Below are positions 1 through 64,000 of a stretch of 64,000 nucleotides of DNA, one piece after another. Where the stretch lies: IMG/VR virus record IMGVR_UViG_3300031652_000001; one strand, written 5' to 3'. The stretch is from a virus. The translations under genes and the position numbers were made by a program. The notes beneath the pieces were generated by a model that was given only the letters and a program-made list of their open reading frames with translations, did no database searches and had not been told where the DNA came from. Positions within the stretch are counted from its first letter, which is position 1; every line of letters starts with the position of its first letter.

Positions 1-121
1 CACCAAGTGTCGTGAAAATAATGTCATCAATTGCCTGATTTATAACATCCTCATCATACTCAAACCGTGGAACACCGCTCTTCCATGGCCAAGAAACACC
101 TACAAGACCGCTTATAGCCAT
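1..121 (-). CDS. Baseplate wedge protein, gp25/GPW-like (5' part only; runs off the window)
   Basis: Manual translation MAISGLVGVSWPWKSGVPRFEYDEDVINQAIDDIIFTTLG matches the gp25 I..I..T..GE pattern; GGAGG RBS; follows the spike genes. Confidence 0.7.
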   Translation of the reverse strand, partial: MAISGLVGVSWPWKSGVPRFEYDEDVINQAIDDIIFTTLG

Positions 122-130
122 TCTATCCTC

Positions 131-634
131 CTATAATACCAATGCCGGTGGTGGTGGACCAGCTGGTGGTGGTGGTGTCGAATACGTAACCAGTACCGTT
201 TTTGTTGCCAAATCCAACTGTGTCGCTATCAACTGACCAATCTCTTCTTCGGTATTTCCAGTATTCGATAATGCCGCTCCCAACGGAGCAACTATCGCCA
301 TTGCACCAGAAACAAGAGTAACAACACCGCTAGCTGGCCCAGCAGAAAACATAACAGGTGGCAACATCCAATATGCCTGGACAGCACTTCCGAATGCCGC
401 AGCAACAATATTAGGATCACCAGCATCCGGAGATGATAATGTCGGTGCAATAGTGCTTTCAAAATTCATCTTCTCAACACCGGTAAAGATAGGCAATCCA
501 GGAGCCGCAACAGCCCCCTTACAATACTTGTCATATTCCTTAGCAATCTTCAATGCTGCATCAGCACCACTACTCGGTTGGTCCCTGAAGACCTTTGCGA
601 GCCCTGTCGCCAATGTAGCCATAACCAAAGGCAT
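131..634 (-). CDS. Hypothetical baseplate-region protein (167 aa)
   Basis: Start moved to MPLVMATL (ATG at 634, AGGGGG RBS); the upstream part of ORF 131..949 overlaps the Pro-rich gene. Confidence 0.7.
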   Translation of the reverse strand: MPLVMATLATGLAKVFRDQPSSGADAALKIAKEYDKYCKGAVAAPGLPIFTGVEKMNFESTIAPTLSSPDAGDPNIVAAAFGSAVQAYWMLPPVMFSAGPASGVVTLVSGAMAIVAPLGAALSNTGNTEEEIGQLIATQLDLATKTVLVTYSTPPPPAGPPPPALVL

Positions 635-644
635 AATATACCCC

Positions 645-1022
645 CTAACTATCCAAAGGGCACTCAGGCCCATCTGGGAACTCTGGTAGCACCGGGGTTG
701 CCAGTGCAGAAGGCAAAGCAGGTATACCAGGTAATGAAATAGAAGGTGGAAACGTTGGTACAGAAGCCCCTTCAATATCAAAATAAGGTGCCTCTGGAAA
801 CTCAGGTGGACTCGGCGCCATAGGTGTACTCGGTAAAGCCGGAACACTTGGTAGTGACACAGGAGGTGGAAAGGTCGGTGTAGATGCCCCTTCAACATCA
901 AAAGATGGTGCCTCTGGGAATTCAGGTAGACTCGGATCTGCCGATGCACTCGGTAAAGCCGGAATACTTGGTAGTGACACAGGAGGTGGAAAACTAACGC
1001 CAGAACATTTTGAAGCCATCAC
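645..1022 (-). CDS. Proline-rich protein with three 40-aa repeats
   Basis: FPPPVSLPSIPALPS...PEFPEAPSFDVEGAS unit repeated at a 120-bp period; coupled to the spike gene stop. Confidence 0.75.
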   Translation of the reverse strand: MMASKCSGVSFPPPVSLPSIPALPSASADPSLPEFPEAPSFDVEGASTPTFPPPVSLPSVPALPSTPMAPSPPEFPEAPYFDIEGASVPTFPPSISLPGIPALPSALATPVLPEFPDGPECPLDS

Positions 1023-1978
1023 GGCACCTTCGCCTTATCAGTCAAAACATCCGTCTGGACAGGGTTTTGTAAAGGAGGTGGCATCAGTGGACCACTTGGT
1101 CCAACACCGGTCCCATGAATATGAGCAAGATAATGAGGAATGAAAGTCCCTATAAACCATTGATACCAAGCAGTCCCACGAACAACATGTTGCTGAGCAT
1201 TGTCGCCAATAATAACAGATCCAGTCTTTAGGTTTACAGCCTGACTGTTCACAATGACATCTTTGTTTCCGATTACTTGAACAACATCCTCTTTCATCTC
1301 AACAACATTACCTGTTGCATCAACAATTTTTGTTCCATTTTTATCCTGGATGATAGAGTTCCCTCTCGAATCAACAAGCATGTTCAGATCTGCATCATCC
1401 TCAGTTGCACGCATCTCAAAAACAGCCCCTTTATGATTCGAAACCTGAACAGAACCATCCTTATTGATGGTAAAGAATGTGAACTTATCATCAGCAGGAT
1501 GATGCCAAATGAACTTGCAATTCAAGTTATCCGGATCATCAGAAAAGCTCAGCTCATGACCTGCTTTTGTCCGAATCATCCGAACATATGGCACCCCATT
1601 AACATACACACCTGTTGGCGTATAATTATTCGTACCTTTCACGTTTGGCCATGATGCTCCGGTGTACATGGGATAAGAAGGTCTACCGTTTCTAAAAGTG
1701 ACACAAACAGGATCCCCAGCATCAGGAACCATAACCGTCCCACTATCCTTTCCTGACCACATAAACCTTGGCCAAGCCCAAGTACCTATTTCCTTGTTAC
1801 CGGCAACTGGTGGACACGTGAGCTTGATTCTACATTGTTCTTCAGGGTCTTTATTGTTCACACAAACCCCATCATACTCTCCATAGTAAAGACCAAACCA
1901 CTCCAAACCATACTTCATGAGGTTAGAAAAAAATCTCTGAAAAAGGCTATCCATATCATTGTTCCTTTGGAATAACAT
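1019..1978 (-). CDS. Baseplate central spike, gp5/gpV/VgrG-like (likely start at 1954)
   Basis: OB-fold motif YYG..G.C.NNKDP....RIK....WAWP...VPD.GD.V.V.F..G.P..P; beta-repeat region; C-terminal HIH metal-binding tip. Confidence 0.85.
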   Translation of the reverse strand: MLFQRNNDMDSLFQRFFSNLMKYGLEWFGLYYGEYDGVCVNNKDPEEQCRIKLTCPPVAGNKEIGTWAWPRFMWSGKDSGTVMVPDAGDPVCVTFRNGRPSYPMYTGASWPNVKGTNNYTPTGVYVNGVPYVRMIRTKAGHELSFSDDPDNLNCKFIWHHPADDKFTFFTINKDGSVQVSNHKGAVFEMRATEDDADLNMLVDSRGNSIIQDKNGTKIVDATGNVVEMKEDVVQVIGNKDVIVNSQAVNLKTGSVIIGDNAQQHVVRGTAWYQWFIGTFIPHYLAHIHGTGVGPSGPLMPPPLQNPVQTDVLTDKAKVP

Positions 1979-3320
1979 TACTGTCTGTCAATGACGTAAT
2001 ATCCCCTTCAGAAGGTTCTTGTGATTTTTTTACATCAGACGCCATCGCATCAACCGAAGCATTTATAGCTGGAAAACCCCTTCCAAAACATTCACAATCC
2101 ATTTTTGCTTGACCAGAACCAATATCCAAAACAATCTGGTTTATCATGTAGACACTCGAAAAATAATCACCAACGCCAATGAGACGAACAAACATTCCAG
2201 GTAATAAATTTGGAATAGCAATAGCCGAAAAATTTGCTGTAATACCATGATCCTCAGCAGCAGCATTATTCACAGCTTCTATCTGACCTTTTATAAATGA
2301 CTCTGTTTCTTCACCATTCAAAGGCATCGTGAAATGCCTACTCGACTCCTCTATACTTGTATCAACAGCAACTGTAGCCTTGACCTTTACATCCCCCATA
2401 TCTTTCGGAATATTCCCATCAGTCGTTGGTGTTGATGCTGTCTTATCAGACGAAAAAGAATTTTCTGTAGAATCAGCATCAGAAACTCTCGAAACTTCAA
2501 CCGCCTCCTCAGGATCACTATTTGGACCATATGGAATACTCGTCGTGCCCTGAAAGTTCCTCAAAAACATTGCCCCCATTGACTGGCTCGAAAATGACTC
2601 CATAGGAAGCATATTATTCCAAATATCAATCTTTCCATAGATCTGAAAAGTAGCGTTCACATCAGGATATTCAGGTAGAGGTGCTGTAGAATCGATGATT
2701 ATCATTTTATTGTTCTGAATAATCATTCTGGCGCCACGCCGTTCAACTTCATACATCAAAAACTGAAGATCTGTTCTACCACCTTGAACAAATGAAGACT
2801 CCTCAGTCCCAAACATCTCTCGACCATGTTCACTTGTTACCGCGTATTCTACGTCGAACCCATACCTATCAGCAATCTCAACAATAATTGACAACAAGGT
2901 TCTTGGTGATTCCGTAGACGCCCAGTCTCTACATTTCGCAACCCTATCCATATTCCAAGCAAGAGTTGTCGCCTCGATTGAAACAGTTATTTCTTCTCCA
3001 TACGAAACATCAGGTTGTTGCATAAAACCATAGTTCCAGTCAGAAACCATTCCATCCATATCAGAATATCCCCATCGAACACCAACCGTATTCCCAAGTC
3101 TCAACCATTCATTATCCTTTGACGTCAACGCAATCGCATCTTTATATGGTGGAGTAAGAATAATACTCATGTTCATGTTGACATTCCGAACAAGAGTGAT
3201 TTTCAAACTCTTAAGAAAAGGAAGATTCGTGTTACCATCACCAAGTAGGGACAAAGACACTGTCCTACCCGTTTTTGGATTCGATATTTTCCCATCAATA
3301 AAGATGCTTCGAAAAGCCAC
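1956..3320 (-). CDS. Baseplate hub protein (gp27/late control D-like)
   Basis: Lies between LysM and spike genes; VRWGY, Q..RTDLQFL and P.L.PG..V.L.GVG..FS..Y motifs. Confidence 0.7.
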   Translation of the reverse strand: MAFRSIFIDGKISNPKTGRTVSLSLLGDGNTNLPFLKSLKITLVRNVNMNMSIILTPPYKDAIALTSKDNEWLRLGNTVGVRWGYSDMDGMVSDWNYGFMQQPDVSYGEEITVSIEATTLAWNMDRVAKCRDWASTESPRTLLSIIVEIADRYGFDVEYAVTSEHGREMFGTEESSFVQGGRTDLQFLMYEVERRGARMIIQNNKMIIIDSTAPLPEYPDVNATFQIYGKIDIWNNMLPMESFSSQSMGAMFLRNFQGTTSIPYGPNSDPEEAVEVSRVSDADSTENSFSSDKTASTPTTDGNIPKDMGDVKVKATVAVDTSIEESSRHFTMPLNGEETESFIKGQIEAVNNAAAEDHGITANFSAIAIPNLLPGMFVRLIGVGDYFSSVYMINQIVLDIGSGQAKMDCECFGRGFPAINASVDAMASDVKKSQEPSEGDITSLTDSNVIPKEQ

Positions 3321-3622
3321 TAAAAAAGCTCCTTCCTTACCTGTGTCGGATCACTGATTATTAAAGTGGTCCCAACATGAACATCTTCTTCCATCTGTTT
3401 CATGTTGTTGCGATGAGCAATTACCCAATTCCTTCCATCCTGCTTATAGTATTTCTTGGCTATCGTATCCAATCTATCACCAACCTGAACACGATGTTCC
3501 TTATCTCCAGTACTTGGAGTCAAATCAGGAATATTCGGTCGTGTCCAAAACTCTATCCCGTCTATCATTACCAACTCAGCATGAATTAATCTCGAACTGC
3601 CTCTTTTTATTCTAACTGACAT
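3320..3622 (-). CDS. LysM-domain baseplate/tail protein
   Basis: HRVQVGDRLDTIAKKYY.....W.IAHRN LysM pattern; follows the tape measure gene. Confidence 0.8.
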   Translation of the reverse strand: MSVRIKRGSSRLIHAELVMIDGIEFWTRPNIPDLTPSTGDKEHRVQVGDRLDTIAKKYYKQDGRNWVIAHRNNMKQMEEDVHVGTTLIISDPTQVRKELF

Positions 3623-6600
3623 TTACATCCCCTTCGCACTCTTGCGATTATATCGTTCAACGCCCTCTCCAACTTTCCTTCCATCCATGACCGAAGTCAC
3701 ACGAACATCTATCGGACGCTTATTGCTATCTGCCATCGCAGAAGTAGCAGCCGCTACAGCAGTTGTGAGCTGAGCAATTTGCTTTCTGTTCTCCTCAAGG
3801 ATCTTACTGACCTCACCAGAAGACATCGCCATATCCGCTCTCTCCAGGTTACTTATCACGGAAGAAGCTTTTTTATTCTCTTCTTTTTTGCCACGTATTG
3901 TGTCCTCGATTTCATCTTTCCTTCGACGTTTCTTTTTCTTCTTCTTTTTATTTTCCTCTTCACCATCAATAACCTTAAAGTTTTTACGCCTCTCTTCAGC
4001 TGCCATATTAGACCTTGCCATCATGGCCTTATCAGCATTCCTTTGCGCCTCTTTTGCCCTCTCATCAGCATATTGATTCATCTGATCCAATGTGTCATTA
4101 AAGTCTTTGGCAATGACATCAGAACTGGTCTTCCTCTTCCTCTCTTCAACTGACTTCATGAACACATCGTGTTCTTTGTCGATTTGCTCCTGATCGCGAG
4201 CAATCTCTTTTCTCTTCTCATTGTATGAATCGCTGATTCTCTGCTGTCTTTTATCCTCATTTTTCCAATAGGCAGTGTTAAAATCTTTTTCATCACCAAG
4301 GTATTTGTCTTGTTCTTTACGCATTCCCTTGGCCATCATCTGCATACCTGAAACAGTATCTTCACCAAGGACTTTTTTGAGGGTATCCGTTATCAAACTA
4401 CTTTCGCCGGGTTTTCCAAATATCGTCTCAACAATATCCGCCATCCACCCTTTAAGTTTGAATGATAGCCACTCAAACGGATACATCAGCTTTCCGCTCA
4501 ACCCAGCAAACTGTTTATGAATAGCTTCAACCACAGAATAGAAAACACTTACAGCATCATTCTTAAACGTCTTGAAACCATGAACAGCACTAGCAATGAA
4601 CCCCTCAGCTCTTGCTGATATATTATCGTAAACGTTTTCAACAGTTCTACCAAAGAACTTGAAAAACTCGACAACATTATTGATGCCTGCCTCAAATGAC
4701 CCAACCATATGATGATAAAAACCAGTAACATCATCCTGTGATATGCCCAACGCACTGCCAATCATACTCGGCAAACCCATGAACATTCCATCTACCGTAT
4801 TTGTAACACCAAGGAATGACTCTTCGGTTTTTAACAAATACTTCTCTTCTTCGCTCAAGATATTCGACATAGAAATCTTGGCAATGTTCTCAGATCTCTC
4901 AGATAGCTGCTGTATCCCCTCAAACAGCCCACCCATTGCCATCATACCAGCAAAGCCACCAACGCCTTCGAGCATACTCTTGGCGCCACCTAAACCCCTT
5001 TTGATGCCGCCCTTGAGTTTTGCACCACCACGCTTTGCCTTACCACGTACTCGACCGAAGAAACCCTTGCGCTTACCGGCTTCAAGACCACCCTTTGGAA
5101 CAGCTCCAGCCGGTCCCATTACCATCTCAAGATCGTCCATGCCTTTCGGAATCATCACACCAGTAGAGAGCCCCCTCATCGCCCCCAACTGTTTCCTGTA
5201 AGCGTTCCCACCAGCTCTACCAAGCTTCGGTACAGGAGGAGGCTTAATACCCCTTCTGCCCCATCTGAAGTTCTCTGGAGGAGGCTGTGGAACCCTCGGA
5301 CTCATCTGACGATTCATCACATCTTTATCCGGCCCAAGACCAGGCATCATACAGGCCAGACCAGATCCGTAGACATCAGCAATACCACTTCCCGGTCCTT
5401 TTCCACCACGCTTAGGAAAACCCTTCTTCATAAATGACCACAAGCCACTACCCATTTTCCGTCTGAATTTCTTCGACAAAATCATGAGTGCAGCAAATCC
5501 ACCTGTAGACACCTTCAGAATATTCTCAAATGTATTTTTAAGAGAATCTGGGTCGAATATCGAGTCCCACAAACCCTTTGCTGAGCCTTTCGCAATTTCC
5601 CAAAGCACATTCATGGCACCAGTTACTGCACTGGACAAAATGCCCGTAGCAACATCACCAGCTTCCTTTTTACTATCCTCACCACCGAAGAATGCATTCC
5701 ATATTCCAGCACCAACAGCCTGCACCCCTTTACCAAACCATTCTACCGCTGTTCGAGCTATCTTCTCCCATGGTATCTCCTTAATCTTCTCACCAGCAAA
5801 ATCCGAGAAATCAGAGATCTTTTCCCACGCTTTATCCCACAGATCTTGCCACGGAACCTTCAAGATATTTTTCTTGAAGGTCTCAAATAGACCAATATTC
5901 TCAATATCATCATTCAAATCTGTGATGAATTTTCGAATACCGGCATTCTTCTTTCCGGTAAAAATCTTTGTCGTTGCAATCTCTACAAAAGAATCTTTCA
6001 TCTGGTCGAATTTATCAAAGACAGCATCAGGACCTTCAGTAAGCGTTTTAAACAATAAATACGCACCACCACCTACACCAGCAAGCTTACCAAGATCAGA
6101 AAAACGAACACCCATTGATCCAAGTGCTGTCAGCATCGGAAGAGCTTCAGTGGTTATTCCACCAATCATAGGACCAAGGGCTCCAAGGCTCGGAAGAAAA
6201 GCTGAAAACCCAACACGCTGGACAGCCAACAATTTTCTCGTCAGCTCACCGAGTGGTCCCTTGTCGTCAGCAAAAGCTTTCACAGTAGCAAAAGAATCTT
6301 TAAAACCACTTCTCATATTCTTTTGCCAATTTCGGATCTCTTTATTGCTCAACTTGAAGACTTTCGCCTTCATATTGTTTACCATCATCTCCCAAGCATC
6401 ACCGGCCGTTAAACTCGATTTCCAATGCTCTTTTGCAATATCACGCATCGTACCGCGTGACCCTTCAAGGACCTGAGGTATCCTCGCCATTGTCTCAGAT
6501 ACTTGATCCCAGTTCCCCTGGACGGCAAACGATACATCAGGACCAAGAGTATTGTTGATGACCGCATTTAATCGCTGGAATGCAATGCCGGTTTGCCCCC

Positions 6601-7624
6601 CCCTCTTCTCAGCCTCTTTTCCAAGCTCACGAAGCATATCCATGAACTTCAGAGGATCTCCCTCTATCATCTGCTTGAAAAGGCTCTCAACATCATCACC
6701 GGCCTCCATCATTCCTTTGGCCATCTCACCGAATTCACCGCCCATCCCCCTGGCCATGTTGATGATATTTTTCCTCTCAGCCGCTAATGTTGAAAACGAC
6801 TGTGTTGCCAACTCCATCGCTTCAGCTGGATCAATACCAAGAGCCTGCTTGAATCCACCTCCCAACTGGACCAGCGATGTTGTGAGCTTATCCAATTTGT
6901 CTGGAGTTATCTCCTGACCAAAATCAGCGAGCTCCTTATTTAACACCTGCATTATATTGGGCCAAGACTGTATCGCCTCACGCCCCATATTGAACTCTCT
7001 ACCAACAGCAACAATCTTGTCCCCAAGACCTCCAATTGCTTCTTCCGTTAGACCATATGAATTTTTTAGACTGGCAGCGATGTTTGCCCACTGACGTCCT
7101 TCCAGACCAAAGACAGAAGTCACTTTGATCATGCCCTGCATCGTCTTGGTCAACCCTTGAGTCCCGAGCACCTTATCTAACTCAATACCCCTCTGCTCAA
7201 AAGCCAGCCAGTTCTGAGCAGCTTGATTCATATCTTCCCCCATCCCTTGAGCGATTCCACCAATCCTCTTTCTCGACCGGGTGAGGTCACCTTCTGTCTC
7301 TTTCATGCCAGCTGTCAACGCCGAGAATTCTTTGTTGAAACCAGCATACATCGAGGCATATGCCGAATCCAATTGAGGATCCATGGCCTTGTCTATCAAT
7401 GCACCAACAGCTGTGCTCATCATCCCAACTGATTTAGCACTAGAGGCCCCGAGCCTACGAAAACCACGGGTCATACTGGCCCCAACTCTTGGAACAGCAC
7501 TTCCTACCCGCTTCAGAGTTCCCCACAAATCAGTAAATGATGACGCAAGGTTGTCTACATTTTTTGTTGAATCATTGTCTTCTACCTCGAAGCCGACACC
7601 AAGACCATCAAAATTATTTGCCAT
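3623..7624 (-). CDS. Tail tape measure protein
   Basis: 1333 aa, helical, Ala/Gly-rich; lies between chaperone and baseplate genes. Confidence 0.85.
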   Translation of the reverse strand: MANNFDGLGVGFEVEDNDSTKNVDNLASSFTDLWGTLKRVGSAVPRVGASMTRGFRRLGASSAKSVGMMSTAVGALIDKAMDPQLDSAYASMYAGFNKEFSALTAGMKETEGDLTRSRKRIGGIAQGMGEDMNQAAQNWLAFEQRGIELDKVLGTQGLTKTMQGMIKVTSVFGLEGRQWANIAASLKNSYGLTEEAIGGLGDKIVAVGREFNMGREAIQSWPNIMQVLNKELADFGQEITPDKLDKLTTSLVQLGGGFKQALGIDPAEAMELATQSFSTLAAERKNIINMARGMGGEFGEMAKGMMEAGDDVESLFKQMIEGDPLKFMDMLRELGKEAEKRGGQTGIAFQRLNAVINNTLGPDVSFAVQGNWDQVSETMARIPQVLEGSRGTMRDIAKEHWKSSLTAGDAWEMMVNNMKAKVFKLSNKEIRNWQKNMRSGFKDSFATVKAFADDKGPLGELTRKLLAVQRVGFSAFLPSLGALGPMIGGITTEALPMLTALGSMGVRFSDLGKLAGVGGGAYLLFKTLTEGPDAVFDKFDQMKDSFVEIATTKIFTGKKNAGIRKFITDLNDDIENIGLFETFKKNILKVPWQDLWDKAWEKISDFSDFAGEKIKEIPWEKIARTAVEWFGKGVQAVGAGIWNAFFGGEDSKKEAGDVATGILSSAVTGAMNVLWEIAKGSAKGLWDSIFDPDSLKNTFENILKVSTGGFAALMILSKKFRRKMGSGLWSFMKKGFPKRGGKGPGSGIADVYGSGLACMMPGLGPDKDVMNRQMSPRVPQPPPENFRWGRRGIKPPPVPKLGRAGGNAYRKQLGAMRGLSTGVMIPKGMDDLEMVMGPAGAVPKGGLEAGKRKGFFGRVRGKAKRGGAKLKGGIKRGLGGAKSMLEGVGGFAGMMAMGGLFEGIQQLSERSENIAKISMSNILSEEEKYLLKTEESFLGVTNTVDGMFMGLPSMIGSALGISQDDVTGFYHHMVGSFEAGINNVVEFFKFFGRTVENVYDNISARAEGFIASAVHGFKTFKNDAVSVFYSVVEAIHKQFAGLSGKLMYPFEWLSFKLKGWMADIVETIFGKPGESSLITDTLKKVLGEDTVSGMQMMAKGMRKEQDKYLGDEKDFNTAYWKNEDKRQQRISDSYNEKRKEIARDQEQIDKEHDVFMKSVEERKRKTSSDVIAKDFNDTLDQMNQYADERAKEAQRNADKAMMARSNMAAEERRKNFKVIDGEEENKKKKKKKRRRKDEIEDTIRGKKEENKKASSVISNLERADMAMSSGEVSKILEENRKQIAQLTTAVAAATSAMADSNKRPIDVRVTSVMDGRKVGEGVERYNRKSAKGM

Positions 7625-7625
7625 G

Positions 7626-7985
7626 TCAAAGCTCCTCTGCTCCGAGACGTCGAAGTATCAACCAAACAAGACTGTTGAATCCAAGCTGCAAAAAAGCAAA
7701 ACCAACTGTCTCAGCAATTTGACCAAAGGTAATCATCTCTTTCACTATAGGATTACCGTTAAAACAGTACAAGAAAACACCAACCCAGAAACCAAGACAG
7801 GCATGACACCTAACAAGACGTCCAAAAAAACCAACCCTAAATTTGACTTCTTTACAGATTATTATCCGATAAAATGTTTTGTCATCAACACCGGAAATAA
7901 ACTTTCTGAACCAGTGAAAAATATGAAGATACGCAATTGAATGCGATATTGAGAACCCGACGCAAAGAATAAAAAAAATAGACAT
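7626..7985 (-). CDS. Membrane protein, DUF1360-like
   Basis: Three hydrophobic segments; L..C.AC.GFWVG motif. Confidence 0.6.
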   Translation of the reverse strand: MSIFFILCVGFSISHSIAYLHIFHWFRKFISGVDDKTFYRIIICKEVKFRVGFFGRLVRCHACLGFWVGVFLYCFNGNPIVKEMITFGQIAETVGFAFLQLGFNSLVWLILRRLGAEEL

Positions 7986-8036
7986 TCAACAACCATCCTT
8001 ACAGTGTCTTACTCTTGGAAGCATCCACCGGCGCAT
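7986..8036 (-). CDS. 16-aa peptide MRRWMLPRVRHCKDGC
   Basis: AAGGAGGT SD 5 nt before the ATG; its TGA abuts the ATG of the next gene in frame. Confidence 0.5.
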   Translation of the reverse strand: MRRWMLPRVRHCKDGC

Positions 8037-8095
8037 ATCGTACCTCCTTTCTCAAAAAACCCCATCTCCCAACCACCTCTTTCTACCCCGGACAT

Positions 8096-8278
8096 TTAAA
8101 ACAATCCAAAAGGATTGCGCTGTAACATCTTCTTTAAGAAATCTGCATGGTACTCAACAAGCCTGTATCTCCTAGACGATGGCATTCTATAGAGGTCCCC
8201 ATAATTCATACCACGTGAACTCATGAGGAAATTAATTTCATCCTCTAATCTTCCAACGTCTCCGAAGGGACGAAAAAA
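8096..8278 (-). CDS. -1 frameshift extension of the tail assembly chaperone (GT-like)
   Basis: Open 61-codon -1 frame from slippery T TTT TTC (8272-8278): RPFGDVGRLEDEINFLMSSRGMNYGDLYRMPSSRRYRLVEYHADFLKKMLQRNPFGLF*. Confidence 0.7.
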   Translation of the reverse strand, partial: FFRPFGDVGRLEDEINFLMSSRGMNYGDLYRMPSSRRYRLVEYHADFLKKMLQRNPFGLF

Positions 8279-9057
8279 CTGAAGCCTGCCATTTCCAGCT
8301 CATTCTTGAAGACATGACCACAATTTTTGCACTCAGCTTCAACCGTCGTATCTATGCCACCCTCTTGCTCGACCATATAGTCACGGATCTCTTTACGATC
8401 CATCATGCCGAGACTTCTCAAATTATCGGATGTTGCAGGTTCACCATTTACCGTAACAACACGCATCATTAGAGCCGCAGTTGCCCTTTCCTTCGTAGTT
8501 GCATTTGACTCAAACTTCAACCTGGCCTCACCATTCATGTATTTCCACGTAATATGAGTACCTTTTTTAGAGGTATATTCGTGGACATCCTTCGTAGGAT
8601 TTTGCTTGCATTTCTTGACAGGAAAATCATTGAAAAGATCAAACCTTGCCGTCCAAGAATATGGCCTACCATTACCGGCATCACACTTCGGATATGGACA
8701 AGTGACCAACTGGCGATATTCTGTTCCAACAGAAATAATCCGAATATAGAACAAGCATGCCGTCAAATCACCGATAGCGAATTTTCTGACAAGCTTCGAA
8801 ATTCTTTTTGGGTCATCCATTACATTGCCTTCCTCATCGGATAGGCTCTCCGTGCAACCGGCAACCACATCAAGCATCCTTGCTGTGAACCCCATTTTGT
8901 CGTTTGCAATCACATCTTCCTCAGCACCTGAAATCTCTTTCAGTTTAATTTTATTTAGAAGATGTACTCCCCCTTTTGCATCCCTAATTAAAACCCCCGT
9001 TGGCAAAATAAATTCACCGCTCGGGACCTTCGGATCTTCCAACGTAGTAATAGTCAT
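8245..9057 (-). CDS. Tail assembly chaperone / baseplate hub assembly protein (T4 gp26-like)
   Basis: EEDVI, GDL...LFYIRIIS.G, CxxC pairs, C-terminal FF; upstream of the tape measure gene. Confidence 0.75.
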   Translation of the reverse strand: MTITTLEDPKVPSGEFILPTGVLIRDAKGGVHLLNKIKLKEISGAEEDVIANDKMGFTARMLDVVAGCTESLSDEEGNVMDDPKRISKLVRKFAIGDLTACLFYIRIISVGTEYRQLVTCPYPKCDAGNGRPYSWTARFDLFNDFPVKKCKQNPTKDVHEYTSKKGTHITWKYMNGEARLKFESNATTKERATAALMMRVVTVNGEPATSDNLRSLGMMDRKEIRDYMVEQEGGIDTTVEAECKNCGHVFKNELEMAGFSFFVPSETLED

Positions 9058-9260
9058 TTCTTTTCTCCTGACTCTGTTTCCGTACCTTGTCCAGTGTCCC
9101 TAAGAAACGAACCAAGCACTTGACGTATGAGGTCCGTAACGGTCCGACCATCATATTCAGCAAGCATTTTTAGCTCTTTATAATGGCTCATTGGTATCCG
9201 AAGCTGAAGCCTCTTCATGTCATGTTCTGATGTTCCCTTGGGTGTCTCATCTGTGCCCAT
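9054..9260 (-). CDS. Ribbon-helix-helix DNA-binding protein
   Basis: KRLQLRIP..HY.EL..LA...GRTVTDLIR; start MGTDE with AGGAGG RBS. Confidence 0.7.
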   Translation of the reverse strand: MGTDETPKGTSEHDMKRLQLRIPMSHYKELKMLAEYDGRTVTDLIRQVLGSFLRDTGQGTETESGEKK

Positions 9261-9344
9261 AATATGCCTCCTTTGTGCACAAGAACAGCTTAATGTACAC
9301 ATACTGAGCAATTCAACTTGTCGCATAGTAAAAAAACGTTTTTT

Positions 9345-9563
9345 TTACATCAACCCACGCAACAAACTGTTTTTATCCCTTTTTCTTTTCTTCTTTGGTG
9401 GTTTGAGTTTTCTCGAACCGATTCGCTCAGAAGCCTTTGACAAAACATCAATCGAAAGAGCCCTCGCTCGACGTCTTCTCACAACAGCAAACGGCTTCAC
9501 TATCGAAGGAACATCTGAAGAAGTAGTAAGCTCCGAAAGATATCCTCTTTTCCTTAGACTCAT
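9345..9563 (-). CDS. Small basic protein with LRKRGYLSE leader
   Basis: Coupled to the tube gene stop; shares a leader motif with other small ORFs. Confidence 0.55.
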   Translation of the reverse strand: MSLRKRGYLSELTTSSDVPSIVKPFAVVRRRRARALSIDVLSKASERIGSRKLKPPKKKRKRDKNSLLRGLM

Positions 9564-10243
9564 GACCCAAGCGCTCCCATTAGCTCAAATCTCGTATATG
9601 ACAATTCAAGCTCCTCAATACTCACAGCAGTCGTACTGGCATCAAATTCACCAGCAGCACGATACCTTATCGGAAGGCAATCAAACAGCATATATGCCCT
9701 TCCAGGGACCGCCAACATATTGAGGTCTGTTACCCCCTGACTCAATGTTGAAACGGCCGCAGAAGTCAATGCCGTAACTCCAGCAGCCGGTAAGAGCTGA
9801 ACCGCTCGCGCTTTGTCAATAAATGAACCATTCTCGATTATCTCCTTGATCCCTTCAACAGATAAACCAGACGAATGTAGCAACAACAGGTTTCGCCTTC
9901 TCGCTGGAGGTATAATACTTGCCGTCGTCGTAAGACCAAGAGAACTCTCATTCTTCCCTGCTATTGCACCGGCCATCCACTTCCAAAAATCAGCATTGAA
10001 CATACTGACACCTTTCGAAAGTGTGATGCTCGAAGTGGAAGCCTTTTTTAGTACCGTGTAAACATAATCACTAGTCCCCTCTGAAATGGTTTCTGTCTCA
10101 ACCGTCATCTCAGGTGGAGAAATATTTGAGAACCCTACAGTGGGCCAAAGAACAAATGGTGGGTTAAACGGGGGTTGCATATCCACATCAATAATGTGGA
10201 ACTCATGCGATAAAAGATCGTCCTGGATTTGAGTCCTTGCCAT
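9560..10243 (-). CDS. Tail tube protein 2 (gp19-like)
   Basis: GF..I..PE...E..EG, ITLSKG, FW.W, C.P..Y...FDA...V.IEELEL. Confidence 0.8.
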   Translation of the reverse strand: MARTQIQDDLLSHEFHIIDVDMQPPFNPPFVLWPTVGFSNISPPEMTVETETISEGTSDYVYTVLKKASTSSITLSKGVSMFNADFWKWMAGAIAGKNESSLGLTTTASIIPPARRRNLLLLHSSGLSVEGIKEIIENGSFIDKARAVQLLPAAGVTALTSAAVSTLSQGVTDLNMLAVPGRAYMLFDCLPIRYRAAGEFDASTTAVSIEELELSYTRFELMGALGS

Positions 10244-10262
10244 GCATCATAACCAATGACAA

Positions 10263-10760
10263 CTAGGCCGTTGGGGAATCAACCTCAATCTCTTCGACCG
10301 CAACCGTAATCTCTTGAAGGTTCACATCGGCTGATGCCGCATCGAGATCCCCAAGTGGCTTGACAGACGTCGGTACGCACTCCCTCCAAGTTTGAGCCTT
10401 GACATGCTGATCATCAGGAGATGTACCATCACCTTCTTGGTTGTACACCCTTATCTCAAGATCTGTACGAAACGGCTGTTTGTTCCGATACCTTTCGATC
10501 CAGTTGTAGAAAGTCGAGTCCCCAAGAAGGATACCCCGAGACAGTGTACCATCGCCATATTCGACAGATCCCAGAAACTTTTTGGTCGTCTTCTCAGACC
10601 CCGTCCGATGAGTCGCCATCTCAGACGTTATTTCAGGCGTAGTCACTGTTGTGAACCCTGCAATTGGATTCTCATCCGCAAAGATTCCAGGACCACTAGC
10701 ATCCTCAAAAACACGAAACCTAAAGCTCTGAATCTGATCTTCTGATGTTGTCCGTGCCAT
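10263..10760 (-). CDS. Tail tube protein (gp19-like)
   Basis: FRFRV, AGF..V..P, TLSRG, FYNW, P.....GDLDA...V..QEIT. Confidence 0.9.
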   Translation of the reverse strand: MARTTSEDQIQSFRFRVFEDASGPGIFADENPIAGFTTVTTPEITSEMATHRTGSEKTTKKFLGSVEYGDGTLSRGILLGDSTFYNWIERYRNKQPFRTDLEIRVYNQEGDGTSPDDQHVKAQTWRECVPTSVKPLGDLDAASADVNLQEITVAVEEIEVDSPTA

Positions 10761-10772
10761 ACCTATGTCCTC

Positions 10773-11621
10773 CTACGTATCCAAGTGACTAATTAAGCCA
10801 CTTACTTTTTGGGCCATCGGATGGTTTTCGTAATAACTTTCAACCAGGCCCATTCTTACCATTTCAGCCGGACCAATTATTTTCAACTTCAGGTCCGAAT
10901 ACTTCCTTGCAAATGCCAATATTCTACTAACCGTCCTGTCATCCAACCAACCCTTCACCTCATGGTACTCAATACCTTTTCCAGTAACAACACTGAAATC
11001 TGGAGTGTAACTATATCCATCCAAAATGAATTTATGTGGCTCGTACTCCCACTCAAATCCATTATCGTCCAAATACTTGGCATACGACAATTCCCATTGA
11101 CTCTTGAACACCAACTCTCTGCCACAACAATCAGTCCATGGTTTCGTCTTATATCTTCCCCAGCCTGTTCGAGAAGGAACACCAAACTCCTTCAAACACT
11201 CATGAACTGTCGTCACAGAAATATCACACCCTTTGGCCAGCGTTCTCAGTGAAATACCATCTGCATACGACATCGCTACTTCAAGACGCTTCTCTTCCGA
11301 AAGTTTATACTGATGAATTGGCCTTCGATTGATACCATTACGACAAAGAACTTTTAGAACTGTCGACTTGACGACTCCAGTATGTTCAGCAACTTCACGA
11401 GTACATAACCCTGACTCATAAAGTCCTATCATCTCCCGTTCTTCATCTTCCGATATGTCCACATTACGATTACAAAGTGTCACACCATGTCGTCTCAACA
11501 CATTACGAATCGTAGTATCAGAAACCCCATACTGATGAACAAGATCACAAGTTGGTACACCAGACTGGTACTGGTCAACTATCTTGCGCTCTCGCTCATC
11601 TGTAAAGGATCTCTTGGTCAC
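10773..11621 (-). CDS. Tandem HTH + PD-(D/E)XK endonuclease (probable free-standing homing endonuclease)
   Basis: Three HTH repeats, then FKS.WE...A.YLD....WEYEP...YTPDF...EVKGW. Confidence 0.7.
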   Translation of the reverse strand: MTKRSFTDERERKIVDQYQSGVPTCDLVHQYGVSDTTIRNVLRRHGVTLCNRNVDISEDEEREMIGLYESGLCTREVAEHTGVVKSTVLKVLCRNGINRRPIHQYKLSEEKRLEVAMSYADGISLRTLAKGCDISVTTVHECLKEFGVPSRTGWGRYKTKPWTDCCGRELVFKSQWELSYAKYLDDNGFEWEYEPHKFILDGYSYTPDFSVVTGKGIEYHEVKGWLDDRTVSRILAFARKYSDLKLKIIGPAEMVRMGLVESYYENHPMAQKVSGLISHLDT

Positions 11622-11648
11622 TTTTAAACCTTTGTAAGTTGTTGAAAT

Positions 11649-13799
11649 CTAATTAGTTTTTTGTTGAAAGCGAAGCCTGACGAATTCTGCCGGTTTTCCA
11701 GGCGCCAAATAATAGTCGATGGTAACGAAACCAGCATCCTGTTCTTCGGTCGTATTATTGCTCTCATCACAGATGACAACATACGCCTCATCAGGAGTCT
11801 TGCCCTTGAAATAATTATCCCTAAACAGTCTCAACAGAAAGCCTTCTCCCTGCTTTTTCATCCTGCTCCATAGACCAGGTCCGTTGTTCTCAAAAGGAAC
11901 CCAGAAGCTTGCATTGTAAAGCGACTGCTCGCAGAACATAAACAGCCGCCTGGCGTTGACATTGAGCCACTCAGCATCTTTACTGAGCGTCCTACCACCC
12001 CATACCGCAAGACCCGTTTGAACAGATGAAGCAATAGGATTGATTCGGACAGGATAAAGAATATCTCTCTCTCCCTTGTCGAGTACGCGCTCAACATCTT
12101 CGATCCCGTTGATCTTACCATCTGTCAAACCAGCTGGCGTTTTACCGACGTTTCTGGTGATGTCCGTCCGAGCATATACTCCGGCAATGAACCCATCAGG
12201 AGGAACCGTTACCGTCCGACCATCGTCGGAAATCGGGTCATATATTTTGACCCACGGGTAATACAATGCCGAAAATGATGTATTGTACTTCGCCGTAATT
12301 GTAACGAATTTCTTTGCGTCCGTCGGAGTGGTACCTATCGGAGTTGTACAAATGACGAACCTGTTCTTCGGATTTGAACTCTCGGCATACGAAATCAAAT
12401 CGTTGGTAACCGTCGTGTTACCAGCAAAATCAGGCATCGAGATATTCAATATTTCATCCAATATCTCAAACGAATACAAACCAAGCTTGCTGGCCTGCAA
12501 AGCTGGAGCAGTAACATCACCCCTGGAAAGAGGTCCTGTACCATCAATACCACCAGCCAACTGAGCACACACTTCTTCAGATGTAGCCGCCTTGTAGTAG
12601 CTCGAAATGATCGGTACTCCACCTGTTGGTGCAACCGAATATGTGATTGACCATGCTCCAGTAGTATATTCAATTGTCGCAGAAGTGACCCCAGTTCCAG
12701 ACAGAGTACCATCGCCATTGTCCGTCGCTGTAATTGCACCAGCAACAATTTCCATTGTTCCAGACTGTACTGCCGGATTCCTGAGCGTACCACTGAAAGT
12801 AACCAGAGCACCATCTCCATCAGCAAGCCATTCGGCAAGATTATAGGTAGACATCAACGCCCTTGGAATCCCATAATCCGTACCGGCCGTAAACTGCGCA
12901 TGCTCAGTATTGTCGTTAACAACATCCTCGATGAAATAATCCGACGTGTCATCATCAAGAACAACAGCAGTATAGGTCTCTAGGGTTTCCCAGTCACCTT
13001 CGCCGAGTGCGGACTCTGCCTCAATTACAACATCGAACCTCGTGTAACCACCATTATCATCTTCGTAATCGATATTCCCAGCAATACAAACCCTGACCAG
13101 ATTGTACCAAGCACCCTTCCACCTGGCATCAACCGTCCAGTCCGATGCTGCCTTACCTGTATAGGTATATGTTTCAGCAGCAGAAACCGGAAGGCCAAGG
13201 ACCGTCGGTGTCGCATCAGTTGATGCAGCCTCTTCTATCTTTATGGAAGAGGAAGAACCTGTTGTCGCACTGACAATTTTAATCCTGTCAGTATCAACAG
13301 TGCACGTACCCTCAGCTCCAATTGCCGTCGAAATGGCATTCTGAATCTCTGTTGGAGTTGTTGCCGCTGGAGTCGACCCAACACAATCAATTTCATGTTT
13401 CGTTCCACCATCGATAGTGATTGCAATGTAGCTGTTTGTGGAAAGATCCACAGTAGCCGCAAGCGTTTTGCCAATGAACTCAGCCGCCGTAGCTGCATCA
13501 TCCAGACTGGCCGCATTCGTAGACTTCGTGGCATCCGAAGGCGTCACCCGAGTGATGTACGCTCGAGCACCTTGATTCTGGAAAAAACCAGCCATCATGT
13601 ATGGAATGTAACTGTTCCTCCAGTAGCTCCCAAAGATGCTCACGAACCTGGCAAAACTCGTGATCAACTGTGGAACATTCTCCGGCCCTTTCTGGAGCCA
13701 TCCCACCGTTGCATAAGTTGAAGTCGATACGCTTTGAACAGGGCCAGCTGAAGCCTTTCGTTCACTCAAGAACAATCCAGGACTAAGATATTCAGCCAT
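11649..13799 (-). CDS. Tail sheath protein (gp18-like)
   Basis: YLSPG, FF.N.G..AY, YYPW, PP.G..AG.YARTD, WG.RTL, RRL, P.EF. Confidence 0.95.
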   Translation of the reverse strand: MAEYLSPGLFLSERKASAGPVQSVSTSTYATVGWLQKGPENVPQLITSFARFVSIFGSYWRNSYIPYMMAGFFQNQGARAYITRVTPSDATKSTNAASLDDAATAAEFIGKTLAATVDLSTNSYIAITIDGGTKHEIDCVGSTPAATTPTEIQNAISTAIGAEGTCTVDTDRIKIVSATTGSSSSIKIEEAASTDATPTVLGLPVSAAETYTYTGKAASDWTVDARWKGAWYNLVRVCIAGNIDYEDDNGGYTRFDVVIEAESALGEGDWETLETYTAVVLDDDTSDYFIEDVVNDNTEHAQFTAGTDYGIPRALMSTYNLAEWLADGDGALVTFSGTLRNPAVQSGTMEIVAGAITATDNGDGTLSGTGVTSATIEYTTGAWSITYSVAPTGGVPIISSYYKAATSEEVCAQLAGGIDGTGPLSRGDVTAPALQASKLGLYSFEILDEILNISMPDFAGNTTVTNDLISYAESSNPKNRFVICTTPIGTTPTDAKKFVTITAKYNTSFSALYYPWVKIYDPISDDGRTVTVPPDGFIAGVYARTDITRNVGKTPAGLTDGKINGIEDVERVLDKGERDILYPVRINPIASSVQTGLAVWGGRTLSKDAEWLNVNARRLFMFCEQSLYNASFWVPFENNGPGLWSRMKKQGEGFLLRLFRDNYFKGKTPDEAYVVICDESNNTTEEQDAGFVTIDYYLAPGKPAEFVRLRFQQKTN

Positions 13800-13841
13800 G
13801 TTCTTCCTCCTTCAAAATACAGGCTATCTTTGCCTGAATGT

Positions 13842-14279
13842 TCATTTTTTCTTACCCTTTTTCTTCGAAGCTCTTTTGCTCTCGCGACCTTTATCGTCAT
13901 CGTCGAGATTGTTATCTCTCAACTCCTCTTCTGATTCCACCATTTCTGAGGAAGAAGTCAAAGAATCGTCATCTTTTTCGTTATTAACAATCACTGGATC
14001 ATTACTCACTTCAATCACCGAAACATTAACTGGTGATTCATCAACAACAACAGACTCAATCTTCTCCTCCAATACTGGCTCAACAGAATTCTCCTCGACA
14101 ATCCTTTTTACGAGAACAATCCGTTTTGCCCTCCTTTCCCTCTTGACACTTGGGCATTCAGCTTCCTTGGGAGTACACCTAAAATACCCTTTGGCAGCAA
14201 CAGAAATACTGTTGCCATCAGGTAGTTCAATCGGGAGTGGGCCATTGATTTTACTTCGAAACAACAATGTCTCTTTCAT
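13842..14279 (-). CDS. Hypothetical protein with acidic/basic tail
   Basis: ORF with GAGG/AGGA RBS in the structural operon. Confidence 0.65.
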   Translation of the reverse strand: MKETLLFRSKINGPLPIELPDGNSISVAAKGYFRCTPKEAECPSVKRERRAKRIVLVKRIVEENSVEPVLEEKIESVVVDESPVNVSVIEVSNDPVIVNNEKDDDSLTSSSEMVESEEELRDNNLDDDDKGRESKRASKKKGKKK

Positions 14280-14287
14280 ATCCTACC

Positions 14288-15034
14288 TCACTCTTCCGGC
14301 AATTGAGACATCTGACGAACATTAGTGTTCGGTGGAGATGTCACCGTTTTCTGTGTAGTTGCCATACGGACATCCAGTTCTCCCTGTACCCGCAATGACA
14401 ATGCATAAATTATTGTCCTATCCCGTATATCAGAAACAGAACTCAGCCCAGATGGACCTTCGGTGTGAACCCAATACCCTCTTGTCCTCCCCTCAGTATC
14501 AAGAACATAAACCTTCCCTTCCGGCCAAAACTTGCTCATACAATGCTTCAACATCGTATGGGCATGTGTCTTTGCACCCTTACCACCCGCCTCAACATAA
14601 ATCGTGTATGACAAGTCAGTAGGAGTACCCTCTTCCTGTTCCTCATAGGCTGTGTATCCAGTTTTCTCTCTATTGCCGTACTGAATGGTAAGCTCCTGAG
14701 CACCATCAGCAGGAGCCCTATATTTCACAACATGAGAATGCCTTCTCTCCAAAGCTGGACTCGGATCTTCCCTTGTTATGCGGATACCAGGTATCAAATA
14801 CCTCAAAATATCCGCTGGCTCATTCATCGATGCTGGAATACCAGGCATCTTCTGACCCTTCAAAGAAGGGTCAGCTGTGAATTCCGTAAAAAGAGGAGGA
14901 ACAACACCAGGTAATAAAGAAGTCGGAATATAATATCTTGTTCCAAATACGACACCGTCAAGCGTCTTCATTACGCCAGTATCAAAATCTCTCAAAAAGA
15001 CATCACCAATACGGCTGTTCCTTATTCTACTCAT
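14288..15034 (-). CDS. Probable tail terminator / sheath stabiliser
   Basis: Upstream of sheath; P.I.ITR....P..ER and P.D.SY.I patterns as in gp15-like proteins. Confidence 0.55.
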   Translation of the reverse strand: MSRIRNSRIGDVFLRDFDTGVMKTLDGVVFGTRYYIPTSLLPGVVPPLFTEFTADPSLKGQKMPGIPASMNEPADILRYLIPGIRITREDPSPALERRHSHVVKYRAPADGAQELTIQYGNREKTGYTAYEEQEEGTPTDLSYTIYVEAGGKGAKTHAHTMLKHCMSKFWPEGKVYVLDTEGRTRGYWVHTEGPSGLSSVSDIRDRTIIYALSLRVQGELDVRMATTQKTVTSPPNTNVRQMSQLPEE

Positions 15035-15038
15035 ACCA

Positions 15039-15872
15039 CTATCCGTTCATCATAACTTTCTTCTGAAATTTTCCAGCCTTTTTCTTGAAATCATCAGGAG
15101 ACATCGTCTCAATAGAAGAGTCGATACCCCTTTTATGCTCTCTGAATAACCAATCTCCGAGAGCTTTCTTTATCTTCTCATCTCCCTCTACAATCTTCCA
15201 TAGATTTTTCTGAACCCATTTTATTGCTGGTCTCCAATGAGGATGAGGATCGGCATTTATTCCAAACTCCGACCTCAACGCCAACGACATATAATCAGGA
15301 AGACTTTCCAAACCATCTGGTGATTTTTCAGGATCTTCAATTTTCCCAAAAGAGATACCAAGAGAACGAAATTCACCCCTGTTTTTAGAAATGAAACTTG
15401 ATGCCTGTTTTTCAGCCCACGAAACTTCATCATCAGTAACAATTTGATGAACCAAGGTTACACCATTTCTCGGTATACCATTGGGAAGCATATACACTGG
15501 CCACGGATTCGACATGCTTAAAAGATCAATAATAGGATCAGGTTTGGCTCCAGATGCCTGCTCAATATAAACAACCGTTCTTTTCCTTGATCTTTCGTCC
15601 GAAACAATCTCTCCAATCGTTTCAGAAACATCCGATGACACAACAGCAAAAGCCACAATTCTCTTCATAGTTATCAACCTAACAACTTTAAGAGATTTCA
15701 AATAGACACTGTATTCTTCATCGGAAGGCGCCAACTCCTTCAACTTTTCAACAAAAGCATTCGCAATATCTTCCCCTATCCTGACCCTTACAAACCTGAG
15801 CCTGTCTGGATAGCTCTTCAGAATGGAAAGAATTTGACGCCATGGACCGGTTGTCTTCATCTTGATCATCAC
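15039..15872 (-). CDS. Hypothetical neck/tail-completion protein
   Basis: EFG....PHWRPA motif reminiscent of HK97 gp10-like proteins; position. Confidence 0.45.
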   Translation of the reverse strand: MMIKMKTTGPWRQILSILKSYPDRLRFVRVRIGEDIANAFVEKLKELAPSDEEYSVYLKSLKVVRLITMKRIVAFAVVSSDVSETIGEIVSDERSRKRTVVYIEQASGAKPDPIIDLLSMSNPWPVYMLPNGIPRNGVTLVHQIVTDDEVSWAEKQASSFISKNRGEFRSLGISFGKIEDPEKSPDGLESLPDYMSLALRSEFGINADPHPHWRPAIKWVQKNLWKIVEGDEKIKKALGDWLFREHKRGIDSSIETMSPDDFKKKAGKFQKKVMMNG

Positions 15873-15937
15873 TTCATCCCAAAAATCCTCATGTAACCAA
15901 TATTTGATTTCATCAATTCACTTGAAAAACACATTTG

Positions 15938-16351
15938 CTATTCTCCCAACATCACGACAACAATATTGGCTTCTCCTGGATCCCCAGAAACAGTAATGTA
16001 TACATGTGTAAACGAACCCTCGATATAAAAAACTCCCGGAGCATCTGACAAGTCATTCCTTGTAGAAACAATTGGAGACACCGTAAAACCGGTGTCGCTC
16101 GTATTATTCAACTTCACCGTTATCTCAGTGTCAGTTTCTATATACAACGCCTTGCCTGTAGCAACTCCATCTTGCATCAAATCCAAATCAACAGAAGGTA
16201 TCGGAATAGCGAGCTTCCTTATTCCACCTTCTGCCAGCTCATCAAGAGCATTGAATTTGGTAATCGCATCACCCCTCTTGAATAAAGGACTTCTCCCACC
16301 TTGCTTCTGATATGCCTCAATCTGAATCTGCCTGGTATAGTAAGTCGTCAC
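15938..16351 (-). CDS. Hypothetical beta-rich virion protein
   Basis: ORF with GGAGG RBS. Confidence 0.65.
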   Translation of the reverse strand: MTTYYTRQIQIEAYQKQGGRSPLFKRGDAITKFNALDELAEGGIRKLAIPIPSVDLDLMQDGVATGKALYIETDTEITVKLNNTSDTGFTVSPIVSTRNDLSDAPGVFYIEGSFTHVYITVSGDPGEANIVVVMLGE

Positions 16352-16360
16352 AGTGGCCTC

Positions 16361-16753
16361 CTACTTCAACTCAACGTACTTATTTTCACCAGCACGCCTT
16401 TCTGTTGTAAACAAAATGTTTCTACCAGCTTCCCTTCTCGCAATGTTTTTCAACACCTCAAGACACGAGGAGCAAATACCTATCCTGTCGCCAGACCCTT
16501 TTGCCTCAACAGCTTTGTCGGCCTTTTTCCCGCACATGTAACAAAATTTTATCAAGTACCCCTTTATTGGACCTTGGTATTTTTCAAAACCACCACCTGA
16601 CAAGGGACTAAAACAGGTTTTATACTCAAAACATACCGCATCACCATCAGCATCCTTTAGCCCGGCATCCACACCCTTGTACCAATTCTCACAAGTTGCA
16701 CAAATAAATGACAACCCACTAGCCATAGCCTCTTGCACTCTTTTCTTATCCAT
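16361..16753 (-). CDS. Cys-rich (Zn-finger-like) hypothetical protein
   Basis: Multiple CxxC pairs. Confidence 0.65.
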   Translation of the reverse strand: MDKKRVQEAMASGLSFICATCENWYKGVDAGLKDADGDAVCFEYKTCFSPLSGGGFEKYQGPIKGYLIKFCYMCGKKADKAVEAKGSGDRIGICSSCLEVLKNIARREAGRNILFTTERRAGENKYVELK

Positions 16754-16862
16754 CGTTTACCCCGTAATACCAAAACTACTTTTTCTTGGTACTCAATATC
16801 TCAAAATCTCAAAACACTTGTCCTTTTTTAGTCTGGCAAGAAAGATCAAACATGACTCCTCC

Positions 16863-17216
16863 TTATATCAACTCAAACAGCTCACGACGTATTCTCGATG
16901 CCGCAGCCCTTACCCCTGTCCTCTTTACCCTATCAAGCTGTTTTCTCCATAAGTGATTCGTTCTAGGCATATGGAGACGCTTTACAAAATCTTTTCCTAT
17001 CCTGACCACGTCATCATCAGAAGCTTCTGGATTTGTCCTAAGAATTGCCACCAAAATCATCGTCATCATCCAATCATCTGAATTATCAAACTCGTTCAAT
17101 GAAGGAGATGAAGGCTTCTTTTTCTCATCAACTTTCTTTTTATCTTTCTTATTCCCTGATAACCGCTTCCTTGCAACAGCGATCATATTTAGAATGTCAC
17201 CTGTTGATTTAGCCAT
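16863..17216 (-). CDS. Hypothetical protein
   Basis: Coupled ORF in the operon. Confidence 0.6.
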   Translation of the reverse strand: MAKSTGDILNMIAVARKRLSGNKKDKKKVDEKKKPSSPSLNEFDNSDDWMMTMILVAILRTNPEASDDDVVRIGKDFVKRLHMPRTNHLWRKQLDRVKRTGVRAAASRIRRELFELI

Positions 17217-17715
17217 TATCTTCCCCCGGTCTCCAGAAGCTCTCAGGAACCCCCTCTGTTCGTCTCACAACATCAAACTCCAACATTACACTTCTTCCAC
17301 TATCAGACACCTGTCCATCAGTAGAGCTCGATTCAACAACATCATAGTACTTATCAGTCCATAGGAGAATTATATCACCCTGTCTCAACCGTCTAAGACC
17401 CCTTTCCCTCATATCAGCAACAGCTATCTGCAAAGTAGAAGTCCTCTGTATACGAAAACCTTCTTCACCCATCAAAGCAGATCTATTCGGAGCCCTAAAA
17501 AACACAGGACAATCAATACCAACATTTCCATATTCATCCTCTTTATAGACCGTTGTTATTTCTTCTTGCCACAACGGATCTATCTGGCTCGCCTGCTCAT
17601 CAAATTGAAAAATTTTTGCATTTGTCCCAACCAACTCAACACTCTCTTGAGCAATACAGTCCAAAAACTCAGCATCACAATCGTTGAATAATGTTCCCAT
17701 ATCATCCGGCCCCAA
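17209..17715 (-). CDS. Neck/head-closure protein (gp14-like)
   Basis: DPLW.E, GF, GDII and YYDV patterns; lies near the gp13-like gene. Confidence 0.6.
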   Translation of the reverse strand: MGPDDMGTLFNDCDAEFLDCIAQESVELVGTNAKIFQFDEQASQIDPLWQEEITTVYKEDEYGNVGIDCPVFFRAPNRSALMGEEGFRIQRTSTLQIAVADMRERGLRRLRQGDIILLWTDKYYDVVESSSTDGQVSDSGRSVMLEFDVVRRTEGVPESFWRPGEDNG

Positions 17716-18205
17716 GTGATTTTGATTTCACAGCCTGCTTTTGTGCAGCCTGACGTCTCTGGATACCCATAATCCAGTCATATGCCTTTGCCTTCTTCTT
17801 TAATACACTCTTGGGTTCCTTTAAGTGTTTATCACGATTCCTCTTGTGCCCCTTCGCAGTTAAACTAAAACCACCACCCTCAGCCCATGGATCAGCAACT
17901 GAACCAGTTGCATATTTGTATTTCTTTAACATCCATTGAGCAATCAATTGACCACCCTTGGCAGCCTGTTTAAAAGCCTCACCATCTTTTCTCAGCTTCT
18001 GAAATATTGCCCTAACAGCGTGTTTATAAAACACGCTTTGCTTCGATGGCCTAGGAGTGTGCAGAGCAATGGTTTGGCGCCTGTTCTGTTGAGCCTTCTG
18101 ATATGGTGTCAACTTTGATTGCTTTGCCTCGGATAATACAATCCCGACCTGGTCCTCAACCAGACTCTCCAACATAATAATCGATTCTCTAACCGTGAAC
18201 CTCAT
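17702..18205 (-). CDS. Basic hypothetical protein, candidate internal head protein
   Basis: Leader ending VLSE followed by a Lys-rich domain. Confidence 0.6.
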   Translation of the reverse strand: MRFTVRESIIMLESLVEDQVGIVLSEAKQSKLTPYQKAQQNRRQTIALHTPRPSKQSVFYKHAVRAIFQKLRKDGEAFKQAAKGGQLIAQWMLKKYKYATGSVADPWAEGGGFSLTAKGHKRNRDKHLKEPKSVLKKKAKAYDWIMGIQRRQAAQKQAVKSKSLGAG

Positions 18206-18208
18206 TCA

Positions 18209-18592
18209 TCACCCAGCACCCTTGATCACTTTTACTTCACTGGGATCATGGATTGTGTCCTTGTTGCTCATCCCAGATGCAGAACGACTGTAATATTTTT
18301 TCGTTCCTTCATCCCAAAAAAGGTACCTTGTCCCCTCGAAACGCATCCCCCTTGTTGGCTTCTTTATATTGCTCAAAAGCAAAGAATTCTTATCTATATT
18401 CAAAACTTTTCTTGGCTTACTCTTTCCCAATTGTATGCTGTCATTGATGGATACTCGTATCGTCCCGAATTTTATAGCACCCATTTTCTCCATTCGCTTC
18501 TGATGAAATTTCTCAAAAGGAACAACAACGTTTTCAGCCAAAATTCCGACAACCCGTCCCAATAGATCAATCACTCTACTCAAATCAAACAT
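18209..18592 (-). CDS. Hypothetical protein, candidate internal head protein
   Basis: Leader IDLLGRVVGILAE. Confidence 0.6.
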   Translation of the reverse strand: MFDLSRVIDLLGRVVGILAENVVVPFEKFHQKRMEKMGAIKFGTIRVSINDSIQLGKSKPRKVLNIDKNSLLLSNIKKPTRGMRFEGTRYLFWDEGTKKYYSRSASGMSNKDTIHDPSEVKVIKGAG

Positions 18593-18602
18593 CGCTCATC
18601 TC

Positions 18603-19553
18603 CTAAAGCAAAAAATTCCCATCAGAATCGAATTGAAGACCTTTCCCAGTACTCAGATATTTTGAAAGTGCAGCCCGAACAGTACTCTGAACTCTACGAG
18701 AATCAAACGCCGTATCACGGCCAAACCATCTCGTTTTTACCGTATAGCTTTTATCTGTCCTTGGGACATAAGCAACTATAGACAGCCGATCCTCTGGAGT
18801 AATACGTGTCTCCTTCGTAATGTCTTTTATCCGAATATCCTTGGCACCTATATTCCGTCTAAGGCTCGGCATCGGTCCAGGCATAATCGTCCTTGCTTCA
18901 AAACCTTCAGACAGAATAGAAATAGCAGAATCCAATAAATCTATACTACCTCGAAGACTTTCCATCCAGTCCTCCCTCTTTCCTATTTTTGCTCCAACCT
19001 CACGCTTCATTGCTGACTTCGTCGGATAAAAAACCTTCTTCAAAAACTTCGGAACAAGCTTACCTACTGTGGCAACCGTAGTTCTATAATTCTGACCATC
19101 CATCCTTCCCTTGGCGCTCCACATATTAAACTTCACAACAACAGCACCACCGCGTTCACCCCATGTCTCAAGCTCCCAATCAAAAACCTGAGGACCAGAG
19201 GATGGCCATGAGCCCTGAATTATCCAACCATTCCTATTTTGCTTCACATCAACAAGAGATTTCTCCAATTCTGGTGTCGAATGAAAAAACTGACTTGTGA
19301 CATATCCAACAGGATCTTTTGTCCCTTTACCTTTTGAACCAAGAGTAGAAAACCAAACCCTCTCAGACAATAAAGCCTCATCAATGTCAGCAAGATTACG
19401 CGGCATCTTCGTCTGTATTGGTCTCCTCGGCTTCATCTTCTTTCCTTTCAAAGCCTTATACTTCAACCCCAACCGTTTTCGGGTGTTGGCGTCCATGCCA
19501 AATCTATCGACATCGTTATCATCGCCAACAACAATTTGTTCAAAAAGCGTCAA
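18603..19553 (-). CDS. Hypothetical protein, candidate multi-segment internal head protein
   Basis: LLSE and IDLLDSAISILSE segments separate basic domains. Confidence 0.6.
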   Translation of the reverse strand: MTLFEQIVVGDDNDVDRFGMDANTRKRLGLKYKALKGKKMKPRRPIQTKMPRNLADIDEALLSERVWFSTLGSKGKGTKDPVGYVTSQFFHSTPELEKSLVDVKQNRNGWIIQGSWPSSGPQVFDWELETWGERGGAVVVKFNMWSAKGRMDGQNYRTTVATVGKLVPKFLKKVFYPTKSAMKREVGAKIGKREDWMESLRGSIDLLDSAISILSEGFEARTIMPGPMPSLRRNIGAKDIRIKDITKETRITPEDRLSIVAYVPRTDKSYTVKTRWFGRDTAFDSRRVQSTVRAALSKYLSTGKGLQFDSDGNFLL

Positions 19554-20182
19554 TATACTTTCCCTGCCGCATTCTTACCTTTTGTCGTTATCGACGTGGC
19601 ACCGGCCTTGTTCTTCTTCACATAACCACGTTTCACCAAACTATCGATTTCAGCTGGTTTGACACCCATCCTTGAAAACTGCTCTTTTCGACCAGAAGAT
19701 GTGTAGGATCTGAAATATCCAAGAATGCTTGATTCCCTGTCAGTTACGTCTGCCTCCGTAGGAAGCATCCCAGAAATCATCTCAGGATGAACATAGATCG
19801 TTGCCCATACAGGTTGTCCACCACCTTCGCTTCCAACTATAGCCGCTCCATTACGAGGTAATTTTTTAGGAGCGCTGTCACTATCGACAGCATTCCGAAC
19901 AAACATATTAGAACCACCCCACGATCCATAGGTTATCTCATGCTTCCCTGTCGACACATCAACAATAGCCACAAACCCTCTACTTCCAGCACCACCAGAA
20001 ACGCTCAGAGACACCTTCTCCTGTGGAACAACTGATATATCCTTGCGACGATACCCAACTTTTTTCAAAACGGTCTGGAGGGACTGTGGAAGCTCTTTGA
20101 CAGCAACAACATGACCACGACTCATCTCTATGAGATTTTGAACAGTCCTTCCGAGTAATGCATTTATCGATACAATCTTCAT
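19550..20182 (-). CDS. Hypothetical protein, candidate internal head protein
   Basis: Leader INALLGRTVQNLIE. Confidence 0.65.
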   Translation of the reverse strand: MKIVSINALLGRTVQNLIEMSRGHVVAVKELPQSLQTVLKKVGYRRKDISVVPQEKVSLSVSGGAGSRGFVAIVDVSTGKHEITYGSWGGSNMFVRNAVDSDSAPKKLPRNGAAIVGSEGGGQPVWATIYVHPEMISGMLPTEADVTDRESSILGYFRSYTSSGRKEQFSRMGVKPAEIDSLVKRGYVKKNKAGATSITTKGKNAAGKVY

Positions 20183-20184
20183 CG

Positions 20185-20601
20185 CTATTTACCTCTCGCA
20201 TTTTTCAAGAGTTCCTCATATTCGGCAACACGACTCTTATGCTTCTTCTGAGCAGCTTTAGAACGACCCGCCTTTTCCCCCTTTTTTGTCGGACGATTTG
20301 TACCTGGTTTCACATATCCATACTTCTGTAGCTGTCTCGTACAAATGGCAAAACCCTTCGATGTCGCTGCCCTCGAATCAAGACCATCACTTTGAGCCTT
20401 CTTTGCAATTGCAAGGACACATCGTTTCAACTGTGGAGGCGTAGACCTCCTAGCCTCTTGAAACAGATCAGATATATGAACAAACTCTCTACCATCCTGG
20501 TAAACCCTGTTGGAACGAAACAAAGACCTTTTAATCCTATATCTCTTTGACTTCACAACAGTCGGATATGGATGCATCCAAAGTTCCCACTCAAAAAGCA
20601 T
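20185..20601 (-). CDS. Basic hypothetical protein
   Basis: ORF with GGAGA RBS; RCV...FAIC motif. Confidence 0.6.
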   Translation of the reverse strand: MLFEWELWMHPYPTVVKSKRYRIKRSLFRSNRVYQDGREFVHISDLFQEARRSTPPQLKRCVLAIAKKAQSDGLDSRAATSKGFAICTRQLQKYGYVKPGTNRPTKKGEKAGRSKAAQKKHKSRVAEYEELLKNARGK

Positions 20602-20609
20602 GCTCTCTC

Positions 20610-21395
20610 CTAATACAACAGTGGCATCGGAGGCCCCTGTACGTCCAAGATCTTGTCTTCAAGAATTTGTTTATCTTCCCTGGATTCAGCTATAAGTGAA
20701 TCACCATCTAACTGCTTCTCACCACCAGCAGTTGAATATGAACTGAACTTCGCTCTTTTTCTTCCAAGTTTATACTTGGAATCTGCAAGAGCCCATTGTT
20801 TCAAAAAATACTGATATTTCTTATTAAACCACTCTATTCGTATATCCTCTGAAAGGACACTATATCGATAAATACAAATTCCAGTATCCTGAGTCGGAGC
20901 TGGCATGACTCTCAATATCCTCACATTTGGCTCAACAGTAGGATCGTCATAATACTCCCAATCAAGATCTGAACTGAAAATCTTTTCGTTTGAAGATAAG
21001 GTCTGCATAGTTTGAACAACCGTCGTCTGAGGATAACTATTGTCACCCCACACGCCAGATGCCGCAACACCGTTCATCCCATATGGAATGCCATTAACAT
21101 CCAGAAAACCAGGATAAAGAGTGTTAAAATCTATCCTGGAAGCTGGCAATGGAAAAATTGCCTGAACAACCTCCCCAATTCTTGGCGTAACAGAACTCAG
21201 ATCGTATTCGTTCTGACCATAAACCAAATTGAGAGATGCTTCTTTGTAGATCCCAACAAAAGCACAAAACCATTCTTTCGCATTATTTAAAGACTGCTCT
21301 ATCTGCTTATCAGATAGCTCAACTTTTACACTCGGACACCCCTCATCTTCACCAAGCTCCCGCTTAACCCAAGTTTTGAACTCCTGTAACCGCAC
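20610..21395 (-). CDS. Neck protein / head-tail adaptor (gp13-like)
   Basis: LG...V.VEL...Q, ALA..K..LG..R.KF....GG...LDG..L. Confidence 0.85.
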   Translation of the reverse strand: MRLQEFKTWVKRELGEDEGCPSVKVELSDKQIEQSLNNAKEWFCAFVGIYKEASLNLVYGQNEYDLSSVTPRIGEVVQAIFPLPASRIDFNTLYPGFLDVNGIPYGMNGVAASGVWGDNSYPQTTVVQTMQTLSSNEKIFSSDLDWEYYDDPTVEPNVRILRVMPAPTQDTGICIYRYSVLSEDIRIEWFNKKYQYFLKQWALADSKYKLGRKRAKFSSYSTAGGEKQLDGDSLIAESREDKQILEDKILDVQGPPMPLLY

Positions 21396-21397
21396 CT

Positions 21398-21922
21398 TTA
21401 ATATCTCCTACTGCGAAGACTGCTTCCGCTCTCCGATTTATCTTTCTCCTTGGAGGTCCCCTTCGGAGAAGCCCCTTTCGAAGAAACATCCTTACCTGAC
21501 CCTTTCAAATCCTTCCTGGCCGTATCCTCGTCACCACCATTTTTATTTTTATCCAATGCACATTTCGTACAAAGTGCTCCCTCTATACATGGCTTCTTGG
21601 AACCATCTATTACGGCACCACAATTTGAACACTGACACGCACCATCAATTTTTTTCTTTCCGGTATCATCCGTTGCCTCAAGAGCCTCAAGACGCCGACG
21701 AAACTGTCTCTTCCTCAATTTGTTTTTCATCTTCCGAGTCGAACTGGCAACGCCACCAAGATCCTTCCCTTGACATGCCTCAAGAATATTCTTGGCAATA
21801 ACAGCAAGCTCTTCCCACTGCTGGGAAAGCAACGGCCTGCCCTCATCCCTTGGAACAGTTGATCCGCTCACCACACGGTCTTTCAGTACCTCAAGTAACT
21901 CTATGCTGCGACCAGTTCCCAT
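21398..21922 (-). CDS. Hypothetical protein with Cys cluster
   Basis: C.C..CG...C...C..C. Confidence 0.6.
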   Translation of the reverse strand: MGTGRSIELLEVLKDRVVSGSTVPRDEGRPLLSQQWEELAVIAKNILEACQGKDLGGVASSTRKMKNKLRKRQFRRRLEALEATDDTGKKKIDGACQCSNCGAVIDGSKKPCIEGALCTKCALDKNKNGGDEDTARKDLKGSGKDVSSKGASPKGTSKEKDKSESGSSLRSRRY

Positions 21923-21931
21923 TTATTACCC

Positions 21932-22609
21932 CTATTTGTTTCCATCTTCGTAAGCTTTCCTCTCTGCAGAAGCTTTTCTCCTGAGCCTATCAAAAAAGTT
22001 TGCACGAATACCAGCCTTTCGAAGCTCAGAATTGCTCGCTGAAGAAAGCTCATCCAAATTCAAAAAACTGTTGAGCACTATTTGAGCATTCCTTGATGTG
22101 ACACCAGGAAATACATCAGCCATATCCTCTTGACCATACATCGCAGACAACTTTGGAAGCTCCTTATCGAACACCTCAGCAATTTCATCCTCAGTAGTAG
22201 GAATAGGCGGATTATCCGCAAGCTTCACACCAGGTTGCTTCTCAACAGGTGCTGATGCCTTAGCCTTCTGTTTCGGAGTGACATCCGGCATACTTGGTAT
22301 ACGAATTCTTCCCGCCGGTGGTCTACCCATATGCTCAGATGTTATCACCCCAAGATGCCGAGGTGGTCTACTGGCTTGCTCTTCAGCAATACCTTTGGCC
22401 TCCAACCTCTGACCATCAGTAAGCTCTGAGAACTCAACCTCAACCAACTTCGGAGTCCTTCCAGGAAACGTCGATGGATCAGCAAATCTCGCAAACTCTT
22501 TCCCGCACAATACCGTCTCATCTGTGACCAATTTTCCTTGAACAACAAAGTTATCCAATTTTATCTCTGGATTTTTCTTATAAAACTTCATCACAAGTCC
22601 TCCATACAT
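21932..22609 (-). CDS. Hypothetical protein with possible C-terminal helix-hairpin-helix
   Basis: FPGV....A..V...F..LDEL..AS..EL..AGI. Confidence 0.55.
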   Translation of the reverse strand: MYGGLVMKFYKKNPEIKLDNFVVQGKLVTDETVLCGKEFARFADPSTFPGRTPKLVEVEFSELTDGQRLEAKGIAEEQASRPPRHLGVITSEHMGRPPAGRIRIPSMPDVTPKQKAKASAPVEKQPGVKLADNPPIPTTEDEIAEVFDKELPKLSAMYGQEDMADVFPGVTSRNAQIVLNSFLNLDELSSASNSELRKAGIRANFFDRLRRKASAERKAYEDGNK

Positions 22610-22612
22610 GCG

Positions 22613-22867
22613 TCATTCAACGCTCTCAACTTTTCCATGATGTTTCGCAAAATAAGCCTCTATCTCATTTTTTTCACCTGGAGACATCTTTGAAAACAAA
22701 ACAGCTTCTTTCCCCTTGCTCAATCCAAGAACAGATAAAACCTTCACCTTCATCTTCTTCGATATACCATTCCACCATTGCTCGGCGCTCTTGGACTCAG
22801 CAAGATCATCCTCATATAGAGCATGCCGTCTCAATGTCCGTCTGACTTCTTCCTTCAGTTCGTACAT
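22613..22867 (-). CDS. Small hypothetical protein
   Basis: Start moved to MYELKEE (AGGAG RBS); LRRHALYEDDLAE leader-like segment. Confidence 0.55.
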   Translation of the reverse strand: MYELKEEVRRTLRRHALYEDDLAESKSAEQWWNGISKKMKVKVLSVLGLSKGKEAVLFSKMSPGEKNEIEAYFAKHHGKVESVE

Positions 22868-22896
22868 TGCCAAAACATCTCCTGTTTTCAAAATAA

Positions 22897-22962
22897 ATAA
22901 AAAAGGTCAGGAGCGTCCACATGCCGATGTCCGGGGTAGAAATCAAACATGTAGACGCTCCC
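22897..22962 (-). terminator. Intrinsic terminator-like hairpin
   Basis: GGAGCGTCTACATG/CATGTGGACGCTCC stem followed shortly by a U-tract on the minus strand. Confidence 0.6.
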
Positions 22963-22977
22963 TTCCATAGGGGGCTC

Positions 22978-23541
22978 CTAAGTCTCTGTGAAGGTTGTTG
23001 AGGTCGTATCGCTACTATCCACAACATAGTCGGTGCCAACCGGCCATGCTCTGAGATAGACCGTCTCAGCAACCAAATCCGTCAACGTACACGCAAACTC
23101 ACCCGTAGCGGACGGAGTGACCTTCAAAAGGTTCGATCCTCCACCAGAAACAATTGCTCCAGCAGACGCCGTATTCAATGTCGCGTTGCCTGCCGGAACA
23201 GTACAATCCGCATCATCGAAAGCTCCGAAGTACATCTGTGGCTGCACGTTCGCGGCTGCTCCAGCTTCAGTAAGAAGGTCAAAGCCTTCCGCTGCACTTG
23301 CAGTTGCATCAGCCTCCGGATCCACAACATCCTTCATCGTGCAAACAATTGGTGCCCTGTCTGAGCCTTCCAGCTTGGCAATTACCGCAACATCATCATC
23401 TGATGATGCCTGCTGAAAAATCAGCTCACCCGCCGTGCGACCTGTCATCACATGGGATTCACCAGGATCCACCTGAATTCCGTCCACACAATATACAGAG
23501 GCACCACCTGTCGCTCTTTTATTAACAACTGTGATTTCCAT
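22978..23541 (-). CDS. Probable capsid decoration / Ig-like virion protein
   Basis: Directly after the major capsid gene; Ala/Thr/beta-rich; GGAGGT RBS. Confidence 0.5.
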   Translation of the reverse strand: MEITVVNKRATGGASVYCVDGIQVDPGESHVMTGRTAGELIFQQASSDDDVAVIAKLEGSDRAPIVCTMKDVVDPEADATASAAEGFDLLTEAGAAANVQPQMYFGAFDDADCTVPAGNATLNTASAGAIVSGGGSNLLKVTPSATGEFACTLTDLVAETVYLRAWPVGTDYVVDSSDTTSTTFTET

Positions 23542-23576
23542 TCCTTACCTCCTGTTCCTCATAGAGAAGAGAACCA

Positions 23577-23605
23577 GGGGTATGGATGTTTCTAATCCAT
23601 ACCCC
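23577..23605. terminator. Perfect 11-bp hairpin after the capsid gene
   Basis: GGGGTATGGAT-N7-ATCCATACCCC. Confidence 0.55.
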
Positions 23606-23619
23606 ATCGTCTCAACTCC

Positions 23620-25116
23620 CTATGGGAGATTCGTGACCGTAATGACCCCGTAGAAGTCAGCGTTCACCACCTTTTTGGTGTACCTAGTCCTGATACCCTT
23701 CCTCAGGGACCAATCCGCCGGGTCGAGGAATGCCGATGTCACTTGCAGCGGCACATATGGGGCATAAACAACCCCAGAGTCGGTAAACATTGTACCCTTC
23801 AACCCAACGAGCATTTTGCCCGCCGGAAAATGAGGATCAACAATCACCAACCACTTGCTCTGCAAGAAACCCATCGGATAAACACCGTATCCGGATGGCG
23901 CCTGTGGAAGCGGGAATGCCGGTCGACCGTTCACACCCTGTCCAGCCGGTGGCATCGGGGGATTGTTCACGATCTGAACCAGGTCACCATGGGTTGCCAA
24001 TGAAGCCAACACCGGTTGGACATCCGGACCGATGATCAGGAAGTTGCCAGGTCCCCTGTGAGTTCTGGTGTTGATGACACCACTGACTTTCTCGATGACG
24101 GTCGTGATATTCCGGAAGTGATCAACTTGGTTTCGCCCGGGGGGAACAGCTGCATCGAAAGTCGCGGTATTGGTAGTACCACTACCATATGCGGCCATGA
24201 TGAGTTCCCTATCGATTCCCAGCGCGATCTCGCTCGCGACCCCACTGGTAAGCTCGGGTTCGATGTCCATGTTGAGAACGGTCCTCATATCGTCAGACGC
24301 CTCTGACGACCACAGGAACTTCAACTTCCGACTGAACGCCTTGATGGCCTCCAACTGAATGTCGATGTTCACTTGAGGAACATTGTCGCTATTTGCTTCC
24401 ATATTATAGAAATAATTCGCGACAAGACCTGTAACCGACTCGTCGAACTTCAGATCATATACACCGGTTGCATAAACAATATCATTGTCTGCCGCAACAC
24501 CACCAACATCACCAGTAAGAAAACCAGTGCCATCAGCATCATAAATTCGCTTCTGAGAACCGTCCGATACGGCAGTAGCAACAAACTCTACACCAACCTG
24601 ACCCAACCCTGCTGGCTTTACTGGAAACCAACTAAGTGTCCCAGCAAAGTCTGTGTTTGTACCAGCAATTGCCTCTTGATCGACATACTCCGAAGAATAA
24701 TACCGATCAAAATTCTGGATCATGTTTTGTCCCGCCGAAATGTTGCCCTTGTTGGTACCGTACTTGTACTCCCAGAAAAAGATTCCACCGATGGGGGAGT
24801 TCATTGGCTGAATGCTGAACAATCCATTTGCGACCAAGTTCGCCCACACTCGCCTTACGATTGGGAATACAAACTTGACCAAGTCCGGAATATTTCCGGA
24901 AAGGGTAGATTCGGAAAGAACCTTGCGTTTCAGCCGCGCCATCTCTCGTTGTTCGTTCTCGAACAACTGAGCCATACAACGCCTCGTCCATGGCGTCCAA
25001 TGGTCCTCCATCAGACGTCCCCACCGTTTCGTCAACAACCGGTTCAGATCCTCATCGAGGATCGTGTTATCCACCATATCCCGGGCTTGTTCATTCAAAA
25101 AATTGAGTTCTCTCAT
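23620..25116 (-). CDS. Major capsid protein (T4 gp23-like)
   Basis: LFEN, P.VRR, SIQPM..P.G.IF, SRKLK..WS.E, IDRE, YAPYVPL, G..TRY. Confidence 0.95.
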   Translation of the reverse strand: MRELNFLNEQARDMVDNTILDEDLNRLLTKRWGRLMEDHWTPWTRRCMAQLFENEQREMARLKRKVLSESTLSGNIPDLVKFVFPIVRRVWANLVANGLFSIQPMNSPIGGIFFWEYKYGTNKGNISAGQNMIQNFDRYYSSEYVDQEAIAGTNTDFAGTLSWFPVKPAGLGQVGVEFVATAVSDGSQKRIYDADGTGFLTGDVGGVAADNDIVYATGVYDLKFDESVTGLVANYFYNMEANSDNVPQVNIDIQLEAIKAFSRKLKFLWSSEASDDMRTVLNMDIEPELTSGVASEIALGIDRELIMAAYGSGTTNTATFDAAVPPGRNQVDHFRNITTVIEKVSGVINTRTHRGPGNFLIIGPDVQPVLASLATHGDLVQIVNNPPMPPAGQGVNGRPAFPLPQAPSGYGVYPMGFLQSKWLVIVDPHFPAGKMLVGLKGTMFTDSGVVYAPYVPLQVTSAFLDPADWSLRKGIRTRYTKKVVNADFYGVITVTNLP

Positions 25117-25161
25117 TTTAAACCTCCGTTGAGATTCCTGTGTTCAAACCATTTGGATAGA

Positions 25162-26718
25162 CTAAAGTCTCTCCGATGCCGTTTTCAGAAGATCCATTGG
25201 AACACCCATTACAACCTCCTGATCTTCGACCAAGCTATCCGGCGTATTGGATTTGAAATCATCTGTCGGAGTTGATCTTTTCAGACCTCTACGGATCCTC
25301 TGATACTCCTCAGACAGTGGATTCTCCCTATTGTACGTCGCAATGAGCCTATCGATATCCTCCTTCTTCTGAGGATTGACTGATTCGACATGCTCACGGA
25401 GCGCAGGTGCTTTTGGATGTCCAGCAATCTTCTTTTCGAGGTATGCCCTGAGTCCAAATTTATGAGAAACCGACAGAGCCCTGTCTCGCTGCTCTTTGAG
25501 TTGCTCAACCTCTGCTTTCAGCTTGGCCACCTCAGCCTCTTGCTCGACACGCTCTTCCTCTTCCTCTTTTAACTGTTCGAGAACCTCCTCGATAGCCTCC
25601 TGGAAGTCTTCAATCGTGTCGAACCTGTTGACATCACCAATCCGACTCTTGACCGTATCCGCATTCTCTCCAAGCTCTCGCTCCATATAGAGATTGTATC
25701 CAAGCTCTTTCGCAATACTGGAGACTCTCTTCAGCTCTTCAGTTTGCTCGTGAACTTTTTTATCCCTATTAGCAACTCGCTCCTCCAAAGTACGAATCTT
25801 GTCTTTGAGTCTGATAATCTCCTTGTTCTCGTCTCCCTCGAACAAGAACGGCGACACCAACTCTTTAATGCTCTCAACCACCGTTTTCGCCGCAGCTACT
25901 TCCGGATCATTGAGAAGTGTCTCCTTGGCTTGCTCCACAGCTTCCTGACGAATTGTCTCACCTTCCTCTTTCAGCTGTCTCTCAACCTCGGCCTGTAACG
26001 CTACCCTTGCATGATCCCTCGCCTCCGGCTCAACTTCCTCTCGAAGATCAGCTTTCAGCCTCTTAATCAGCTCGGGATTTTCTCTGATAAATTTTTCAAT
26101 GTCCATGAGACCCTCCTTGTCTTCGACCACGAAGTCAGGATGCGCCCCGGCATTTGCCGGGTCTGCCACGATATCCCAAGTCACTAACTTATAGTCCTCC
26201 TGGACAACGTGGTTGCCTTTGGCATCGGGAACGACTGAACCGAAACCACGACTGCTCACACCAAGAGTTCCACCAGCCTTGGCAATCGCCAATGCCTGGT
26301 CACCATTCTTTGTGCCTGGAATTATCTCTATCCGTCCAATGATCTCATTGTTCTCATTGATCGTTGCACCAAGCACAAAGTGGCTAACCCTAGAAAACTT
26401 GGTTTTTCCGTCACTAGGATGATCAAGCTCACCATAAACTTTCTTTGCCGCCATGGCCTCTGAAAGCCTGCTTACCTCTCTCTCAATAAGCTTTCTTGGA
26501 TACAGCCGACGATTAGCAGTCGCAACCTCAACAAGACCAAATCTACCATTGAGATAGAAATGATTTTTGCCGTCGTTACCCTTCTCTTCAACTAGATCAC
26601 CAGGCTTAACTTCAAGCCAAAAGAAATCTTCTAATAATGGCTTCTTCTCACCCGATCCATCAAAGATCACATCATTCCCGCCATTCGACTCAATAAGCTT
26701 GCGCACCCTTTTATTCAT
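25162..26718 (-). CDS. Prohead protease (gp21-like) fused to a coiled-coil scaffold
   Basis: N.R.YP, GELDHP, VSH, GVSSRG.GS and D.VADP motifs; Glu-rich coiled C-terminal half. Confidence 0.9.
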   Translation of the reverse strand: MNKRVRKLIESNGGNDVIFDGSGEKKPLLEDFFWLEVKPGDLVEEKGNDGKNHFYLNGRFGLVEVATANRRLYPRKLIEREVSRLSEAMAAKKVYGELDHPSDGKTKFSRVSHFVLGATINENNEIIGRIEIIPGTKNGDQALAIAKAGGTLGVSSRGFGSVVPDAKGNHVVQEDYKLVTWDIVADPANAGAHPDFVVEDKEGLMDIEKFIRENPELIKRLKADLREEVEPEARDHARVALQAEVERQLKEEGETIRQEAVEQAKETLLNDPEVAAAKTVVESIKELVSPFLFEGDENKEIIRLKDKIRTLEERVANRDKKVHEQTEELKRVSSIAKELGYNLYMERELGENADTVKSRIGDVNRFDTIEDFQEAIEEVLEQLKEEEEERVEQEAEVAKLKAEVEQLKEQRDRALSVSHKFGLRAYLEKKIAGHPKAPALREHVESVNPQKKEDIDRLIATYNRENPLSEEYQRIRRGLKRSTPTDDFKSNTPDSLVEDQEVVMGVPMDLLKTASERL

Positions 26719-26735
26719 GATCGATTGCTCCCGTT

Positions 26736-27737
26736 TTATCGGTTGCCGTCCCTAAGGCGCCTCATTGTTTCAAGCATTGAGTCATCAACAAAATTCGAAC
26801 TGTCCCAAATGGACAAAACCGAACTATGTCTCCCATTGCTCTCCCGAAGAAGATCGGATGCCTCTGAGAAGCTGTTCGTAAAGCCATCAGACTCAAGCAA
26901 ACCGTCATCCACTCCTTCGAGCATGTCATGAGCCGACAATACTTCTCCGACACAGTCCATGGCATCAGCCAACGTTGCTTCAAGCATCGCATCCTGATCC
27001 CTTGTTACTGTGCCACCCATCTTCTCCATCCGACGAAGAACATCGTCGGCGCCCACCGTGAGTGAAAGCATATCTTTCGCCGCCTCACAGTCCTCGTCCA
27101 TGATGTTCATCGCCGCCAACTCACCAAGGTCAGATACATGGTTAAAGGCAGTGACGAACTCCTGGAAACGCTCCTGTGGATCATTGTTCAAGGCATGCTC
27201 AAGACCATTCAGCTCTTCCATAAGAGTCGAATATTCATCCATTGACTCACTCCTGAATATTCTTCCCTTCTTTGGACCACCACGGGCTTTCAATATCTTC
27301 GCATGTTTCTTCCGCTTCTTCTTGGCAATTGACGTCCCTTGCTTCCTGGTCTTTTTGGCCATGTACTTACGACCTTCAGACGTCTTCAGCCATTTCTTCA
27401 TTTTCTTCCGACGGACTCTCCTAACCCCCTGCGAAGCAAGTTTGATGAACCCCTCTTCCAGATCGTGATCCTGTGCAATCTCTTCGAGGTCGTCATCGTT
27501 CAAGCTTTCAACAAAGGCTTCATAGCCCTGGTCGGAATCGAACACGTCATCATCATCATCCTCTTCGATCTCCGGAGAGAGATAGATATCCGTGTCCAGA
27601 TTTCCTTCCGCATGCTCGTCCGACGGATCAACCTCTACTTCATCCTCTTCTCCTTCTCGGAGGGGGAAAGTCTCGTTGATCTGTGCATCGGTCAAACCTA
27701 AACTGCGGAGGCTCTCTTCCAATGATGCCATTCTCAT
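26736..27737 (-). CDS. Prohead core/scaffold-like protein
   Basis: Acidic blocks flank a basic block; many L-x-E sites; upstream of the protease. Confidence 0.55.
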   Translation of the reverse strand: MRMASLEESLRSLGLTDAQINETFPLREGEEDEVEVDPSDEHAEGNLDTDIYLSPEIEEDDDDDVFDSDQGYEAFVESLNDDDLEEIAQDHDLEEGFIKLASQGVRRVRRKKMKKWLKTSEGRKYMAKKTRKQGTSIAKKKRKKHAKILKARGGPKKGRIFRSESMDEYSTLMEELNGLEHALNNDPQERFQEFVTAFNHVSDLGELAAMNIMDEDCEAAKDMLSLTVGADDVLRRMEKMGGTVTRDQDAMLEATLADAMDCVGEVLSAHDMLEGVDDGLLESDGFTNSFSEASDLLRESNGRHSSVLSIWDSSNFVDDSMLETMRRLRDGNR

Positions 27738-27752
27738 AATTACCTCCTACGG

Positions 27753-28628
27753 TTAAACCGCTTTCAATTCACCTGACATCTTCGATACAAAATCACTACC
27801 GAGAGTCAGGTTCACAATTTGTTCTGCAACTCTGTCATGAATTTTGGCTGCAAAATCGGTATCACCAGCTTTAGCCTTCGACAACGCAACCGAAACCAAA
27901 TCAATTGCACTATCTATCGCCTCAAGAAAATCACCGGCAACTGAATCAAACTCAGATAAAACGGCTTCCTCTTCAACAGATCTACCCTCCCCTGTCATCT
28001 CCCTATAATCGTCCATCGACGACAACGCCTTGGCGTTTAAAGCTCCCAATTTTGAAGACAAATCAGAAAGAGAACGTGTCAACGTATAACCATCAACACT
28101 ACCATCCTCACCAACATAGCGCCTATCAAATGAACCAACATCACCACCAACATATTCTGTTACGGCATCTTTACGATCACCACATATATAGCTCATCCAT
28201 GTACGTTGGTTATCAAACACACTCTCGATATGATCTTTTACAGGAATAGTAGTTGTCGAATTAACAGTAGCCAAAGTCCTAAGAATAGAACTGACTCTAT
28301 CCTTATCACCTTTCAACAGAGCTTCAGATCCCATTGTCAAAAGCGTATCTTCGCTCAAAACAGCCACTTTTTCTTCCTTCAACTCTGTGAAGGCAATGCC
28401 ACTTTTGCCACTTTTCATAGAATAATTACAAGACAGGAAGCCTTTTCCCTCAACAAAGACCACAACGTGATCAGCATATGTTGAAAAAAGATGTGCCTTC
28501 CCACCAAAAAATTTTTCATTTTCCTCAACGGCTTCAGAAATTGCCTGCAAAAGATTCTCGTAAGAACCCTTTAACAATCTCTCTAACTCTTTCGCCTCAA
28601 CAATCTCAGTTTTTCTGTCTTTGCTCAT
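27753..28628 (-). CDS. Hypothetical head-module protein
   Basis: Start moved to MSKDRK; GSYE motif; helical C-terminus. Confidence 0.6.
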   Translation of the reverse strand: MSKDRKTEIVEAKELERLLKGSYENLLQAISEAVEENEKFFGGKAHLFSTYADHVVVFVEGKGFLSCNYSMKSGKSGIAFTELKEEKVAVLSEDTLLTMGSEALLKGDKDRVSSILRTLATVNSTTTIPVKDHIESVFDNQRTWMSYICGDRKDAVTEYVGGDVGSFDRRYVGEDGSVDGYTLTRSLSDLSSKLGALNAKALSSMDDYREMTGEGRSVEEEAVLSEFDSVAGDFLEAIDSAIDLVSVALSKAKAGDTDFAAKIHDRVAEQIVNLTLGSDFVSKMSGELKAV

Positions 28629-28650
28629 GAGTTCACCATCACTATCCACC

Positions 28651-28679
28651 ATTACGTATGTAAAAAGATGCAATGTCAA
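28651..28679 (-). promoter_or_regulatory. Sigma70-like promoter candidate for head genes
   Basis: TTGACA-N17-CGTAAT. Confidence 0.4.
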
Positions 28680-28757
28680 CAAACCGTAACTGTTTAATTT
28701 TTTTTTAGAGAACGAATATGTCTAGTATATGCCTAGCTGACACATGGTAGGCTCAAG

Positions 28758-29156
28758 CTACTTTTTTATAGATTTTATCGAATTGATAATAGGTGCCACA
28801 ATACTTATAAGACCATTCTTCACATCCATTAGATCACGAACGATCTGTACAGCTTTTCTGTGACTCTTTCCAATATCGTTAACATTTTTATTACTCAAAA
28901 CACCATCTCCTAAGGAACGCATAAAGGAATCCAACCCCTTCGAAAACGAAAGTATCCTGGAAGTAACTGCCTCAATATCTTTATTTATATCAACAATCTC
29001 CTGCCTAAAATATCCAAGCTTTTTTCTTGCTTGTATGGGGTCTGATGACTCAACAATCTCTGCATCAACCATGAGACCATTTAAATCCTCAAGAAAACCA
29101 TTTACCCTAGTCAATTTAGTACTCATATTATCACCTTCCTCCAAACAATATCTCAC
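28758..29156 (-). CDS. Hypothetical coiled-coil protein
   Basis: ORF; likely start MSTKL. Confidence 0.55.
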   Translation of the reverse strand: MRYCLEEGDNMSTKLTRVNGFLEDLNGLMVDAEIVESSDPIQARKKLGYFRQEIVDINKDIEAVTSRILSFSKGLDSFMRSLGDGVLSNKNVNDIGKSHRKAVQIVRDLMDVKNGLISIVAPIINSIKSIKK

Positions 29157-29197
29157 TAGATATTGCTTATTTTGTTGATCTATTATCCCACAAAAAT

Positions 29198-31984
29198 CTA
29201 CGCAGCTTTCATAGTATGTAAAATCTCTCGCAACAAGTTTGCATTCTCACGAAGTTGTCGTCCAATAAGACTGTTCGGATTTTCAATCTCCCTTCGAACC
29301 ATTCCTTCTATCCGTTTTTCATCCTCACGATTACCAGAAAAAAGCTCTCTCTCTGTTATCATGCCAGAACGACCAAAACGATTTCGAATAATCCTACCAC
29401 CAGAAACAGATTCAAAACCCCTGTTGTCTTCTTGCCCTTGCTGATCAACACCAGCCGCCCTCTCTGCTTTCTTTTGTTTGACAATATCTTCGATTTCATC
29501 ATCCGACATTTTGTAAATATGCTTCATCAGCCAATACATACTCACATGACGTTCCATCATCGACGCAAGATCAGCCCTTGCTCGTCTGGCTTCCATCTGA
29601 CCAAGCTCAAAAATTGAACTTGGAACAGTCATTTTTATGTCAAAATCAACAGCAGCTGGATCAATTCTTCTGGCCGCAAGATTCACTTTTGCAACCTTCT
29701 TCATTCCATTTCTGATCTCTCTCTGAACTCTTAGAATGGTCCTTGCAAAACGAACATCCTCTTGGGATAACGTTGCCCGACTCGGCATATTCTCATCGTA
29801 TCCCATATAGGCACGTGGGATCTTCAGGGCAGCATATAGCTTGTAAAGAAAATACTGCACGTCATCCACCTGTTGGTACGCTGGCCCCATCAGAGATTCT
29901 ACCCTAGTCGTCTCTCTTCCTTCTCTAGTTGCGAAAAAGAAATCCTGATCCATCGACATCGGATTTGCACGAAGGTCGAGTTTGCCAGTATTGTGCGTAA
30001 ATACCCCAGCCGTGAGTAAGAAATTATGATATTTATCAACATCCAAGTTGTAGACGTCCTCATACCCATCAACAGTTACGCTCACAACCTTATGGTTGTT
30101 CATCGCCCTGGTCGGCTCATCTCCATAAGTTCTATTCCGCCACCTGGCCTGCCCCGTCTTCTCACACTTATAAGCCTTGAATCCGCTGTACCCCTTTTTC
30201 TTCAAAAACGCCCTCAGCGTCCCCGCTGACACCTTTACCTTTGCCGTGGTTGGACACTGGCAATAAACAGCAGAAAACAACTCGTCAACATTAAGCCTAT
30301 CAGCCAGCTCTTCCGATGTAACCAATGGATCTCTAACGACATGCTCTTCAATAATGTCAAGCATCATCGCGTGCAAAGGGAGCGCCTTCTCCATACGAGC
30401 CTTCATCGACGCTTGCCCCGCCTTTACCGCCGCCCCATGAACGTCCGCACCAGATCTCATCCTCCATTCTGAAAGTCTACGAGCAATGCTCTCTCGGAAA
30501 TCACTATCCGACGTCAACCTCTTTACAAAAGCACACCTTCCATTGATTGCATTCTCAGGATGACGCTTCATATGCTCTGATGCAGTAAGGATCTCAAGGT
30601 TTTCTGGCCGATTATCTCTCTTATCACCATTTTTATGATGAACATGACATCCATCGATTTGGCCAATGCCAGCCCCTTCGGCCACCTCCCTATGGACATA
30701 CCTTCTCTCTCCGGTCATAGGATCACGGTACGTGTCATAACCCTGCGTCCCATCCGTGCCCTTTGACACATACAATGGCATCAAAGAATCTCCATGCCTA
30801 AGCTCAGACGCTGCCTTGTATGTCCCATCACGCATCAAAAACGGATGGATATAGTTGCATCTAACTACAGCCCCACTATCCAAAACAACTCTATAAATCT
30901 TCTGCTTCTTGTCCGTCAGTCGTGGATTACTCGCAAGTCCAGGAACAACCCGACCAGACGCCAAATCGTAAGAATAGACCCAGAACTTTTCATCTTTAAA
31001 GTCCCTGGCCAACTCTGACATGCTCCTGTCCGTACCATCTAACAACTTTACACAAGTCTCCCCTGTTAAACATTTGGGATTCACAAATTTCCTTTTTTTC
31101 AATTGCTGCATGGATTCGCGCAAAATTTTCTGTGCTTCATACTTCGGTACTTTCCCGACATCGATATAAAACGCATATCTACTTGGACTTCGAGTCAACT
31201 TGTAAACAAGAACAGCATCCTCTAACAACATAAGCCTTTTCCAGACCCATCTCGCTGGATCAATGACAGACCACCCATAAAGAGATTCACGATACTTTGC
31301 CGTCAATCTCATATGGACTACTCTCCAATCCTCAAAGGCTGCAACATCTTTAGTGTCATTCGTTCCTGAACCACCACTGATTCTGAACTTTTCAAATTGC
31401 TCTGGAGTAAAATCCAAATTATCTGAAAATGTTTGCATAAAACCAAAAAGATCGCCCTTTTTGTTTTCTATCCGGCGCATTGTCTTTGCAGGTAAAAAAC
31501 TCAAACCAACAACACCACCATCACCAACAATAATCTCCTCGTAATCATTACCCATCTTGCAAAGACCACGAGATATTGGCCAAATATTATTGTCGATATC
31601 TATTCGCTTGTAATACATATCCATCAATTCTTCTTTGATGGAATCATCATTACATTCAACCCATAGAACTTTCCCGTCAGAACTATCCTCCTGAGTAGAA
31701 TCGTCAGCATAAATATCCAGCGCACTAGAAATATCAGAATATTCATCCATTGATTCATAATCATAGAACCTTTGGAGCATGCCTCTATCGAGAGAAAGCA
31801 TGCCATGGAGATCCCCACTCTGAAGAATATCCATAGAAGCTCCAAGACCTGAAATACTGGCATTGGCAGCCAACTCCTTGGTCGATATTGCCAAATCCTG
31901 ACCCTGCTTATCGCGCCTGAAAACATCCCTTATAAAGGAGATGCCCTTTGAATCAATCTTGCCCATACACTGCCCCTGACTCAA
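29198..31984 (-). CDS. Portal protein (T4 gp20-like) with intein
   Basis: Y..MD....I.SALDIYADD, L.LLEDA.LVY.L.R.P.R..FYIDVG, LY.ALKIP, L..ED.RFAR. Confidence 0.92.
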   Translation of the reverse strand: MSQGQCMGKIDSKGISFIRDVFRRDKQGQDLAISTKELAANASISGLGASMDILQSGDLHGMLSLDRGMLQRFYDYESMDEYSDISSALDIYADDSTQEDSSDGKVLWVECNDDSIKEELMDMYYKRIDIDNNIWPISRGLCKMGNDYEEIIVGDGGVVGLSFLPAKTMRRIENKKGDLFGFMQTFSDNLDFTPEQFEKFRISGGSGTNDTKDVAAFEDWRVVHMRLTAKYRESLYGWSVIDPARWVWKRLMLLEDAVLVYKLTRSPSRYAFYIDVGKVPKYEAQKILRESMQQLKKRKFVNPKCLTGETCVKLLDGTDRSMSELARDFKDEKFWVYSYDLASGRVVPGLASNPRLTDKKQKIYRVVLDSGAVVRCNYIHPFLMRDGTYKAASELRHGDSLMPLYVSKGTDGTQGYDTYRDPMTGERRYVHREVAEGAGIGQIDGCHVHHKNGDKRDNRPENLEILTASEHMKRHPENAINGRCAFVKRLTSDSDFRESIARRLSEWRMRSGADVHGAAVKAGQASMKARMEKALPLHAMMLDIIEEHVVRDPLVTSEELADRLNVDELFSAVYCQCPTTAKVKVSAGTLRAFLKKKGYSGFKAYKCEKTGQARWRNRTYGDEPTRAMNNHKVVSVTVDGYEDVYNLDVDKYHNFLLTAGVFTHNTGKLDLRANPMSMDQDFFFATREGRETTRVESLMGPAYQQVDDVQYFLYKLYAALKIPRAYMGYDENMPSRATLSQEDVRFARTILRVQREIRNGMKKVAKVNLAARRIDPAAVDFDIKMTVPSSIFELGQMEARRARADLASMMERHVSMYWLMKHIYKMSDDEIEDIVKQKKAERAAGVDQQGQEDNRGFESVSGGRIIRNRFGRSGMITERELFSGNREDEKRIEGMVRREIENPNSLIGRQLRENANLLREILHTMKAA
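29990..31072 (-). mobile_element. Intein (361 aa) with HNH endonuclease in the portal protein
   Basis: NPK|CLTGET...HNFLLTAGVFTHN|TGK; internal HHKNGDKRDNRPENL. Confidence 0.9.
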
Positions 31985-33453
31985 TCAACGAAGCAACTCG
32001 GTATTGCTCCTACAACAGATTTCAACGCTTCCTCTTCAATGCCAGAATCAGAAACGACTTCTTCAGAATCATCCCGGGTGTCACCCTTTCTAAGAGAAAC
32101 ATCCCAAAGAACTTTCGGAATACCATCCTCACTTTCACCCACGGTGTCGTTATAGGAAAGACACAAAAAATACTTTTTCTTCTCTGACTTTTCAGGTGGA
32201 CAAAATTCAAACCATAAAGATCTACCATCACTCTGAGACGGATCACCTGAATTCTTATTGAAAATATACCTTGCCCCCTCTTCCTCTGAAATTACCTTTG
32301 CCAAACTCGCCCTAACGTCCTCGGCAGCTTTCATAGCTGGTATAAATTTTGAAAAACCAAATGCTTTAGTCTGTACAGTAGGAAGCGTTCTCCCTATATC
32401 GCTTGTTCCCAATGCAGCACCGACAATATCGAAATCAACATCATCTGGATCTGTCGGTAAAATCTCATTTATCCCCTCCAACAAATCATCATCTTCCCCC
32501 TTTTTTATCAAACTATTTGCCATATCGGAAAGTTGATCAGAAGGTGCATTTGAAACCTTACTCTCAACCGGTGCACTTTTATGAGTAGCTGAATTCATTA
32601 AAGATTCAACACTCGGTATAGAAGACATCACATCAGAAACACTTGGTGGCTTTATTGGCATTGAAGCTGGAGTTACACATGCCTGAATACCAACCGATAC
32701 TGAGCTATGAAGATCGTCCTCTGTCAAATAATCAGCAGGATCCATCTCATCTATTACCGGTCTTTTTCTTTCAGCAATAAAATCCGGTTTAGGCACTTCT
32801 TCTGTCTCTTCACCATATACCGGCTTAGCCTCATCTATAGCCCTCATCCATTCTTCCAAAGATGACATAGGAGTACCTCTCGAAGCGTGACCTCTATGTC
32901 TCAAAATTGAAGTTTCAATTTTCTCTTCCTCATCCTCAACCTCTTCATCTTCTTCTTCATACAAGTCAGACAGAACCTCCACAGCTTTTTTAGGATTCCT
33001 GTTATCCATGAAAAGCTGATGTATCTCACTACTACTAAGATCGTTCTCCTCACGAATTCTGGACAGTATCGGCTTGCCTGCCTTTTTGAGCCCCCTGTCT
33101 ACCCGCTCTGACCATTCTCTGAAGCTTATGGCATCACTATCATCATCACCATCTTCCGCCTGTCTGAGACCTTCCTGGACAGCCTCCTGTGGAGAATACC
33201 TATCCTTAAAAAACTTCCCCCATGGAAGATCCGCAAAAACATCCATATCCATCCCCGTGACAGCCTCTATCTCGTCCTCTACCTCAGACATCCATGCACT
33301 GAACGTTTTCTTCTTAGGCTTCGATTTAGCTTCTGTAAATCGAGTCTTATTGCGAGCAGTCTCTACAGGCTTACTCCTGTTCCTGTTTCCTGTATCAACA
33401 TCACCAATAGCCCTGTTCCTTATCCCAATGAGATCATCCAAAAATTTGCCCAT
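31981..33453 (-). CDS. Acidic hypothetical protein between terminase and portal
   Basis: 490-aa ORF; two F..W...V repeats; L-x-E sites. Confidence 0.65.
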   Translation of the reverse strand: MGKFLDDLIGIRNRAIGDVDTGNRNRSKPVETARNKTRFTEAKSKPKKKTFSAWMSEVEDEIEAVTGMDMDVFADLPWGKFFKDRYSPQEAVQEGLRQAEDGDDDSDAISFREWSERVDRGLKKAGKPILSRIREENDLSSSEIHQLFMDNRNPKKAVEVLSDLYEEEDEEVEDEEEKIETSILRHRGHASRGTPMSSLEEWMRAIDEAKPVYGEETEEVPKPDFIAERKRPVIDEMDPADYLTEDDLHSSVSVGIQACVTPASMPIKPPSVSDVMSSIPSVESLMNSATHKSAPVESKVSNAPSDQLSDMANSLIKKGEDDDLLEGINEILPTDPDDVDFDIVGAALGTSDIGRTLPTVQTKAFGFSKFIPAMKAAEDVRASLAKVISEEEGARYIFNKNSGDPSQSDGRSLWFEFCPPEKSEKKKYFLCLSYNDTVGESEDGIPKVLWDVSLRKGDTRDDSEEVVSDSGIEEEALKSVVGAIPSCFVD

Positions 33454-33683
33454 AATCGTCTCCGATTTATCTTGATGGCATATCCTTCATGCCGTGAAAA
33501 TCACAACCACATGGCTCACCGGCAGCCTGACCAGGAGATGGTTATTCCCACGGTGGAACTCTCGTCTTTGCCGCAGCCGTTCCTGGATACCCATTATCCC
33601 CTGTTTTTGATACTTTTTTACCCAATGCAAAGTCCCTCAACTTTTTCGCTTCATTTGAATAACAACCTTGTCCATGGTGCCTC

Positions 33684-36600
33684 CTAACCAGTAAAGAAAA
33701 CTGGTCCGTCATAGTCGTTCTTTATCTCTACTGGCGCCCTGTCGCCTTTTTTCTCCATTGTTTGCCGAATCCATTCTGAGTCCTTATCTTCATGATCCAC
33801 ATATTCACTTATACCCTCAGCCATCGGTGCCCGGAAGACGTGCTTTGTTGTCAACGCATATACCGCACCACAAACCGCATCTGCCGTATCTTTTGAATTA
33901 TGGACAAACACCCCTGAAGATAAAGCAAAATTAGAGTACTCATCAACTTCAAGATCATATACCGGAACAGCATCTTTCAATAAAACTGGTATAACATATC
34001 TTACTTTATGATTCTCCCCAGCATAATTATCCTGGAAATCCAACCACGATTTAGCCCCTAAATCCTTGAGCACCCGCATTACAACATTTCTTCCACACCC
34101 TAACGCTCTTGCTGCTGCATTTGCATTTGGTTGCCCTGCCACCGATCTTAGTTTGTCCTCTGTTACATCATGCCTAAACCACGGATTCTTCCTTTGTGAA
34201 AGTTTCCAATCTTCCTTCGTTTTTTGAGCATGGATACTCTTCATGTGCTCACTATGGAGACGTCTTCCTCGTTCACTCTCATTGAACATCTTTAACCCAT
34301 TACTCAAACTAGCTCTGTACTGCCTGTCCTCTTTGTGCCTCTTAACCGTATGCTTTCTAGAATGTTTAGAACGCTTAATGATTTCCAAATTCCATGGCCT
34401 GTTGTCTGTCTTTATTCCATTTTTATGATGGACAATCTCTGTTTCACTTGGAAACTCGCCATTAATAGCTCCATGCACCAAATGATGCGTTAACGTCTTT
34501 TTTCCGTTCTTGTCTGATACTGACTCGTACCCGCCATTGACGGGCCAATTTCGATTAATCGGCATCAGCCTATCAATCCCAGGAGTAAGATCCTTTGCCA
34601 TTTTATATGACCCATCCCACATCCTCCATAAATGTTCTGGTGTACATCTTTCTACAGCACCAGAATCAAGAACTACGTCTACCAACTCTCTTGTATACCC
34701 GGTCAGTCTTCCCCTTGCTTTACCAGGTACAATCGATCCATCATCCCTACTCGCATAAACCCATTCCTCTACACCATCCAACTCAGAAATCTGAGCACAC
34801 GTCCCATCAAGCAAAGGGATTCGCGTACTTTCAACAAAACACCCATTGGGTGGATGGTCAACTTTTCCTTTATTATCATCCCTAACAAGTTGCTCCATCT
34901 CCTGAATTAAAATCTGATAATCATAAACACTTATCCTGCCTTCATAAACAGCAGTTTTAAAACAGGTATATGGGTCAATTGTCTTGTCGACAGAGATTAT
35001 TTCACCATCAATCCCTTTTGCTGATAACTGCTGGAGCATGTCACGACTCTGGAATGAATCCATAGAAGCAAAAGAAATCGTATATCCATGTTTCTGAAAA
35101 GCATAAATTAACCCACGAATTTCACCGAAATCAATTTCGCCAATCGTTGGGGCAATAATTCTAAGAACCAAATCCACTTCAATCAACGGCACTTCTTCTT
35201 TAAAAGGCTCCCCCTCCTCACTTCTTCTTTCCATCGTTATATAGTCAACAACATGAGCAATGCATATACCCGCCGGATCAGAAAGACCAAGACTCAAATC
35301 CAAATGAACAAACCTTGGGGCATCAGGATGTCGTCTTGGTCTCAATTCCTCAATATATTCACCCGGACCTATCCTCCTACGATGCCTTTGGGATAACCTG
35401 TCCCACTTAATCTCAAGGGGTTCACTGGTACACCATTCATCGACATATACTGGTGAAGCAAGCGTCGTATCCGTAATCTCATAAATTCTTGATCTTAACT
35501 GGAAGAACGGAGCAATACTCACAGTTACAACACCAGCAATATCCCTAATAGAATCCTCGATATTGCGATCAAAATCAGATTTAAAGTTCATCGGGACTCG
35601 AATAAACCTACACCCCTGAGCCTCAATACGCCTCCTACCTGATGACCCCATTCCCCGATACTCTTTTTTCGAAAGTACCTTATGAGGGATACGTTCATTC
35701 CCTACTCGAACCCAAAATCTATCTGGAGAAAAACGGTCTCTCGGAGCAACTTCATATATTGCATAATCACGACAGAAAACCATCGGATTCGTAGCCGCAG
35801 CACCAATCCTCCTGTTTGTGTAAGACTGCTTATGTCTGGCCGATGAAGTCATAAATAATTTACCCGGTAATACGCCAGCCCGGTCAAACCGGGACTTCAT
35901 CCTTCGGGTAATCGACTCATGAAGCTTTTCAACAAAAGATTTTTCACCTGGTTTATCCTGAACGTCGTTGATAATGGAACCATCTATGAAATCCGTTTCA
36001 TCAAGCACTCCACCAAATACATCTCTACCAAGGGCATTCGCTGACTTTGCAGATATCGGAATAACCTTGATGTTTTTCTTTGGGTACTCAACAATTGATG
36101 TTCCTATCCGTATTCCAAGATCTTTAAAAAAAGGTGAAACCTCTATTTTTCGCTTGAATCCACCAAAAGTGACCTCTCTGGCCAACTGTTGATCTCGATT
36201 AAAACAGACAAGAACAATCTCAGACCCTGGCATTAAACCAAATGTAGACTGTGGATCCTTGAGCATGCAAAGCTCATAAAACATGTAGGCAAGGCCCATA
36301 TCAGCAAAAGTAGTTTTACCAGAACCAATCGACCCAGTAAGAATGGCCTCATTGTATGGACGGGAATTTAGCTCAACCAGGTCATCCATCCATATCTCAT
36401 AGAAATACTCTCCGACATGACCAAAATACCTTTTTGAAAGACAAAACTCTCTTACAGGAATAATAGGCTCTTCATAGTGGAGATAAAGATATTTCCTGAA
36501 CATCATCGCCATCAATGCCATTTCATCGCTGGACTCGTAACCATCTTCCCCATCTTCAGCCATCTGTCTGATCTCATCTAAGATTTGATCAAGCCAAAAC

Positions 36601-36704
36601 CGCTCTTCTTTGTTGAGATTATTTATCCTTTTCAACAAATCAGACTGAAGTTCTTCCTCTGTTACAATGGACCTACGTCTTCCAGTTGGGGTCTCGATTA
36701 TCAT
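33684..36704 (-). CDS. terL: Terminase large subunit with intein
   Basis: Walker A GSIGSGKT, Walker B VLDE, HLDL nuclease motif, DHP..G/SKD..DA. Confidence 0.92.
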   Translation of the reverse strand: MIIETPTGRRRSIVTEEELQSDLLKRINNLNKEERFWLDQILDEIRQMAEDGEDGYESSDEMALMAMMFRKYLYLHYEEPIIPVREFCLSKRYFGHVGEYFYEIWMDDLVELNSRPYNEAILTGSIGSGKTTFADMGLAYMFYELCMLKDPQSTFGLMPGSEIVLVCFNRDQQLAREVTFGGFKRKIEVSPFFKDLGIRIGTSIVEYPKKNIKVIPISAKSANALGRDVFGGVLDETDFIDGSIINDVQDKPGEKSFVEKLHESITRRMKSRFDRAGVLPGKLFMTSSARHKQSYTNRRIGAAATNPMVFCRDYAIYEVAPRDRFSPDRFWVRVGNERIPHKVLSKKEYRGMGSSGRRRIEAQGCRFIRVPMNFKSDFDRNIEDSIRDIAGVVTVSIAPFFQLRSRIYEITDTTLASPVYVDEWCTSEPLEIKWDRLSQRHRRRIGPGEYIEELRPRRHPDAPRFVHLDLSLGLSDPAGICIAHVVDYITMERRSEEGEPFKEEVPLIEVDLVLRIIAPTIGEIDFGEIRGLIYAFQKHGYTISFASMDSFQSRDMLQQLSAKGIDGEIISVDKTIDPYTCFKTAVYEGRISVYDYQILIQEMEQLVRDDNKGKVDHPPNGCFVESTRIPLLDGTCAQISELDGVEEWVYASRDDGSIVPGKARGRLTGYTRELVDVVLDSGAVERCTPEHLWRMWDGSYKMAKDLTPGIDRLMPINRNWPVNGGYESVSDKNGKKTLTHHLVHGAINGEFPSETEIVHHKNGIKTDNRPWNLEIIKRSKHSRKHTVKRHKEDRQYRASLSNGLKMFNESERGRRLHSEHMKSIHAQKTKEDWKLSQRKNPWFRHDVTEDKLRSVAGQPNANAAARALGCGRNVVMRVLKDLGAKSWLDFQDNYAGENHKVRYVIPVLLKDAVPVYDLEVDEYSNFALSSGVFVHNSKDTADAVCGAVYALTTKHVFRAPMAEGISEYVDHEDKDSEWIRQTMEKKGDRAPVEIKNDYDGPVFFTG
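33897..34841 (-). mobile_element. Intein (315 aa) with HNH endonuclease in TerL
   Basis: PNG|CFVEST...NFALSSGVFVHN|SKD; internal HHKNGIKTDNRPWNL. Confidence 0.9.
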
Positions 36705-36709
36705 GGTAC

Positions 36710-37486
36710 CTACTGCGCCTTCTTCTGATCTTCATCAAACCCTGTATTGATATTCTGCTTTTTCTTCTTTTTTGGACGCCTTTTCTTGTCCTTCGCTCTG
36801 GCACGTGCAGAATCCAAAGTACTAACATTTTTGAACATCTCAGGATTGGACATCATGAGATCTATTATGCCCAAAACCTTATGTCTGGACTCGGGTTTTG
36901 CCATCACAGAATCGAGTTTTGTTTTCCCATGATAACCATCAGCCGTTCTCGTCATCTCAACAATACCACTGTCAAGCATATCCAGCTCTTTGAGCATTTT
37001 TACCAATTTTTCACCAATGGTAAACGAAACCGTGAACTCTTTATGTGTCCCCTTGAAAAGCTTTTTAAGCTTCAATTCCGTCTCAGTTTCCATTTTTACT
37101 CGGTCATACATATTGAAAAATAAATCTTTCAAAGCATGACCAATTGAACTCGGATCATCCCGATTCAATCGTTTCGTATCGTCCGTAAAAACATCCTCTT
37201 CCTTTCGGATGCCAACATCAGACAGTAAACCGTCCTTGAATCTCTGAACCTTGTATGAAAGGGCTTTAGTAGAAACATGTGTGAGTTCACCACTATCATG
37301 TATGAACGCCACAATGTCCCTCGTATAGCACCCACTTTCAGCCATCTGACGGACCTGTTCAAAGCAATCAAGACCCTCAAGTATCCCTGCCGGATTGAAT
37401 GCTCTTGCATTTCCTTTCGATGTTTTTATCGCCTTCCTTCTCTTTTCTTCTGCATCCTTTGGCTTCCGCATCTTCTCACCTACCAT
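36710..37486 (-). CDS. Candidate terminase small subunit
   Basis: Immediately upstream of terL; helical, basic C-terminus; assignment by position only. Confidence 0.4.
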   Translation of the reverse strand: MVGEKMRKPKDAEEKRRKAIKTSKGNARAFNPAGILEGLDCFEQVRQMAESGCYTRDIVAFIHDSGELTHVSTKALSYKVQRFKDGLLSDVGIRKEEDVFTDDTKRLNRDDPSSIGHALKDLFFNMYDRVKMETETELKLKKLFKGTHKEFTVSFTIGEKLVKMLKELDMLDSGIVEMTRTADGYHGKTKLDSVMAKPESRHKVLGIIDLMMSNPEMFKNVSTLDSARARAKDKKRRPKKKKKQNINTGFDEDQKKAQ

Positions 37487-38480
37487 TGTCTATCCTACAC
37501 TTTTTTTGCTTTCTCTTGCAAAATTCCAAAACAGACGAAAACTTTCCAGGGTCGAGCCTCCCATCTCGAATCGCCAAATATACTGCACTTATGGAGAGAC
37601 CACATTCATTTGCAATGCTCTCAACATTATAAGACCATTCTTTCTTTCGACGTCCCTTAGTCCGCTCATTACTACAATATTGAACAATCTCACTCAGAGA
37701 CCAAACATTCAGATCACCATTACAAACAACCCGTCTTACTTGCCTCGGCGTTACACCAGCCGCTTCAGCAATGTCAGTTATTCTTATGTGACCATCCTTC
37801 TCATTAAAAAAATACCGATAGAATTTCATGACAGAAATAAAATTAGACAAATCAACAGCATGCTCTTTTTCGTACTGTCGAAGACGACTGGTTTTGACAC
37901 CAAAAGCTCTTGCGAGCTGTCTTATATTGTATACCCAAATAGACCTCGTCCTCTTTTTTGTGGGAGATACCAAAAAACAATCTGGAATAACAGAATCCAA
38001 ATCAACTCCCTGAGCAGGAGAAATTATCCCCTCATCCACAATGCTTGCCGATAACGATGACAATAAAACAAGATTCCTGAGCGAATAATTCAAAGGATTC
38101 CTATCCAAATAACGAATTACAAAACCAGATGGTATCGATCCAAAAGCTTCTGTCCACGCATACCTATCGTAACGGATATAGGTTGGTTTACCACAACCAT
38201 AATTTCTTCTCAGGCAATATAAGTGTCCATCTCTCCACTTCCATTCTGGAAGACGGCCATCAATATCAATACTGTGATCACTACATTTCTCACCAACATG
38301 GACAAGCCTGTTGCATCCATCAACACCACAAAAACACCATTTGGTCTTCGGATGCCTTTCGATCCAACACATCTCGGCAAGACCCTTTTCTTTGGCATTT
38401 TTTATTATGCCTCGATAGGCAAATATTCCACGGAAAGCCTTGGAGTTATCCCAAAGTTCTGAAAAACTCAAACCCTCCAT
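37476..38480 (-). CDS. Degenerate HNH + HTH DNA-binding protein
   Basis: RYAW....G.IP.G.VIRYLDRNPLNY.L.NL (HNH_3-like, His residues lost); C-terminal HTH repeats. Confidence 0.55.
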   Translation of the reverse strand: MEGLSFSELWDNSKAFRGIFAYRGIIKNAKEKGLAEMCWIERHPKTKWCFCGVDGCNRLVHVGEKCSDHSIDIDGRLPEWKWRDGHLYCLRRNYGCGKPTYIRYDRYAWTEAFGSIPSGFVIRYLDRNPLNYSLRNLVLLSSLSASIVDEGIISPAQGVDLDSVIPDCFLVSPTKKRTRSIWVYNIRQLARAFGVKTSRLRQYEKEHAVDLSNFISVMKFYRYFFNEKDGHIRITDIAEAAGVTPRQVRRVVCNGDLNVWSLSEIVQYCSNERTKGRRKKEWSYNVESIANECGLSISAVYLAIRDGRLDPGKFSSVLEFCKRKQKKCRIDNGR

Positions 38481-38495
38481 ATCCTTTACCTCTCA

Positions 38496-38876
38496 TCATC
38501 CCAATAATTCTTCTTTCAAACTAAAAACAATTTCGATATCCAAACGCCAACCATCATCCGATTCTGACAATCCTTTTGGCTTTACCCTATCTGGATTCCC
38601 AACCTCAAAAGACCCCTCCCCTGTGTACTTGCCAAGCCAAGGAAAAACCTCGCGATAAACATCAACAACACCAACCTCTGGAGCAAACTCCGGGAAATCA
38701 AAAGGACCATCATATCCGACCATGTTTCGTATCGAATACTCATTTCGAATTTTCCACTTCTCAGTAACCTCCATCGGGTTGATAGGAGCAATTTTTTTCA
38801 AAATGACAAAACGACCATCTATAGTTTTCCACCTACCTGGACAGACATATTCCAATTCAAGCTTTCTGTTCCTCAT
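38496..38876 (-). CDS. Hypothetical protein
   Basis: Coupled ORF. Confidence 0.6.
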   Translation of the reverse strand: MRNRKLELEYVCPGRWKTIDGRFVILKKIAPINPMEVTEKWKIRNEYSIRNMVGYDGPFDFPEFAPEVGVVDVYREVFPWLGKYTGEGSFEVGNPDRVKPKGLSESDDGWRLDIEIVFSLKEELLG

Positions 38877-39346
38877 CTGGCGCCATCCTGTTTTCGTTTT
38901 CTCAAAACCAAAGCGCCAACCGTAACCTTGTTTCTTCCACTCTCCTCCTTTATCCTGGAAGCTCTGAGCCTGTTTCTAATGACCGTATCTTTATCTGAAA
39001 GCAATGGCTTTCGCTTTATCAACTCAAGACACCATGGACCATCTGAGCCTGTTCTAGACAACATCCTTACAGCTTCCCTAGGCGAATACTTGTTCACAAA
39101 AGTTGGTTGATATTTCTTTTCAAAAACAATCTTCTGAATAGGCTTCCTGTCCTTCCTCTCATCACAAAACAAAACAAGTCTCCCAGATTCTATCCACGCC
39201 ATAGCCTGTGTATTATCCCAAGGATCCTCATCAACAGAGTTCTGAAGTTCAGGCATTAAAAAACCATGAACAACTCGAATTATTTCAGAATCAAGATTCT
39301 CACGAGCAAATTTCATTGAGTAACGAAAGTATTTTTTGTTGTCCAA
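38873..39346 (-). CDS. Hypothetical protein
   Basis: TTG start with GGAGG RBS. Confidence 0.6.
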   Translation of the reverse strand: MDNKKYFRYSMKFARENLDSEIIRVVHGFLMPELQNSVDEDPWDNTQAMAWIESGRLVLFCDERKDRKPIQKIVFEKKYQPTFVNKYSPREAVRMLSRTGSDGPWCLELIKRKPLLSDKDTVIRNRLRASRIKEESGRNKVTVGALVLRKRKQDGAR

Positions 39347-39454
39347 AGATGACCTCCACTCAAAGACCTACCTATACGGTACATAGATCGAAACAATCAA
39401 TCAATGTTTCGCACCTATCCAACACCAGATAAATAGATGGGATAATTTAAAAAA

Positions 39455-39874
39455 TCACATCTTCAGATTAGGATCTATCGGTGCAGGCACAAGAATCATA
39501 ATTTTGTACCTAAAACCAAACTCATCCGAGGCATGATGATGGATTGTACTTCTGACTCTGAAACTGTACTTCAAAACGAGGTCATTCATTTCGGTAAGCA
39601 TCGAAACGACACGATCAAAATTTTTGAAAAACACCTCGATATTAGCTGTCCCATCCCAAATGTTTGAAAAATATTTTGCATCGTACTTCAAACAGACAGC
39701 TTCGATTTTCAGCGTAAGCTGATCGATATTTAACCCACCATATATCGATGGCTTCTCGACATTATCAAAATTTTTTGTATCAGATAATGCGACAGGTCTT
39801 TTATAAGCAATATCACTAGATGCAACATCACCAAACAAACTACCCTGCTTTTTTTCAGATTTTTTTGCCATCAA
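39455..39874 (-). CDS. Hypothetical protein
   Basis: Coupled ORF. Confidence 0.6.
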   Translation of the reverse strand: MMAKKSEKKQGSLFGDVASSDIAYKRPVALSDTKNFDNVEKPSIYGGLNIDQLTLKIEAVCLKYDAKYFSNIWDGTANIEVFFKNFDRVVSMLTEMNDLVLKYSFRVRSTIHHHASDEFGFRYKIMILVPAPIDPNLKM

Positions 39875-40383
39875 ACAAGAACATCTTTTAGCTTCTGAAT
39901 AAAAGCTTTGAAATCGGTAATGACCTGAAACTTCCAGCTACCAGAGAGATTCAAATTGGCAACAGAAATCATCTTCTGGAGGTACTCTAAATTATGGTAC
40001 CTCTCGTGAGCACCAATGATAACCCGGTTCGCACCAGCACCAGCACAATACCTGCCCATCTGGATCCCCAGATCCAACATCTTGGTCTCTTGATTCACAT
40101 CACCTTTAGAAAACCAAAAGGCAGCAACATTTCCTGACCATGACGCCCGATACCTCCACTCCAAATCAGAAACAGTATCATCCGGACAGACATATATAGA
40201 ACCTTTCTGAAGGCCCTTCACTGCCTCGACAATCTTCTCTGTACCAGACGTCCATGTCCCGTCAGCACTCAAATATAATGCCGGTCTCGGAACACCGTGG
40301 ATATCATGCTTTGAATTAACGATCTTCATCGCCATCCTGAACCTCCTTTTTTGCTCGTTGAACAACCAAATTCTTGTGCGCAA
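39871..40383 (-). CDS. Nucleoside 2-deoxyribosyltransferase-like protein (divergent)
   Basis: EW......V.AFWF.......LDLG....V.IG...Y pattern; likely start MAMKI. Confidence 0.45.
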   Translation of the reverse strand: MRTRIWLFNEQKRRFRMAMKIVNSKHDIHGVPRPALYLSADGTWTSGTEKIVEAVKGLQKGSIYVCPDDTVSDLEWRYRASWSGNVAAFWFSKGDVNQETKMLDLGIQMGRYCAGAGANRVIIGAHERYHNLEYLQKMISVANLNLSGSWKFQVITDFKAFIQKLKDVLV

Positions 40384-40633
40384 GCTTCTTCATTTCAGAT
40401 ACAAAAGCATCAACAGCTTCATGCTCCAAACACAAGACAGATGATCCGATAATTTTCCCCTTGTCATCAATATTCCCAGATACTGCCGGTGAATCAAGAC
40501 CAACCATTACATCCCCATAAAACACAACAAACTCTTTAGAGTCCAAACTGTGCTTCTTTCCACAGATTGCACAGGTTACGACCTGTTCTGTCTTGGTCAC
40601 ACTAGCCAATACCTTATCCAAACCCTTTGCCAT
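40316..40633 (-). CDS. Hypothetical protein with CxxC
   Basis: GGAGA RBS; coupled. Confidence 0.6.
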   Translation of the reverse strand: MAKGLDKVLASVTKTEQVVTCAICGKKHSLDSKEFVVFYGDVMVGLDSPAVSGNIDDKGKIIGSSVLCLEHEAVDAFVSEMKKLAHKNLVVQRAKKEVQDGDEDR

Positions 40634-40950
40634 TATCTTCTCCCTCTCCTGGTAGTCTGCATCGAGATTGGCATACCTCCATGCCTCCCTTCTTCACCAG
40701 GGGTTCTTTTACCAATAACCGCTTCAGACCATTTCGAGCCCGACCGTTTCTGATTATATTTCATCACCTCCTTTTCAGCATCCTCAAACGGAGGAACTTT
40801 ATTTTTATCAAAAATAGCAGCCCTCTTGAGTGACTTGCCATTATTCAACAAATGAAGCTCCCATTTTGTATTCGAATTCCTAACAAGTCCCCATTTCCTG
40901 TCCTTGCTTGTATATGCAAGGGGACTATTACTCGATTGATCCCATTCCAA
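40633..40950 (-). CDS. Hypothetical protein
   Basis: GGAGGT RBS with TTG start. Confidence 0.6.
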   Translation of the reverse strand: MEWDQSSNSPLAYTSKDRKWGLVRNSNTKWELHLLNNGKSLKRAAIFDKNKVPPFEDAEKEVMKYNQKRSGSKWSEAVIGKRTPGEEGRHGGMPISMQTTRRGRR

Positions 40951-40961
40951 GAAACACCTCC

Positions 40962-41417
40962 TTAATGGATATTGTGGTTCCCTCCAAAAGGCGAAAACCC
41001 TCCTCCATTTTCATCATCATCTTCACTATCTTCTCCCTGAACCTGCTCAACGCCAATAATCTTCATCAGTGGCATTCCAACTATCGACAGTGCACCCATC
41101 ATGGCACGATTCATAATCGCAACATCCGCAACCCTATGAAGCTTGCGAATCATCGATGTTGCAACAGCAACAGCACGATCAGACGCCTCAACATCAGAAG
41201 CATTTACAAAATGAACCGTAATATCCATCATGCATTGAAGAACCCCAGGAATATCTCTCACAAAGGATCCGAACCCTTGACGGCCACCATCATCCTTGCT
41301 CAAGATCTCTTCTTTTATGGCATAGAGCGCATCATGGACTTTTTTCAGTACTTCCCCCCTTGTCCGACACGTTTCGCAGCCACAGCCGTGCCAAATATCT
41401 CTGACCTCTTCACTCAT
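40962..41417 (-). CDS. Hypothetical protein
   Basis: Start MSEEVR with AGGAG RBS. Confidence 0.55.
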   Translation of the reverse strand: MSEEVRDIWHGCGCETCRTRGEVLKKVHDALYAIKEEILSKDDGGRQGFGSFVRDIPGVLQCMMDITVHFVNASDVEASDRAVAVATSMIRKLHRVADVAIMNRAMMGALSIVGMPLMKIIGVEQVQGEDSEDDDENGGGFSPFGGNHNIH

Positions 41418-41567
41418 CTTTGATCTCCTTTGCATCAAAATACACAATACAGTAACATAAAAACACGAACTTTGACTTCATTAATCAATGAAATATGTTC
41501 TTACAGTAAATACTTTTACAAGAAAATGAAACCCCGAGAAAGGCGAGGTTGTAGATGCATTATCCCT

Positions 41568-42575
41568 TTAGGATATACACACCGAAAATAGAGGAACCTT
41601 GCTATCCTTGTCAGTGATTACTTGTCCACCAAGCATAGGAACCTTTTCCGTCTTTGGCAAAACCACTGTCCTAAGCCTCATACCGCTTTCCTCATCCTCA
41701 CAAGGGGACAATCTCAAAGGATGTGCCCTGAGTGCCGACAATAGCCCCTCAGTAGCTGTATAGAGCTTTGCCTTACTCTCCAATAAGACGTCATGTATCG
41801 CCTTGAGAGTTCGTTCTCTTGGCTGCAATGGCTCCCTTGACGAATCCGGAAACATGGGTAGCCTATCCTTGTTCTGCTGATAGCAGGCCCTTGCCAACGA
41901 CCCGTAACAGACACGAATCAGTGGGTACCAGATAGACCGCCAATAGGCCCTTGTTGGCGAAAGCTCAACTCCCGCCACTTTACCTTCAAGCAAGACAACT
42001 GCCCCAACCTGATTATCAAGAAGCTCAAACTCCGCAACGAACTCATCCATTTGCTTCTTGAATGTATTCACAAAAACAGCAAGCTGCTGATGATTTGAAA
42101 GACCGTGTCGAGAATTGAACTCACCCAGCTCACCCCAGATCAGATTGTATCCTTGCTCCTTACGCTTTGCCAAAGCAATGCTTCTGAGTTCTGCCGGTAA
42201 AATCAACATCTCTGTTGCACTCTTGATATATCCACCCTGGCTAGACTGAATACATCTTGCCGTCCTGATTATGGACTCAGAACCACCCTTCATAATCTTG
42301 CCGCTACCAACAGCGTGATCCTGAGCTGCCTGCTCAACAACCCAACCGGCCCCAGGAGGAACAAAGTTCGTCCGACCAGATCTCTCTCGGATATGAACCG
42401 TTCCATAATTGGAGGTCCTTACCTCAAAATCATCAGCCGTACCAAAATCGCTCTCATCAAAACGATCATTATCGGAAACCAATGGTATCACCCCCATATT
42501 TCCGACATACTGAGCCTCACCAGAGGAAACCCCGTCCAGGATGTCCCCCATTGTCAATGTCCGTCTCCTATTCAT
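41568..42575 (-). CDS. ARPP-like (DUF6569-related) protein
   Basis: NYG.V, QDHA, A.CIQ..QGG, IW, F...FE...Q.GA...G...G.E..P...YW...W..L...CY; coupled (ATGA) to the vWA gene. Confidence 0.6.
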   Translation of the reverse strand: MNRRRTLTMGDILDGVSSGEAQYVGNMGVIPLVSDNDRFDESDFGTADDFEVRTSNYGTVHIRERSGRTNFVPPGAGWVVEQAAQDHAVGSGKIMKGGSESIIRTARCIQSSQGGYIKSATEMLILPAELRSIALAKRKEQGYNLIWGELGEFNSRHGLSNHQQLAVFVNTFKKQMDEFVAEFELLDNQVGAVVLLEGKVAGVELSPTRAYWRSIWYPLIRVCYGSLARACYQQNKDRLPMFPDSSREPLQPRERTLKAIHDVLLESKAKLYTATEGLLSALRAHPLRLSPCEDEESGMRLRTVVLPKTEKVPMLGGQVITDKDSKVPLFSVCIS

Positions 42576-44209
42576 GACTCACCTCCTAGTAAGCCTGAAA
42601 AGCCCTCACCTCCTGCCGTAAGCGCTATCCGAACCAGATTCTCAATACCCTGTCTCGGGTCACTCTCGATGAGACCTCGAACCATGGTAGTGCCGATCAA
42701 TTCAGGAGACTTGACCGGCATTGTTACAACCTTGTCGATACCATCACAGATCGAACGTACAGCTCCAGTCTCAGCCGCAAAAACAGGATTGAAATGAATA
42801 ATTGGTGTGTCATTCCCATATTCCCTCGCAAGCCTGAGAACATCACCTGTCCGTCCAGCTGGAGCATTCTCATATCCATCACTGATAATGAAAATTGCTT
42901 CAGGCTCATCCATCATCAAAAAGAGAAGTCGCTCAGCAAGATCAGTAGAACCCTTCGGTCTCGTCAATGTTGCTTTGTCTCCCTCATATGTCCCACCACA
43001 CACCAACACAGATGCGGACTCGGCAGATGCAACCAAAGCATCTCTTAACGATAACGCAACAGCCATCGGCCTGAGAGGTTGCTCCCGGCTTCCTTCCATA
43101 GACTTCGAAGCGTCCAATAGGATGCCAATCCTATTATATGAAAAAGGCAACGTCGTTGCCGTTTTCTTCGCTTTCCTTGTAAGGGCGTCCTGGACAATAC
43201 CGGTCATGCCGTTCTCAAAAGCATGAATGTACAGCTCTACCGAACTGTAATCATCAACCCTCATTTCGACATCAACACCCGCTTCCTTTGCCCTCTTCTG
43301 AACAACTCTCCTTTCATGAGTTGTCATCGTTTTCGACTTCGCCTTTATCCTGATAATATCACCAGGCTTCGTATTTTGATGATATGTGCTTCTGATGCCC
43401 TCCAACACTTCAGTCGGAAGAATCGATCCCGCCTTGAGATCTTTCTTAGAACAAACAAAAGCATTCAACATTTTCATCTCTTTATAAAAACCATCACGTT
43501 TTCCAAAAAGAAAAGCCAAACACTGACAAACTCGAACTCTTTTGTTGTGAACATCTGTGTCGCCGATAATATATCGGAAAACGTGATCCCGCAGAGCACC
43601 TCTATCTATCCTGCTCATCTTGCTGAACTTCGGATATTGCTTTACAGCCTCACCAATAAAAGAAGCCAATTTCTGGCCCCACGCATGAACCAGTGCTCCC
43701 TTCACCTTGTCACGATACTTCACAACCCAAAGCTCAAACCTCGGACTATTCAATATCGTCTTGAGTATCAACTTCCTGGTACGAGCATTGTTTGAACGCT
43801 TGATACCAAAATGACCCCCACGACCCCGAAGCGCGTCGAACATCTTTAAAAGCCGCTGAGGTGGCATTTCCCGAACGAATTTCTCCAAAATATGACGTTC
43901 TATTTTGGGATCCAAAAACACATCGGCGCCCCGTGGGTTTGCCAATAATGTCGATATACCCAGTTGTCGAGAATGGTCTGTTGTACCCGGCAAAAGAAGC
44001 AACGTCTCATACAGATCTCGACACCTCCGAAATAACTCTGCATGAGCATGGATTTCCGAACTTACCTGCTGTTCCCTCGTATTGTAATGCGTAGAACGAC
44101 CGTACGATGTAGTACAGACATCCAAGAACGACAAGACATGAGGAGCCAGATCTTCCGGCCTCAGGTGCTCAACCCGAAAAATGTCCTCCAATAGTGCAAG
44201 GTTCCCCAT
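42572..44209 (-). CDS. Ro60/TROVE-like helical domain + vWA protein
   Basis: Basic helical N-terminal ~350 aa, then MIDAS LLDASKSM...T...IISDGYEN; directly downstream of Y-RNA-like elements. Confidence 0.65.
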   Translation of the reverse strand: MGNLALLEDIFRVEHLRPEDLAPHVLSFLDVCTTSYGRSTHYNTREQQVSSEIHAHAELFRRCRDLYETLLLLPGTTDHSRQLGISTLLANPRGADVFLDPKIERHILEKFVREMPPQRLLKMFDALRGRGGHFGIKRSNNARTRKLILKTILNSPRFELWVVKYRDKVKGALVHAWGQKLASFIGEAVKQYPKFSKMSRIDRGALRDHVFRYIIGDTDVHNKRVRVCQCLAFLFGKRDGFYKEMKMLNAFVCSKKDLKAGSILPTEVLEGIRSTYHQNTKPGDIIRIKAKSKTMTTHERRVVQKRAKEAGVDVEMRVDDYSSVELYIHAFENGMTGIVQDALTRKAKKTATTLPFSYNRIGILLDASKSMEGSREQPLRPMAVALSLRDALVASAESASVLVCGGTYEGDKATLTRPKGSTDLAERLLFLMMDEPEAIFIISDGYENAPAGRTGDVLRLAREYGNDTPIIHFNPVFAAETGAVRSICDGIDKVVTMPVKSPELIGTTMVRGLIESDPRQGIENLVRIALTAGGEGFSGLLGGES

Positions 44210-44250
44210 CGCACACCTCCTGATTTTTAATAAAGTCCCCGGACAAAAAA

Positions 44251-44318
44251 AGACTGAGAAAATTCGTCAAATGTCTTTAGTAGTCCTCCACTGTAACATC
44301 TGATTCAGTCCTCAATCT
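44251..44318 (-). ncRNA. Y-RNA-like hairpin RNA 1 (no tRNA module)
   Basis: AGATTGAG/CTCAGTCT terminal stem, GAGGACT motif, inner stem TCAGATG/CATTTGA. Confidence 0.65.
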
Positions 44319-44333
44319 GTGTATTATATAAAA

Positions 44334-44459
44334 GACCGAGATTTTTTAACAAACGGAGTTGGATAGAAATACGGGAATTGAACCCGTTACCGTTGGTTTA
44401 GAAGACCAATGCTCTAACCAGATGAGCTGATTTCTGAACCGTCTATTGAGTCCTCGGTC
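44334..44459 (-). ncRNA. Y-RNA-like RNA 2 with embedded tRNA-Arg(TCT)-like cloverleaf (44365-44435)
   Basis: GACCGAG/CTCGGTC terminal stem, GAGGACT motif, inner stem AATAGACGG/CCGTTTGTT, then D, anticodon and T arms. Confidence 0.75.
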
Positions 44460-44476
44460 ATTTTTTCAAAGAAAAT

Positions 44477-44603
44477 AGGCGAGATTATTTAAGAAACAGT
44501 GTGTGTAAAGAAAAACCGGATTCGAACCAGTAACTCTCAGCTCCCAATGCTGAAGCTCTACCAATGAGCTTTTTTCCCTGAACTGTCTCAACAGTCCTCG
44601 CCT
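44477..44603 (-). ncRNA. Y-RNA-like RNA 3 with embedded tRNA-Pro(TGG)-like cloverleaf (44508-44578)
   Basis: AGGCGAG/CTCGCCT terminal stem, GAGGACT motif, inner stem GAGACAGT/ACTGTTTC, then D, anticodon and T arms. Confidence 0.75.
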
Positions 44604-44613
44604 TGCAAGAATT

Positions 44614-44643
44614 AATCTAACCCAATTTTCTGGAAGGTGTCAA
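44614..44643 (-). promoter_or_regulatory. Sigma70-like promoter of the Y-RNA-like/vWA/ARPP operon
   Basis: TTGACA-N18-TAGATT ending about 10 nt before RNA 3. Confidence 0.6.
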
Positions 44644-44663
44644 CAGTAAAAACGAAATTGAAT

Positions 44664-45026
44664 TCACTTTATCCTGTTTACTGAGATATACGCCTGAAAT
44701 GCATTAACAATTTCTTTTCTCGATACTTTGGCCCCCCATGTTTCGAGTTTCATTTTCAGATCAGACAATGACTTTGGGATCTCCATATGATTCGCAAGAA
44801 CAGCCTTCATAAACGCCTCTACTCCTGTCTGTATGTTCTGCCTTGTCTTGGTATCCAGTGTTCCTCCAAGCCCTCTGAAGGCCCTTATGAAACTCCTTGC
44901 CTGGTCCATGGTGACATCCTTCATCTTTGGCCTCGTTGTGCCCTCTGAAAGGTACGAGCGACGCCTCAATGTAGAGACACCAACACCATAATTCCTGTTT
45001 ATTATTTTTGTACGAGACGTCCGCAT
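44664..45026 (-). CDS. Basic hypothetical protein with LRRRSYLSE leader
   Basis: AGGAGG RBS; shared leader motif. Confidence 0.65.
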   Translation of the reverse strand: MRTSRTKIINRNYGVGVSTLRRRSYLSEGTTRPKMKDVTMDQARSFIRAFRGLGGTLDTKTRQNIQTGVEAFMKAVLANHMEIPKSLSDLKMKLETWGAKVSRKEIVNAFQAYISVNRIK

Positions 45027-45092
45027 CGTTTCTGTCCTCCTTCTTTACCAAGAAAGAGTGTCACGATACGAAAAGACGGTCAAATTTTCACA

Positions 45093-46502
45093 TCAAGACC
45101 AGCCACCTTCACGATAACAACAAAAGCTTGTTCCATAAGCATCACAATAACTGTCAAGATCCGAATAGTGTTCACCACCAGCGGAATAACAATCATTGGC
45201 ATAAAGACATGCCATCGAAAATTTCAAAGTACACGCATCAGGAACAATTTCCTCTGTTTCACTGTCACTGGTATCCGTTTCAGTCTCTTCTTCCGTATCC
45301 TCAATCGTTTCAGAATCAATATCCGTATCGTATTCAGTATCTTGCTCTGTTTCAGTATCCACCTCCGTATCAACAGGCAATTTCATAACAGCACAACATA
45401 ACCTTCCTTCTAATTCACCCCTACATACCCCCTCGGCTGTAACAAATCCCCACTCTGGATCTGGATAAGGAACATCCTCACATTTTTCCTTATCCAAAGA
45501 CAAACTTGGATGCATACAGAAATTACAATTCGGCTCTGTATCGCTATCAGTATCAAAGTCCGTGTCGGTGTCGGTGTCGGTGTCCGTATCAGTGTCCGTG
45601 TCAGTATCGGTATCGGTATCGGTGTCGGTGTCGGTGTCCGTGTCCGTATCTGTGTCCGTGTCAGTATCGGTATCGGTATCGGTGTCGGTGTCGGTGTCCG
45701 TGTCCGTATCTGTGTCCGTGTCCGTGTCCGTGTCGGTATCGGTATCGATATCAACATCCATACTACCTGAATCCTCACCAGCATCCAGATCTATTCCGGT
45801 ATCCCCATCTGTACCAACATCTTCTTCCGAGCCTGTGTCTGTATCAACGCTGTCATTGGTATCGGTATCAGTATCGGTATCGGTATCAGTATCAGTATCG
45901 GTATCGGTATCGGTATCGGTATCGGTGTCGGTGTCGGTGTCCGAGTCCGAGTCCGTATCTGTGTCCGTGTCCGTGTCCGTGTCGCTGTCAGCATTACCGT
46001 CTGCATCAGTGTCTGTGTCCATATCACTATCCGCATCAGAATCACCATCCCCATCCCCATCGGCATCCCCATCGGCATCGGCATCGGCATCGGCATCGGC
46101 ATCGGCATCCATATTCATATCCGTGTCAGTGTCCGCATCGGCATCAGTGTCCGCATCGGCATCAGTGTCCGCATCGGCATCCGCATCGGCATCGGCATCG
46201 GCATCGGCATCGGCATAGGTATCCGCACCACCATCAATACCGGCATCAAAATCACTGTCCGTATCGATATCTGTATCAAACTCAAAATCAAAAGAATCTG
46301 TCTCAGATTCAGAGCCTTCTACCCGGATATCCGTTCCAGTATCTATCGAATCTATATCGCAAATCATCCTATTTATAGCACTTGAAGAATCATCTTCCTC
46401 GGTACCAAAAAAAGATGCATCACCGGCATCCAGCTCATCCCCATTGTCCTCTAAACAGGCCACCAAAAAAATAGCAACCAAAACAAAAAATGTCGTCCTC
46501 AT
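45093..46502 (-). CDS. Lipoprotein with long Asp-Thr/Asp-Ala repeats and Cys-rich C-terminal domains
   Basis: Signal peptide with lipobox LVAC (Cys16); (DT)n and (DA)n tracts. Confidence 0.8.
45540..46215. repeat. Degenerate hexamer tandem repeats (GTRTCN / GCATCG) encoding DT/DA
   Basis: Visible directly; includes a 60-bp duplication around 45580-45720. Confidence 0.9.
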
Positions 46503-46585
46503 ATCTTCCTCCTTATACCTAATGATAAGGATTTATAACATGAACGCAAGTTCACTTTCTCAAAAAATAACAAAAAATAGATTTA

Positions 46586-46656
46586 TGGCCCCTCCGGGGT
46601 TCGAACCCGGGCCAACGGCTTATGAGACCGACGCTCTACCAATGAGCTAAAGGGCC
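46586..46656 (-). tRNA. tRNA-Ile2/Met (CAT)
   Basis: GGCCCTT acceptor like bacterial Ile2; loop CTCATAA; no encoded CCA. Confidence 0.85.
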
Positions 46657-46660
46657 TCGT

Positions 46661-47023
46661 TTAATCCTCATAGGCAAGATCCATCCATTCATCCCATAGA
46701 TTCCTCAACATACTGACACCTTTTTTGGTAAAGTATGCAAAATAAGAAACCCCCTCCCAGTCGGAATCACGGACTTTTTCGACATATCCCTTCTGTCTCA
46801 AAATATGAGCCTCATTTGGCGTCAAATATCTCTTAGAAAGACCTTTCTTTGATGCCACAGGAATACCATCCTCAGCCTTATCATAGACATCATTTGCTTT
46901 TACAAGCGCATCAAAAAACGGGTATCTTTTCTTGAAAGCGGACCGACGCTTATCCTCAGCCGCATCCTCAGTTAGTTTTTCTTTGGCTTTCTCAAGTACA
47001 GTATTTATTTCACCAAGATGCAT
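46661..47023 (-). CDS. Hypothetical protein with leader INTVLEKAKEKLTE
   Basis: Start MHLGE with GGAGGT RBS. Confidence 0.65.
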   Translation of the reverse strand: MHLGEINTVLEKAKEKLTEDAAEDKRRSAFKKRYPFFDALVKANDVYDKAEDGIPVASKKGLSKRYLTPNEAHILRQKGYVEKVRDSDWEGVSYFAYFTKKGVSMLRNLWDEWMDLAYED

Positions 47024-47118
47024 CTTCACACCTCCTTCGTGAAAATACACTATTGCCAATCCATAACCAACTTTTAGTACACTACATTTCCAAATATGCA
47101 GACACAATATTCCCAATG

Positions 47119-47190
47119 TGGTCAGAACTGGAATTGAACCAGTGCATCTGGATTTTCAATCCAGCACTCTACCTACTGAGTTATCTGACC
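47119..47190 (-). tRNA. tRNA-Phe (GAA)
   Basis: Full cloverleaf, loop TTGAAAA. Confidence 0.9.
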
Positions 47191-47197
47191 CTTTTAG

Positions 47198-47283
47198 TAC
47201 CCGTGCTCGGATTCGAACCGAGACCGCCCTTTCGGGTGCCATAGGTTTTGAGCCTACCGCCTGTACCATTCGGCTACACGGGC
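47198..47283 (-). tRNA. tRNA-Leu (CAA), long variable arm
   Basis: Full cloverleaf, loop CTCAAAA. Confidence 0.9.
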
Positions 47284-47287
47284 ATTG

Positions 47288-47363
47288 TACGCGAGGGGGG
47301 ACTCGAACCCCCAACCTCCAGATCCTTAGTCTGACGCCTCGTTCCAAATTGGGCTACTCGCGC
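47288..47363 (-). tRNA. tRNA-Leu (AAG), short variable loop
   Basis: Cloverleaf, loop CTAAGGA, V loop AGGTT, A73. Confidence 0.85.
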
Positions 47364-47369
47364 ATGTTG

Positions 47370-47444
47370 TACACCGGAAGGGAGTCGAACCCTCACTGTC
47401 AGGATCCTGAGTCCTGTGCCTCTTCCAGATTGGGCTACCGGCGC
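47370..47444 (-). tRNA. tRNA-Leu (CAG), short variable loop
   Basis: Cloverleaf, loop CTCAGGA, V loop ACAGT, A73. Confidence 0.85.
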
Positions 47445-47476
47445 ATAATGGAAGCAAGATTTTCTTTACCTGGTAT

Positions 47477-47800
47477 TTAGACGATAGGAAGGATGTCCCT
47501 CAGTTTTTCCTTCCCGATTTTCTCTTTTAGAAAGGCCATCAGGTCCCTTCTAACAATGTTGTAATAGTTCTCCAGCTCGTACGGCATTCTATCTTCCTCG
47601 ACTGCCTTCAGCTGGGCAATAAGGTCAAGCTTCTTGGCCGTCTTCGTTGCCCCGGCCCTCGTGGCCAAAATCTTCATGGCCTCAATATGCTCGCCCTTTC
47701 TCATCATGGCCTGGAGCTTTTCTATCGGTATCGCCCCCGAAGCCGTTGCCTCATCGAGAATATCCTCCTCGATGTATCCACGATTCCTCAGCTTTGTCAT
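47477..47800 (-). CDS. Hypothetical protein with LRNRGYIEE leader
   Basis: GGAGA RBS; shared leader motif. Confidence 0.65.
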   Translation of the reverse strand: MTKLRNRGYIEEDILDEATASGAIPIEKLQAMMRKGEHIEAMKILATRAGATKTAKKLDLIAQLKAVEEDRMPYELENYYNIVRRDLMAFLKEKIGKEKLRDILPIV

Positions 47801-47824
47801 CTTGATTCTCCAGTCTTGTCTCGG

Positions 47825-48310
47825 CTAAATATAGCCGTATTTACCCTTGTGCCTGCTCGCCGATAGAAGCTCATCAAGATAAATCTTGTACGCCTCAATT
47901 TCAGCTTTTCTCTTCTTTATCGTAGATCCGACAGACCAATTCCCTGAAAGACTTTTGTAGAGCCCGTCCCTCTTCTTTAGGGCAGCTCTTACCTTTCGCT
48001 TACTACGAATCTTGTCCATCTCCTGCTTTGTCAGATCACCTGATGAATTCCAAGCTGCGGCCCTGGACTCAAGGCTCTTAAGCTCTTTGTCGAGCTTTTT
48101 GAGTTCCTCTTTCTCCTCCGGAGTTCCCTTCCCAATACTCTTCCTGGCACTCGCAAAAGGGTCAGCACTTTCACGGAGCCCCCCAATTTTGCCACCGGCT
48201 ACTGTTTTTCTAAAAACTTCTCCGTATTTTGGAAGTCTGTCCTTCCCCTCCCCTAAAACACTTACCGTGCTGATGAGCAACTGATTGATAAAGGAAAGAT
48301 CCATTGACAT
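47825..48310 (-). CDS. Basic hypothetical protein with leader INQLLISTVSVLGE
   Basis: AGGAGG RBS. Confidence 0.65.
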   Translation of the reverse strand: MSMDLSFINQLLISTVSVLGEGKDRLPKYGEVFRKTVAGGKIGGLRESADPFASARKSIGKGTPEEKEELKKLDKELKSLESRAAAWNSSGDLTKQEMDKIRSKRKVRAALKKRDGLYKSLSGNWSVGSTIKKRKAEIEAYKIYLDELLSASRHKGKYGYI

Positions 48311-48367
48311 TGCCTCCTTGGTTCAATCTTACCCACAAAGTAGACACCGTCAACAAATCGTTTATTG

Positions 48368-48442
48368 TGCGACCACTGGGATTCGAACCCAGAACTCTGT
48401 GATCTTAAATCACATGCCTCTACCAAATTGGGCCACAGTCGC
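48368..48442 (-). tRNA. tRNA-Leu (TAA), short variable loop
   Basis: Cloverleaf, loop TTTAAGA. Confidence 0.85.
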
Positions 48443-48462
48443 ATTGTTGTATTTCTATTTTC

Positions 48463-48538
48463 CAGGGGCATATGGAGTCGAACCCCCAACAACAGATACT
48501 ACTGGAAGCCTGCGCTCTACCATTTAAGCTATACCCCT
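48463..48538 (-). pseudogene. Degenerate tRNA-Trp (CCA)
   Basis: AGGGGTA acceptor and D arm intact; enlarged anticodon loop; T-stem GGGGG/CCATA mispaired. Confidence 0.65.
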
Positions 48539-48543
48539 ATTTG

Positions 48544-48627
48544 CTGAGGTGGAGAGATTCGAACTCTCAAGCCAGTCACCTGACCACGACTTAGCAGGCC
48601 GCTGCACTACCGTTGTGCGACACCTCA
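48544..48627 (-). tRNA. tRNA-Ser (GCT)
   Basis: Cloverleaf, long V arm, G73. Confidence 0.85.
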
Positions 48628-48631
48628 ATAA

Positions 48632-49285
48632 TTATCTCTTCCCCCACGATCTCAAAACATCACCAATATTTTTGGTCCTCTCCCACTCAGGATACATTGA
48701 CAAAAACCTATCAACAGCCAAACCAGCCGTCCTCATGACTTTCTTCTTCTTCGTGTTCACAAGCCACATTTTACCAGGAGACTCAGAACCAACCGGTGGA
48801 AGACTTATACCCGCCTTCCTAGACCACATCATCAATTTCTTATTGGCCTCACCAGGACTATCCGCTTCTCTTTGAACAATGATTTGCTCATATCTTTTTC
48901 GTATCCCTTCTTCTTCTTTTCGCTTCACATCAAGATCTGTTACCTGTCTCTGAATAGCTCTCAATTGTCCTTGACCAAGCTCTTTTGGGTACCCAAGAAG
49001 CCGATGAAGATGATCCCCTCCAACCGGAACAATCTTTCCATCCTGATTCTTTACCCAATATACATGAACAATTTTTCTGTTACAGGTTGAACACTTCAGA
49101 GCTTTATCCCAATCACTCACCTTCGCATCTACCATCCCATCCTCAGCCTTACTGAAAACAAGATCCCATTTCCAGATCCACTGATAAGCAATTGCTTCAT
49201 TTCCATTTGGACCTCGAAAGTTTTTCTGTTTTGCAGCCGCCTTCACCTGTGCTGGAACGATATAGTTTCTCTGTCTCAATGTCAT
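48632..49285 (-). CDS. Hypothetical protein with Zn-ribbon-like motif
   Basis: CSTC...VG..H; MTLRQRNY leader-like start. Confidence 0.6.
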   Translation of the reverse strand: MTLRQRNYIVPAQVKAAAKQKNFRGPNGNEAIAYQWIWKWDLVFSKAEDGMVDAKVSDWDKALKCSTCNRKIVHVYWVKNQDGKIVPVGGDHLHRLLGYPKELGQGQLRAIQRQVTDLDVKRKEEEGIRKRYEQIIVQREADSPGEANKKLMMWSRKAGISLPPVGSESPGKMWLVNTKKKKVMRTAGLAVDRFLSMYPEWERTKNIGDVLRSWGKR

Positions 49286-49287
49286 TT

Positions 49288-49653
49288 TTAATAAATCTTA
49301 GCTTTTCTCAACAAGTCACTAACATATCTCGAAGACACATCTTTCATAAGCTTTGAAAGCGCACCCTCCCTTGTTATCCACCAAGCATTCCAACCTTTAA
49401 ACACTCCATCCAGTATCTGTGCACGATAACCAGTCTTCCCTTTCTTTGTCTTCGGTTGTGAACCAGGAGAAAAATCCGGTGTTGAAAAACTTTTCCAGTC
49501 TATTTCTTCTTTCGTATTATAAACAATCTTGACCTTTCCGAAAACCGTCTTTAGCACCACATCGTCTTTATAATTATGCCTGGACTCCTCGATTAAACGT
49601 TTTCCAATTTCTGGTGAATCAATAGAATCAATAATTTTTTTCAAATTATTCAT
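49288..49653 (-). CDS. Hypothetical protein
   Basis: AGGAGG RBS; leader ends LIEE. Confidence 0.65.
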   Translation of the reverse strand: MNNLKKIIDSIDSPEIGKRLIEESRHNYKDDVVLKTVFGKVKIVYNTKEEIDWKSFSTPDFSPGSQPKTKKGKTGYRAQILDGVFKGWNAWWITREGALSKLMKDVSSRYVSDLLRKAKIY

Positions 49654-49725
49654 TACTTCTAACCTCCTTATTAAAGGAAATCATACCAAACCAAAAATGT
49701 CTATCTTTCATCGTAGTCGGCTTTT

Positions 49726-49760
49726 TGGGAGACGGTGGAATCGAACCACTCGCCTAACTA
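49726..49760 (-). pseudogene. tRNA 3'-half fragment
   Basis: T arm GTGG-TTCGATT-CCAC plus acceptor 3' strand only. Confidence 0.5.
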
Positions 49761-49766
49761 GAGGAG

Positions 49767-49853
49767 TGGATGAGGCAAGACTCGAACTTGCGATGTTTAC
49801 CCATAGGGTGGAAGATTTACAGTCTTCTGGGATCGCCACTACCCAACTCATCC
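49767..49853 (-). tRNA. tRNA-Tyr (GTA)
   Basis: Cloverleaf, loop CTGTAAA, long V arm. Confidence 0.85.
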
Positions 49854-49910
49854 ATAATAAAAATCTTTCCATTTATCTCCAACATAATCTTGAAAATTCT
49901 TAATCTATAG

Positions 49911-49984
49911 AGTCCCGAGAGGGATTCGAACCCCCGTCCATGCTGAGTTGCAATCAACCGCCTATCCATCTCGGCTATCGGGAC
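49911..49984 (-). tRNA. tRNA-Cys (GCA)
   Basis: Cloverleaf, loop TTGCAAC, U73. Confidence 0.88.
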
Positions 49985-50047
49985 ATCTCTAAAAATAATT
50001 TGTAAAAAACAACCCAAATACTACCATAACAAAAAGGAGGTACAAAA

Positions 50048-50311
50048 ATGAAAAAATGGTCAGCAGACGTAAAAACAAAATGGAGTCCCCCAAAGGGTTT
50101 CTTCTCTCAATCTGCATCTCAAATAGCATCAGGCTTGAAAGCAGCATCAAAAGACACCGCTCAAGCCATGAGCAGACTAAATTTCTATATCAATCGAGCT
50201 GGAGCAAATCTGTCAGAAAAAGATAAGAAAAGACTCGAATCCGCCAAGCAAAAACTCATGGGTGAATCCATTCACAATCTCTTTGATTCCGTCGCTCTCA
50301 TTTTGGGATAG
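50048..50311 (+). CDS. DUF3175-like protein
   Basis: KKWS..V...AMS.LNFYINRAG.NL motif; AAGGAGGT RBS; the only clear plus-strand gene. Confidence 0.75.
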   Translation: MKKWSADVKTKWSPPKGFFSQSASQIASGLKAASKDTAQAMSRLNFYINRAGANLSEKDKKRLESAKQKLMGESIHNLFDSVALILG

Positions 50312-50387
50312 ATTTTGTTGCTCACGAAATACGATTTTTGAAACACAACCGCCTTTGATGCTCATACATTAAAACCAAAATCCCATA

Positions 50388-50476
50388 CTGAGGGTAAGGG
50401 ACTCGAACCCTTATGCCGGAGCTACCGACAGCCTCGGTTTTCGAAACCGGCCGCTTACCAATTCGCGCAACCCTCA
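50388..50476 (-). tRNA. tRNA-Ser (CGA)
   Basis: Cloverleaf, long V arm, G73. Confidence 0.85.
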
Positions 50477-50477
50477 C

Positions 50478-50750
50478 CTATGTCATTTCACTTGGGTGTT
50501 TAGAAAAATCGATCCTGATTTTCCCGGGATCAGTTATTCTCTGTATATTCAAAGGGCTATACTGCACCCAGTAATCGTACCTCTTATCCATTACCCCAGA
50601 CGACAGCTTCTTCAGCAAGTGTTTACCCTCGTATCCCAAAGAGAACTTAGTAGGATCCTTACCCTTCGGCGCTATCCGTATCTGCGTATAGTTCACTGCC
50701 CTTGGACGTGATCCGGACTCGTCCAAATAGCCCCTGTGCCTCAATCCCAT
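50478..50750 (-). CDS. Hypothetical protein with LRHRGYLDE leader
   Basis: Start MGLRH with GGAGG RBS. Confidence 0.65.
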   Translation of the reverse strand: MGLRHRGYLDESGSRPRAVNYTQIRIAPKGKDPTKFSLGYEGKHLLKKLSSGVMDKRYDYWVQYSPLNIQRITDPGKIRIDFSKHPSEMT

Positions 50751-50894
50751 GAAAACCTCCATATCGCTTCCCTCAATAAAATGACTTCTCTCAATGCCTT
50801 CATTCTAAATACCCTGGAACTAGTAAATCACACCCACTGTAATCGTCCACTTTTCGTTAGAAAATTTTGATACGAAACTGATACTTTGAAAGCC

Positions 50895-51068
50895 CTATAT
50901 CCGAACAATATCGAGACACACCTCTGGATATCCTGCCTCCGAATACCTTGCCGCCTCAACACCAAAACCATCCGGAAGCCTGCCCGAAAGGTCCTCCTTC
51001 GCCTCCTTTATCACCTCATCCAGCTCATCATCCGGTATCACTTCCCTACTCACTTGACTCATCATCAT
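50895..51068 (-). CDS. Small acidic hypothetical protein (57 aa)
   Basis: GGAGGTG RBS; MMMSQVSREVIPDDELDEV... Confidence 0.5.
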   Translation of the reverse strand: MMMSQVSREVIPDDELDEVIKEAKEDLSGRLPDGFGVEAARYSEAGYPEVCLDIVRI

Positions 51069-51097
51069 TCACCTCCACGAATATCTTATCACACCAG

Positions 51098-51187
51098 AAG
51101 AGGGAAGGGGACTCGAACCCCTACGGCAGCCAATAACCGCCACTCCCGGGTTCAAACCGGGCGCCTTACCATTGAGACTATCCCTCC
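51098..51187 (-). tRNA. tRNA-Ser (TGA)
   Basis: Cloverleaf, loop TTTGAAC, long V arm; atypical discriminator. Confidence 0.8.
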
Positions 51188-51206
51188 TTGTACTGTCTTC
51201 GGATTC

Positions 51207-51725
51207 TTACTTTAATTTTTTGTAGTTGAAGCTGATCCGCTCAAGCGACCTTGCCTGGAATGTTCTGGCCTGGTCGATTAGCCACTTCCTCGCAGCATCC
51301 TTTGCTGCACGGACACTCTTGTACTCACCAATGATTGTTGTACTGGAAGGACTTCTTCTCATATAGACAGATGCTCGATACTTATTGGAACGTTTCGGTC
51401 CGTCTGGATCAAGATCATAAACAGAAAAAACAAGATCCCTTTTGACTCCTCGACCAATCATGCGAATTACCGAATGAAAGCTGTCAACACTTTCCAAATC
51501 CTTTTTCCAGGTCATTACCTGTTTCACAGCTCTCGGAATATCAACCGCTTTCACTGCTGATATTCCCTTGTGGTATTCAACATTTTTAGGATGTTCTGTC
51601 CTATCCTTAAGAGGAAGACTTTTTACGTCAGAGCTCAAGTCAGGCCACTCAATCTCAATCTTCTTCCCCTCTTTGAGCATATCAACCGTGCTGCTGAGGA
51701 TTTCGTTTGCTTCTCTGAGTCCCAT
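51207..51725 (-). CDS. Basic hypothetical protein with leader ANEILSSTVDMLKE
   Basis: GAGGAG RBS. Confidence 0.65.
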   Translation of the reverse strand: MGLREANEILSSTVDMLKEGKKIEIEWPDLSSDVKSLPLKDRTEHPKNVEYHKGISAVKAVDIPRAVKQVMTWKKDLESVDSFHSVIRMIGRGVKRDLVFSVYDLDPDGPKRSNKYRASVYMRRSPSSTTIIGEYKSVRAAKDAARKWLIDQARTFQARSLERISFNYKKLK

Positions 51726-51736
51726 GAATATCTCCT

Positions 51737-52258
51737 CTACGCCTTGACCAAGAAACGCCGCCTACCGGTGGACCCAATTGATTCCTTCCCGTACTTACCA
51801 TCCGGATCACTGATCTCTACCACCTTAAGCTCTCCCCGTTTTATTAGCTTCAAGATGGCCGCATGCTCACTCTTCTTGAATCTAAAGAAGTCGCCATACA
51901 AAAGACATTTTGAAATGGCCCCGAGGTCAGCAGGAAGCTTGTTGCTGATCTTCGACAGAATAGCTTTCTCTGTCTTCCCCATCGACCTGCTGGGCTTTGC
52001 TGCCAGAGCCTTCACGAGCCCGCTCTGCTGCGTATATGTGGTGCTCAAAGCATCTTTTATCATCCGCTGTGTAACGTCTGCCTCTATCGGCACAGGCGCC
52101 ATCCCAGGGAAGTCCGGAAGCTTCAGGCTGCCCTCTGACTCAAGAATCCTCTCCTCGACAACCGCATCGACGGTATCTCGGACCATAAACCTCCGCTGGT
52201 ATAAGCCTACAGCTTCACTAAGAAGCTCGTTTATCGTACCGAGAACATCTGGACTCAT
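51737..52258 (-). CDS. Hypothetical protein with leader INELLSEAVGL...ILE
   Basis: GGAGGAG RBS. Confidence 0.65.
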   Translation of the reverse strand: MSPDVLGTINELLSEAVGLYQRRFMVRDTVDAVVEERILESEGSLKLPDFPGMAPVPIEADVTQRMIKDALSTTYTQQSGLVKALAAKPSRSMGKTEKAILSKISNKLPADLGAISKCLLYGDFFRFKKSEHAAILKLIKRGELKVVEISDPDGKYGKESIGSTGRRRFLVKA

Positions 52259-52373
52259 GGACTCCTCCTAGCAGTTGTTCCATTCCATTTGCCTGACTCA
52301 ATCCCATGATAACCTCTTGATGAAATTCTCCTCCATCACGAGATGACAGTCAATAATCCACTGTTTTTTTTTT

Positions 52374-52460
52374 AGGAGGTACCCGTATTTAAACCAAGAC
52401 CGCTTTTTACCGCGCTCTATCCATTCCACAGACAGATCTTACCATTGAGGTTATCCCTCC
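52374..52460 (-). pseudogene. Degenerate copy of tRNA-Ser (GGA)
   Basis: D loop and V arm nearly identical to 52592-52678; T loop and stems broken. Confidence 0.7.
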
Positions 52461-52545
52461 ATTTTGTCATTTCACATTGACACAAAAAGTTTTTTTGGTA
52501 ATATCCAAACCACCTAAGCACGCAACGTGCAACCCCCCCGTCTCT

Positions 52546-52583
52546 GAGGGCATCGGCTTCGCCAGTTGGTGCCCTCTTTTTTT
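52546..52583 (+). terminator. Plus-strand intrinsic terminator
   Basis: GAGGGCA...TGCCCTC hairpin followed by T7. Confidence 0.6.
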
Positions 52584-52591
52584 ATACTTTG

Positions 52592-52678
52592 CGGGAGCGC
52601 CTGGATTCGAACCAGAACCACGTTTTACCGTGCTCTATCCTTTCCACGGATGGGCCTTACCATTGAGGCTACACTCCC
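52592..52678 (-). tRNA. tRNA-Ser (GGA)
   Basis: Cloverleaf, loop GTGGAAA, long V arm, G73. Confidence 0.8.
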
Positions 52679-52780
52679 TATCTCGCCTATTCAGTTGTCA
52701 ACGAACAACGACAAAATGCCTTCCGGACATACGGCGCCCGAAACAACACGAAACCCACCTCGTTATCTACGAGGTAAGGT

Positions 52781-52891
52781 CTACCAGCTCAAATACGATG
52801 AAAATAAAAACAGACAGGATATGAGGAGCCCATTGACCATTGCGGTATGAATCATTTGTCTCTGCTCATTTTGTTCTCGATGCCTTTTCAT
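52781..52891 (-). CDS. 36-aa small membrane peptide
   Basis: AGGAGGT RBS; MKRHREQNEQRQMIHTAMVNGLLISCLFLFSSYLSW; upstream TTGACT-N18-TATTCT. Confidence 0.5.
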   Translation of the reverse strand: MKRHREQNEQRQMIHTAMVNGLLISCLFLFSSYLSW

Positions 52892-52973
52892 GGCACACCT
52901 CCTGTCAGCAACAGCAAGAATACTTTGTGAAATTGATTTCAGTCAAGAAAAAAACAAGGTGGGTCAGAAAATA

Positions 52974-53888
52974 TCAACAGCACTGAGGAAGCGCTTGAGC
53001 AAGAGCTATAATCTGATCAACACGATTGGCAAGATCAGTCCTCCCAATATCAATAGCGTCTTGTCTCCTATCGTCCAACTCTGTCAAAATTTGCTCCCTG
53101 CTCAAATTGGCCGCATAAGCGATCACCTTCATCGTAGCAAGCCGATCCGCCTGATCAGGAAAAACCGCCTGGTAATCATTCACCACCTTATCCACCAATG
53201 GATAAACGATCTCCCTCGAACAATTCATAATCTCAGGCAACAACAGATCCACGGTATGGCATTCGCCACACCCATCGATGACCTTCATCACCTTCGATGT
53301 ATCCTCGTTGTCCCCAAAACAAACCCTTGCCCACAGCTTGTAACAGCCAGGAGGGACATCCATTTCCACATGGTTTATGTATTCCCCTGAAGGCGGCTGA
53401 ATCTTAATCCGCTGTGCACCATGATAATACCTGGTACTGATACTGTACCCAGAACCCTGCTCAATAGGAGCCCACGCAAGATCACAGTTCCCACCAATCA
53501 CCAGTGTAGCCGATGGACCTTTATCCTCAGACGTAATGGTTATATGACCATCCTCCAAAGTTATTTCACAATCCGAAAAAACGTTTTTGATCTGACTATA
53601 GATCTCAACCTGTGTTGCCGCCGGTGTCGTGAATATATGTGTCTGAAGTGTTCCAGACCCAACCGTAACCTCCAAGGTTTTTCCGGATTGATCCACCAGA
53701 GGAAAATCTGTCAGTTCAAAAACCCTTGCCGGTTTTGAGTATCGATCTTTCAACTGATCAACGATCGGAAACACCTCATACAACGGAGTTCCATTACACA
53801 ACTGTACAACCAAATCCAGGAGCCAGCCTGTCTTTATCGGAACACAAGCGCTGTCTCTAACCATGACGTTCAAACGTGATGTACCCAT
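52974..53888 (-). CDS. Hypothetical protein with a sheath-insert-like domain
   Basis: GGAGG RBS; AAT..EI...I......C.I......I.I.S...G....L.I segment. Confidence 0.6.
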   Translation of the reverse strand: MGTSRLNVMVRDSACVPIKTGWLLDLVVQLCNGTPLYEVFPIVDQLKDRYSKPARVFELTDFPLVDQSGKTLEVTVGSGTLQTHIFTTPAATQVEIYSQIKNVFSDCEITLEDGHITITSEDKGPSATLVIGGNCDLAWAPIEQGSGYSISTRYYHGAQRIKIQPPSGEYINHVEMDVPPGCYKLWARVCFGDNEDTSKVMKVIDGCGECHTVDLLLPEIMNCSREIVYPLVDKVVNDYQAVFPDQADRLATMKVIAYAANLSREQILTELDDRRQDAIDIGRTDLANRVDQIIALAQALPQCC

Positions 53889-53998
53889 TCAATTCCTCCC
53901 TTTATCGTTCACATACCCAAATATTTCTGAAACCGACAAAGGTGATAGACCACGGAAAAAAACATCGCAACAAAAAATATTTATGGAAAAGAAAGGAA

Positions 53999-54448
53999 CT
54001 AAGAATTCAGAACATGATCGAAAGCTTGCAGTGCATCACAAATTTTCTCAATCCTCCTCGAAACCTTTTTCTCATGTTTTGAATGACCGGATGTTGCCCT
54101 TGCCAACTTCTCTGAAAGTCCCCTTGCCAAAGAAGCATAGTCAATCAACCCAATAACACTGTAAAGTTTATCCTTCGAATCAACACGATCAACATGCTCA
54201 CCAACAACATAGACAGACTTATTCGTAATGAAAATATTATCGACTTTCAAAACTCTTCCTTCGAAGTCATCCATGTTGTCGCCAACAATATCTATGACAG
54301 GAAATACGGCCTCAACCAAACGCCAAACAGCCTCAACCTTCAATGAAGAAAATTCCTTTCTAGCCTCCCCACTTTTATTCCACTCACTCAGCAATCTCTC
54401 AACTTGCTGAACCAAAATCCCATCAATCTTCGACATCATTATCCTCAT
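53999..54448 (-). CDS. Hypothetical protein
   Basis: Coupled ORF; likely start MMSKID. Confidence 0.55.
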   Translation of the reverse strand: MRIMMSKIDGILVQQVERLLSEWNKSGEARKEFSSLKVEAVWRLVEAVFPVIDIVGDNMDDFEGRVLKVDNIFITNKSVYVVGEHVDRVDSKDKLYSVIGLIDYASLARGLSEKLARATSGHSKHEKKVSRRIEKICDALQAFDHVLNS

Positions 54449-55286
54449 TCGTCTGCTGTATCAACGGATGATTCCAGTTCACTATCAGTACCCCAAAAGT
54501 ATCAACATCACCCCTTCCCGATTTTTTATTTTCCCGCTTCCAAACATTCCTCTTCTCCATCTCAATAATGGTCTCCCTGATGTCCTTTCTCGCCAATTCA
54601 GGAAATCTATCAGACAAGAAATTGATAAAAGGAGAAAGCCAGAGCTCTGGGTTATTATACCGCGCTCTCATCTCGTGAGCGACATGAGCAAAAGCCTCCC
54701 ATCTCTCAGCTTCCTCTTTATCAATCCCCTTTGGAATAGCACTCTTCTTCTTCTTCTTTTCATCAGCTTTTTTAGGAATCGTGGATGGCGCCAACAGCAT
54801 ACACTCCACAAGTTTAGTTGGATCAAAGAAACTCTTTTCTCCAATAAATCTCAAAAGATCTCCGGACATGGACTGAGGCATTGAACAGACAAAACACCTT
54901 TTACCAAGCTCTTTCAGTTTGGCAACCACCGGTATAAAATCACGATCCCCACCAATTATACAAAACGTTTCAATGTTCGGTCTCGTGTAAACAGTCTCAA
55001 TAGCGTCAACGGCCAACATGAGGTCAGCAGAATTTTTGGATAGCTCGGCAAGCACATGCATCGAAACAAAGCCATCAAGGGCAAGCTCATTCGCCATGGA
55101 TGCATATTCATGATCTCCAAAGGGGAGATAGCTCCTTCTTATCACCACAGTAGAATCGAACTCTGTTTCTATCTTAGATATTACCGCCTCAATGATGTTC
55201 ATGAAGAGAATGTCGTGTTCCTGATATTTGCCACGTAAAGACAAATACAGATTCTCATAGTCAAGAAGTATCGCCGCCAAACTCAT
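54423..55286 (-). CDS. NYN-domain (LabA/DUF88, PIN-like) ribonuclease
   Basis: LDYEN, KNSAD..L.VDA, GD.DF.P....L...GK. Confidence 0.85.
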   Translation of the reverse strand: MSLAAILLDYENLYLSLRGKYQEHDILFMNIIEAVISKIETEFDSTVVIRRSYLPFGDHEYASMANELALDGFVSMHVLAELSKNSADLMLAVDAIETVYTRPNIETFCIIGGDRDFIPVVAKLKELGKRCFVCSMPQSMSGDLLRFIGEKSFFDPTKLVECMLLAPSTIPKKADEKKKKKSAIPKGIDKEEAERWEAFAHVAHEMRARYNNPELWLSPFINFLSDRFPELARKDIRETIIEMEKRNVWKRENKKSGRGDVDTFGVLIVNWNHPLIQQTNEDNDVED

Positions 55287-55289
55287 AGT

Positions 55290-55589
55290 TCACCTTTCTT
55301 TCTTGATAATGTCGGTCACCTCTTTTCTCATCCTCTCACAATTCTTAACATCCTTCATGATGGACAGAAAAGACAGCTCGGTCATGGTCAACGATCTACT
55401 CCTCAGGCGATCATCCCTGTAGCAAATTCTCATCAAACCCTTCCTCTCCTGGTAATGAAGGGTATACCCATTTCTCATCCCCGTCTGAATCGCTTCAACC
55501 GCTTGTTCTCTCGAAACCTTTCCCATCTTATAAAAACCTCCATAAAAAAGTCGAGCCCCACCTTTGAGGCCCGACCATGTCTCGCTCAA
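55290..55589 (-). CDS. Hypothetical protein (likely start MGKVSR)
   Basis: GGAGG upstream of an internal ATG. Confidence 0.5.
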   Translation of the reverse strand: MSETWSGLKGGARLFYGGFYKMGKVSREQAVEAIQTGMRNGYTLHYQERKGLMRICYRDDRLRSRSLTMTELSFLSIMKDVKNCERMRKEVTDIIKKER

Positions 55590-56789
55590 TTATGCCGCTT
55601 TGTTGTCAACAACCTTTATATTGCACCTGGTAAGAACTGTCTGTTTCACACCCTTGTACGCATCATGTTTTTTGACAGTACCAGTAACCACCACCTCTGC
55701 ACCAATCTCATAGTCGACATCAGTGGAGGTAAACCACTTGAACTTGTTTCCATCGGAATCCTCGAAAAGAACCATGAAGCACTCACCAAACTGCCCGTAA
55801 AAACCACGAACCATGGTGATAACCGCTTTGATCCCTTTGATTCTCTCACCTATATTACCAATGTGCTCGGAGACCTTTTTCACCGGCTTCTTCGCTCTCA
55901 CGTTGTCCCTGTCGTATGCCGCCACCAAAGACGCCACCAAACCCCTTGTCCGCCCCGTAACGTGGTCCAGATTGCACGCAACCTGAAGATTCCAGATGTA
56001 TTCGCTCCACATTCCATCTTGCTTCGCTTTGATCCAAGCCATCGCCGCATCGGCCTTTTCGAAATCTCCCTTGGTCGGTTGACTGCGCTGCCACTGTTCA
56101 ATATCGTACCTGTTCTCCGTCTTCGGGAGCGGCCAATACAAGAACTCAGCAGACCTCACAGTCGCCTTGTTATCCTTGGAGGGATAGAAGCACCCATCTT
56201 GCCTTACGGCCGCACACGCGCACGCCACGAAGTCTCTCGTTTCGGGGTAACCGGCTGTCACATCATAATCCCTGTACGTCCCCTCGTTGTACTCTTTCTC
56301 AAAACTGGCCCAGAACATGAAATATGAAGCCACCTTGTCAACGTCGATGTCCCTGATGAAGTCCGCCAAACAGGTTCTACCAACCTGCATGATGATTCCA
56401 GTCTCAACGTGCTCGACGAAGAAGGTGTCCTTCCGACGCCGATTCGTGGAACAGTGGTCGCAATTCGGTTTCGCCGAACGCCAGTCGCCAATGTCCTTTA
56501 TACTGTCGATCCGGGTAATGATGTTCCCCTTCTCAGTATGCTCAACCCTCGCAACAAGGCGATAGCCGTTCACTACAGGGATCTCCCCGGCCAACTCGAA
56601 CCGAACAGCTTCCACCTTGACGGATCTACCTCTGGCTACTTCGACCCTAAAAAAGGTTTCCTCAACGTTCTCGATGGAGATTCCACCACCAATCTTCCGT
56701 CCCCTCTTATTGAGAGCCGCTACCTTTTTTTTGAATTTTGGGAAATGACTTGCTTCGATTACGTATGCCATTGTTTGCCTCCGCAGCAA
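55590..56789 (-). CDS. Phage protein with Zn ribbon and C-terminal OB fold
   Basis: CDHC...R.R...QVG..C; HIG..GER...D.DGN.F.W...V.GTVK.H..YKG.KQT.L.R. Confidence 0.65.
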   Translation of the reverse strand: MLRRQTMAYVIEASHFPKFKKKVAALNKRGRKIGGGISIENVEETFFRVEVARGRSVKVEAVRFELAGEIPVVNGYRLVARVEHTEKGNIITRIDSIKDIGDWRSAKPNCDHCSTNRRRKDTFFVEHVETGIIMQVGRTCLADFIRDIDVDKVASYFMFWASFEKEYNEGTYRDYDVTAGYPETRDFVACACAAVRQDGCFYPSKDNKATVRSAEFLYWPLPKTENRYDIEQWQRSQPTKGDFEKADAAMAWIKAKQDGMWSEYIWNLQVACNLDHVTGRTRGLVASLVAAYDRDNVRAKKPVKKVSEHIGNIGERIKGIKAVITMVRGFYGQFGECFMVLFEDSDGNKFKWFTSTDVDYEIGAEVVVTGTVKKHDAYKGVKQTVLTRCNIKVVDNKAA

Positions 56790-56874
56790 CCATGAGGACT
56801 CCGCATCCTCTTCTACAAAGCTAATACGTATTCAGGGTCGCGTCAAGCGATAATGCGAAATTGATTTCACATTA

Positions 56875-57774
56875 TCAAAAATCGCACAATCCCCACTTCA
56901 TACAGGAAGACCTGTCCGGACTCCAAAATAACTCATACTGGACGCCCCCCCTCGACGTCTTTGACCACTCGACCACCTCATCTATCGGAGAAAAAACGGT
57001 CTTGCCCTTGACCTTTCTGGAAAAAAACGTCGGAGGAAGATAACCAAGAGACTCAAACGTCTCCCCTTTTGCAGCATACCTATCCCGAGCAAGCTTCTCC
57101 ACCTTGCCCTCTATCTCCCTTATTAACGATATTTTCTCCGGAGACATCTCAGACACAAGACGGATCTCGTCTTTCCTGGCAAAAATACACGGCCAACACC
57201 CAACCCGCTTCACCCCTTTCGTATACAAAGAATTCGGTGGAATGTTGTGTCTCTTGTGAATGGCGATGACATCATCCTCTGTCCAAGTGATCATCGGCCT
57301 CCAGGTGTCCACCCAATCAACGTCCTCCCACTCCTCAAGTTTCGATCTCGCTTTCGATTCAGCAGCTCGAACACCAACAGCGTTTACGATCTTGTCCTCC
57401 CCAAAGACCTCCTCAACCCAAGCCATGAATGGATAGATCTTCAAGCTCTGAGTACAGAACCGATTCATCCTCCCAGGAAACATCCCCTTCGACAAAATTA
57501 ATTCTTCCATGCCAAACCGTGGTTTTATCCACTCAATGTCACAGATTGTCTTGCTCAAAACATCACGGATATAGTCGTCCGTCGACGGATGTTCCCACCC
57601 CGTATCCATATGGACAGCCCGATATTCAATGCCAAGCTCCTTCAGAAGCAAACAAAGCGCTGTCGAATCCTTACCGCCTGATACACTGGCAACAACAGGA
57701 CGGCCATTCACCCTACCAATGTCCATATGCTCACCCAGAAATGGAAATTCCCGCTTGCTATGCCCCTTCATCAA
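56875..57774 (-). CDS. PAPS-reductase-family (PP-loop) protein
   Basis: SGGKDS, DTGWE, RFCT..LK..P, GVRA.ES..R, RVGCWPC. Confidence 0.85.
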   Translation of the reverse strand: MMKGHSKREFPFLGEHMDIGRVNGRPVVASVSGGKDSTALCLLLKELGIEYRAVHMDTGWEHPSTDDYIRDVLSKTICDIEWIKPRFGMEELILSKGMFPGRMNRFCTQSLKIYPFMAWVEEVFGEDKIVNAVGVRAAESKARSKLEEWEDVDWVDTWRPMITWTEDDVIAIHKRHNIPPNSLYTKGVKRVGCWPCIFARKDEIRLVSEMSPEKISLIREIEGKVEKLARDRYAAKGETFESLGYLPPTFFSRKVKGKTVFSPIDEVVEWSKTSRGGVQYELFWSPDRSSCMKWGLCDF

Positions 57775-57870
57775 ACTTCTCCTCGTTTTCTTTCTTCAAC
57801 TCACACCCAGGTTGAGGATCGACAAAATATCAGGAGACCTGATACGGCCACCACACCCATAATATCGTGT

Positions 57871-58140
57871 CTAGTCTTTTTCTTTTGTCTTATATTTATG
57901 GAAAGGACTTTTTACAATATCAAAAGAAATCAACTGGTAATCAACAACCCTCTCAACACCATCCTCACCAACAACAGTCCTACCCTTCCCACCAATTGAA
58001 ATTGATATAGAAGCCGGTCTCCTTCTTCGAAGGTATTCGCTGTAGTGCCATATCCTGATTCTTGAAAACCACCAATATATCAAGACCAAAGATAGTAGAA
58101 GAGCACCTCCAACAATTAGCAGATCACAGAGCATTACCAA
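57871..58140 (-). CDS. Small membrane-anchored protein
   Basis: N-terminal hydrophobic helix. Confidence 0.5.
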   Translation of the reverse strand: MVMLCDLLIVGGALLLSLVLIYWWFSRIRIWHYSEYLRRRRPASISISIGGKGRTVVGEDGVERVVDYQLISFDIVKSPFHKYKTKEKD

Positions 58141-58822
58141 ACTCCAACGCCTTCTTTATCTCGAATTCCGTTTTGGTCATAAATGAATACCGGAAACCAC
58201 TTTTGTTATCCTTCAAAGCACGACACCACTTCTTCCAGTATTTCGATCTCGGAGCAACAATGTATGCCCCTCCCTCGGCGCCATATTCCGGATCATCCAC
58301 ATCCTCACAAAGAAACCGAACCACGTTTGGATTCCAGCTCGTATGACCGGCCGTCTTGTGCGCGTCGACCCACCCATCCGTGATCCCCCTCCGGACCATC
58401 TCATCCCTGAGCATATCCGCAAACCCTCCGTCTGTCCCAGGTCCTACCCCCTTGACGTTTGTATCCCTGACATTGTTCTCGGCTGCCAGGCAAGCATAGA
58501 GCCCCACCTTCAGGTCCTCTTCTGCCCTAAGATTCGCCACCAAAAGATCAACGTACTTCAACGTCAAACCGAACTTGATGCCATGAGGAAAACCATGACC
58601 AAAAAAGGCCAACACCTGCAACCCTTCTCGTTTGGAGATTTCCCCAAGGACCAGATCCCTCCTATTCGCCGGTTTGTTACCCCTCGTACAATCGACGCCG
58701 ATGAAATTTTCATCAGGTATGCCGTAATAACGTTTGAAGGCTTTCGCCTCGGGTATAAAAGCCCCCGTCGCGTCAACTCTTCCAGGTTCGTTTTTCTTCG
58801 AATAAAAGACCAATGCTTTCAT
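58124..58822 (-). CDS. Hypothetical protein, possible His/Cys-dyad fold
   Basis: FFGHG...LYAC motifs. Confidence 0.5.
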   Translation of the reverse strand: MKALVFYSKKNEPGRVDATGAFIPEAKAFKRYYGIPDENFIGVDCTRGNKPANRRDLVLGEISKREGLQVLAFFGHGFPHGIKFGLTLKYVDLLVANLRAEEDLKVGLYACLAAENNVRDTNVKGVGPGTDGGFADMLRDEMVRRGITDGWVDAHKTAGHTSWNPNVVRFLCEDVDDPEYGAEGGAYIVAPRSKYWKKWCRALKDNKSGFRYSFMTKTEFEIKKALEFGNAL

Positions 58823-59232
58823 GAGTCATCTCCATTCTTTCTAAAAACCATCGTGGCATAATTTGATGGCCTTTCCGCCATTATGTACACATGGATTTTT
58901 ATCTCAGAACAATTCTCGTCAACAACAGCCCTCGCCGGTACACCGTGATACCTCAGACCGATGGACATGCAGTTTGCAAAAAAATGCTCCATACCTTGAC
59001 CCAATTCTCGCAAGATGTTCTCAATCTCTGCCATTGAAACAAGCTTCCGAATGGCATCAATAGAAAACTTCGCAGTAGCCCATTCTTTGAATTCCGGAGT
59101 CTTATTCAGATTCTCAAGAAAAACTACCCGTCTCGAAAAAAAACCAGTTATCTTGGCAACTACTCCATCACAAATGACCGTTTCACCAACAGAAAACTGT
59201 CCTACTCTTTTCATCTTTTTCCTATCAACCAT
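58819..59232 (-). CDS. Hypothetical protein
   Basis: GAGGT RBS; coupled. Confidence 0.55.
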   Translation of the reverse strand: MVDRKKMKRVGQFSVGETVICDGVVAKITGFFSRRVVFLENLNKTPEFKEWATAKFSIDAIRKLVSMAEIENILRELGQGMEHFFANCMSIGLRYHGVPARAVVDENCSEIKIHVYIMAERPSNYATMVFRKNGDDS

Positions 59233-59477
59233 CTCTTACCTCATAAATACATCTACAACAAAAATTCTTATCTTGTTGTTACATCAATTGAAAAAAACCG
59301 GATACCGGAGCACGTTATTCCACATGCTCCGGTTGCGACAGGCTCCGGAAAACCTACGGTCCCTTTGGACCGGCCAGTGGCCTTAATTCGGACGAAAGGA
59401 GATAGGGAATGAGGAACCCCATTAAATTTCCGAAACACTGGTCTTGTGTCGCACATAGCGCCTCCACCAGGATGCTT

Positions 59478-59678
59478 TTATCGCCAAGCCCAGAGCGCGT
59501 CCAAACCCACCTTGTCGGACGTATCAAGTGGACTGAAAGAGGACACCCCTCCAATCCCTTTATCAGGTAATCCCAAGTCTGCTCTCAATTCAAAAACTTC
59601 TTGGCGACTACTTGTTACTGAAAAATGTTTCGTGTCACTAGCCAATTTCAATATCCTATTCCACGATTCAATATCCAT
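59478..59678 (-). CDS. Small hypothetical protein
   Basis: Start MDIESW with GGAGA RBS. Confidence 0.4.
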   Translation of the reverse strand: MDIESWNRILKLASDTKHFSVTSSRQEVFELRADLGLPDKGIGGVSSFSPLDTSDKVGLDALWAWR

Positions 59679-59688
59679 GTCTTCTCCA

Positions 59689-59904
59689 TCAAGCATCAAT
59701 AATAATAGACAGAGCCTCTTTTTCTTTTTTTGAAAACCCAATAGCAAAAGAAGCAAACTCTACCGTTCTTTTGTCTATCAAGCTCTCTATACCACCCTCT
59801 ATATTGGACTTCTCAAAGACATCACCAGAATCAGGATCTCCACCACAAGCCTTCACATACGCCCTTACCCGCTTAAAGAGATCCAGTCTATCCTTTGCCC
59901 TCAT
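59689..59904 (-). CDS. Small hypothetical protein
   Basis: GGTGA RBS just after the tRNA. Confidence 0.5.
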   Translation of the reverse strand: MRAKDRLDLFKRVRAYVKACGGDPDSGDVFEKSNIEGGIESLIDKRTVEFASFAIGFSKKEKEALSIIIDA

Positions 59905-59922
59905 TGGAAATCACCATCCTTG

Positions 59923-59996
59923 TTGCGGGGGCCGGATTTGAACCGACGACCTTTTGGTTATGAACCAAATAAGCTACCAGACTGCTCTACCCCGCA
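59923..59996 (-). tRNA. Initiator-type tRNA-Met (CAT)
   Basis: GCGGGG...GTCGGTTCAAATCCGGCCCCCGCAA closely resembles bacterial fMet. Confidence 0.88.
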
Positions 59997-60145
59997 AGAT
60001 GAGTAGGATAGCTGCAACCATCCTACTCTGATAGATTTGGATCACGACTCTATCAATCGCTGCTACACCGAGAGGGAATATTACAAAAAAAAACCTCGGC
60101 CGATCCATTCCCATAGTGCCTAACCCCTCAGTCACTACATAAAGC

Positions 60146-60400
60146 CTAATGCATTACATACATGATCGCAAGGCCAATACCCGTCAATAATGAAAAAATA
60201 AAAGCCACCCTGGCAACAATATAAAATGATCTACTCATTGGAACAACCCTGTAGAAACCATACTCCTCATTCACCTCGTCCAAAACTTTTTGGACCTCAT
60301 AGGAAGACATCTTCCCCACATCAATATATTCAACTTTTCGTTCAGGACGTGGCCAAGGCTCCTGTGGCTCAACATGTTCTGGTATTAACGGATTACTCAT
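60146..60400 (-). CDS. Small protein with C-terminal TM helix
   Basis: Coupled ORF. Confidence 0.55.
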   Translation of the reverse strand: MSNPLIPEHVEPQEPWPRPERKVEYIDVGKMSSYEVQKVLDEVNEEYGFYRVVPMSRSFYIVARVAFIFSLLTGIGLAIMYVMH

Positions 60401-60563
60401 CGTTTGTATCCCATTTCATCACATATACAGACTCACCTCGACTTATAACAAACCTCCCCTTTGAGTCCTTCTCATTTCTGTCGATGTCGTCACAAGTCAA
60501 AAACACTCCATCTGGCATGGCAACATGCTCATTGAACCATTTTACAAAATCATTCTTGTCCAT
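60393..60563 (-). CDS. Small hypothetical protein
   Basis: Start MDKNDF. Confidence 0.45.
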   Translation of the reverse strand: MDKNDFVKWFNEHVAMPDGVFLTCDDIDRNEKDSKGRFVISRGESVYVMKWDTNDE

Positions 60564-60753
60564 TTTTCTTTTCCTGGTCATCCAGCCAATCACGAACCTT
60601 TTCGTGATCAACACGAGAAAACAACTGAATGGTCCCGTCATCCTTGTCGACTTGAGCACCGATAGCACCATAATGCGTATCATACATATCGTCATCAATT
60701 CCGAAAAGACCATTCAATATCCCAAGAACACCAACCTTCAACCTTTTTCCCAT
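60550..60753 (-). CDS. Small hypothetical protein
   Basis: Overlapping-coupled ORF. Confidence 0.5.
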   Translation of the reverse strand: MGKRLKVGVLGILNGLFGIDDDMYDTHYGAIGAQVDKDDGTIQLFSRVDHEKVRDWLDDQEKKNGQE

Positions 60754-61058
60754 TCATAAAGATATTTTATTGGGGGTGGTTCAGGAACAGGTGGAACCGC
60801 ATTTGGAACAATATCTGTCCACTTTGACAAATCACCATCTTCACACAGTTGATCATCTGTCCTGTTATCGATCTGTATCAACAGAACATAAGGCAAGTCG
60901 AGTTGCCCCGTGAAAGCCTTTTCGACAATACCCACTGGAGCATGCATAGCTCCAACATCAAGCTCCTCAGAGTCAACTGAAAATCCGTGGAGGAAACCGT
61001 AATAGTCAACCTCCTTCTGTTCCCTCGTCTTATAGACAATTACCCTTTTTTTCATCAA
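60738..61058 (-). CDS. Hypothetical protein
   Basis: GAGGT RBS. Confidence 0.6.
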   Translation of the reverse strand: MMKKRVIVYKTREQKEVDYYGFLHGFSVDSEELDVGAMHAPVGIVEKAFTGQLDLPYVLLIQIDNRTDDQLCEDGDLSKWTDIVPNAVPPVPEPPPIKYLYEWEKG

Positions 61059-61074
61059 TGACCTCTCAATCCAG

Positions 61075-61148
61075 CACGCCCGGCCCGACTCGAACGGGCG
61101 ACCTCCGGTTTAGGAAACCGATGCTCTATCCTGCTGAGCTACGGGCGC
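61075..61148 (-). tRNA. tRNA-Arg (CCT)
   Basis: Cloverleaf, loop TTCCTAA, D loop GGATA. Confidence 0.92.
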
Positions 61149-61160
61149 AAAAAAATAACA

Positions 61161-61469
61161 TCAAATCCTATGGCCACTCTCTCTTCCAGGATCAGCTCCA
61201 CTAATAGTGGTCCCTGGATTCATAGAGACTCTCACTGAAGAAGTCGGAACATTATGCTTATCTCGCTCAACAGCTTCCTCGCCAAAAGCAACCACGGCAT
61301 CAAACGCAACTCTCGCAAGAACATAATCCGGAGTGTTCGAGTAAGCCTCAAAACCATTCCTATTGAACAGCTCTCTGAGCTGACTCAATATTTCACGCTC
61401 GACTTCCCTCGACGGCTTCTTCCCAAACTTATCGTTGATACGTGTTTCAATTTTGTTTTCCATCTTCAA
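61161..61469 (-). CDS. Hypothetical phage protein
   Basis: L..L.N....E..SNTPD..LA motif. Confidence 0.6.
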   Translation of the reverse strand: MKMENKIETRINDKFGKKPSREVEREILSQLRELFNRNGFEAYSNTPDYVLARVAFDAVVAFGEEAVERDKHNVPTSSVRVSMNPGTTISGADPGRESGHRI

Positions 61470-61863
61470 GACCTTTTATGATTTTTTCACTGTATTTCAA
61501 AGCAAACGATGTCTCAGAATAGTTGAGACAAATCATCTTCACAGCAATCGTCGATATATCAGAAACCTTTTCGACCAATGCTGTATATCCAGTATGGATT
61601 GTCTTCCCGTGAGCAACCCTTACCCTCCAACCAGTCTGAAACGGCTTTAGTGAAACTGAAATCAAACTTTCAAAAGCATCAGAAAGCACTTCTTCAAGGT
61701 TCCACATCCCACCAAACAAAACCTCATTTATTACCCGTATCGGTACATCCTGACCCAACAATCTAATGTACTCAATAACAACAGAATGAACATCATCATC
61801 AACGATACTGTGTTCAAGAAGATCCCAATTGTAATTAATCTTTTTTGCAAAAACAGAATACAC
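61447..61863 (-). CDS. Hypothetical protein
   Basis: Start moved to GTG downstream of tRNA-Pro (GAGGTGG RBS). Confidence 0.5.
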   Translation of the reverse strand: MYSVFAKKINYNWDLLEHSIVDDDVHSVVIEYIRLLGQDVPIRVINEVLFGGMWNLEEVLSDAFESLISVSLKPFQTGWRVRVAHGKTIHTGYTALVEKVSDISTIAVKMICLNYSETSFALKYSEKIIKGLEDGKQN

Positions 61864-61878
61864 AATCACCACCTCTTG

Positions 61879-61952
61879 TCGGGACGAGAGGATTTGAACC
61901 TCCGACATCCGGTTCCCAAAACCGGCGCGCTACCAAACTGCGCTACGTCCCG
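61879..61952 (-). tRNA. tRNA-Pro (TGG)
   Basis: Cloverleaf, C1-G72, loop TTTGGGA. Confidence 0.92.
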
Positions 61953-62097
61953 AGAGGAACACCAACAGAATTCGAACCCAACGCTTTGACAATCGGTCAA
62001 CCTTGTCTCACGTAGACTGACTTTAGCCAGCCTGAACGATTCCAAACATTCCTATGATGCCCCATATTTTTTCTTCTCATTCCCCTCAGAAGGAGGA

Positions 62098-62484
62098 TTA
62101 TTCGATTTCAAAAAAATTATCCGCTCGCGCACTCGGTTTTTCAACATCAAAGTTCTCCCATGAGGGCTTTCTCCTCAAGATAAGATGGTCGCTGTTGTTA
62201 ACGGTACCACTCTTTCGAACTTCTCTTCCTATCACCCAATACAACATCGTTCCTTCTTTTATCAGATGTTGTTCGCCTTCAGCGATAGACCGAAATTTGA
62301 ACTCACCCTCAATAATCTCTGTGCTTTCGGCTCCAACTTTGTGAAGGTGTGCGATGAAAGAATCTTCGAGTACTTTCTTGATACAGCCGTCCCATTCCTC
62401 AACCAATCCACCCATCGAACGACTTTTGCCACCCCTGTAAATCACAGTAGGATTACTCTCCATTTCCCTGTTTCTTTTTCCCAA
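62098..62484 (-). CDS. Hypothetical protein
   Basis: AGGAG RBS with TTG start. Confidence 0.6.
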   Translation of the reverse strand: MGKRNREMESNPTVIYRGGKSRSMGGLVEEWDGCIKKVLEDSFIAHLHKVGAESTEIIEGEFKFRSIAEGEQHLIKEGTMLYWVIGREVRKSGTVNNSDHLILRRKPSWENFDVEKPSARADNFFEIE

Positions 62485-62656
62485 CTTATCTCCTGTTTAC
62501 ACCGTAAATAAACTCAGCCGGAGTGTCCACTTATCAAAACGACTAAATACCCTGTCCAGAACCGTCCAAAGGTAATCTGCTTGCCTGACAAGCCACGAAC
62601 TATCGCCCCCGGCCTGAACCCCCGGAAGGACCTTTCGGTAGTCCCAGAAGCTCTTG

Positions 62657-62824
62657 TGGGCCAAGCAGGATTCGAACCTGCACAGATGCTCTGATGTTGG
62701 TATTCCCTGGTACGCGACTGTCCACCGATAGAATACCCATTTTCCAGTCAGCTTCAACACGCATCGATTCAGCATCTTATCCAACACGTCACCAGTTAGC
62801 GTCTACCTTTTCCGCCATTGGCCC
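62657..62824 (-). ncRNA. 168-nt tRNA-like RNA with a large structured insert
   Basis: GGGCCAA/TTGGCCC-A acceptor, Leu-like D arm, perfect T arm; ~115 nt replace the anticodon and V arms. Confidence 0.75.
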
Positions 62825-62827
62825 ATT

Positions 62828-62974
62828 CTATCGAAGATCTTCCAGTGGATCGTCGTATTCTCCAAGCACCCAACCGAGAGCACTGGCGACACCATCCAGA
62901 AAGGCATCATCCTCGTTCTCTTCTCTCATCTTCAATGCCTCTTCGTAAATCCTCTGAATATCTGGTCTGTCCAT
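62828..62974 (-). CDS. Small acidic protein (48 aa)
   Basis: GAGGTGG RBS; MDRPDIQRIYEE...GVASALGWVLGE. Confidence 0.55.
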   Translation of the reverse strand: MDRPDIQRIYEEALKMREENEDDAFLDGVASALGWVLGEYDDPLEDLR

Positions 62975-62990
62975 TTACCACCTCATTTTG

Positions 62991-63376
62991 AGGACACGCC
63001 GGGAATCGAACCCGGGTCCGAATATCGTCATCGGCATGAATCTTCCACATGCTTGGTCTGTCAATATACCCTCATCTCAATGGCAACAGACAACCATCGA
63101 AATATTCGTTTCTGGAATATCGCTTTCGCTCGCCACTACTTACGACGTCACTGCATGCATCCCAGAAAATACAGCAGCTATCCTGTTGAAAATGACGCCC
63201 TTATGCCTACACAGGCACTCGACAATCGGACGGCTCAAGCAGCTATTTCAAACTGTTGAACAGGTGTGTTGTCTCTTTTGGCAACTGTTTTTGAGCATTC
63301 TTTTTAACCCGCTGAATACACAAAGCGGGACATGCTCCACACGGAATCATGATACCCGTCGAATCCAATCGTGCCC
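62991..63376 (-). ncRNA. ssrA: tmRNA; tag (A)AKRDNTPVQQFEIAA at 63235-63282
   Basis: GGGCACG...GGATTCGAC 5' end, G3:U70, GGAC-CCGGG-TTCGATT-CCCGG 3' end, resume context CAGTT-GCC, tag ending in AA. Confidence 0.93.
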
Positions 63377-63596
63377 ATTTCTGTGCAGAGAGCGGCCAAC
63401 ATACCCAGAGCGGCACGGATACGCTCTGATTTTCATAGTAACCAATTTGTCCAGGGACGGTCTGGTCACAATACTTGTCAGAGCTAAACTCCTAACACAT
63501 ACCATCCGCCTAAGATGGCAGTGTCGCCGAGGCTGTTCTTTGAATATGTTGACCATTCTCCACACAGAATTAAATTTCCAAAGAACCTTTTTATAG

Positions 63597-63625
63597 AAAT
63601 TACTATCCAAAATATAAGCTGTCAA
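63597..63625 (-). promoter_or_regulatory. Sigma70-like promoter upstream of the tmRNA cluster
   Basis: TTGACA-N17-TAATTT. Confidence 0.5.
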
Positions 63626-63644
63626 CTATTAAGCGAAATCAATT

Positions 63645-63980
63645 TCATATTTCAGATGCACGTTCAAGCTTCTCCGATAAGACCTTCTGAGCTGTCCTCA
63701 TAGATTTCGAAGACGAATAATGATTCGGAACATTTTTAAACAACTCATCCCACCCAGCATCAGGATGATCTTTTCGATATTCCTCAATCCTACGTCTAAC
63801 ATCCTGTGCAGGTCCTTTACCTTTTAAACACGGCAACCCACCAATACCTCCAGGAACACTACGTCTCATGATTTCTATCAGACTATCTAACCGCCAATTA
63901 CAACCCTTTATCTCTTTTATTAATGGCGCCAAAAGCTCTATAACAATTGCCCCATCAACCTTCAATATCCCAATACCCAT
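63645..63980 (-). CDS. Hypothetical protein
   Basis: 111-aa ORF. Confidence 0.5.
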   Translation of the reverse strand: MGIGILKVDGAIVIELLAPLIKEIKGCNWRLDSLIEIMRRSVPGGIGGLPCLKGKGPAQDVRRRIEEYRKDHPDAGWDELFKNVPNHYSSSKSMRTAQKVLSEKLERASEI

Positions 63981-64000
63981 TTTCTTACATCGTTCAACCC

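What the first reader, a model, noticed from the sequence alone, without database searches (positions are those of the whole stretch)
41568..44643. Phage operon: promoter, three Y-RNA-like RNAs, Ro60-like vWA protein and ARPP-like partner
Seen: a TTGACA-N18-TAGATT promoter precedes three tandem elements (44477-44603, 44334-44459, 44251-44318). They differ in sequence but share one architecture: a 7-8 bp terminal stem with compensatory changes (AGGCGAG/CTCGCCT, GACCGAG/CTCGGTC, AGATTGAG/CTCAGTCT), a conserved 5' GAGGACT opposite an A/T-rich ...TCTC internal loop, a second stem, then a variable cargo. About 40 nt downstream starts a 545-aa basic helical + vWA (DASKS MIDAS) protein, translationally coupled to an ARPP-like protein. 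Established: bacterial Ro60 (TROVE+vWA) genes sit beside Y RNAs, which bind Ro through a terminal stem. Inference: this is a divergent Ro-like ribonucleoprotein with its own RNA family and a dedicated effector, possibly for RNA repair, surveillance or counter-defence.
Basis: partly seen in the sequence, partly recalled or inferred. Interest (0 to 1): 0.92.

Follow-up and report, generated by a model that had tools for sequence, protein, structure and literature searches.

The report
Diverged Ro60 particle with tRNA-mimic RNAs
A salt-marsh phage carries an operon for three small RNAs sharing one stem "handle" (two hold a whole tRNA cloverleaf), a ring protein with the fold of the RNA-surveillance protein Ro60, and an enzyme-like ARPP partner; the same module recurs in many phages and bacteria, mostly inside tRNA gene arrays, and I found no paper describing it.

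Summary

- **RNAs.** Three tandem minus-strand elements share a two-helix handle. A covariance model built only from relatives finds exactly these three in the 64-kb window. The "variable cargo" of RNAs 1 and 2 is a complete tRNA cloverleaf (Pro-UGG, Arg-UCU).
- **Ring protein.** The 545-aa protein matches no Pfam, PDB-sequence, NCBIfam, PHROGs or PADLOC entry. Its model superposes on Ro60 over the ring and the vWA domain (Z 19.8, 413 residues).
- **Partner.** The coupled 335-aa protein is ARPP-1, with no solved fold relative. A complex model places its invariant acidic motif on the Ro-like MIDAS face (0.64 against 0.01 for the best control).
- **Distribution.** The trio recurs in 23 viral and about 37 bacterial loci (Myxococcota, Planctomycetota and others), mostly inside tRNA arrays. 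The cargo may be an intact tRNA, a permuted tRNA mimic or a hairpin.
- **Paralogy.** In Minicystis rosea a canonical Ro60 gene lies 3.5 kb away, so this family is a paralogous branch.

No RNA data exist, and binding and ARPP chemistry are inferred. The scan has already reported this system on other DNA (notes from at least 27 genomes). I rate it a new variant of the Ro60/Y-RNA kind.

The parts
44614..44643 (-). Sigma-70-type promoter TTGACA-N18-TAGATT, about 10 nt upstream of RNA1
   Evidence: 10 of 12 matches. A TTGACA promoter stands in the same place in L001-L004.
44477..44603 (-). Y-like RNA 1: two-helix handle carrying a complete, non-permuted tRNA cloverleaf (Pro-UGG, 44505-44579). Positions 8-9 read AA instead of UA. 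No encoded CCA.
   Evidence: R1 hit E 8.6e-4; this element was not used to build the model.
44334..44459 (-). Y-like RNA 2: the same handle carrying a tRNA cloverleaf (Arg-UCU, 44360-44436). Positions 8-9 read CA.
   Evidence: R1 hit E 7.5e-4; this element was not used to build the model.
44251..44318 (-). Y-like RNA 3: the handle with a short hairpin cargo, followed by a run of seven T. It lies 41 nt upstream of the Ro-like start codon.
   Evidence: R1 hit 37.9 bits, E 7e-8. A short element occupies the gene-proximal position in 10 of 11 related viral loci.
42572..44209 (-). 545-aa Ro60-like protein: helical ring (about residues 20-350) plus a C-terminal vWA domain with a complete MIDAS (D366, S368, S370, T422, D444, all invariant in the family)
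   Evidence: There is no sequence-level match to TROVE or vWA_Ro60.
41568..42575 (-). 335-aa ARPP-1 protein, translationally coupled through an ATGA overlap. Invariant residues include C108, Q113, Q85, D86 and E184.
   Evidence: Found immediately downstream of the Ro-like gene in 23 of 23 viral and 37 of 43 bacterial loci. Predicted to dock on the MIDAS face.
41530..41550 (-). Terminator-like hairpin with a T-rich tail, 18 nt after the ARPP stop codon: the likely end of the operon

Best explanation
The operon encodes a three-part ribonucleoprotein module that is a deep, sequence-unrecognisable branch of the Ro60/Y-RNA machines.

Proposed mechanism:
- The 545-aa protein forms a Ro60-type ring with a vWA domain.
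- The ring binds the conserved handle of the three RNAs. The handle is a 7-8 bp terminal stem closed by a G-C pair, an asymmetric internal loop with (A)ACU on the 5' side, a second 8-bp stem, and an unpaired UWCAG at its top.
- The handle displays a cargo: an intact tRNA cloverleaf, a permuted tRNA mimic or a plain hairpin.
- The vWA MIDAS site holds the ARPP-1 protein through ARPP's invariant acidic motif around E184. ARPP is therefore the dedicated effector of the particle.

The module lies inside tRNA gene arrays in both phages and bacteria. The most likely job is therefore surveillance, protection or repair of the tRNA pool. The tRNA-like cargo would act as a substrate mimic, tether or bait, and ARPP would act on an RNA ribose or 3' end.

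What is shown:
- the RNA family with covariation;
- the Ro60 fold;
- strict three-part synteny;
- the tRNA-array context.

What is inferred, with my probabilities:
- the RNAs bind the protein (about 0.8);
- ARPP docks on the MIDAS (about 0.65);
- the function concerns tRNA (about 0.6);
- ARPP heals or trims RNA ends (about 0.25).
For: RNA family:
- R1 finds only the three elements in the window.
- R1 finds 25 matches in 12 viral loci and the window, more in the most distant loci, and 40 in bacterial loci. All 40 bacterial hits are on the gene's strand and upstream of the gene.
- Covariation on 25 sequences: 85.6% of cells paired, and 14 of 15 pairs show double changes. The covariation score is 0.749, against 0.29 for shuffles and 0.12-0.24 for slid controls. 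RNAalifold on its own finds stem 2, with 8 of 8 compensated pairs.
- Run genome-wide, the best R1 hit in two 10-Mb planctomycete genomes lies next to the Ro-like gene.

Protein:
- The top 12 Foldseek hits are all Ro60.
- VIA gives Z 19.8, rmsd 4.6 and 413 aligned residues, model 23-517 against chain 28-537 of 2i91_B. Matches to vWA alone reach at most Z 12.
- The MIDAS residues are invariant.

ARPP:
- It is present in 23 of 23 viral loci and 37 of 43 bacterial loci. Of the other six, three are cut by a contig end and three are distant relatives.
- Complex model: ipSAE 0.64 against 0.01 for the best control. That mark was reached by 58 of 80 solved complexes and 2 of 110 mismatched pairs. The runs agree in at least 83% of their contacts, and the partner's pLDDT is at least 82.
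- The interface joins Ro-like 368-370, 419-422 and 446-453 with ARPP 181-187 and 245-271.

Context:
- 15 of 24 bacterial loci examined hold 7 to 29 tRNA genes within about 6.5 kb.
- The window operon closes a phage tRNA array.
- Permuted and hairpin cargoes sit on the same handle.
- Nine near-identical planctomycete elements differ mainly in the anticodon arm: CUU, UUU, UAG, AUU.
Against: - There is no sequence-level link to Ro60. Pfam TROVE and vWA_Ro60 give no hit at E<=0.1. Sequence and profile searches of the PDB find no Ro60. hhalign against a canonical Ro60 aligns only the MIDAS stretch, at probability 3%. Homology therefore rests on a predicted structure.
- The handle lacks the Ro-binding motif of known Y RNAs (GGUCCGA, or GNCGAAN0-1G). 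Rfam Y_RNA and YrlA do not match even at E<=10.
- Nothing here shows that the RNAs are made as discrete species or that they bind the protein.
- ARPP has no solved structural relative and no tested activity (PMC9503650).
- The caged tRNAs score as good tRNAs, so they might simply be tRNA precursors.
Confidence: 0.7

Rival explanations
1. tRNA cage or pre-tRNA chaperone. RNAs 1 and 2 are genuine phage tRNA precursors. Their leader-trailer duplex (the handle) is bound by the Ro-like protein, which stores, protects or times the release of decoding tRNAs. RNase P and 3' processing then free the tRNA. The hairpin-only RNA would be a competitor or regulator.
For: The cargoes are complete cloverleaves with good Rfam tRNA scores (54.7 and 57.1 bits). 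RNA2 encodes CCA after its discriminator base. Arg-UCU occurs only in caged form within this window. Canonical Ro60 is known to bind misfolded RNA precursors (PMC4201824).
Against: - Permuted cargoes with a closed acceptor hairpin cannot give a decoding tRNA, yet they sit on the same handle (L011, L012, L013, L025, L026, L032).
- Cargoes called Leu and Ser lack the long variable arm.
- Near-identical bodies carry Lys, Leu or Asn anticodons.
- Both window cargoes lack U8.
- A second, canonical Pro-UGG tRNA exists at 61878-61952.
Confidence: 0.12
2. Anticodon-nuclease decoy or sensor. The displayed tRNA-like domains are baits for host or rival tRNA-cleaving toxins and defence nucleases. The particle absorbs or detects the attack, and ARPP deals with the damaged end or signals it. 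This is a specific version of the main reading with a counter-defence emphasis.
For: Variation among otherwise about 95% identical orthologous elements is concentrated in the anticodon arm. Anticodons at orthologous positions differ between related phages: ACA, ACG, CAU and UUA in L001-L004. The module travels with tRNA arrays in large phages.
Against: The module is also chromosomal and highly conserved in free-living Planctomycetota and Myxococcota, which suggests housekeeping rather than an arms race. Neither protein matches any PADLOC family. The hairpin-only members have no anticodon arm.
Confidence: 0.2
3. Cis-regulatory leader. The elements, above all the gene-proximal hairpin followed by a T run, are attenuators or autoregulatory operators in the 5' leader of the Ro-like/ARPP mRNA. 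On this reading they are not trans-acting RNP subunits.
For: Each element ends in a T-rich run, and RNA3 is a stem followed by T7 just 41 nt before the start codon. A short element is gene-proximal in 10 of 11 related viral loci. All hits are upstream on the same strand.
Against: Arrays of up to four copies lie 1.3-2 kb upstream in distant loci. tRNA-like cargo is not needed for attenuation. Canonical Ro60 genes also have their Y RNAs alongside on the same strand (PMC4201824). The two roles are not exclusive.
Confidence: 0.1
4. Chance or convergence. The protein is an unrelated alpha-solenoid plus vWA domain that only resembles Ro60, and the stems are ordinary tRNA-flanking or terminator structures with no link to it.
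For: No sequence homology is detectable. Helical repeat proteins reach middling Z-scores easily (note).
Against: - Z 19.8 stands well above the vWA-only rows, and the match is co-linear over both domains. Every one of the top full-length hits is a Ro60.
- The RNA family covaries and tracks the gene across protein identities from 90% down to 31%, in phages and in at least five bacterial phyla.
- That arrangement is the one known for Ro60 and its Y RNAs.
Confidence: 0.04

Closest known systems
Bacterial Ro60 (Rsr) with YrlA/YrlB Y RNAs (Salmonella rsr-yrlBA-rtcBA, M. smegmatis, mycobacteriophages; Chen et al. 2014, PMC4201824)
   Same: A ring plus vWA protein, with one to several small RNA genes beside it on the same strand. 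The RNAs have a terminal stem formed by their 5' and 3' ends plus a tRNA-like module. The systems are linked to tRNA biology, and phages carry them too.
   Different: - No TROVE or vWA_Ro60 sequence signature, and no GNCGAA motif.
- The handle has its own conserved (A)ACU and UWCAG motifs.
- The cargo can be a whole non-permuted tRNA with an anticodon arm.
- The obligatory partner is ARPP-1, not RtcB or PNPase.
- The module lies inside tRNA arrays.
Deinococcus radiodurans Rsr-Yrn1-PNPase (RYPER)
   Same: The idea of a Ro ring joined to an effector enzyme, with a tRNA-like Y RNA as part of the particle.
   Different: In RYPER the RNA tethers the effector. Here the effector is predicted to be held protein-to-protein at the MIDAS site, and it is a protein of unknown chemistry rather than an exoribonuclease.
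Thermus phage phiLo Ro60 with Yrl1/Yrl2 (PDB 9KOP, 9L5Y; PMC12135203)
   Same: A phage-encoded Ro60-fold protein with Y-like RNAs just upstream. It is a structural match to this model (Z 16.1 and 15.7).
   Different: phiLo Ro60 is recognisable as Ro60 by sequence. Its RNAs carry the CGAA motif, it recruits host PNPase, and it has no ARPP partner and no tRNA cargo.
ARPP proteins of ARG-centred (ADP-ribosylglycohydrolase) conflict systems (Iyer et al. 2022, PMC9503650)
   Same: The same Pfam family (ARPP-1, ARPP-2), with the conserved Cys and Gln (C108 and Q113 here). vWA proteins are also noted in those neighbourhoods.
   Different: That paper lists ARPP with ARG, rhodanese-phosphatase, HIRAN, WYL and deacetylase partners. 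It does not list a Ro60-like ring or RNA genes. No ARG or phosphatase gene lies next to this operon.

Membership tests
Ro60 / TROVE family | Sequence signature: Pfam TROVE (PF05731) and Ro60 vWA (PF25045) | tested here: not met
   No Pfam hit at E<=0.1. A canonical Minicystis Ro60 hits both families (1.6e-64 and 4.9e-43). hhalign of the family profile against it aligns only the MIDAS stretch, at probability 3%.
Ro60 / TROVE family | Fold: helical-repeat ring closed by a C-terminal vWA domain | tested here: met
   In the model (pLDDT 85.7, pTM 0.81), the top 12 Foldseek hits are all Ro60. VIA gives Z 19.8, rmsd 4.6 and 413 aligned residues across both domains. This is a predicted structure, not a solved one.
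Ro60 / TROVE family | MIDAS motif (DxSxS...T...D) in the vWA domain | tested here: met
   D366, S368, S370, T422 and D444 are invariant in 39 family members.
Ro60 / TROVE family | Neighbouring Y RNA genes on the same strand, with a terminal 5'/3' stem | tested here: met
Ro60 / TROVE family | Physical binding of the RNAs and of misfolded RNA ends by the ring | not testable with these tools
   Needs a pull-down, EMSA or an experimental structure.
Y RNA / YrlA (Rfam Y_RNA, YrlA) | Match to the curated covariance models, and the conserved Ro-binding motif GGUCCGA or GNCGAAN0-1G | tested here: not met
   No Y_RNA or YrlA match at E<=10 on 44150-44700, and none at gathering score in six related loci. 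The conserved handle motifs here are (A)ACU and UWCAG.
Y RNA / YrlA (Rfam Y_RNA, YrlA) | tRNA-like module (T arm, D arm, acceptor-like stem) attached to the protein-binding stem | tested here: met
   Full cloverleaves in the window. Permuted mimics with a closed acceptor hairpin in L011, L012, L013, L025, L026 and L032.
ARPP-1 (PF20208) | Pfam match above the gathering score, and the conserved Cys and Gln | tested here: met
   78.9 bits against a cut-off of 27. C108 and Q113 are invariant in 36 members.
tRNA (decoding) | Cloverleaf with D, anticodon and T arms | tested here: met
   Rfam tRNA 54.7 and 57.1 bits; ARAGORN calls Pro-UGG and Arg-UCU.
tRNA (decoding) | Free, processed acceptor end, and an identity consistent with the anticodon | tested here: inconclusive
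   The acceptor ends continue into an 8-12 bp helix, and U8 is replaced by A or C. Orthologous bodies change anticodon: Lys, Leu, Asn. Processing and charging cannot be tested here.

The most novel reading that the evidence does not exclude
A widespread Ro60 branch that I did not find described, shared by free-living bacteria (Planctomycetota, Myxococcota and others) and large phages, guards the tRNA pool. Its RNAs present exchangeable tRNA baits whose anticodon arms turn over quickly. The vWA MIDAS site, whose ligand in Ro60 has remained unknown, holds a new enzyme (ARPP) that acts on the damaged or modified RNA ribose or 3' end. Phages carry the module with their tRNA arrays to resist tRNA-targeting defences.
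Probability: 0.3. Interest if true: 0.9.

Novelty: new variant of a known kind. Interest (0 to 1): 0.8.

Why it matters
- **A blind spot in surveys.** Ro60/Y-RNA particles are studied from bacteria to humans, but bacterial surveys started from TROVE-annotated genes (PMC4201824). This family is invisible to that annotation. It has hundreds of members: 553 clusters at 50% identity.
- **A candidate MIDAS ligand.** The role of the Ro60 MIDAS site is stated to be unclear (PMC12135203). Here there is a concrete, testable candidate ligand, ARPP.
- **A context for ARPP.** ARPP has no known activity. This system gives it an RNA context.
- **tRNA arrays.** The module links phage and bacterial tRNA arrays to a dedicated RNP. 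That bears on how phages protect translation against tRNA-targeting defences.
- **A possible tool.** The modular handle-plus-cargo design may be useful for displaying RNAs.

Tried and rejected
**Searches that found nothing**
- Rfam at E<=10 over the RNA region gave only tRNA plus chance rows.
- Pfam, NCBIfam, PHROGs and PADLOC gave nothing for the 545-aa protein.
- PDB sequence searches with the single protein and with the family profile found no Ro60. BLASTP and hhalign against a canonical Ro60 showed nothing beyond the MIDAS stretch.
- ARPP fold searches: no Foldseek match at E<=0.001, and the best VIA-wide Z was 4.2. No fold assignment is made.
- Literature searches for ARPP, TROVE, DUF6569, tRNA array plus vWA, and Ro60 plus tRNA array found no paper describing this module.
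- Pfam on ten neighbouring ORFs showed only an HNH/HTH protein and no RNA-repair genes.
- No canonical Ro60 was found in the window by tblastn.

**Expression and genome data that were not available**
- No RNA holder is listed among the public runs. The DNA occurs in salt-marsh and wetland metagenomes. I did not lay reads.
- The window's own genome is not held, and the nearest record, G001, is a 23-kb fragment with no matches.

**Ideas dropped**
- Pairing between GRACU and UWCAG: UUACAG and AUACAG variants break it, with no covariation.
- The 168-nt tRNA-like RNA at 62657-62824 as another family member: no R1 hit and no motif.
- The second-best genome-wide R1 hit in G003: it has no Ro-like or ARPP gene nearby and looks like a simple repeat, so it is probably chance.

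**Alignment caveat**
- The MAFFT alignment A2 puts stem 1 one column out of register in the GGGAACU-type rows. Stem 1 counts on A2 (70% paired) therefore understate the pairing.


Full report
**1. Observation**

On the minus strand a TTGACA-N18-TAGATT promoter (44643-44614) precedes three tandem elements at 44477-44603, 44334-44459 and 44251-44318.

Each element folds into a 7-8 bp terminal stem, an internal loop, a second stem and an apical cargo. Folding energies lie 2.4 to 3.8 sd below shuffled controls. The terminal stems differ by compensatory changes, and all three share GAGGACU on the 5' side.

Each holds a complete, non-permuted tRNA cloverleaf:

| RNA | Anticodon | Coordinates | Rfam tRNA score |
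|---|---|---|---|
| RNA1 | Pro-UGG | 44505-44579 | 54.7 bits |
| RNA2 | Arg-UCU | 44360-44436 | 57.1 bits |

In both, the acceptor ends continue into the second stem.

Forty-one nucleotides after RNA3, behind an AGGAGG site, starts a 545-aa ORF (42572-44209). Its stop overlaps, in an ATGA, the start of a 335-aa ORF (41568-42575). A terminator-like hairpin follows at 41550-41530.

The window belongs to a phage. It encodes a portal, a head protease and a major head protein, 17 tRNAs and a tmRNA.

**2. The RNAs are one family, and it tracks the gene**

Upstream of homologues of the 545-aa gene in 23 viral contigs, the same architecture was visible by eye.

I aligned 14 short, hairpin-type elements, 13 of them from other loci plus RNA3.
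- RNAalifold on its own found stem 2, with 8 of 8 pairs compensated.
- With both stems specified, 14 of 15 pairs show double changes, and no shuffle out of 500 reaches the observed covariation.

The covariance model R1 built from this alignment gave these results:
- **The window.** Run without filters over both strands, it returns exactly the three elements (E 7e-8, 7.5e-4, 8.6e-4). The next hit has E 0.36. RNAs 1 and 2 had no part in the model.
- **Viral loci.** It finds 25 matches in 12 viral loci and the window, including tRNA-bearing ones.
- **Distant loci.** It finds further copies, in arrays of up to four, in loci with only 31-38% protein identity.
- **Bacterial loci.** It finds 40 matches, every one on the gene's strand and upstream of it.
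- **Covariation on the model-based alignment of 25 sequences.** 85.6% of cells are paired. The covariation score is 0.749, against 0.29 for shuffles and 0.12-0.24 for slid controls. That alignment is fitted to the structure, so it leans towards it.
- **Whole genomes.** In two 10-Mb planctomycete genomes the best hit is the one beside the gene. A weaker orphan hit looks like chance.

The conserved handle has five features:
- a first stem closed by an invariant G-C pair;
- (A)ACU on the 5' side, facing a short pyrimidine-rich stretch on the 3' side;
- an 8-bp second stem;
- an unpaired U-W-C-A-G at the base of the cargo;
- a T-rich run after each element.

**3. Cargo classes**

The same handle carries three kinds of cargo:
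- **Whole tRNAs joined through their acceptor ends.** These occur in the window and in L001-L005, L011, L018 and others.
- **Permuted tRNA mimics.** The order is anticodon arm, T arm, acceptor hairpin closed by a loop, then D arm. These occur in L011, L012, L013 and in bacterial L025, L026 and L032.
- **Plain hairpins.** A short element sits next to the gene in 10 of 11 related viral loci.

Several features argue that the cargo acts as a tRNA-shaped module rather than as a decoding tRNA:
- The permuted forms cannot yield a decoding tRNA.
- Cargoes called Leu and Ser lack the long variable arm.
- The two window cargoes have A or C in place of U8.
- Nine planctomycete elements from several genera are about 95% identical, yet they carry CUU, UUU, UAG or AUU anticodons. 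Their differences are concentrated in the anticodon arm.

This is an inference. Processing and charging were not tested.

**4. The 545-aa protein has the Ro60 fold**

It has no match in Pfam, NCBIfam, PHROGs, PADLOC or PDB sequences. Its family is nevertheless large: 287 clusters at 90% identity and 553 at 50%.

An AlphaFold model built from 39 relatives has pLDDT 85.7 and pTM 0.81. It consists of about 20 helices followed by an alpha/beta domain.
- Foldseek's top 12 PDB hits are all Ro60 (human, Xenopus, Deinococcus Rsr and Thermus phage phiLo). All are near full length, at probability 1.00.
- VIA-align gives Z 19.8, rmsd 4.6 and 413 aligned residues, model 23-517 against chain 28-537 of 2i91_B. 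Matches to vWA alone stop at Z 12.
- The MIDAS residues D366, S368, S370, T422 and D444 are invariant.

Sequence methods do not see the relationship. hhalign against a canonical Ro60 aligns only the MIDAS stretch, at the equivalent position and at probability 3%.

In Minicystis rosea a canonical Ro60 gene, which hits both TROVE and vWA_Ro60 in Pfam, lies 3.5 kb upstream of the Ro-like/ARPP pair in the same tRNA array. The new family is therefore a paralogous branch and not a replacement.

**5. ARPP partner**

The 335-aa protein matches Pfam ARPP-1 (E 5e-22) and ARPP-2.

ARPP was defined by Iyer et al. 2022 (PMC9503650). They describe it as a protein of unknown activity with a conserved Cys and Gln, found in ADP-ribosylglycohydrolase-centred systems, and they propose that it acts on ribose moieties. 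Here C108, Q113, Q85, D86 and E184 are invariant.

Its model is confident (pLDDT 90.9) but has no solved structural relative.

An ARPP gene follows the Ro-like gene in 23 of 23 viral loci and in 37 of 43 bacterial loci. Of the other six, three are cut by a contig end and three are distant relatives.

A complex prediction supports binding, but it does not show it:
- The score is 0.64, against 0.01 for the best control. That mark was reached by 58 of 80 solved complexes and by 2 of 110 mismatched pairs. These counts hold only roughly, because my own alignments were used.
- The runs agree in at least 83% of their contacts, and the partner's pLDDT is at least 82.
- The interface joins the MIDAS face (368-370, 419-422, 446-453) with ARPP 181-187 and helix 245-271.
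- An invariant Glu (E184) lying against a MIDAS site is the classical way vWA domains hold a ligand. That last point is established knowledge applied by inference.

**6. Distribution and context**

Chromosomal copies occur in these groups:
- Myxococcota (Minicystis, Haliangium, Enhygromyxa);
- Planctomycetota (Stieleria, Rhodopirellula, Novipirellula, Aureliella);
- Actinomycetota (Yinghuangia);
- Bacteroidota, Gemmatimonadota and a gammaproteobacterium.

Fifteen of the 24 bacterial loci examined hold 7 to 29 tRNA genes within about 6.5 kb. The viral copies lie in contigs of 40-435 kb, mostly beside tRNA clusters. The window operon closes such a cluster.

**7. How it most likely works**

By analogy with Ro60, the ring binds the handle and the handle displays a tRNA-shaped module. 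ARPP is held at the MIDAS as the effector. In RYPER, by contrast, the RNA tethers PNPase.

Because the module is embedded in tRNA arrays, I think it serves tRNA surveillance, protection or repair. The specific versions (decoy for anticodon nucleases, cage for real tRNAs, autoregulatory leader) are listed as rivals with probabilities.

Shown here:
- the RNA family and its covariation;
- the fold;
- the synteny;
- the context.

Not shown:
- expression of discrete RNAs;
- RNA-protein binding;
- the ARPP-MIDAS contact;
- any enzymatic activity.

**8. Comparison and novelty**

The closest known systems are bacterial Rsr with YrlA/YrlB (PMC4201824), Deinococcus RYPER, and phage phiLo Ro60 with Yrl1/2 (PMC12135203). 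This module works like them in outline. It fails their sequence-level membership tests (TROVE, vWA_Ro60, the Y_RNA and YrlA models, the CGAA-type motif). It adds an obligatory ARPP partner and intact-tRNA cargo.

I found no paper that describes it.

This scan has already reported the same system on other DNA, with notes from at least 27 genomes and several follow-ups reaching the same reading. I read those notes only after my own main results. One of them prompted the anticodon test.

My rating is a new variant of a known kind, with high interest.

Noticed in passing
window 62657-62824 (-): A 168-nt tRNA-like RNA (Rfam tRNA 32.5 bits) with acceptor, D and T arms and a long insert where the anticodon arm should be. 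It lies beside the phage tmRNA (62988-63376). It is not a member of the handle family (no R1 hit).
   Followed up: partly
L067:3333-3454 and 3462-3585 (Minicystis rosea, just downstream of the canonical Ro60 gene L067:1378-3075): Two tRNA-like RNAs of about 123 nt with long inserts (Rfam tRNA 51.3 and 47.5 bits) follow the canonical TROVE Ro60 gene. They may be its own Y RNAs, with a tRNA frame and an extended anticodon-side stem. They do not match R1.
   Followed up: partly
L067 and L025 (Minicystis rosea CP016211, about 8.255-8.266 Mb): A canonical Ro60 gene and the diverged Ro-like/ARPP pair lie 3.5 kb apart on the same strand, inside one array of about 40 tRNA genes.
   Followed up: partly
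window 44323-44352 (-): A second promoter-like site, TTGTTA-N18-TATAAT (10 of 12), overlaps the 3' part of RNA2 and ends 5 nt before RNA3. RNA3 and the two genes may therefore have their own start.
   Followed up: no
L004:2733-2808 and L014:2257-2328: Caged tRNA cargoes with stop-codon-reading anticodons, UUA (ochre) and UCA (opal). L009, L014 and L027 have cargoes with odd anticodon loops that ARAGORN cannot name.
   Followed up: no
window 29198-31984 (-) and 33684-36704 (-): The portal protein (phrog_213) and a 1006-aa ORF each carry an inserted HNH endonuclease segment, consistent with inteins in packaging genes.
   Followed up: no
window 48463-48538 (-): A weak Rfam tRNA match (31.4 bits) that ARAGORN does not call, lying between tRNA-Leu and tRNA-Ser in the phage array.
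   Followed up: no
L019:2740-2900 and L022:2760-2900: Just upstream of the distant Ro-like genes lies a tRNA-like RNA with an acceptor stem, a T arm and an encoded ACCA end. In L019 it encloses a GGGACU...UUUAG handle-like segment. This may be a third way of wiring the handle into a tRNA frame.
   Followed up: no

What the first reader, a model, noticed from the sequence alone, without database searches (positions are those of the whole stretch)
44334..44603. Complete, non-permuted tRNA cloverleaves with real anticodons caged inside the Y-like stems
Seen: RNA 2 carries D arm, anticodon arm (CT-TCT-AA, Arg) and T arm; RNA 3 carries the same with AT-TGG-GA (Pro). Both are in normal D-AC-T order, have A/U-rich acceptor stems, lack a free CCA end, and connect to the Ro-type stem through the acceptor ends. 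From memory, described YrlA tRNA mimics are permuted, with the Ro stem at the anticodon position, so this topology looks different. Inference: unchargeable anticodon-displaying decoys or sensors for host anticodon nucleases or tRNA-modifying toxins, or stored tRNAs released by processing.
Basis: partly seen in the sequence, partly recalled or inferred. Interest (0 to 1): 0.8.

Follow-up and report, generated by a model that had tools for sequence, protein, structure and literature searches.

The report
tRNA mimics on Ro60-type RNA handles
Two small phage RNAs each carry a complete tRNA look-alike on a conserved stem that most likely docks onto a very diverged Ro60-type ring protein encoded next door, so they look like a new, widespread wiring of the known Ro60/Y-RNA particle and not like working tRNAs.

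Summary
On the minus strand, 44334-44459 and 44477-44603 each hold a full cloverleaf in normal D-anticodon-T order (Rfam tRNA 57.1 and 54.7 bits; ARAGORN Arg-UCU and Pro-UGG). Each cloverleaf is joined through its acceptor ends to a two-part outer stem.

This architecture recurs upstream of homologues of the next gene in about two thirds of some 130 phage and bacterial loci (87 full-length matches). All 12 outer-stem pairs show compensatory changes.

The next gene (42572-44209) has no Pfam TROVE hit but folds as a full-length Ro60 (Z 17.5). It is almost always followed by an ARPP-1 gene, and the ARPP protein is predicted to dock on the Ro-like vWA MIDAS face.

The modules are mimics, not decoders:
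- The anticodon is not conserved. The two nearest relatives carry UGA and UUG in place of UGG, and an 8-nt loop and UGC in place of UCU.
- Only 13 of 86 acceptors are fully paired.
- Both window copies lack U8.
- A circularly permuted version with a closed acceptor exists in the same family.

Function is inferred: a generic tRNA-shaped adaptor on a Ro60-like/ARPP particle linked to tRNA arrays. The decoy idea is not excluded.

This scan has found the same module before in other genomes. I found no paper describing it.

The parts
44614..44643 (-). Promoter-like site (TTGACA, 18 nt, TAGATT) just upstream of RNA3
   Evidence: Consensus scan, 10 of 12 matches. This is a pattern match only. It is conserved in the nearest relative L148.
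44477..44603 (-). RNA3, a Y-like unit with a Pro-UGG-type cloverleaf. Outer stem S1 is 44603-44597 with 44483-44477. The conserved GACU is at 44596-44593. Inner stem S2 is 44587-44583 with 44499-44495. The junction UUCAG is at 44582-44578.
   Evidence: Minimum-energy fold. Covariance model 116.6 bits, full length. Sequence read.
44507..44578 (-). tRNA-like module of RNA3. The acceptor is 7 bp with two G-U pairs. Position 8 is A. The anticodon loop is 44548-44542 with UGG at 44546-44544. Positions 72 and 73 are both U.
   Evidence: Rfam tRNA 54.7 bits. ARAGORN calls Pro tgg.
44334..44459 (-). RNA2, a Y-like unit with an Arg-UCU-type cloverleaf. S1 is 44459-44453 with 44340-44334. GACU is at 44452-44449. 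S2 is 44443-44439 with 44356-44352. The junction UUCAG is at 44438-44434.
   Evidence: Minimum-energy fold, z = -3.26. Covariance model 122.4 bits, full length.
44363..44436 (-). tRNA-like module of RNA2. It has a C1:A72 mismatch and C8. The anticodon loop is 44404-44398 with UCU at 44402-44400. Position 73 is U, followed by an internal CCA at 44362-44360.
   Evidence: Rfam tRNA 57.1 bits. ARAGORN calls Arg tct.
44251..44318 (-). RNA1, the same kind of handle (S1, GACU, S2, ACAG junction) carrying only a small hairpin and no tRNA module, followed by a run of U.
   Evidence: Fold. Tandem partners without cargo or with small cargo occur in related loci. RNA1 itself did not reach the covariance model's threshold in the window.
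42572..44209 (-). Ro60-like protein of 545 aa, made of a helical-repeat ring plus a vWA domain with a MIDAS motif (D366, S368, S370).
   Evidence: No Pfam, PHROG or NCBIfam family. AlphaFold2 model with pLDDT 82. Foldseek top 11 hits are all Ro60/TROVE. VIA-align Z 17.5 with 411-420 residues aligned over 23-517.
41568..42575 (-). ARPP-1 family protein of 335 aa. Its start overlaps the stop of the Ro-like gene.
   Evidence: Pfam PF20208, E = 5e-22. It lies directly downstream of the Ro-like gene in 128 of 147 loci. Predicted to dock on the vWA MIDAS face.

Best explanation
RNA2 and RNA3 are the RNA subunits of a diverged Ro60/Y-RNA-type particle.

Shown:
- Each RNA consists of a conserved handle and a complete, non-permuted tRNA-shaped module joined to the handle through its acceptor ends. 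The handle is a 7-bp terminal stem closing on CGAG, an internal loop that begins with RACU, a second stem and a UUCAG junction.
- This architecture is conserved and covaries across phages and bacteria.
- It always lies just upstream of a gene pair encoding a protein with the Ro60 fold and an ARPP-1 protein.

Inferred:
- The handle docks on the Ro60-like ring, as Y-RNA stems dock on Ro60.
- ARPP sits on the vWA MIDAS face.
- The tRNA module is a generic tRNA mimic that is kept for its L-shape and its canonical anticodon-loop geometry, not for decoding.
- The module tethers the particle to something that recognises tRNA shape, or presents tRNA shape to it. Candidates are a tRNA-processing or repair enzyme, a nuclease, or ARPP itself.
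- The purpose is surveillance or handling of tRNAs made from the tRNA arrays in which the operon often sits.

The modules are not working tRNAs.
For: Architecture and conservation:
- There are 87 full-length covariance-model matches at 63-128 bits, nearly all within about 1.7 kb upstream of the Ro-like gene (two lie downstream). Plain tRNAs match only the core, at 59 bits or less.
- 96.3% of pair cells are paired, against 37-43% when partners are slid. All 7 S1 pairs and all 5 S2 pairs show changes on both sides.
- The 8 nt after S1 are 46% U against 28% overall. This fits discrete RNA units.

Protein partners:
- The Ro-like protein has a Ro60 fold: Foldseek E = 7e-7, and Z 17.5 over 411-420 residues.
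- ARPP follows in 128 of 147 loci. Most of the remaining loci are cut off too short to show it.
- The complex prediction supports binding but does not show it. The score is 0.66 and the best of 3 controls is 0.00. That mark was reached by 58 of 80 solved complexes and 2 of 110 mismatched pairs, and these counts hold only roughly because my own alignments were used. The runs agree in at least 84% of contacts and the partner's pLDDT is at least 82. The interface includes MIDAS residues 368-370 and 446-453.

Mimic, not decoder:
- In 86 distinct members the anticodon loop is 7 nt in 82. Among those 82, U33 occurs in 63, a purine at position 37 in 78 and A38 in 67.
- Positions 34-36 are near-uniform, with 36 different triplets. 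Three read stop codons, 12 have A34, and 24 are Ser or Leu anticodons on short variable loops.
- Among close pairs the anticodon differs at 0.35 per site, against 0.038 per site outside the loop.
- In the window's own clade the RNA3 unit carries UGG, UGA or UUG. The RNA2 unit carries UCU, an 8-nt loop, or UGC with U37. The handles are invariant, while four-fold sites differ by 0.125-0.207.
- Only 13 of 86 acceptors pair at all 7 positions.
- Read against the published E. coli identity sets (my knowledge): RNA3 has U72 and U73 where tRNA-Pro needs G72 and A73, and RNA2 has U20 and U73 where tRNA-Arg needs A20 and A/G73.
- The phage already has a canonical tRNA-Pro(UGG) at 61878-61952.
- A permuted sibling with a closed acceptor hairpin keeps the anticodon arm (L011:2085-2208).

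Context:
- 51 of 148 loci have 3 or more tRNA calls and 15 have 10 or more.
- Minicystis rosea has 20 tRNA calls in 5.5 kb around the operon.
Against: - No RNA data exist. Transcription, RNA ends and protein binding are all unverified.
- The handle motif is close to the published Ro-binding motif but not the same. The protein has no sequence-level TROVE match, so binding in the Ro60 manner is argued only by analogy.
- The partner that would recognise the tRNA shape is unknown. ARPP has no structural relative that would point to a chemistry.
- Internal NCCA-like sequence after the acceptor is enriched: CCA at positions 74-76 in 18 of 86 members and A73 in 54 of 86. Together with 7-bp acceptors in some phage copies, this would also fit processing that frees a tRNA-like end.
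- The covariation counts come from an alignment fitted to the model, which favours the structure.
Confidence: 0.6

Rival explanations
1. Anticodon-displaying decoy or sensor. The modules offer anticodon loops as bait for anticodon nucleases or tRNA-modifying toxins. Cleavage or modification of the bait on the Ro-like/ARPP particle would soak up the toxin or trigger a response. The anticodon changes quickly because the target changes.
For: - The anticodon arm is kept with canonical loop geometry even in the permuted sibling. YrlA, by contrast, has no anticodon loop.
- Triplets change at or above the neutral rate. In the window's clade there are 8 events in 14 loop sites against about 3.4 expected from four-fold sites.
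- In the phage trio L011/L024/L070, one loop differs at 4-5 of 7 sites while four-fold divergence is only 0.067-0.097 and the other 131 nt differ at 0-1 sites.
- Loci often carry two modules with different anticodons.
Against: - The excess over neutral is small and was picked out after the fact. In Planctomycetota the loop changes at about the neutral rate of 0.31-0.44. Loss of constraint therefore explains most of the pattern.
- Many loops would be poor copies of any real tRNA: A33 or C33 in 19 of 82, stop-reading triplets, A34, and 6-, 8- and 11-nt loops.
- A second module in the same phage trio keeps its loop unchanged.
- No nuclease or toxin gene is linked to the operon.
Confidence: 0.15
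2. Processing handle. The tRNA shape is there to be cut. RNase P, and a 3' activity stopping at the internal NCCA, nick the RNA at the acceptor. This would give a two-piece Y-like RNA or a tRNA-like end carrying CCA, as reported for M. smegmatis YrlA.
For: - M. smegmatis YrlA, which has a 7-bp acceptor, is cleaved by RNase P and receives CCA.
- CCA at positions 74-76 occurs in 18 of 86 members, and in 14 of the 42 with at least 6 of 7 acceptor pairs. A73 occurs in 54 of 86.
- RNA2 in the window has U-CCA directly after its acceptor.
Against: - Most members have imperfect acceptors, 5 of 7 pairs or fewer in 44 of 86. The Planctomycetota versions have two central mismatches and no CCA.
- The permuted sibling has a closed acceptor.
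- The 5' leader is only 2-3 nt and abuts a helix.
Confidence: 0.12
3. Stored or caged functional tRNAs (Arg-UCU and Pro-UGG) that are released from the stems by normal tRNA maturation and then decode.
For: - Rfam scores of 55-57 bits and ARAGORN calls are the same as for real tRNAs.
- The acceptors are 6-7 bp and RNA2 carries an encoded CCA.
- No other Arg-UCU gene is present in this 64-kb window.
Against: - The anticodon is not conserved in the nearest relatives, and one relative has an 8-nt loop.
- Both window copies lack U8, RNA2 has a C1:A72 mismatch, and the identity elements expected for ProRS and ArgRS are missing (sequence; identity sets from my knowledge).
- The phage has a canonical tRNA-Pro(UGG).
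- Across the family, acceptors are degenerate and Ser/Leu anticodons sit on class I bodies.
Confidence: 0.06
4. Ordinary tRNA genes whose flanks happen to pair, for example through leftover repeats or terminators, with no link to the neighbouring protein.
For: The units lie at the edge of a large phage tRNA cluster, with 17 tRNA calls and a tmRNA in the window. Each unit ends in a stem followed by a run of U.
Against: - All 12 outer-stem pairs show compensatory changes across 86 distinct sequences.
- Synteny with the Ro-like/ARPP pair is fixed in phages, Myxococcota and Planctomycetota.
- Handles are invariant while four-fold sites diverge by 12-21%.
- The other tRNAs of the window have no such handle.
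Confidence: 0.02

Closest known systems
YrlA Y RNAs of bacterial and phage Ro60 (Rsr) systems (Salmonella, M. smegmatis, mycobacteriophages; Chen et al. 2014, PMC4201824; structure 6CU1, bioRxiv 10.1101/312249)
   Same: - A small RNA encoded beside a Ro60-fold protein.
- A terminal stem with a conserved 5'-strand motif, plus a module with tRNA-type D and T arms and elbow.
- Often paired with a second, simpler Y-like RNA (YrlB there, RNA1 here).
   Different: - YrlA resembles a circularly permuted tRNA. Its acceptor is a closed hairpin, the Ro stem takes the place of the anticodon stem, and there is no anticodon loop. Here the order is the normal D-anticodon-T, the handle joins at the acceptor ends, and a full 5-bp/7-nt anticodon arm is present.
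- The handle reads CGAG-RACU, not GNCGAAN0-1G.
- The protein has no TROVE sequence match.
- The operon partner is ARPP, not RtcB/RtcA.
Deinococcus radiodurans Yrn1 (Rsr-Yrn1-PNPase, RYPER)
   Same: The T-like and D-like elements lie in the non-permuted orientation relative to the RNA ends, with an anticodon-like arm between them. The effector module tethers Ro60 to another enzyme, which is the functional analogy used here.
   Different: Yrn1 has no full D arm, a 6-nt loop on its anticodon-like arm and no variable arm. The modules here are complete cloverleaves that pass Rfam's tRNA threshold with room to spare. No PNPase link has been shown here.
Thermus phage phiLo Ro60 with Yrl1 and Yrl2 (PDB 9KOP and 9L5Y; PMC12135203)
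   Same: A phage-encoded Ro60-fold protein with two Y-like RNAs encoded just upstream of the gene. It is a structural neighbour of the window's protein (Z 15.7-16.0).
   Different: The phiLo RNAs were found through the CGAA motif and are not described as cloverleaves. No ARPP partner is described in the passages I read.
Other embedded tRNA mimics (tmRNA; viral 3' tRNA-like structures)
   Same: A tRNA shape built into a larger RNA and used for recognition by tRNA-binding factors.
   Different: Those have a free CCA end and are aminoacylated. Here the ends run on into a handle, and the predicted identity elements are missing.

Membership tests
Functional (decoding) tRNA | Cloverleaf that passes a tRNA covariance model | tested here: met
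   Rfam RF00005 gives 57.1 and 54.7 bits against a gathering score of 29. ARAGORN calls both.
Functional (decoding) tRNA | Anticodon conserved among orthologous copies | tested here: not met
   In the window and its two nearest relatives the copies carry UGG, UGA or UUG, and UCU, an 8-nt loop or UGC. The family has 36 different triplets in 82 loops.
Functional (decoding) tRNA | Fully paired 7-bp acceptor, U8, and synthetase identity elements matching the anticodon | tested here: not met
   RNA2 has C1:A72, C8, U20 and U73. RNA3 has A8, U72 and U73 (sequence; identity sets from my knowledge). Across the family, 7 of 7 pairs occur in only 13 of 86 members.
Functional (decoding) tRNA | Free, chargeable 3' CCA end after processing | not testable with these tools
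   This needs end mapping and aminoacylation assays. In the DNA the 3' side runs on into the handle.
YrlA-type Y RNA | Encoded next to a Ro60 orthologue | tested here: met
   The units lie directly upstream of a protein with a full-length Ro60 fold. The same synteny holds in related loci.
YrlA-type Y RNA | tRNA-like domain with a closed acceptor hairpin and the Ro stem at the anticodon position (permuted, no anticodon loop) | tested here: not met
   In both window units the order is normal, the acceptor is open and a full anticodon arm is present.
YrlA-type Y RNA | Conserved 5'-strand motif GNCGAAN0-1G in the Ro-binding stem | tested here: inconclusive
   The family consensus is CGAG followed by RACU. 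This is similar but not identical. No Rfam family other than tRNA matched at E up to 10.
Yrn1-type Y RNA | Non-permuted order with an anticodon-like arm between D-like and T-like elements | tested here: met
   compared with the description. The modules here are more complete: a full D arm, a 7-nt loop and a 5-nt variable loop.
Ro60/TROVE protein (for the neighbouring gene) | Ring of helical repeats followed by a vWA domain with MIDAS | tested here: met
   Z 17.5 to Xenopus Ro60 over residues 23-517. D366, S368 and S370 are invariant.
Ro60/TROVE protein (for the neighbouring gene) | Sequence match to the TROVE family profile | tested here: not met
   No Pfam hit at E up to 0.01. A profile of 34 homologues finds no Ro60 chain in the PDB by sequence.
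Ro60/Y-RNA particle | Direct binding of the RNA stem to the protein | not testable with these tools
   This needs EMSA, immunoprecipitation or a structure.

The most novel reading that the evidence does not exclude
The modules are programmable baits. A Ro60-like/ARPP particle displays anticodon loops that are under diversifying selection to match whichever tRNA a host or rival anticodon nuclease attacks. The particle would so detect, absorb or repair that attack. This would make it a new class of RNA-based counter-defence or defence, carried by phages and by tRNA-array islands in bacteria.
Probability: 0.15. Interest if true: 0.9.

Novelty: new variant of a known kind. Interest (0 to 1): 0.66.

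Why it matters
What the tRNA-like domain of bacterial Y RNAs does is still an open question. This family offers a natural comparison set:
- The same handle carries a complete cloverleaf, a permuted cloverleaf, two small hairpins or almost nothing.
- The anticodon arm, which YrlA lacks, is kept.
- A new protein partner (ARPP) takes the place of the RtcB/RtcA genes that accompany rsr-yrlBA in the Salmonella operon.

The family also extends the Ro60 lineage well beyond what sequence profiles detect, with more than 550 clusters at 50% identity. It links that lineage to tRNA arrays in phages, Myxococcota and Planctomycetota.

There is a practical consequence. These units pass tRNA detectors, so tRNA counts and codon-usage arguments for large phages and for tRNA-array islands include RNAs that are probably not decoders.

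Tried and rejected
- Sequencing runs: for window:43900-44700 (kind rna), no RNA holder was listed. Expression and RNA ends could therefore not be examined, and read laying was not used.
- The window's own assembly is not held, so searches of the rest of the phage genome for TROVE, RtcB or further units failed.
- A first search of viral contigs with the single protein found nothing. The alignment-based searches succeeded.
- ARPP structure: the model is confident (pLDDT 91), but Foldseek found no PDB match at E up to 0.001. The wide VIA-align search gave no chain above Z 4.3, and those rows cover only the helical hairpin. No chemistry could be assigned beyond the published prediction of a Cys/Gln active site.
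- Only one deposited phage record holds a homologue, the uncultured phage LR756500.1. No cultured phage model is in hand.
- The Annual Review and Microbiology Spectrum reviews on bacterial Y RNAs are not held. My claim that the family is undescribed rests on six full-text searches.
- 'Swappable cassettes' between relatives was considered and rejected as the main mode. Close relatives keep the same anticodon stem and change only loop letters.
- Two weak full-length model matches in the window (46563-46677 and 48335-48473) are ordinary tRNAs without a handle.
Full report
**1. What is there**

The window is part of a large phage genome. It has 17 tRNA calls and a tmRNA, all on the minus strand.
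- Arg(tct) at 44360-44436.
- Pro(tgg) at 44505-44579.

Rfam's tRNA model gives them 57.1 and 54.7 bits against a gathering score of 29. That is the middle of the range for this phage's tRNAs. No other Rfam family matches the region, even at E up to 10.

Folded without constraints, each 136-nt unit gives a cloverleaf in normal D-anticodon-T order. The cloverleaf is enclosed by a 7-8-bp terminal stem (S1), an asymmetric internal loop and a second stem (S2). For RNA2 z = -3.26, and for RNA3 z = -2.15.

A third unit (RNA1, 44251-44318) has the same kind of stems with only a small hairpin inside. A promoter-like site lies just upstream of RNA3. Each unit ends in a stem followed by a run of U.

Details of the two modules:
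- RNA2 has a C1:A72 mismatch and C8. It carries U-CCA in the DNA right after its acceptor.
- RNA3 has A8, two G-U pairs at the top of its acceptor, and U72 and U73.

**2. The neighbouring proteins**

The gene that starts 40 nt after RNA1 (42572-44209, 545 aa) matches no Pfam, PHROG or NCBIfam family. Its C-terminal third has an invariant MIDAS motif.

An AlphaFold2 model built on 34 homologues (pLDDT 82) matches Ro60 structures over its whole length:
- The top 11 Foldseek hits are all Ro60/TROVE entries, with a best E of 7e-7.
- VIA-align gives Z 17.5, rmsd 4.5 and 411 residues aligned over 23-517 to Xenopus Ro60. It gives Z 15.7-16.0 to the Thermus phage phiLo Ro60 and Z 12.4 to Deinococcus Rsr.

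The protein is therefore a structural Ro60 that sequence profiles do not detect. Its family is large, with 553 clusters at 50% identity at E up to 0.001.

The next gene is an ARPP-1 family protein (PF20208). An ARPP gene follows the Ro-like gene in 128 of 147 related loci. Nearly all the exceptions are contigs that end too early to show it.

The 2022 paper that named ARPP lists three other two-gene contexts for it. In the passages I read it mentions neither this one nor TROVE.

A complex prediction supports binding but does not show it:
- The score is 0.66 and the best of 3 controls is 0.00.
- That mark was reached by 58 of 80 solved complexes and 2 of 110 mismatched pairs. These counts hold only roughly because my own alignments were used.
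- The runs agree in at least 84% of contacts, and the partner's pLDDT is at least 82.
- The contact surface covers the MIDAS face of the vWA domain.

**3. The RNA architecture is conserved and covaries**

Alignment-based searches fetched 147 loci encoding the Ro-like protein:
- Viral contigs of 40-435 kb.
- Metagenome contigs.
- Bacterial genomes, including Myxococcota (Minicystis rosea), Planctomycetota (Stieleria, Rhodopirellula, Novipirellula) and Yinghuangia.

ARAGORN finds tRNA-like calls just upstream of the gene in most viral loci. Many have odd anticodons: aca, tta, and 2- or 4-base 'anticodons'. Folding shows the same outer stems there. Genuine G+C-rich tRNAs nearby have none.

I built a covariance model from 18 units (138 positions, 30 pairs). 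It finds 87 full-length matches of 63-128 bits (86 distinct sequences) in about two thirds of the non-redundant loci. Nearly all lie within about 1.7 kb upstream of the gene, and two lie downstream. Ordinary tRNAs match only the core positions, at 59 bits or less.

On the resulting alignment:
- 96.3% of pair cells are standard pairs, against 37-43% when the partners are slid by 1-3 columns.
- No shuffle reaches any of the five measures.
- All 7 pairs of S1 and all 5 pairs of S2 show changes on both sides.

One caveat applies. The alignment was fitted to the model, which favours the structure.

The conserved letters are the closing CGAG/CUCG pairs of S1, RACU at the start of the 5' loop, and U(U/A)CAG between S2 and the acceptor. 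The 8 nt after S1 are 46% U.

**4. Mimic or tRNA?**

The module keeps the general tRNA design. In 86 distinct members:
- U8 is present in 78.
- The variable loop is 5 nt in 76.
- The T loop reads UUCRANU and the D loop holds GG.
- The anticodon loop is 7 nt in 82. Among those 82, 68 have a pyrimidine at 32, 63 have U33, 78 have a purine at 37 and 67 have A38.

Positions 34-36 carry no preference:
- There are 36 different triplets.
- Three read stop codons.
- Twelve have A34.
- Twenty-four are Ser or Leu anticodons on bodies with a short variable loop, which bacterial class II tRNAs do not have.

Acceptors are degenerate. All 7 positions pair in 13 of 86 members, 6 in 29, 5 in 33, and 4 or fewer in 11. 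They are also A/U-rich. The Planctomycetota versions have two central mismatches in the acceptor.

The window's own clade gives the clearest case. In the two nearest relatives (Ro-like protein 91-92% identical, four-fold sites 12.5-20.7% different) the handles are invariant:
- The RNA3 unit carries UGG, UGA or UUG.
- The RNA2 unit carries UCU, an 8-nt loop, or UGC with U37.

Both relatives have U8 where the window has C8 or A8.

Read against the published E. coli identity sets (my knowledge), RNA3 lacks G72 and A73 for ProRS, and RNA2 lacks A20 and A/G73 for ArgRS. The phage also has a canonical tRNA-Pro(UGG) with C1-G72 and A73 at 61878-61952.

Finally, the same family contains a circularly permuted version. 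L011:2085-2208 reads handle, junction, anticodon arm, variable loop, T arm, closed acceptor hairpin, D arm, handle. A closed acceptor cannot give a chargeable tRNA.

Together these points argue that the module is kept for its shape, anticodon arm included, and not for decoding.

**5. How fast does the anticodon change?**

Among 34 close pairs (8% or less divergence outside the loop), the anticodon differs at 0.35 per site, the whole loop at 0.24 and the rest of the RNA at 0.038.

Compared with four-fold sites of the adjacent gene:
- Planctomycetota loops change at about the neutral rate of 0.31-0.44.
- In the phage trio L011/L024/L070, one loop differs at 4-5 of 7 sites. Four-fold divergence there is only 0.067-0.097, and the other 131 nt show 0-1 changes.
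- In the window's clade I count 8 events in 14 loop sites against about 3.4 expected.

The excess is modest, and the cases were picked out after looking. The safe statement is that the triplet is unconstrained. Diversifying selection is possible but not shown.

Relatives keep the anticodon stem and change only loop letters. The changes are therefore local substitutions and not swaps of whole tRNA cassettes.

**6. Comparison with what is known**

It resembles a circularly permuted tRNA with a closed acceptor loop, its Ro-binding stem continues from the anticodon stem, and it lacks the anticodon loop and a free CCA.

The same 2014 paper, however, models Deinococcus Yrn1 in the opposite, non-permuted orientation. 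That model has a 5-bp 'anticodon arm' with a 6-nt loop, no variable arm and an incomplete D arm. The wiring here therefore has a precedent. What is new is the following combination:
- A complete cloverleaf.
- A different handle motif.
- A Ro60 lineage that TROVE profiles miss.
- The ARPP partner.
- The coexistence of several wirings on one handle.

M. smegmatis YrlA is cut by RNase P and receives CCA. That keeps a processing role open for the members here with 7-bp acceptors and internal A-CCA. CCA sits at positions 74-76 in 18 of 86 members.

Six full-text searches found no description of this family. Two key reviews were not available.

Earlier notes of this scan describe the same three-part module in at least 14 other genomes. 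I re-tested their main points here.

**7. Context**

Many loci lie in tRNA arrays. Of 148 loci, 51 have 3 or more tRNA calls and 15 have 10 or more within 5-6.6 kb. Minicystis rosea has 20 calls around the operon. This supports a link with tRNA metabolism, as does the known activation of the rsr-yrlBA-rtcBA operon by damaged tRNAs (abstract).

**8. Verdict**

- The structural interpretation is largely right.
- The functional interpretation remains open. Stored tRNAs are unlikely, a generic tRNA-shaped adaptor is most likely, and a decoy role is the interesting minority reading.
- This is a new variant of a known kind. It is of real interest to people who work on Ro60/Y RNAs and on phage tRNAs.

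Noticed in passing
window 62988-63376 (-): The phage encodes a tmRNA (Rfam 117 bits). ARAGORN reads the tag peptide as AKRDNTPVQQFEIAA.
   Followed up: no
window 62657-62824 (-): A 168-nt match to the whole tRNA model (32.5 bits) that ARAGORN does not call. It is a tRNA-like gene with a long insert, lying beside the tmRNA.
   Followed up: no
window 47287-47444 and 48367-48442 (-): Three tRNA-Leu calls (aag, cag, taa) are only 75-77 nt long, so they lack the long variable arm of bacterial tRNA-Leu. A fourth (caa) is 87 nt. A weak extra Rfam tRNA match at 48463-48538 (31.4 bits) is not called by ARAGORN.
   Followed up: no
window 45093-46502 (-): A 469-aa ORF lies just upstream of the RNA operon. 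It has long acidic dipeptide repeats that match the repeat regions of Sdr/Clf adhesins (NCBIfam E down to 5e-29, far below the family cut-offs).
   Followed up: no
L011:2085-2208 (+): A circularly permuted member on the same handle, in the order junction, anticodon arm, T arm, closed acceptor hairpin, D arm. It sits between two non-permuted units.
   Followed up: partly
L037:1746-1862 and L031:1738-1860 (+): In Planctomycetota the second unit carries two hairpins on the same handle. In L037 both have a 5-bp stem and a 7-nt loop. In L031 the second hairpin is longer. The 3' linker reads ACCAAAGG in L037 and UCCAAAGG in L031.
   Followed up: partly
L025 (Minicystis rosea CP016211.1, 8259884-8265380), L028, L051: In bacterial chromosomes the Ro-like/ARPP operon lies inside dense tRNA arrays, with 14-20 tRNA calls in about 5.5 kb. 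These may be mobile tRNA-array islands.
   Followed up: partly
window 41568-42575 (-): The ARPP model is confident (pLDDT 91) but has no structural neighbour in the PDB above Z 4.3. C108, Q85, H87, Q113, D177 and E184 are invariant in 32 homologues.
   Followed up: partly
window 44323-44352 (-): A second promoter-like site (TTGTTA, 18 nt, TATAAT) overlaps the 3' part of RNA2. It could drive RNA1 and the Ro-like gene separately.
   Followed up: no
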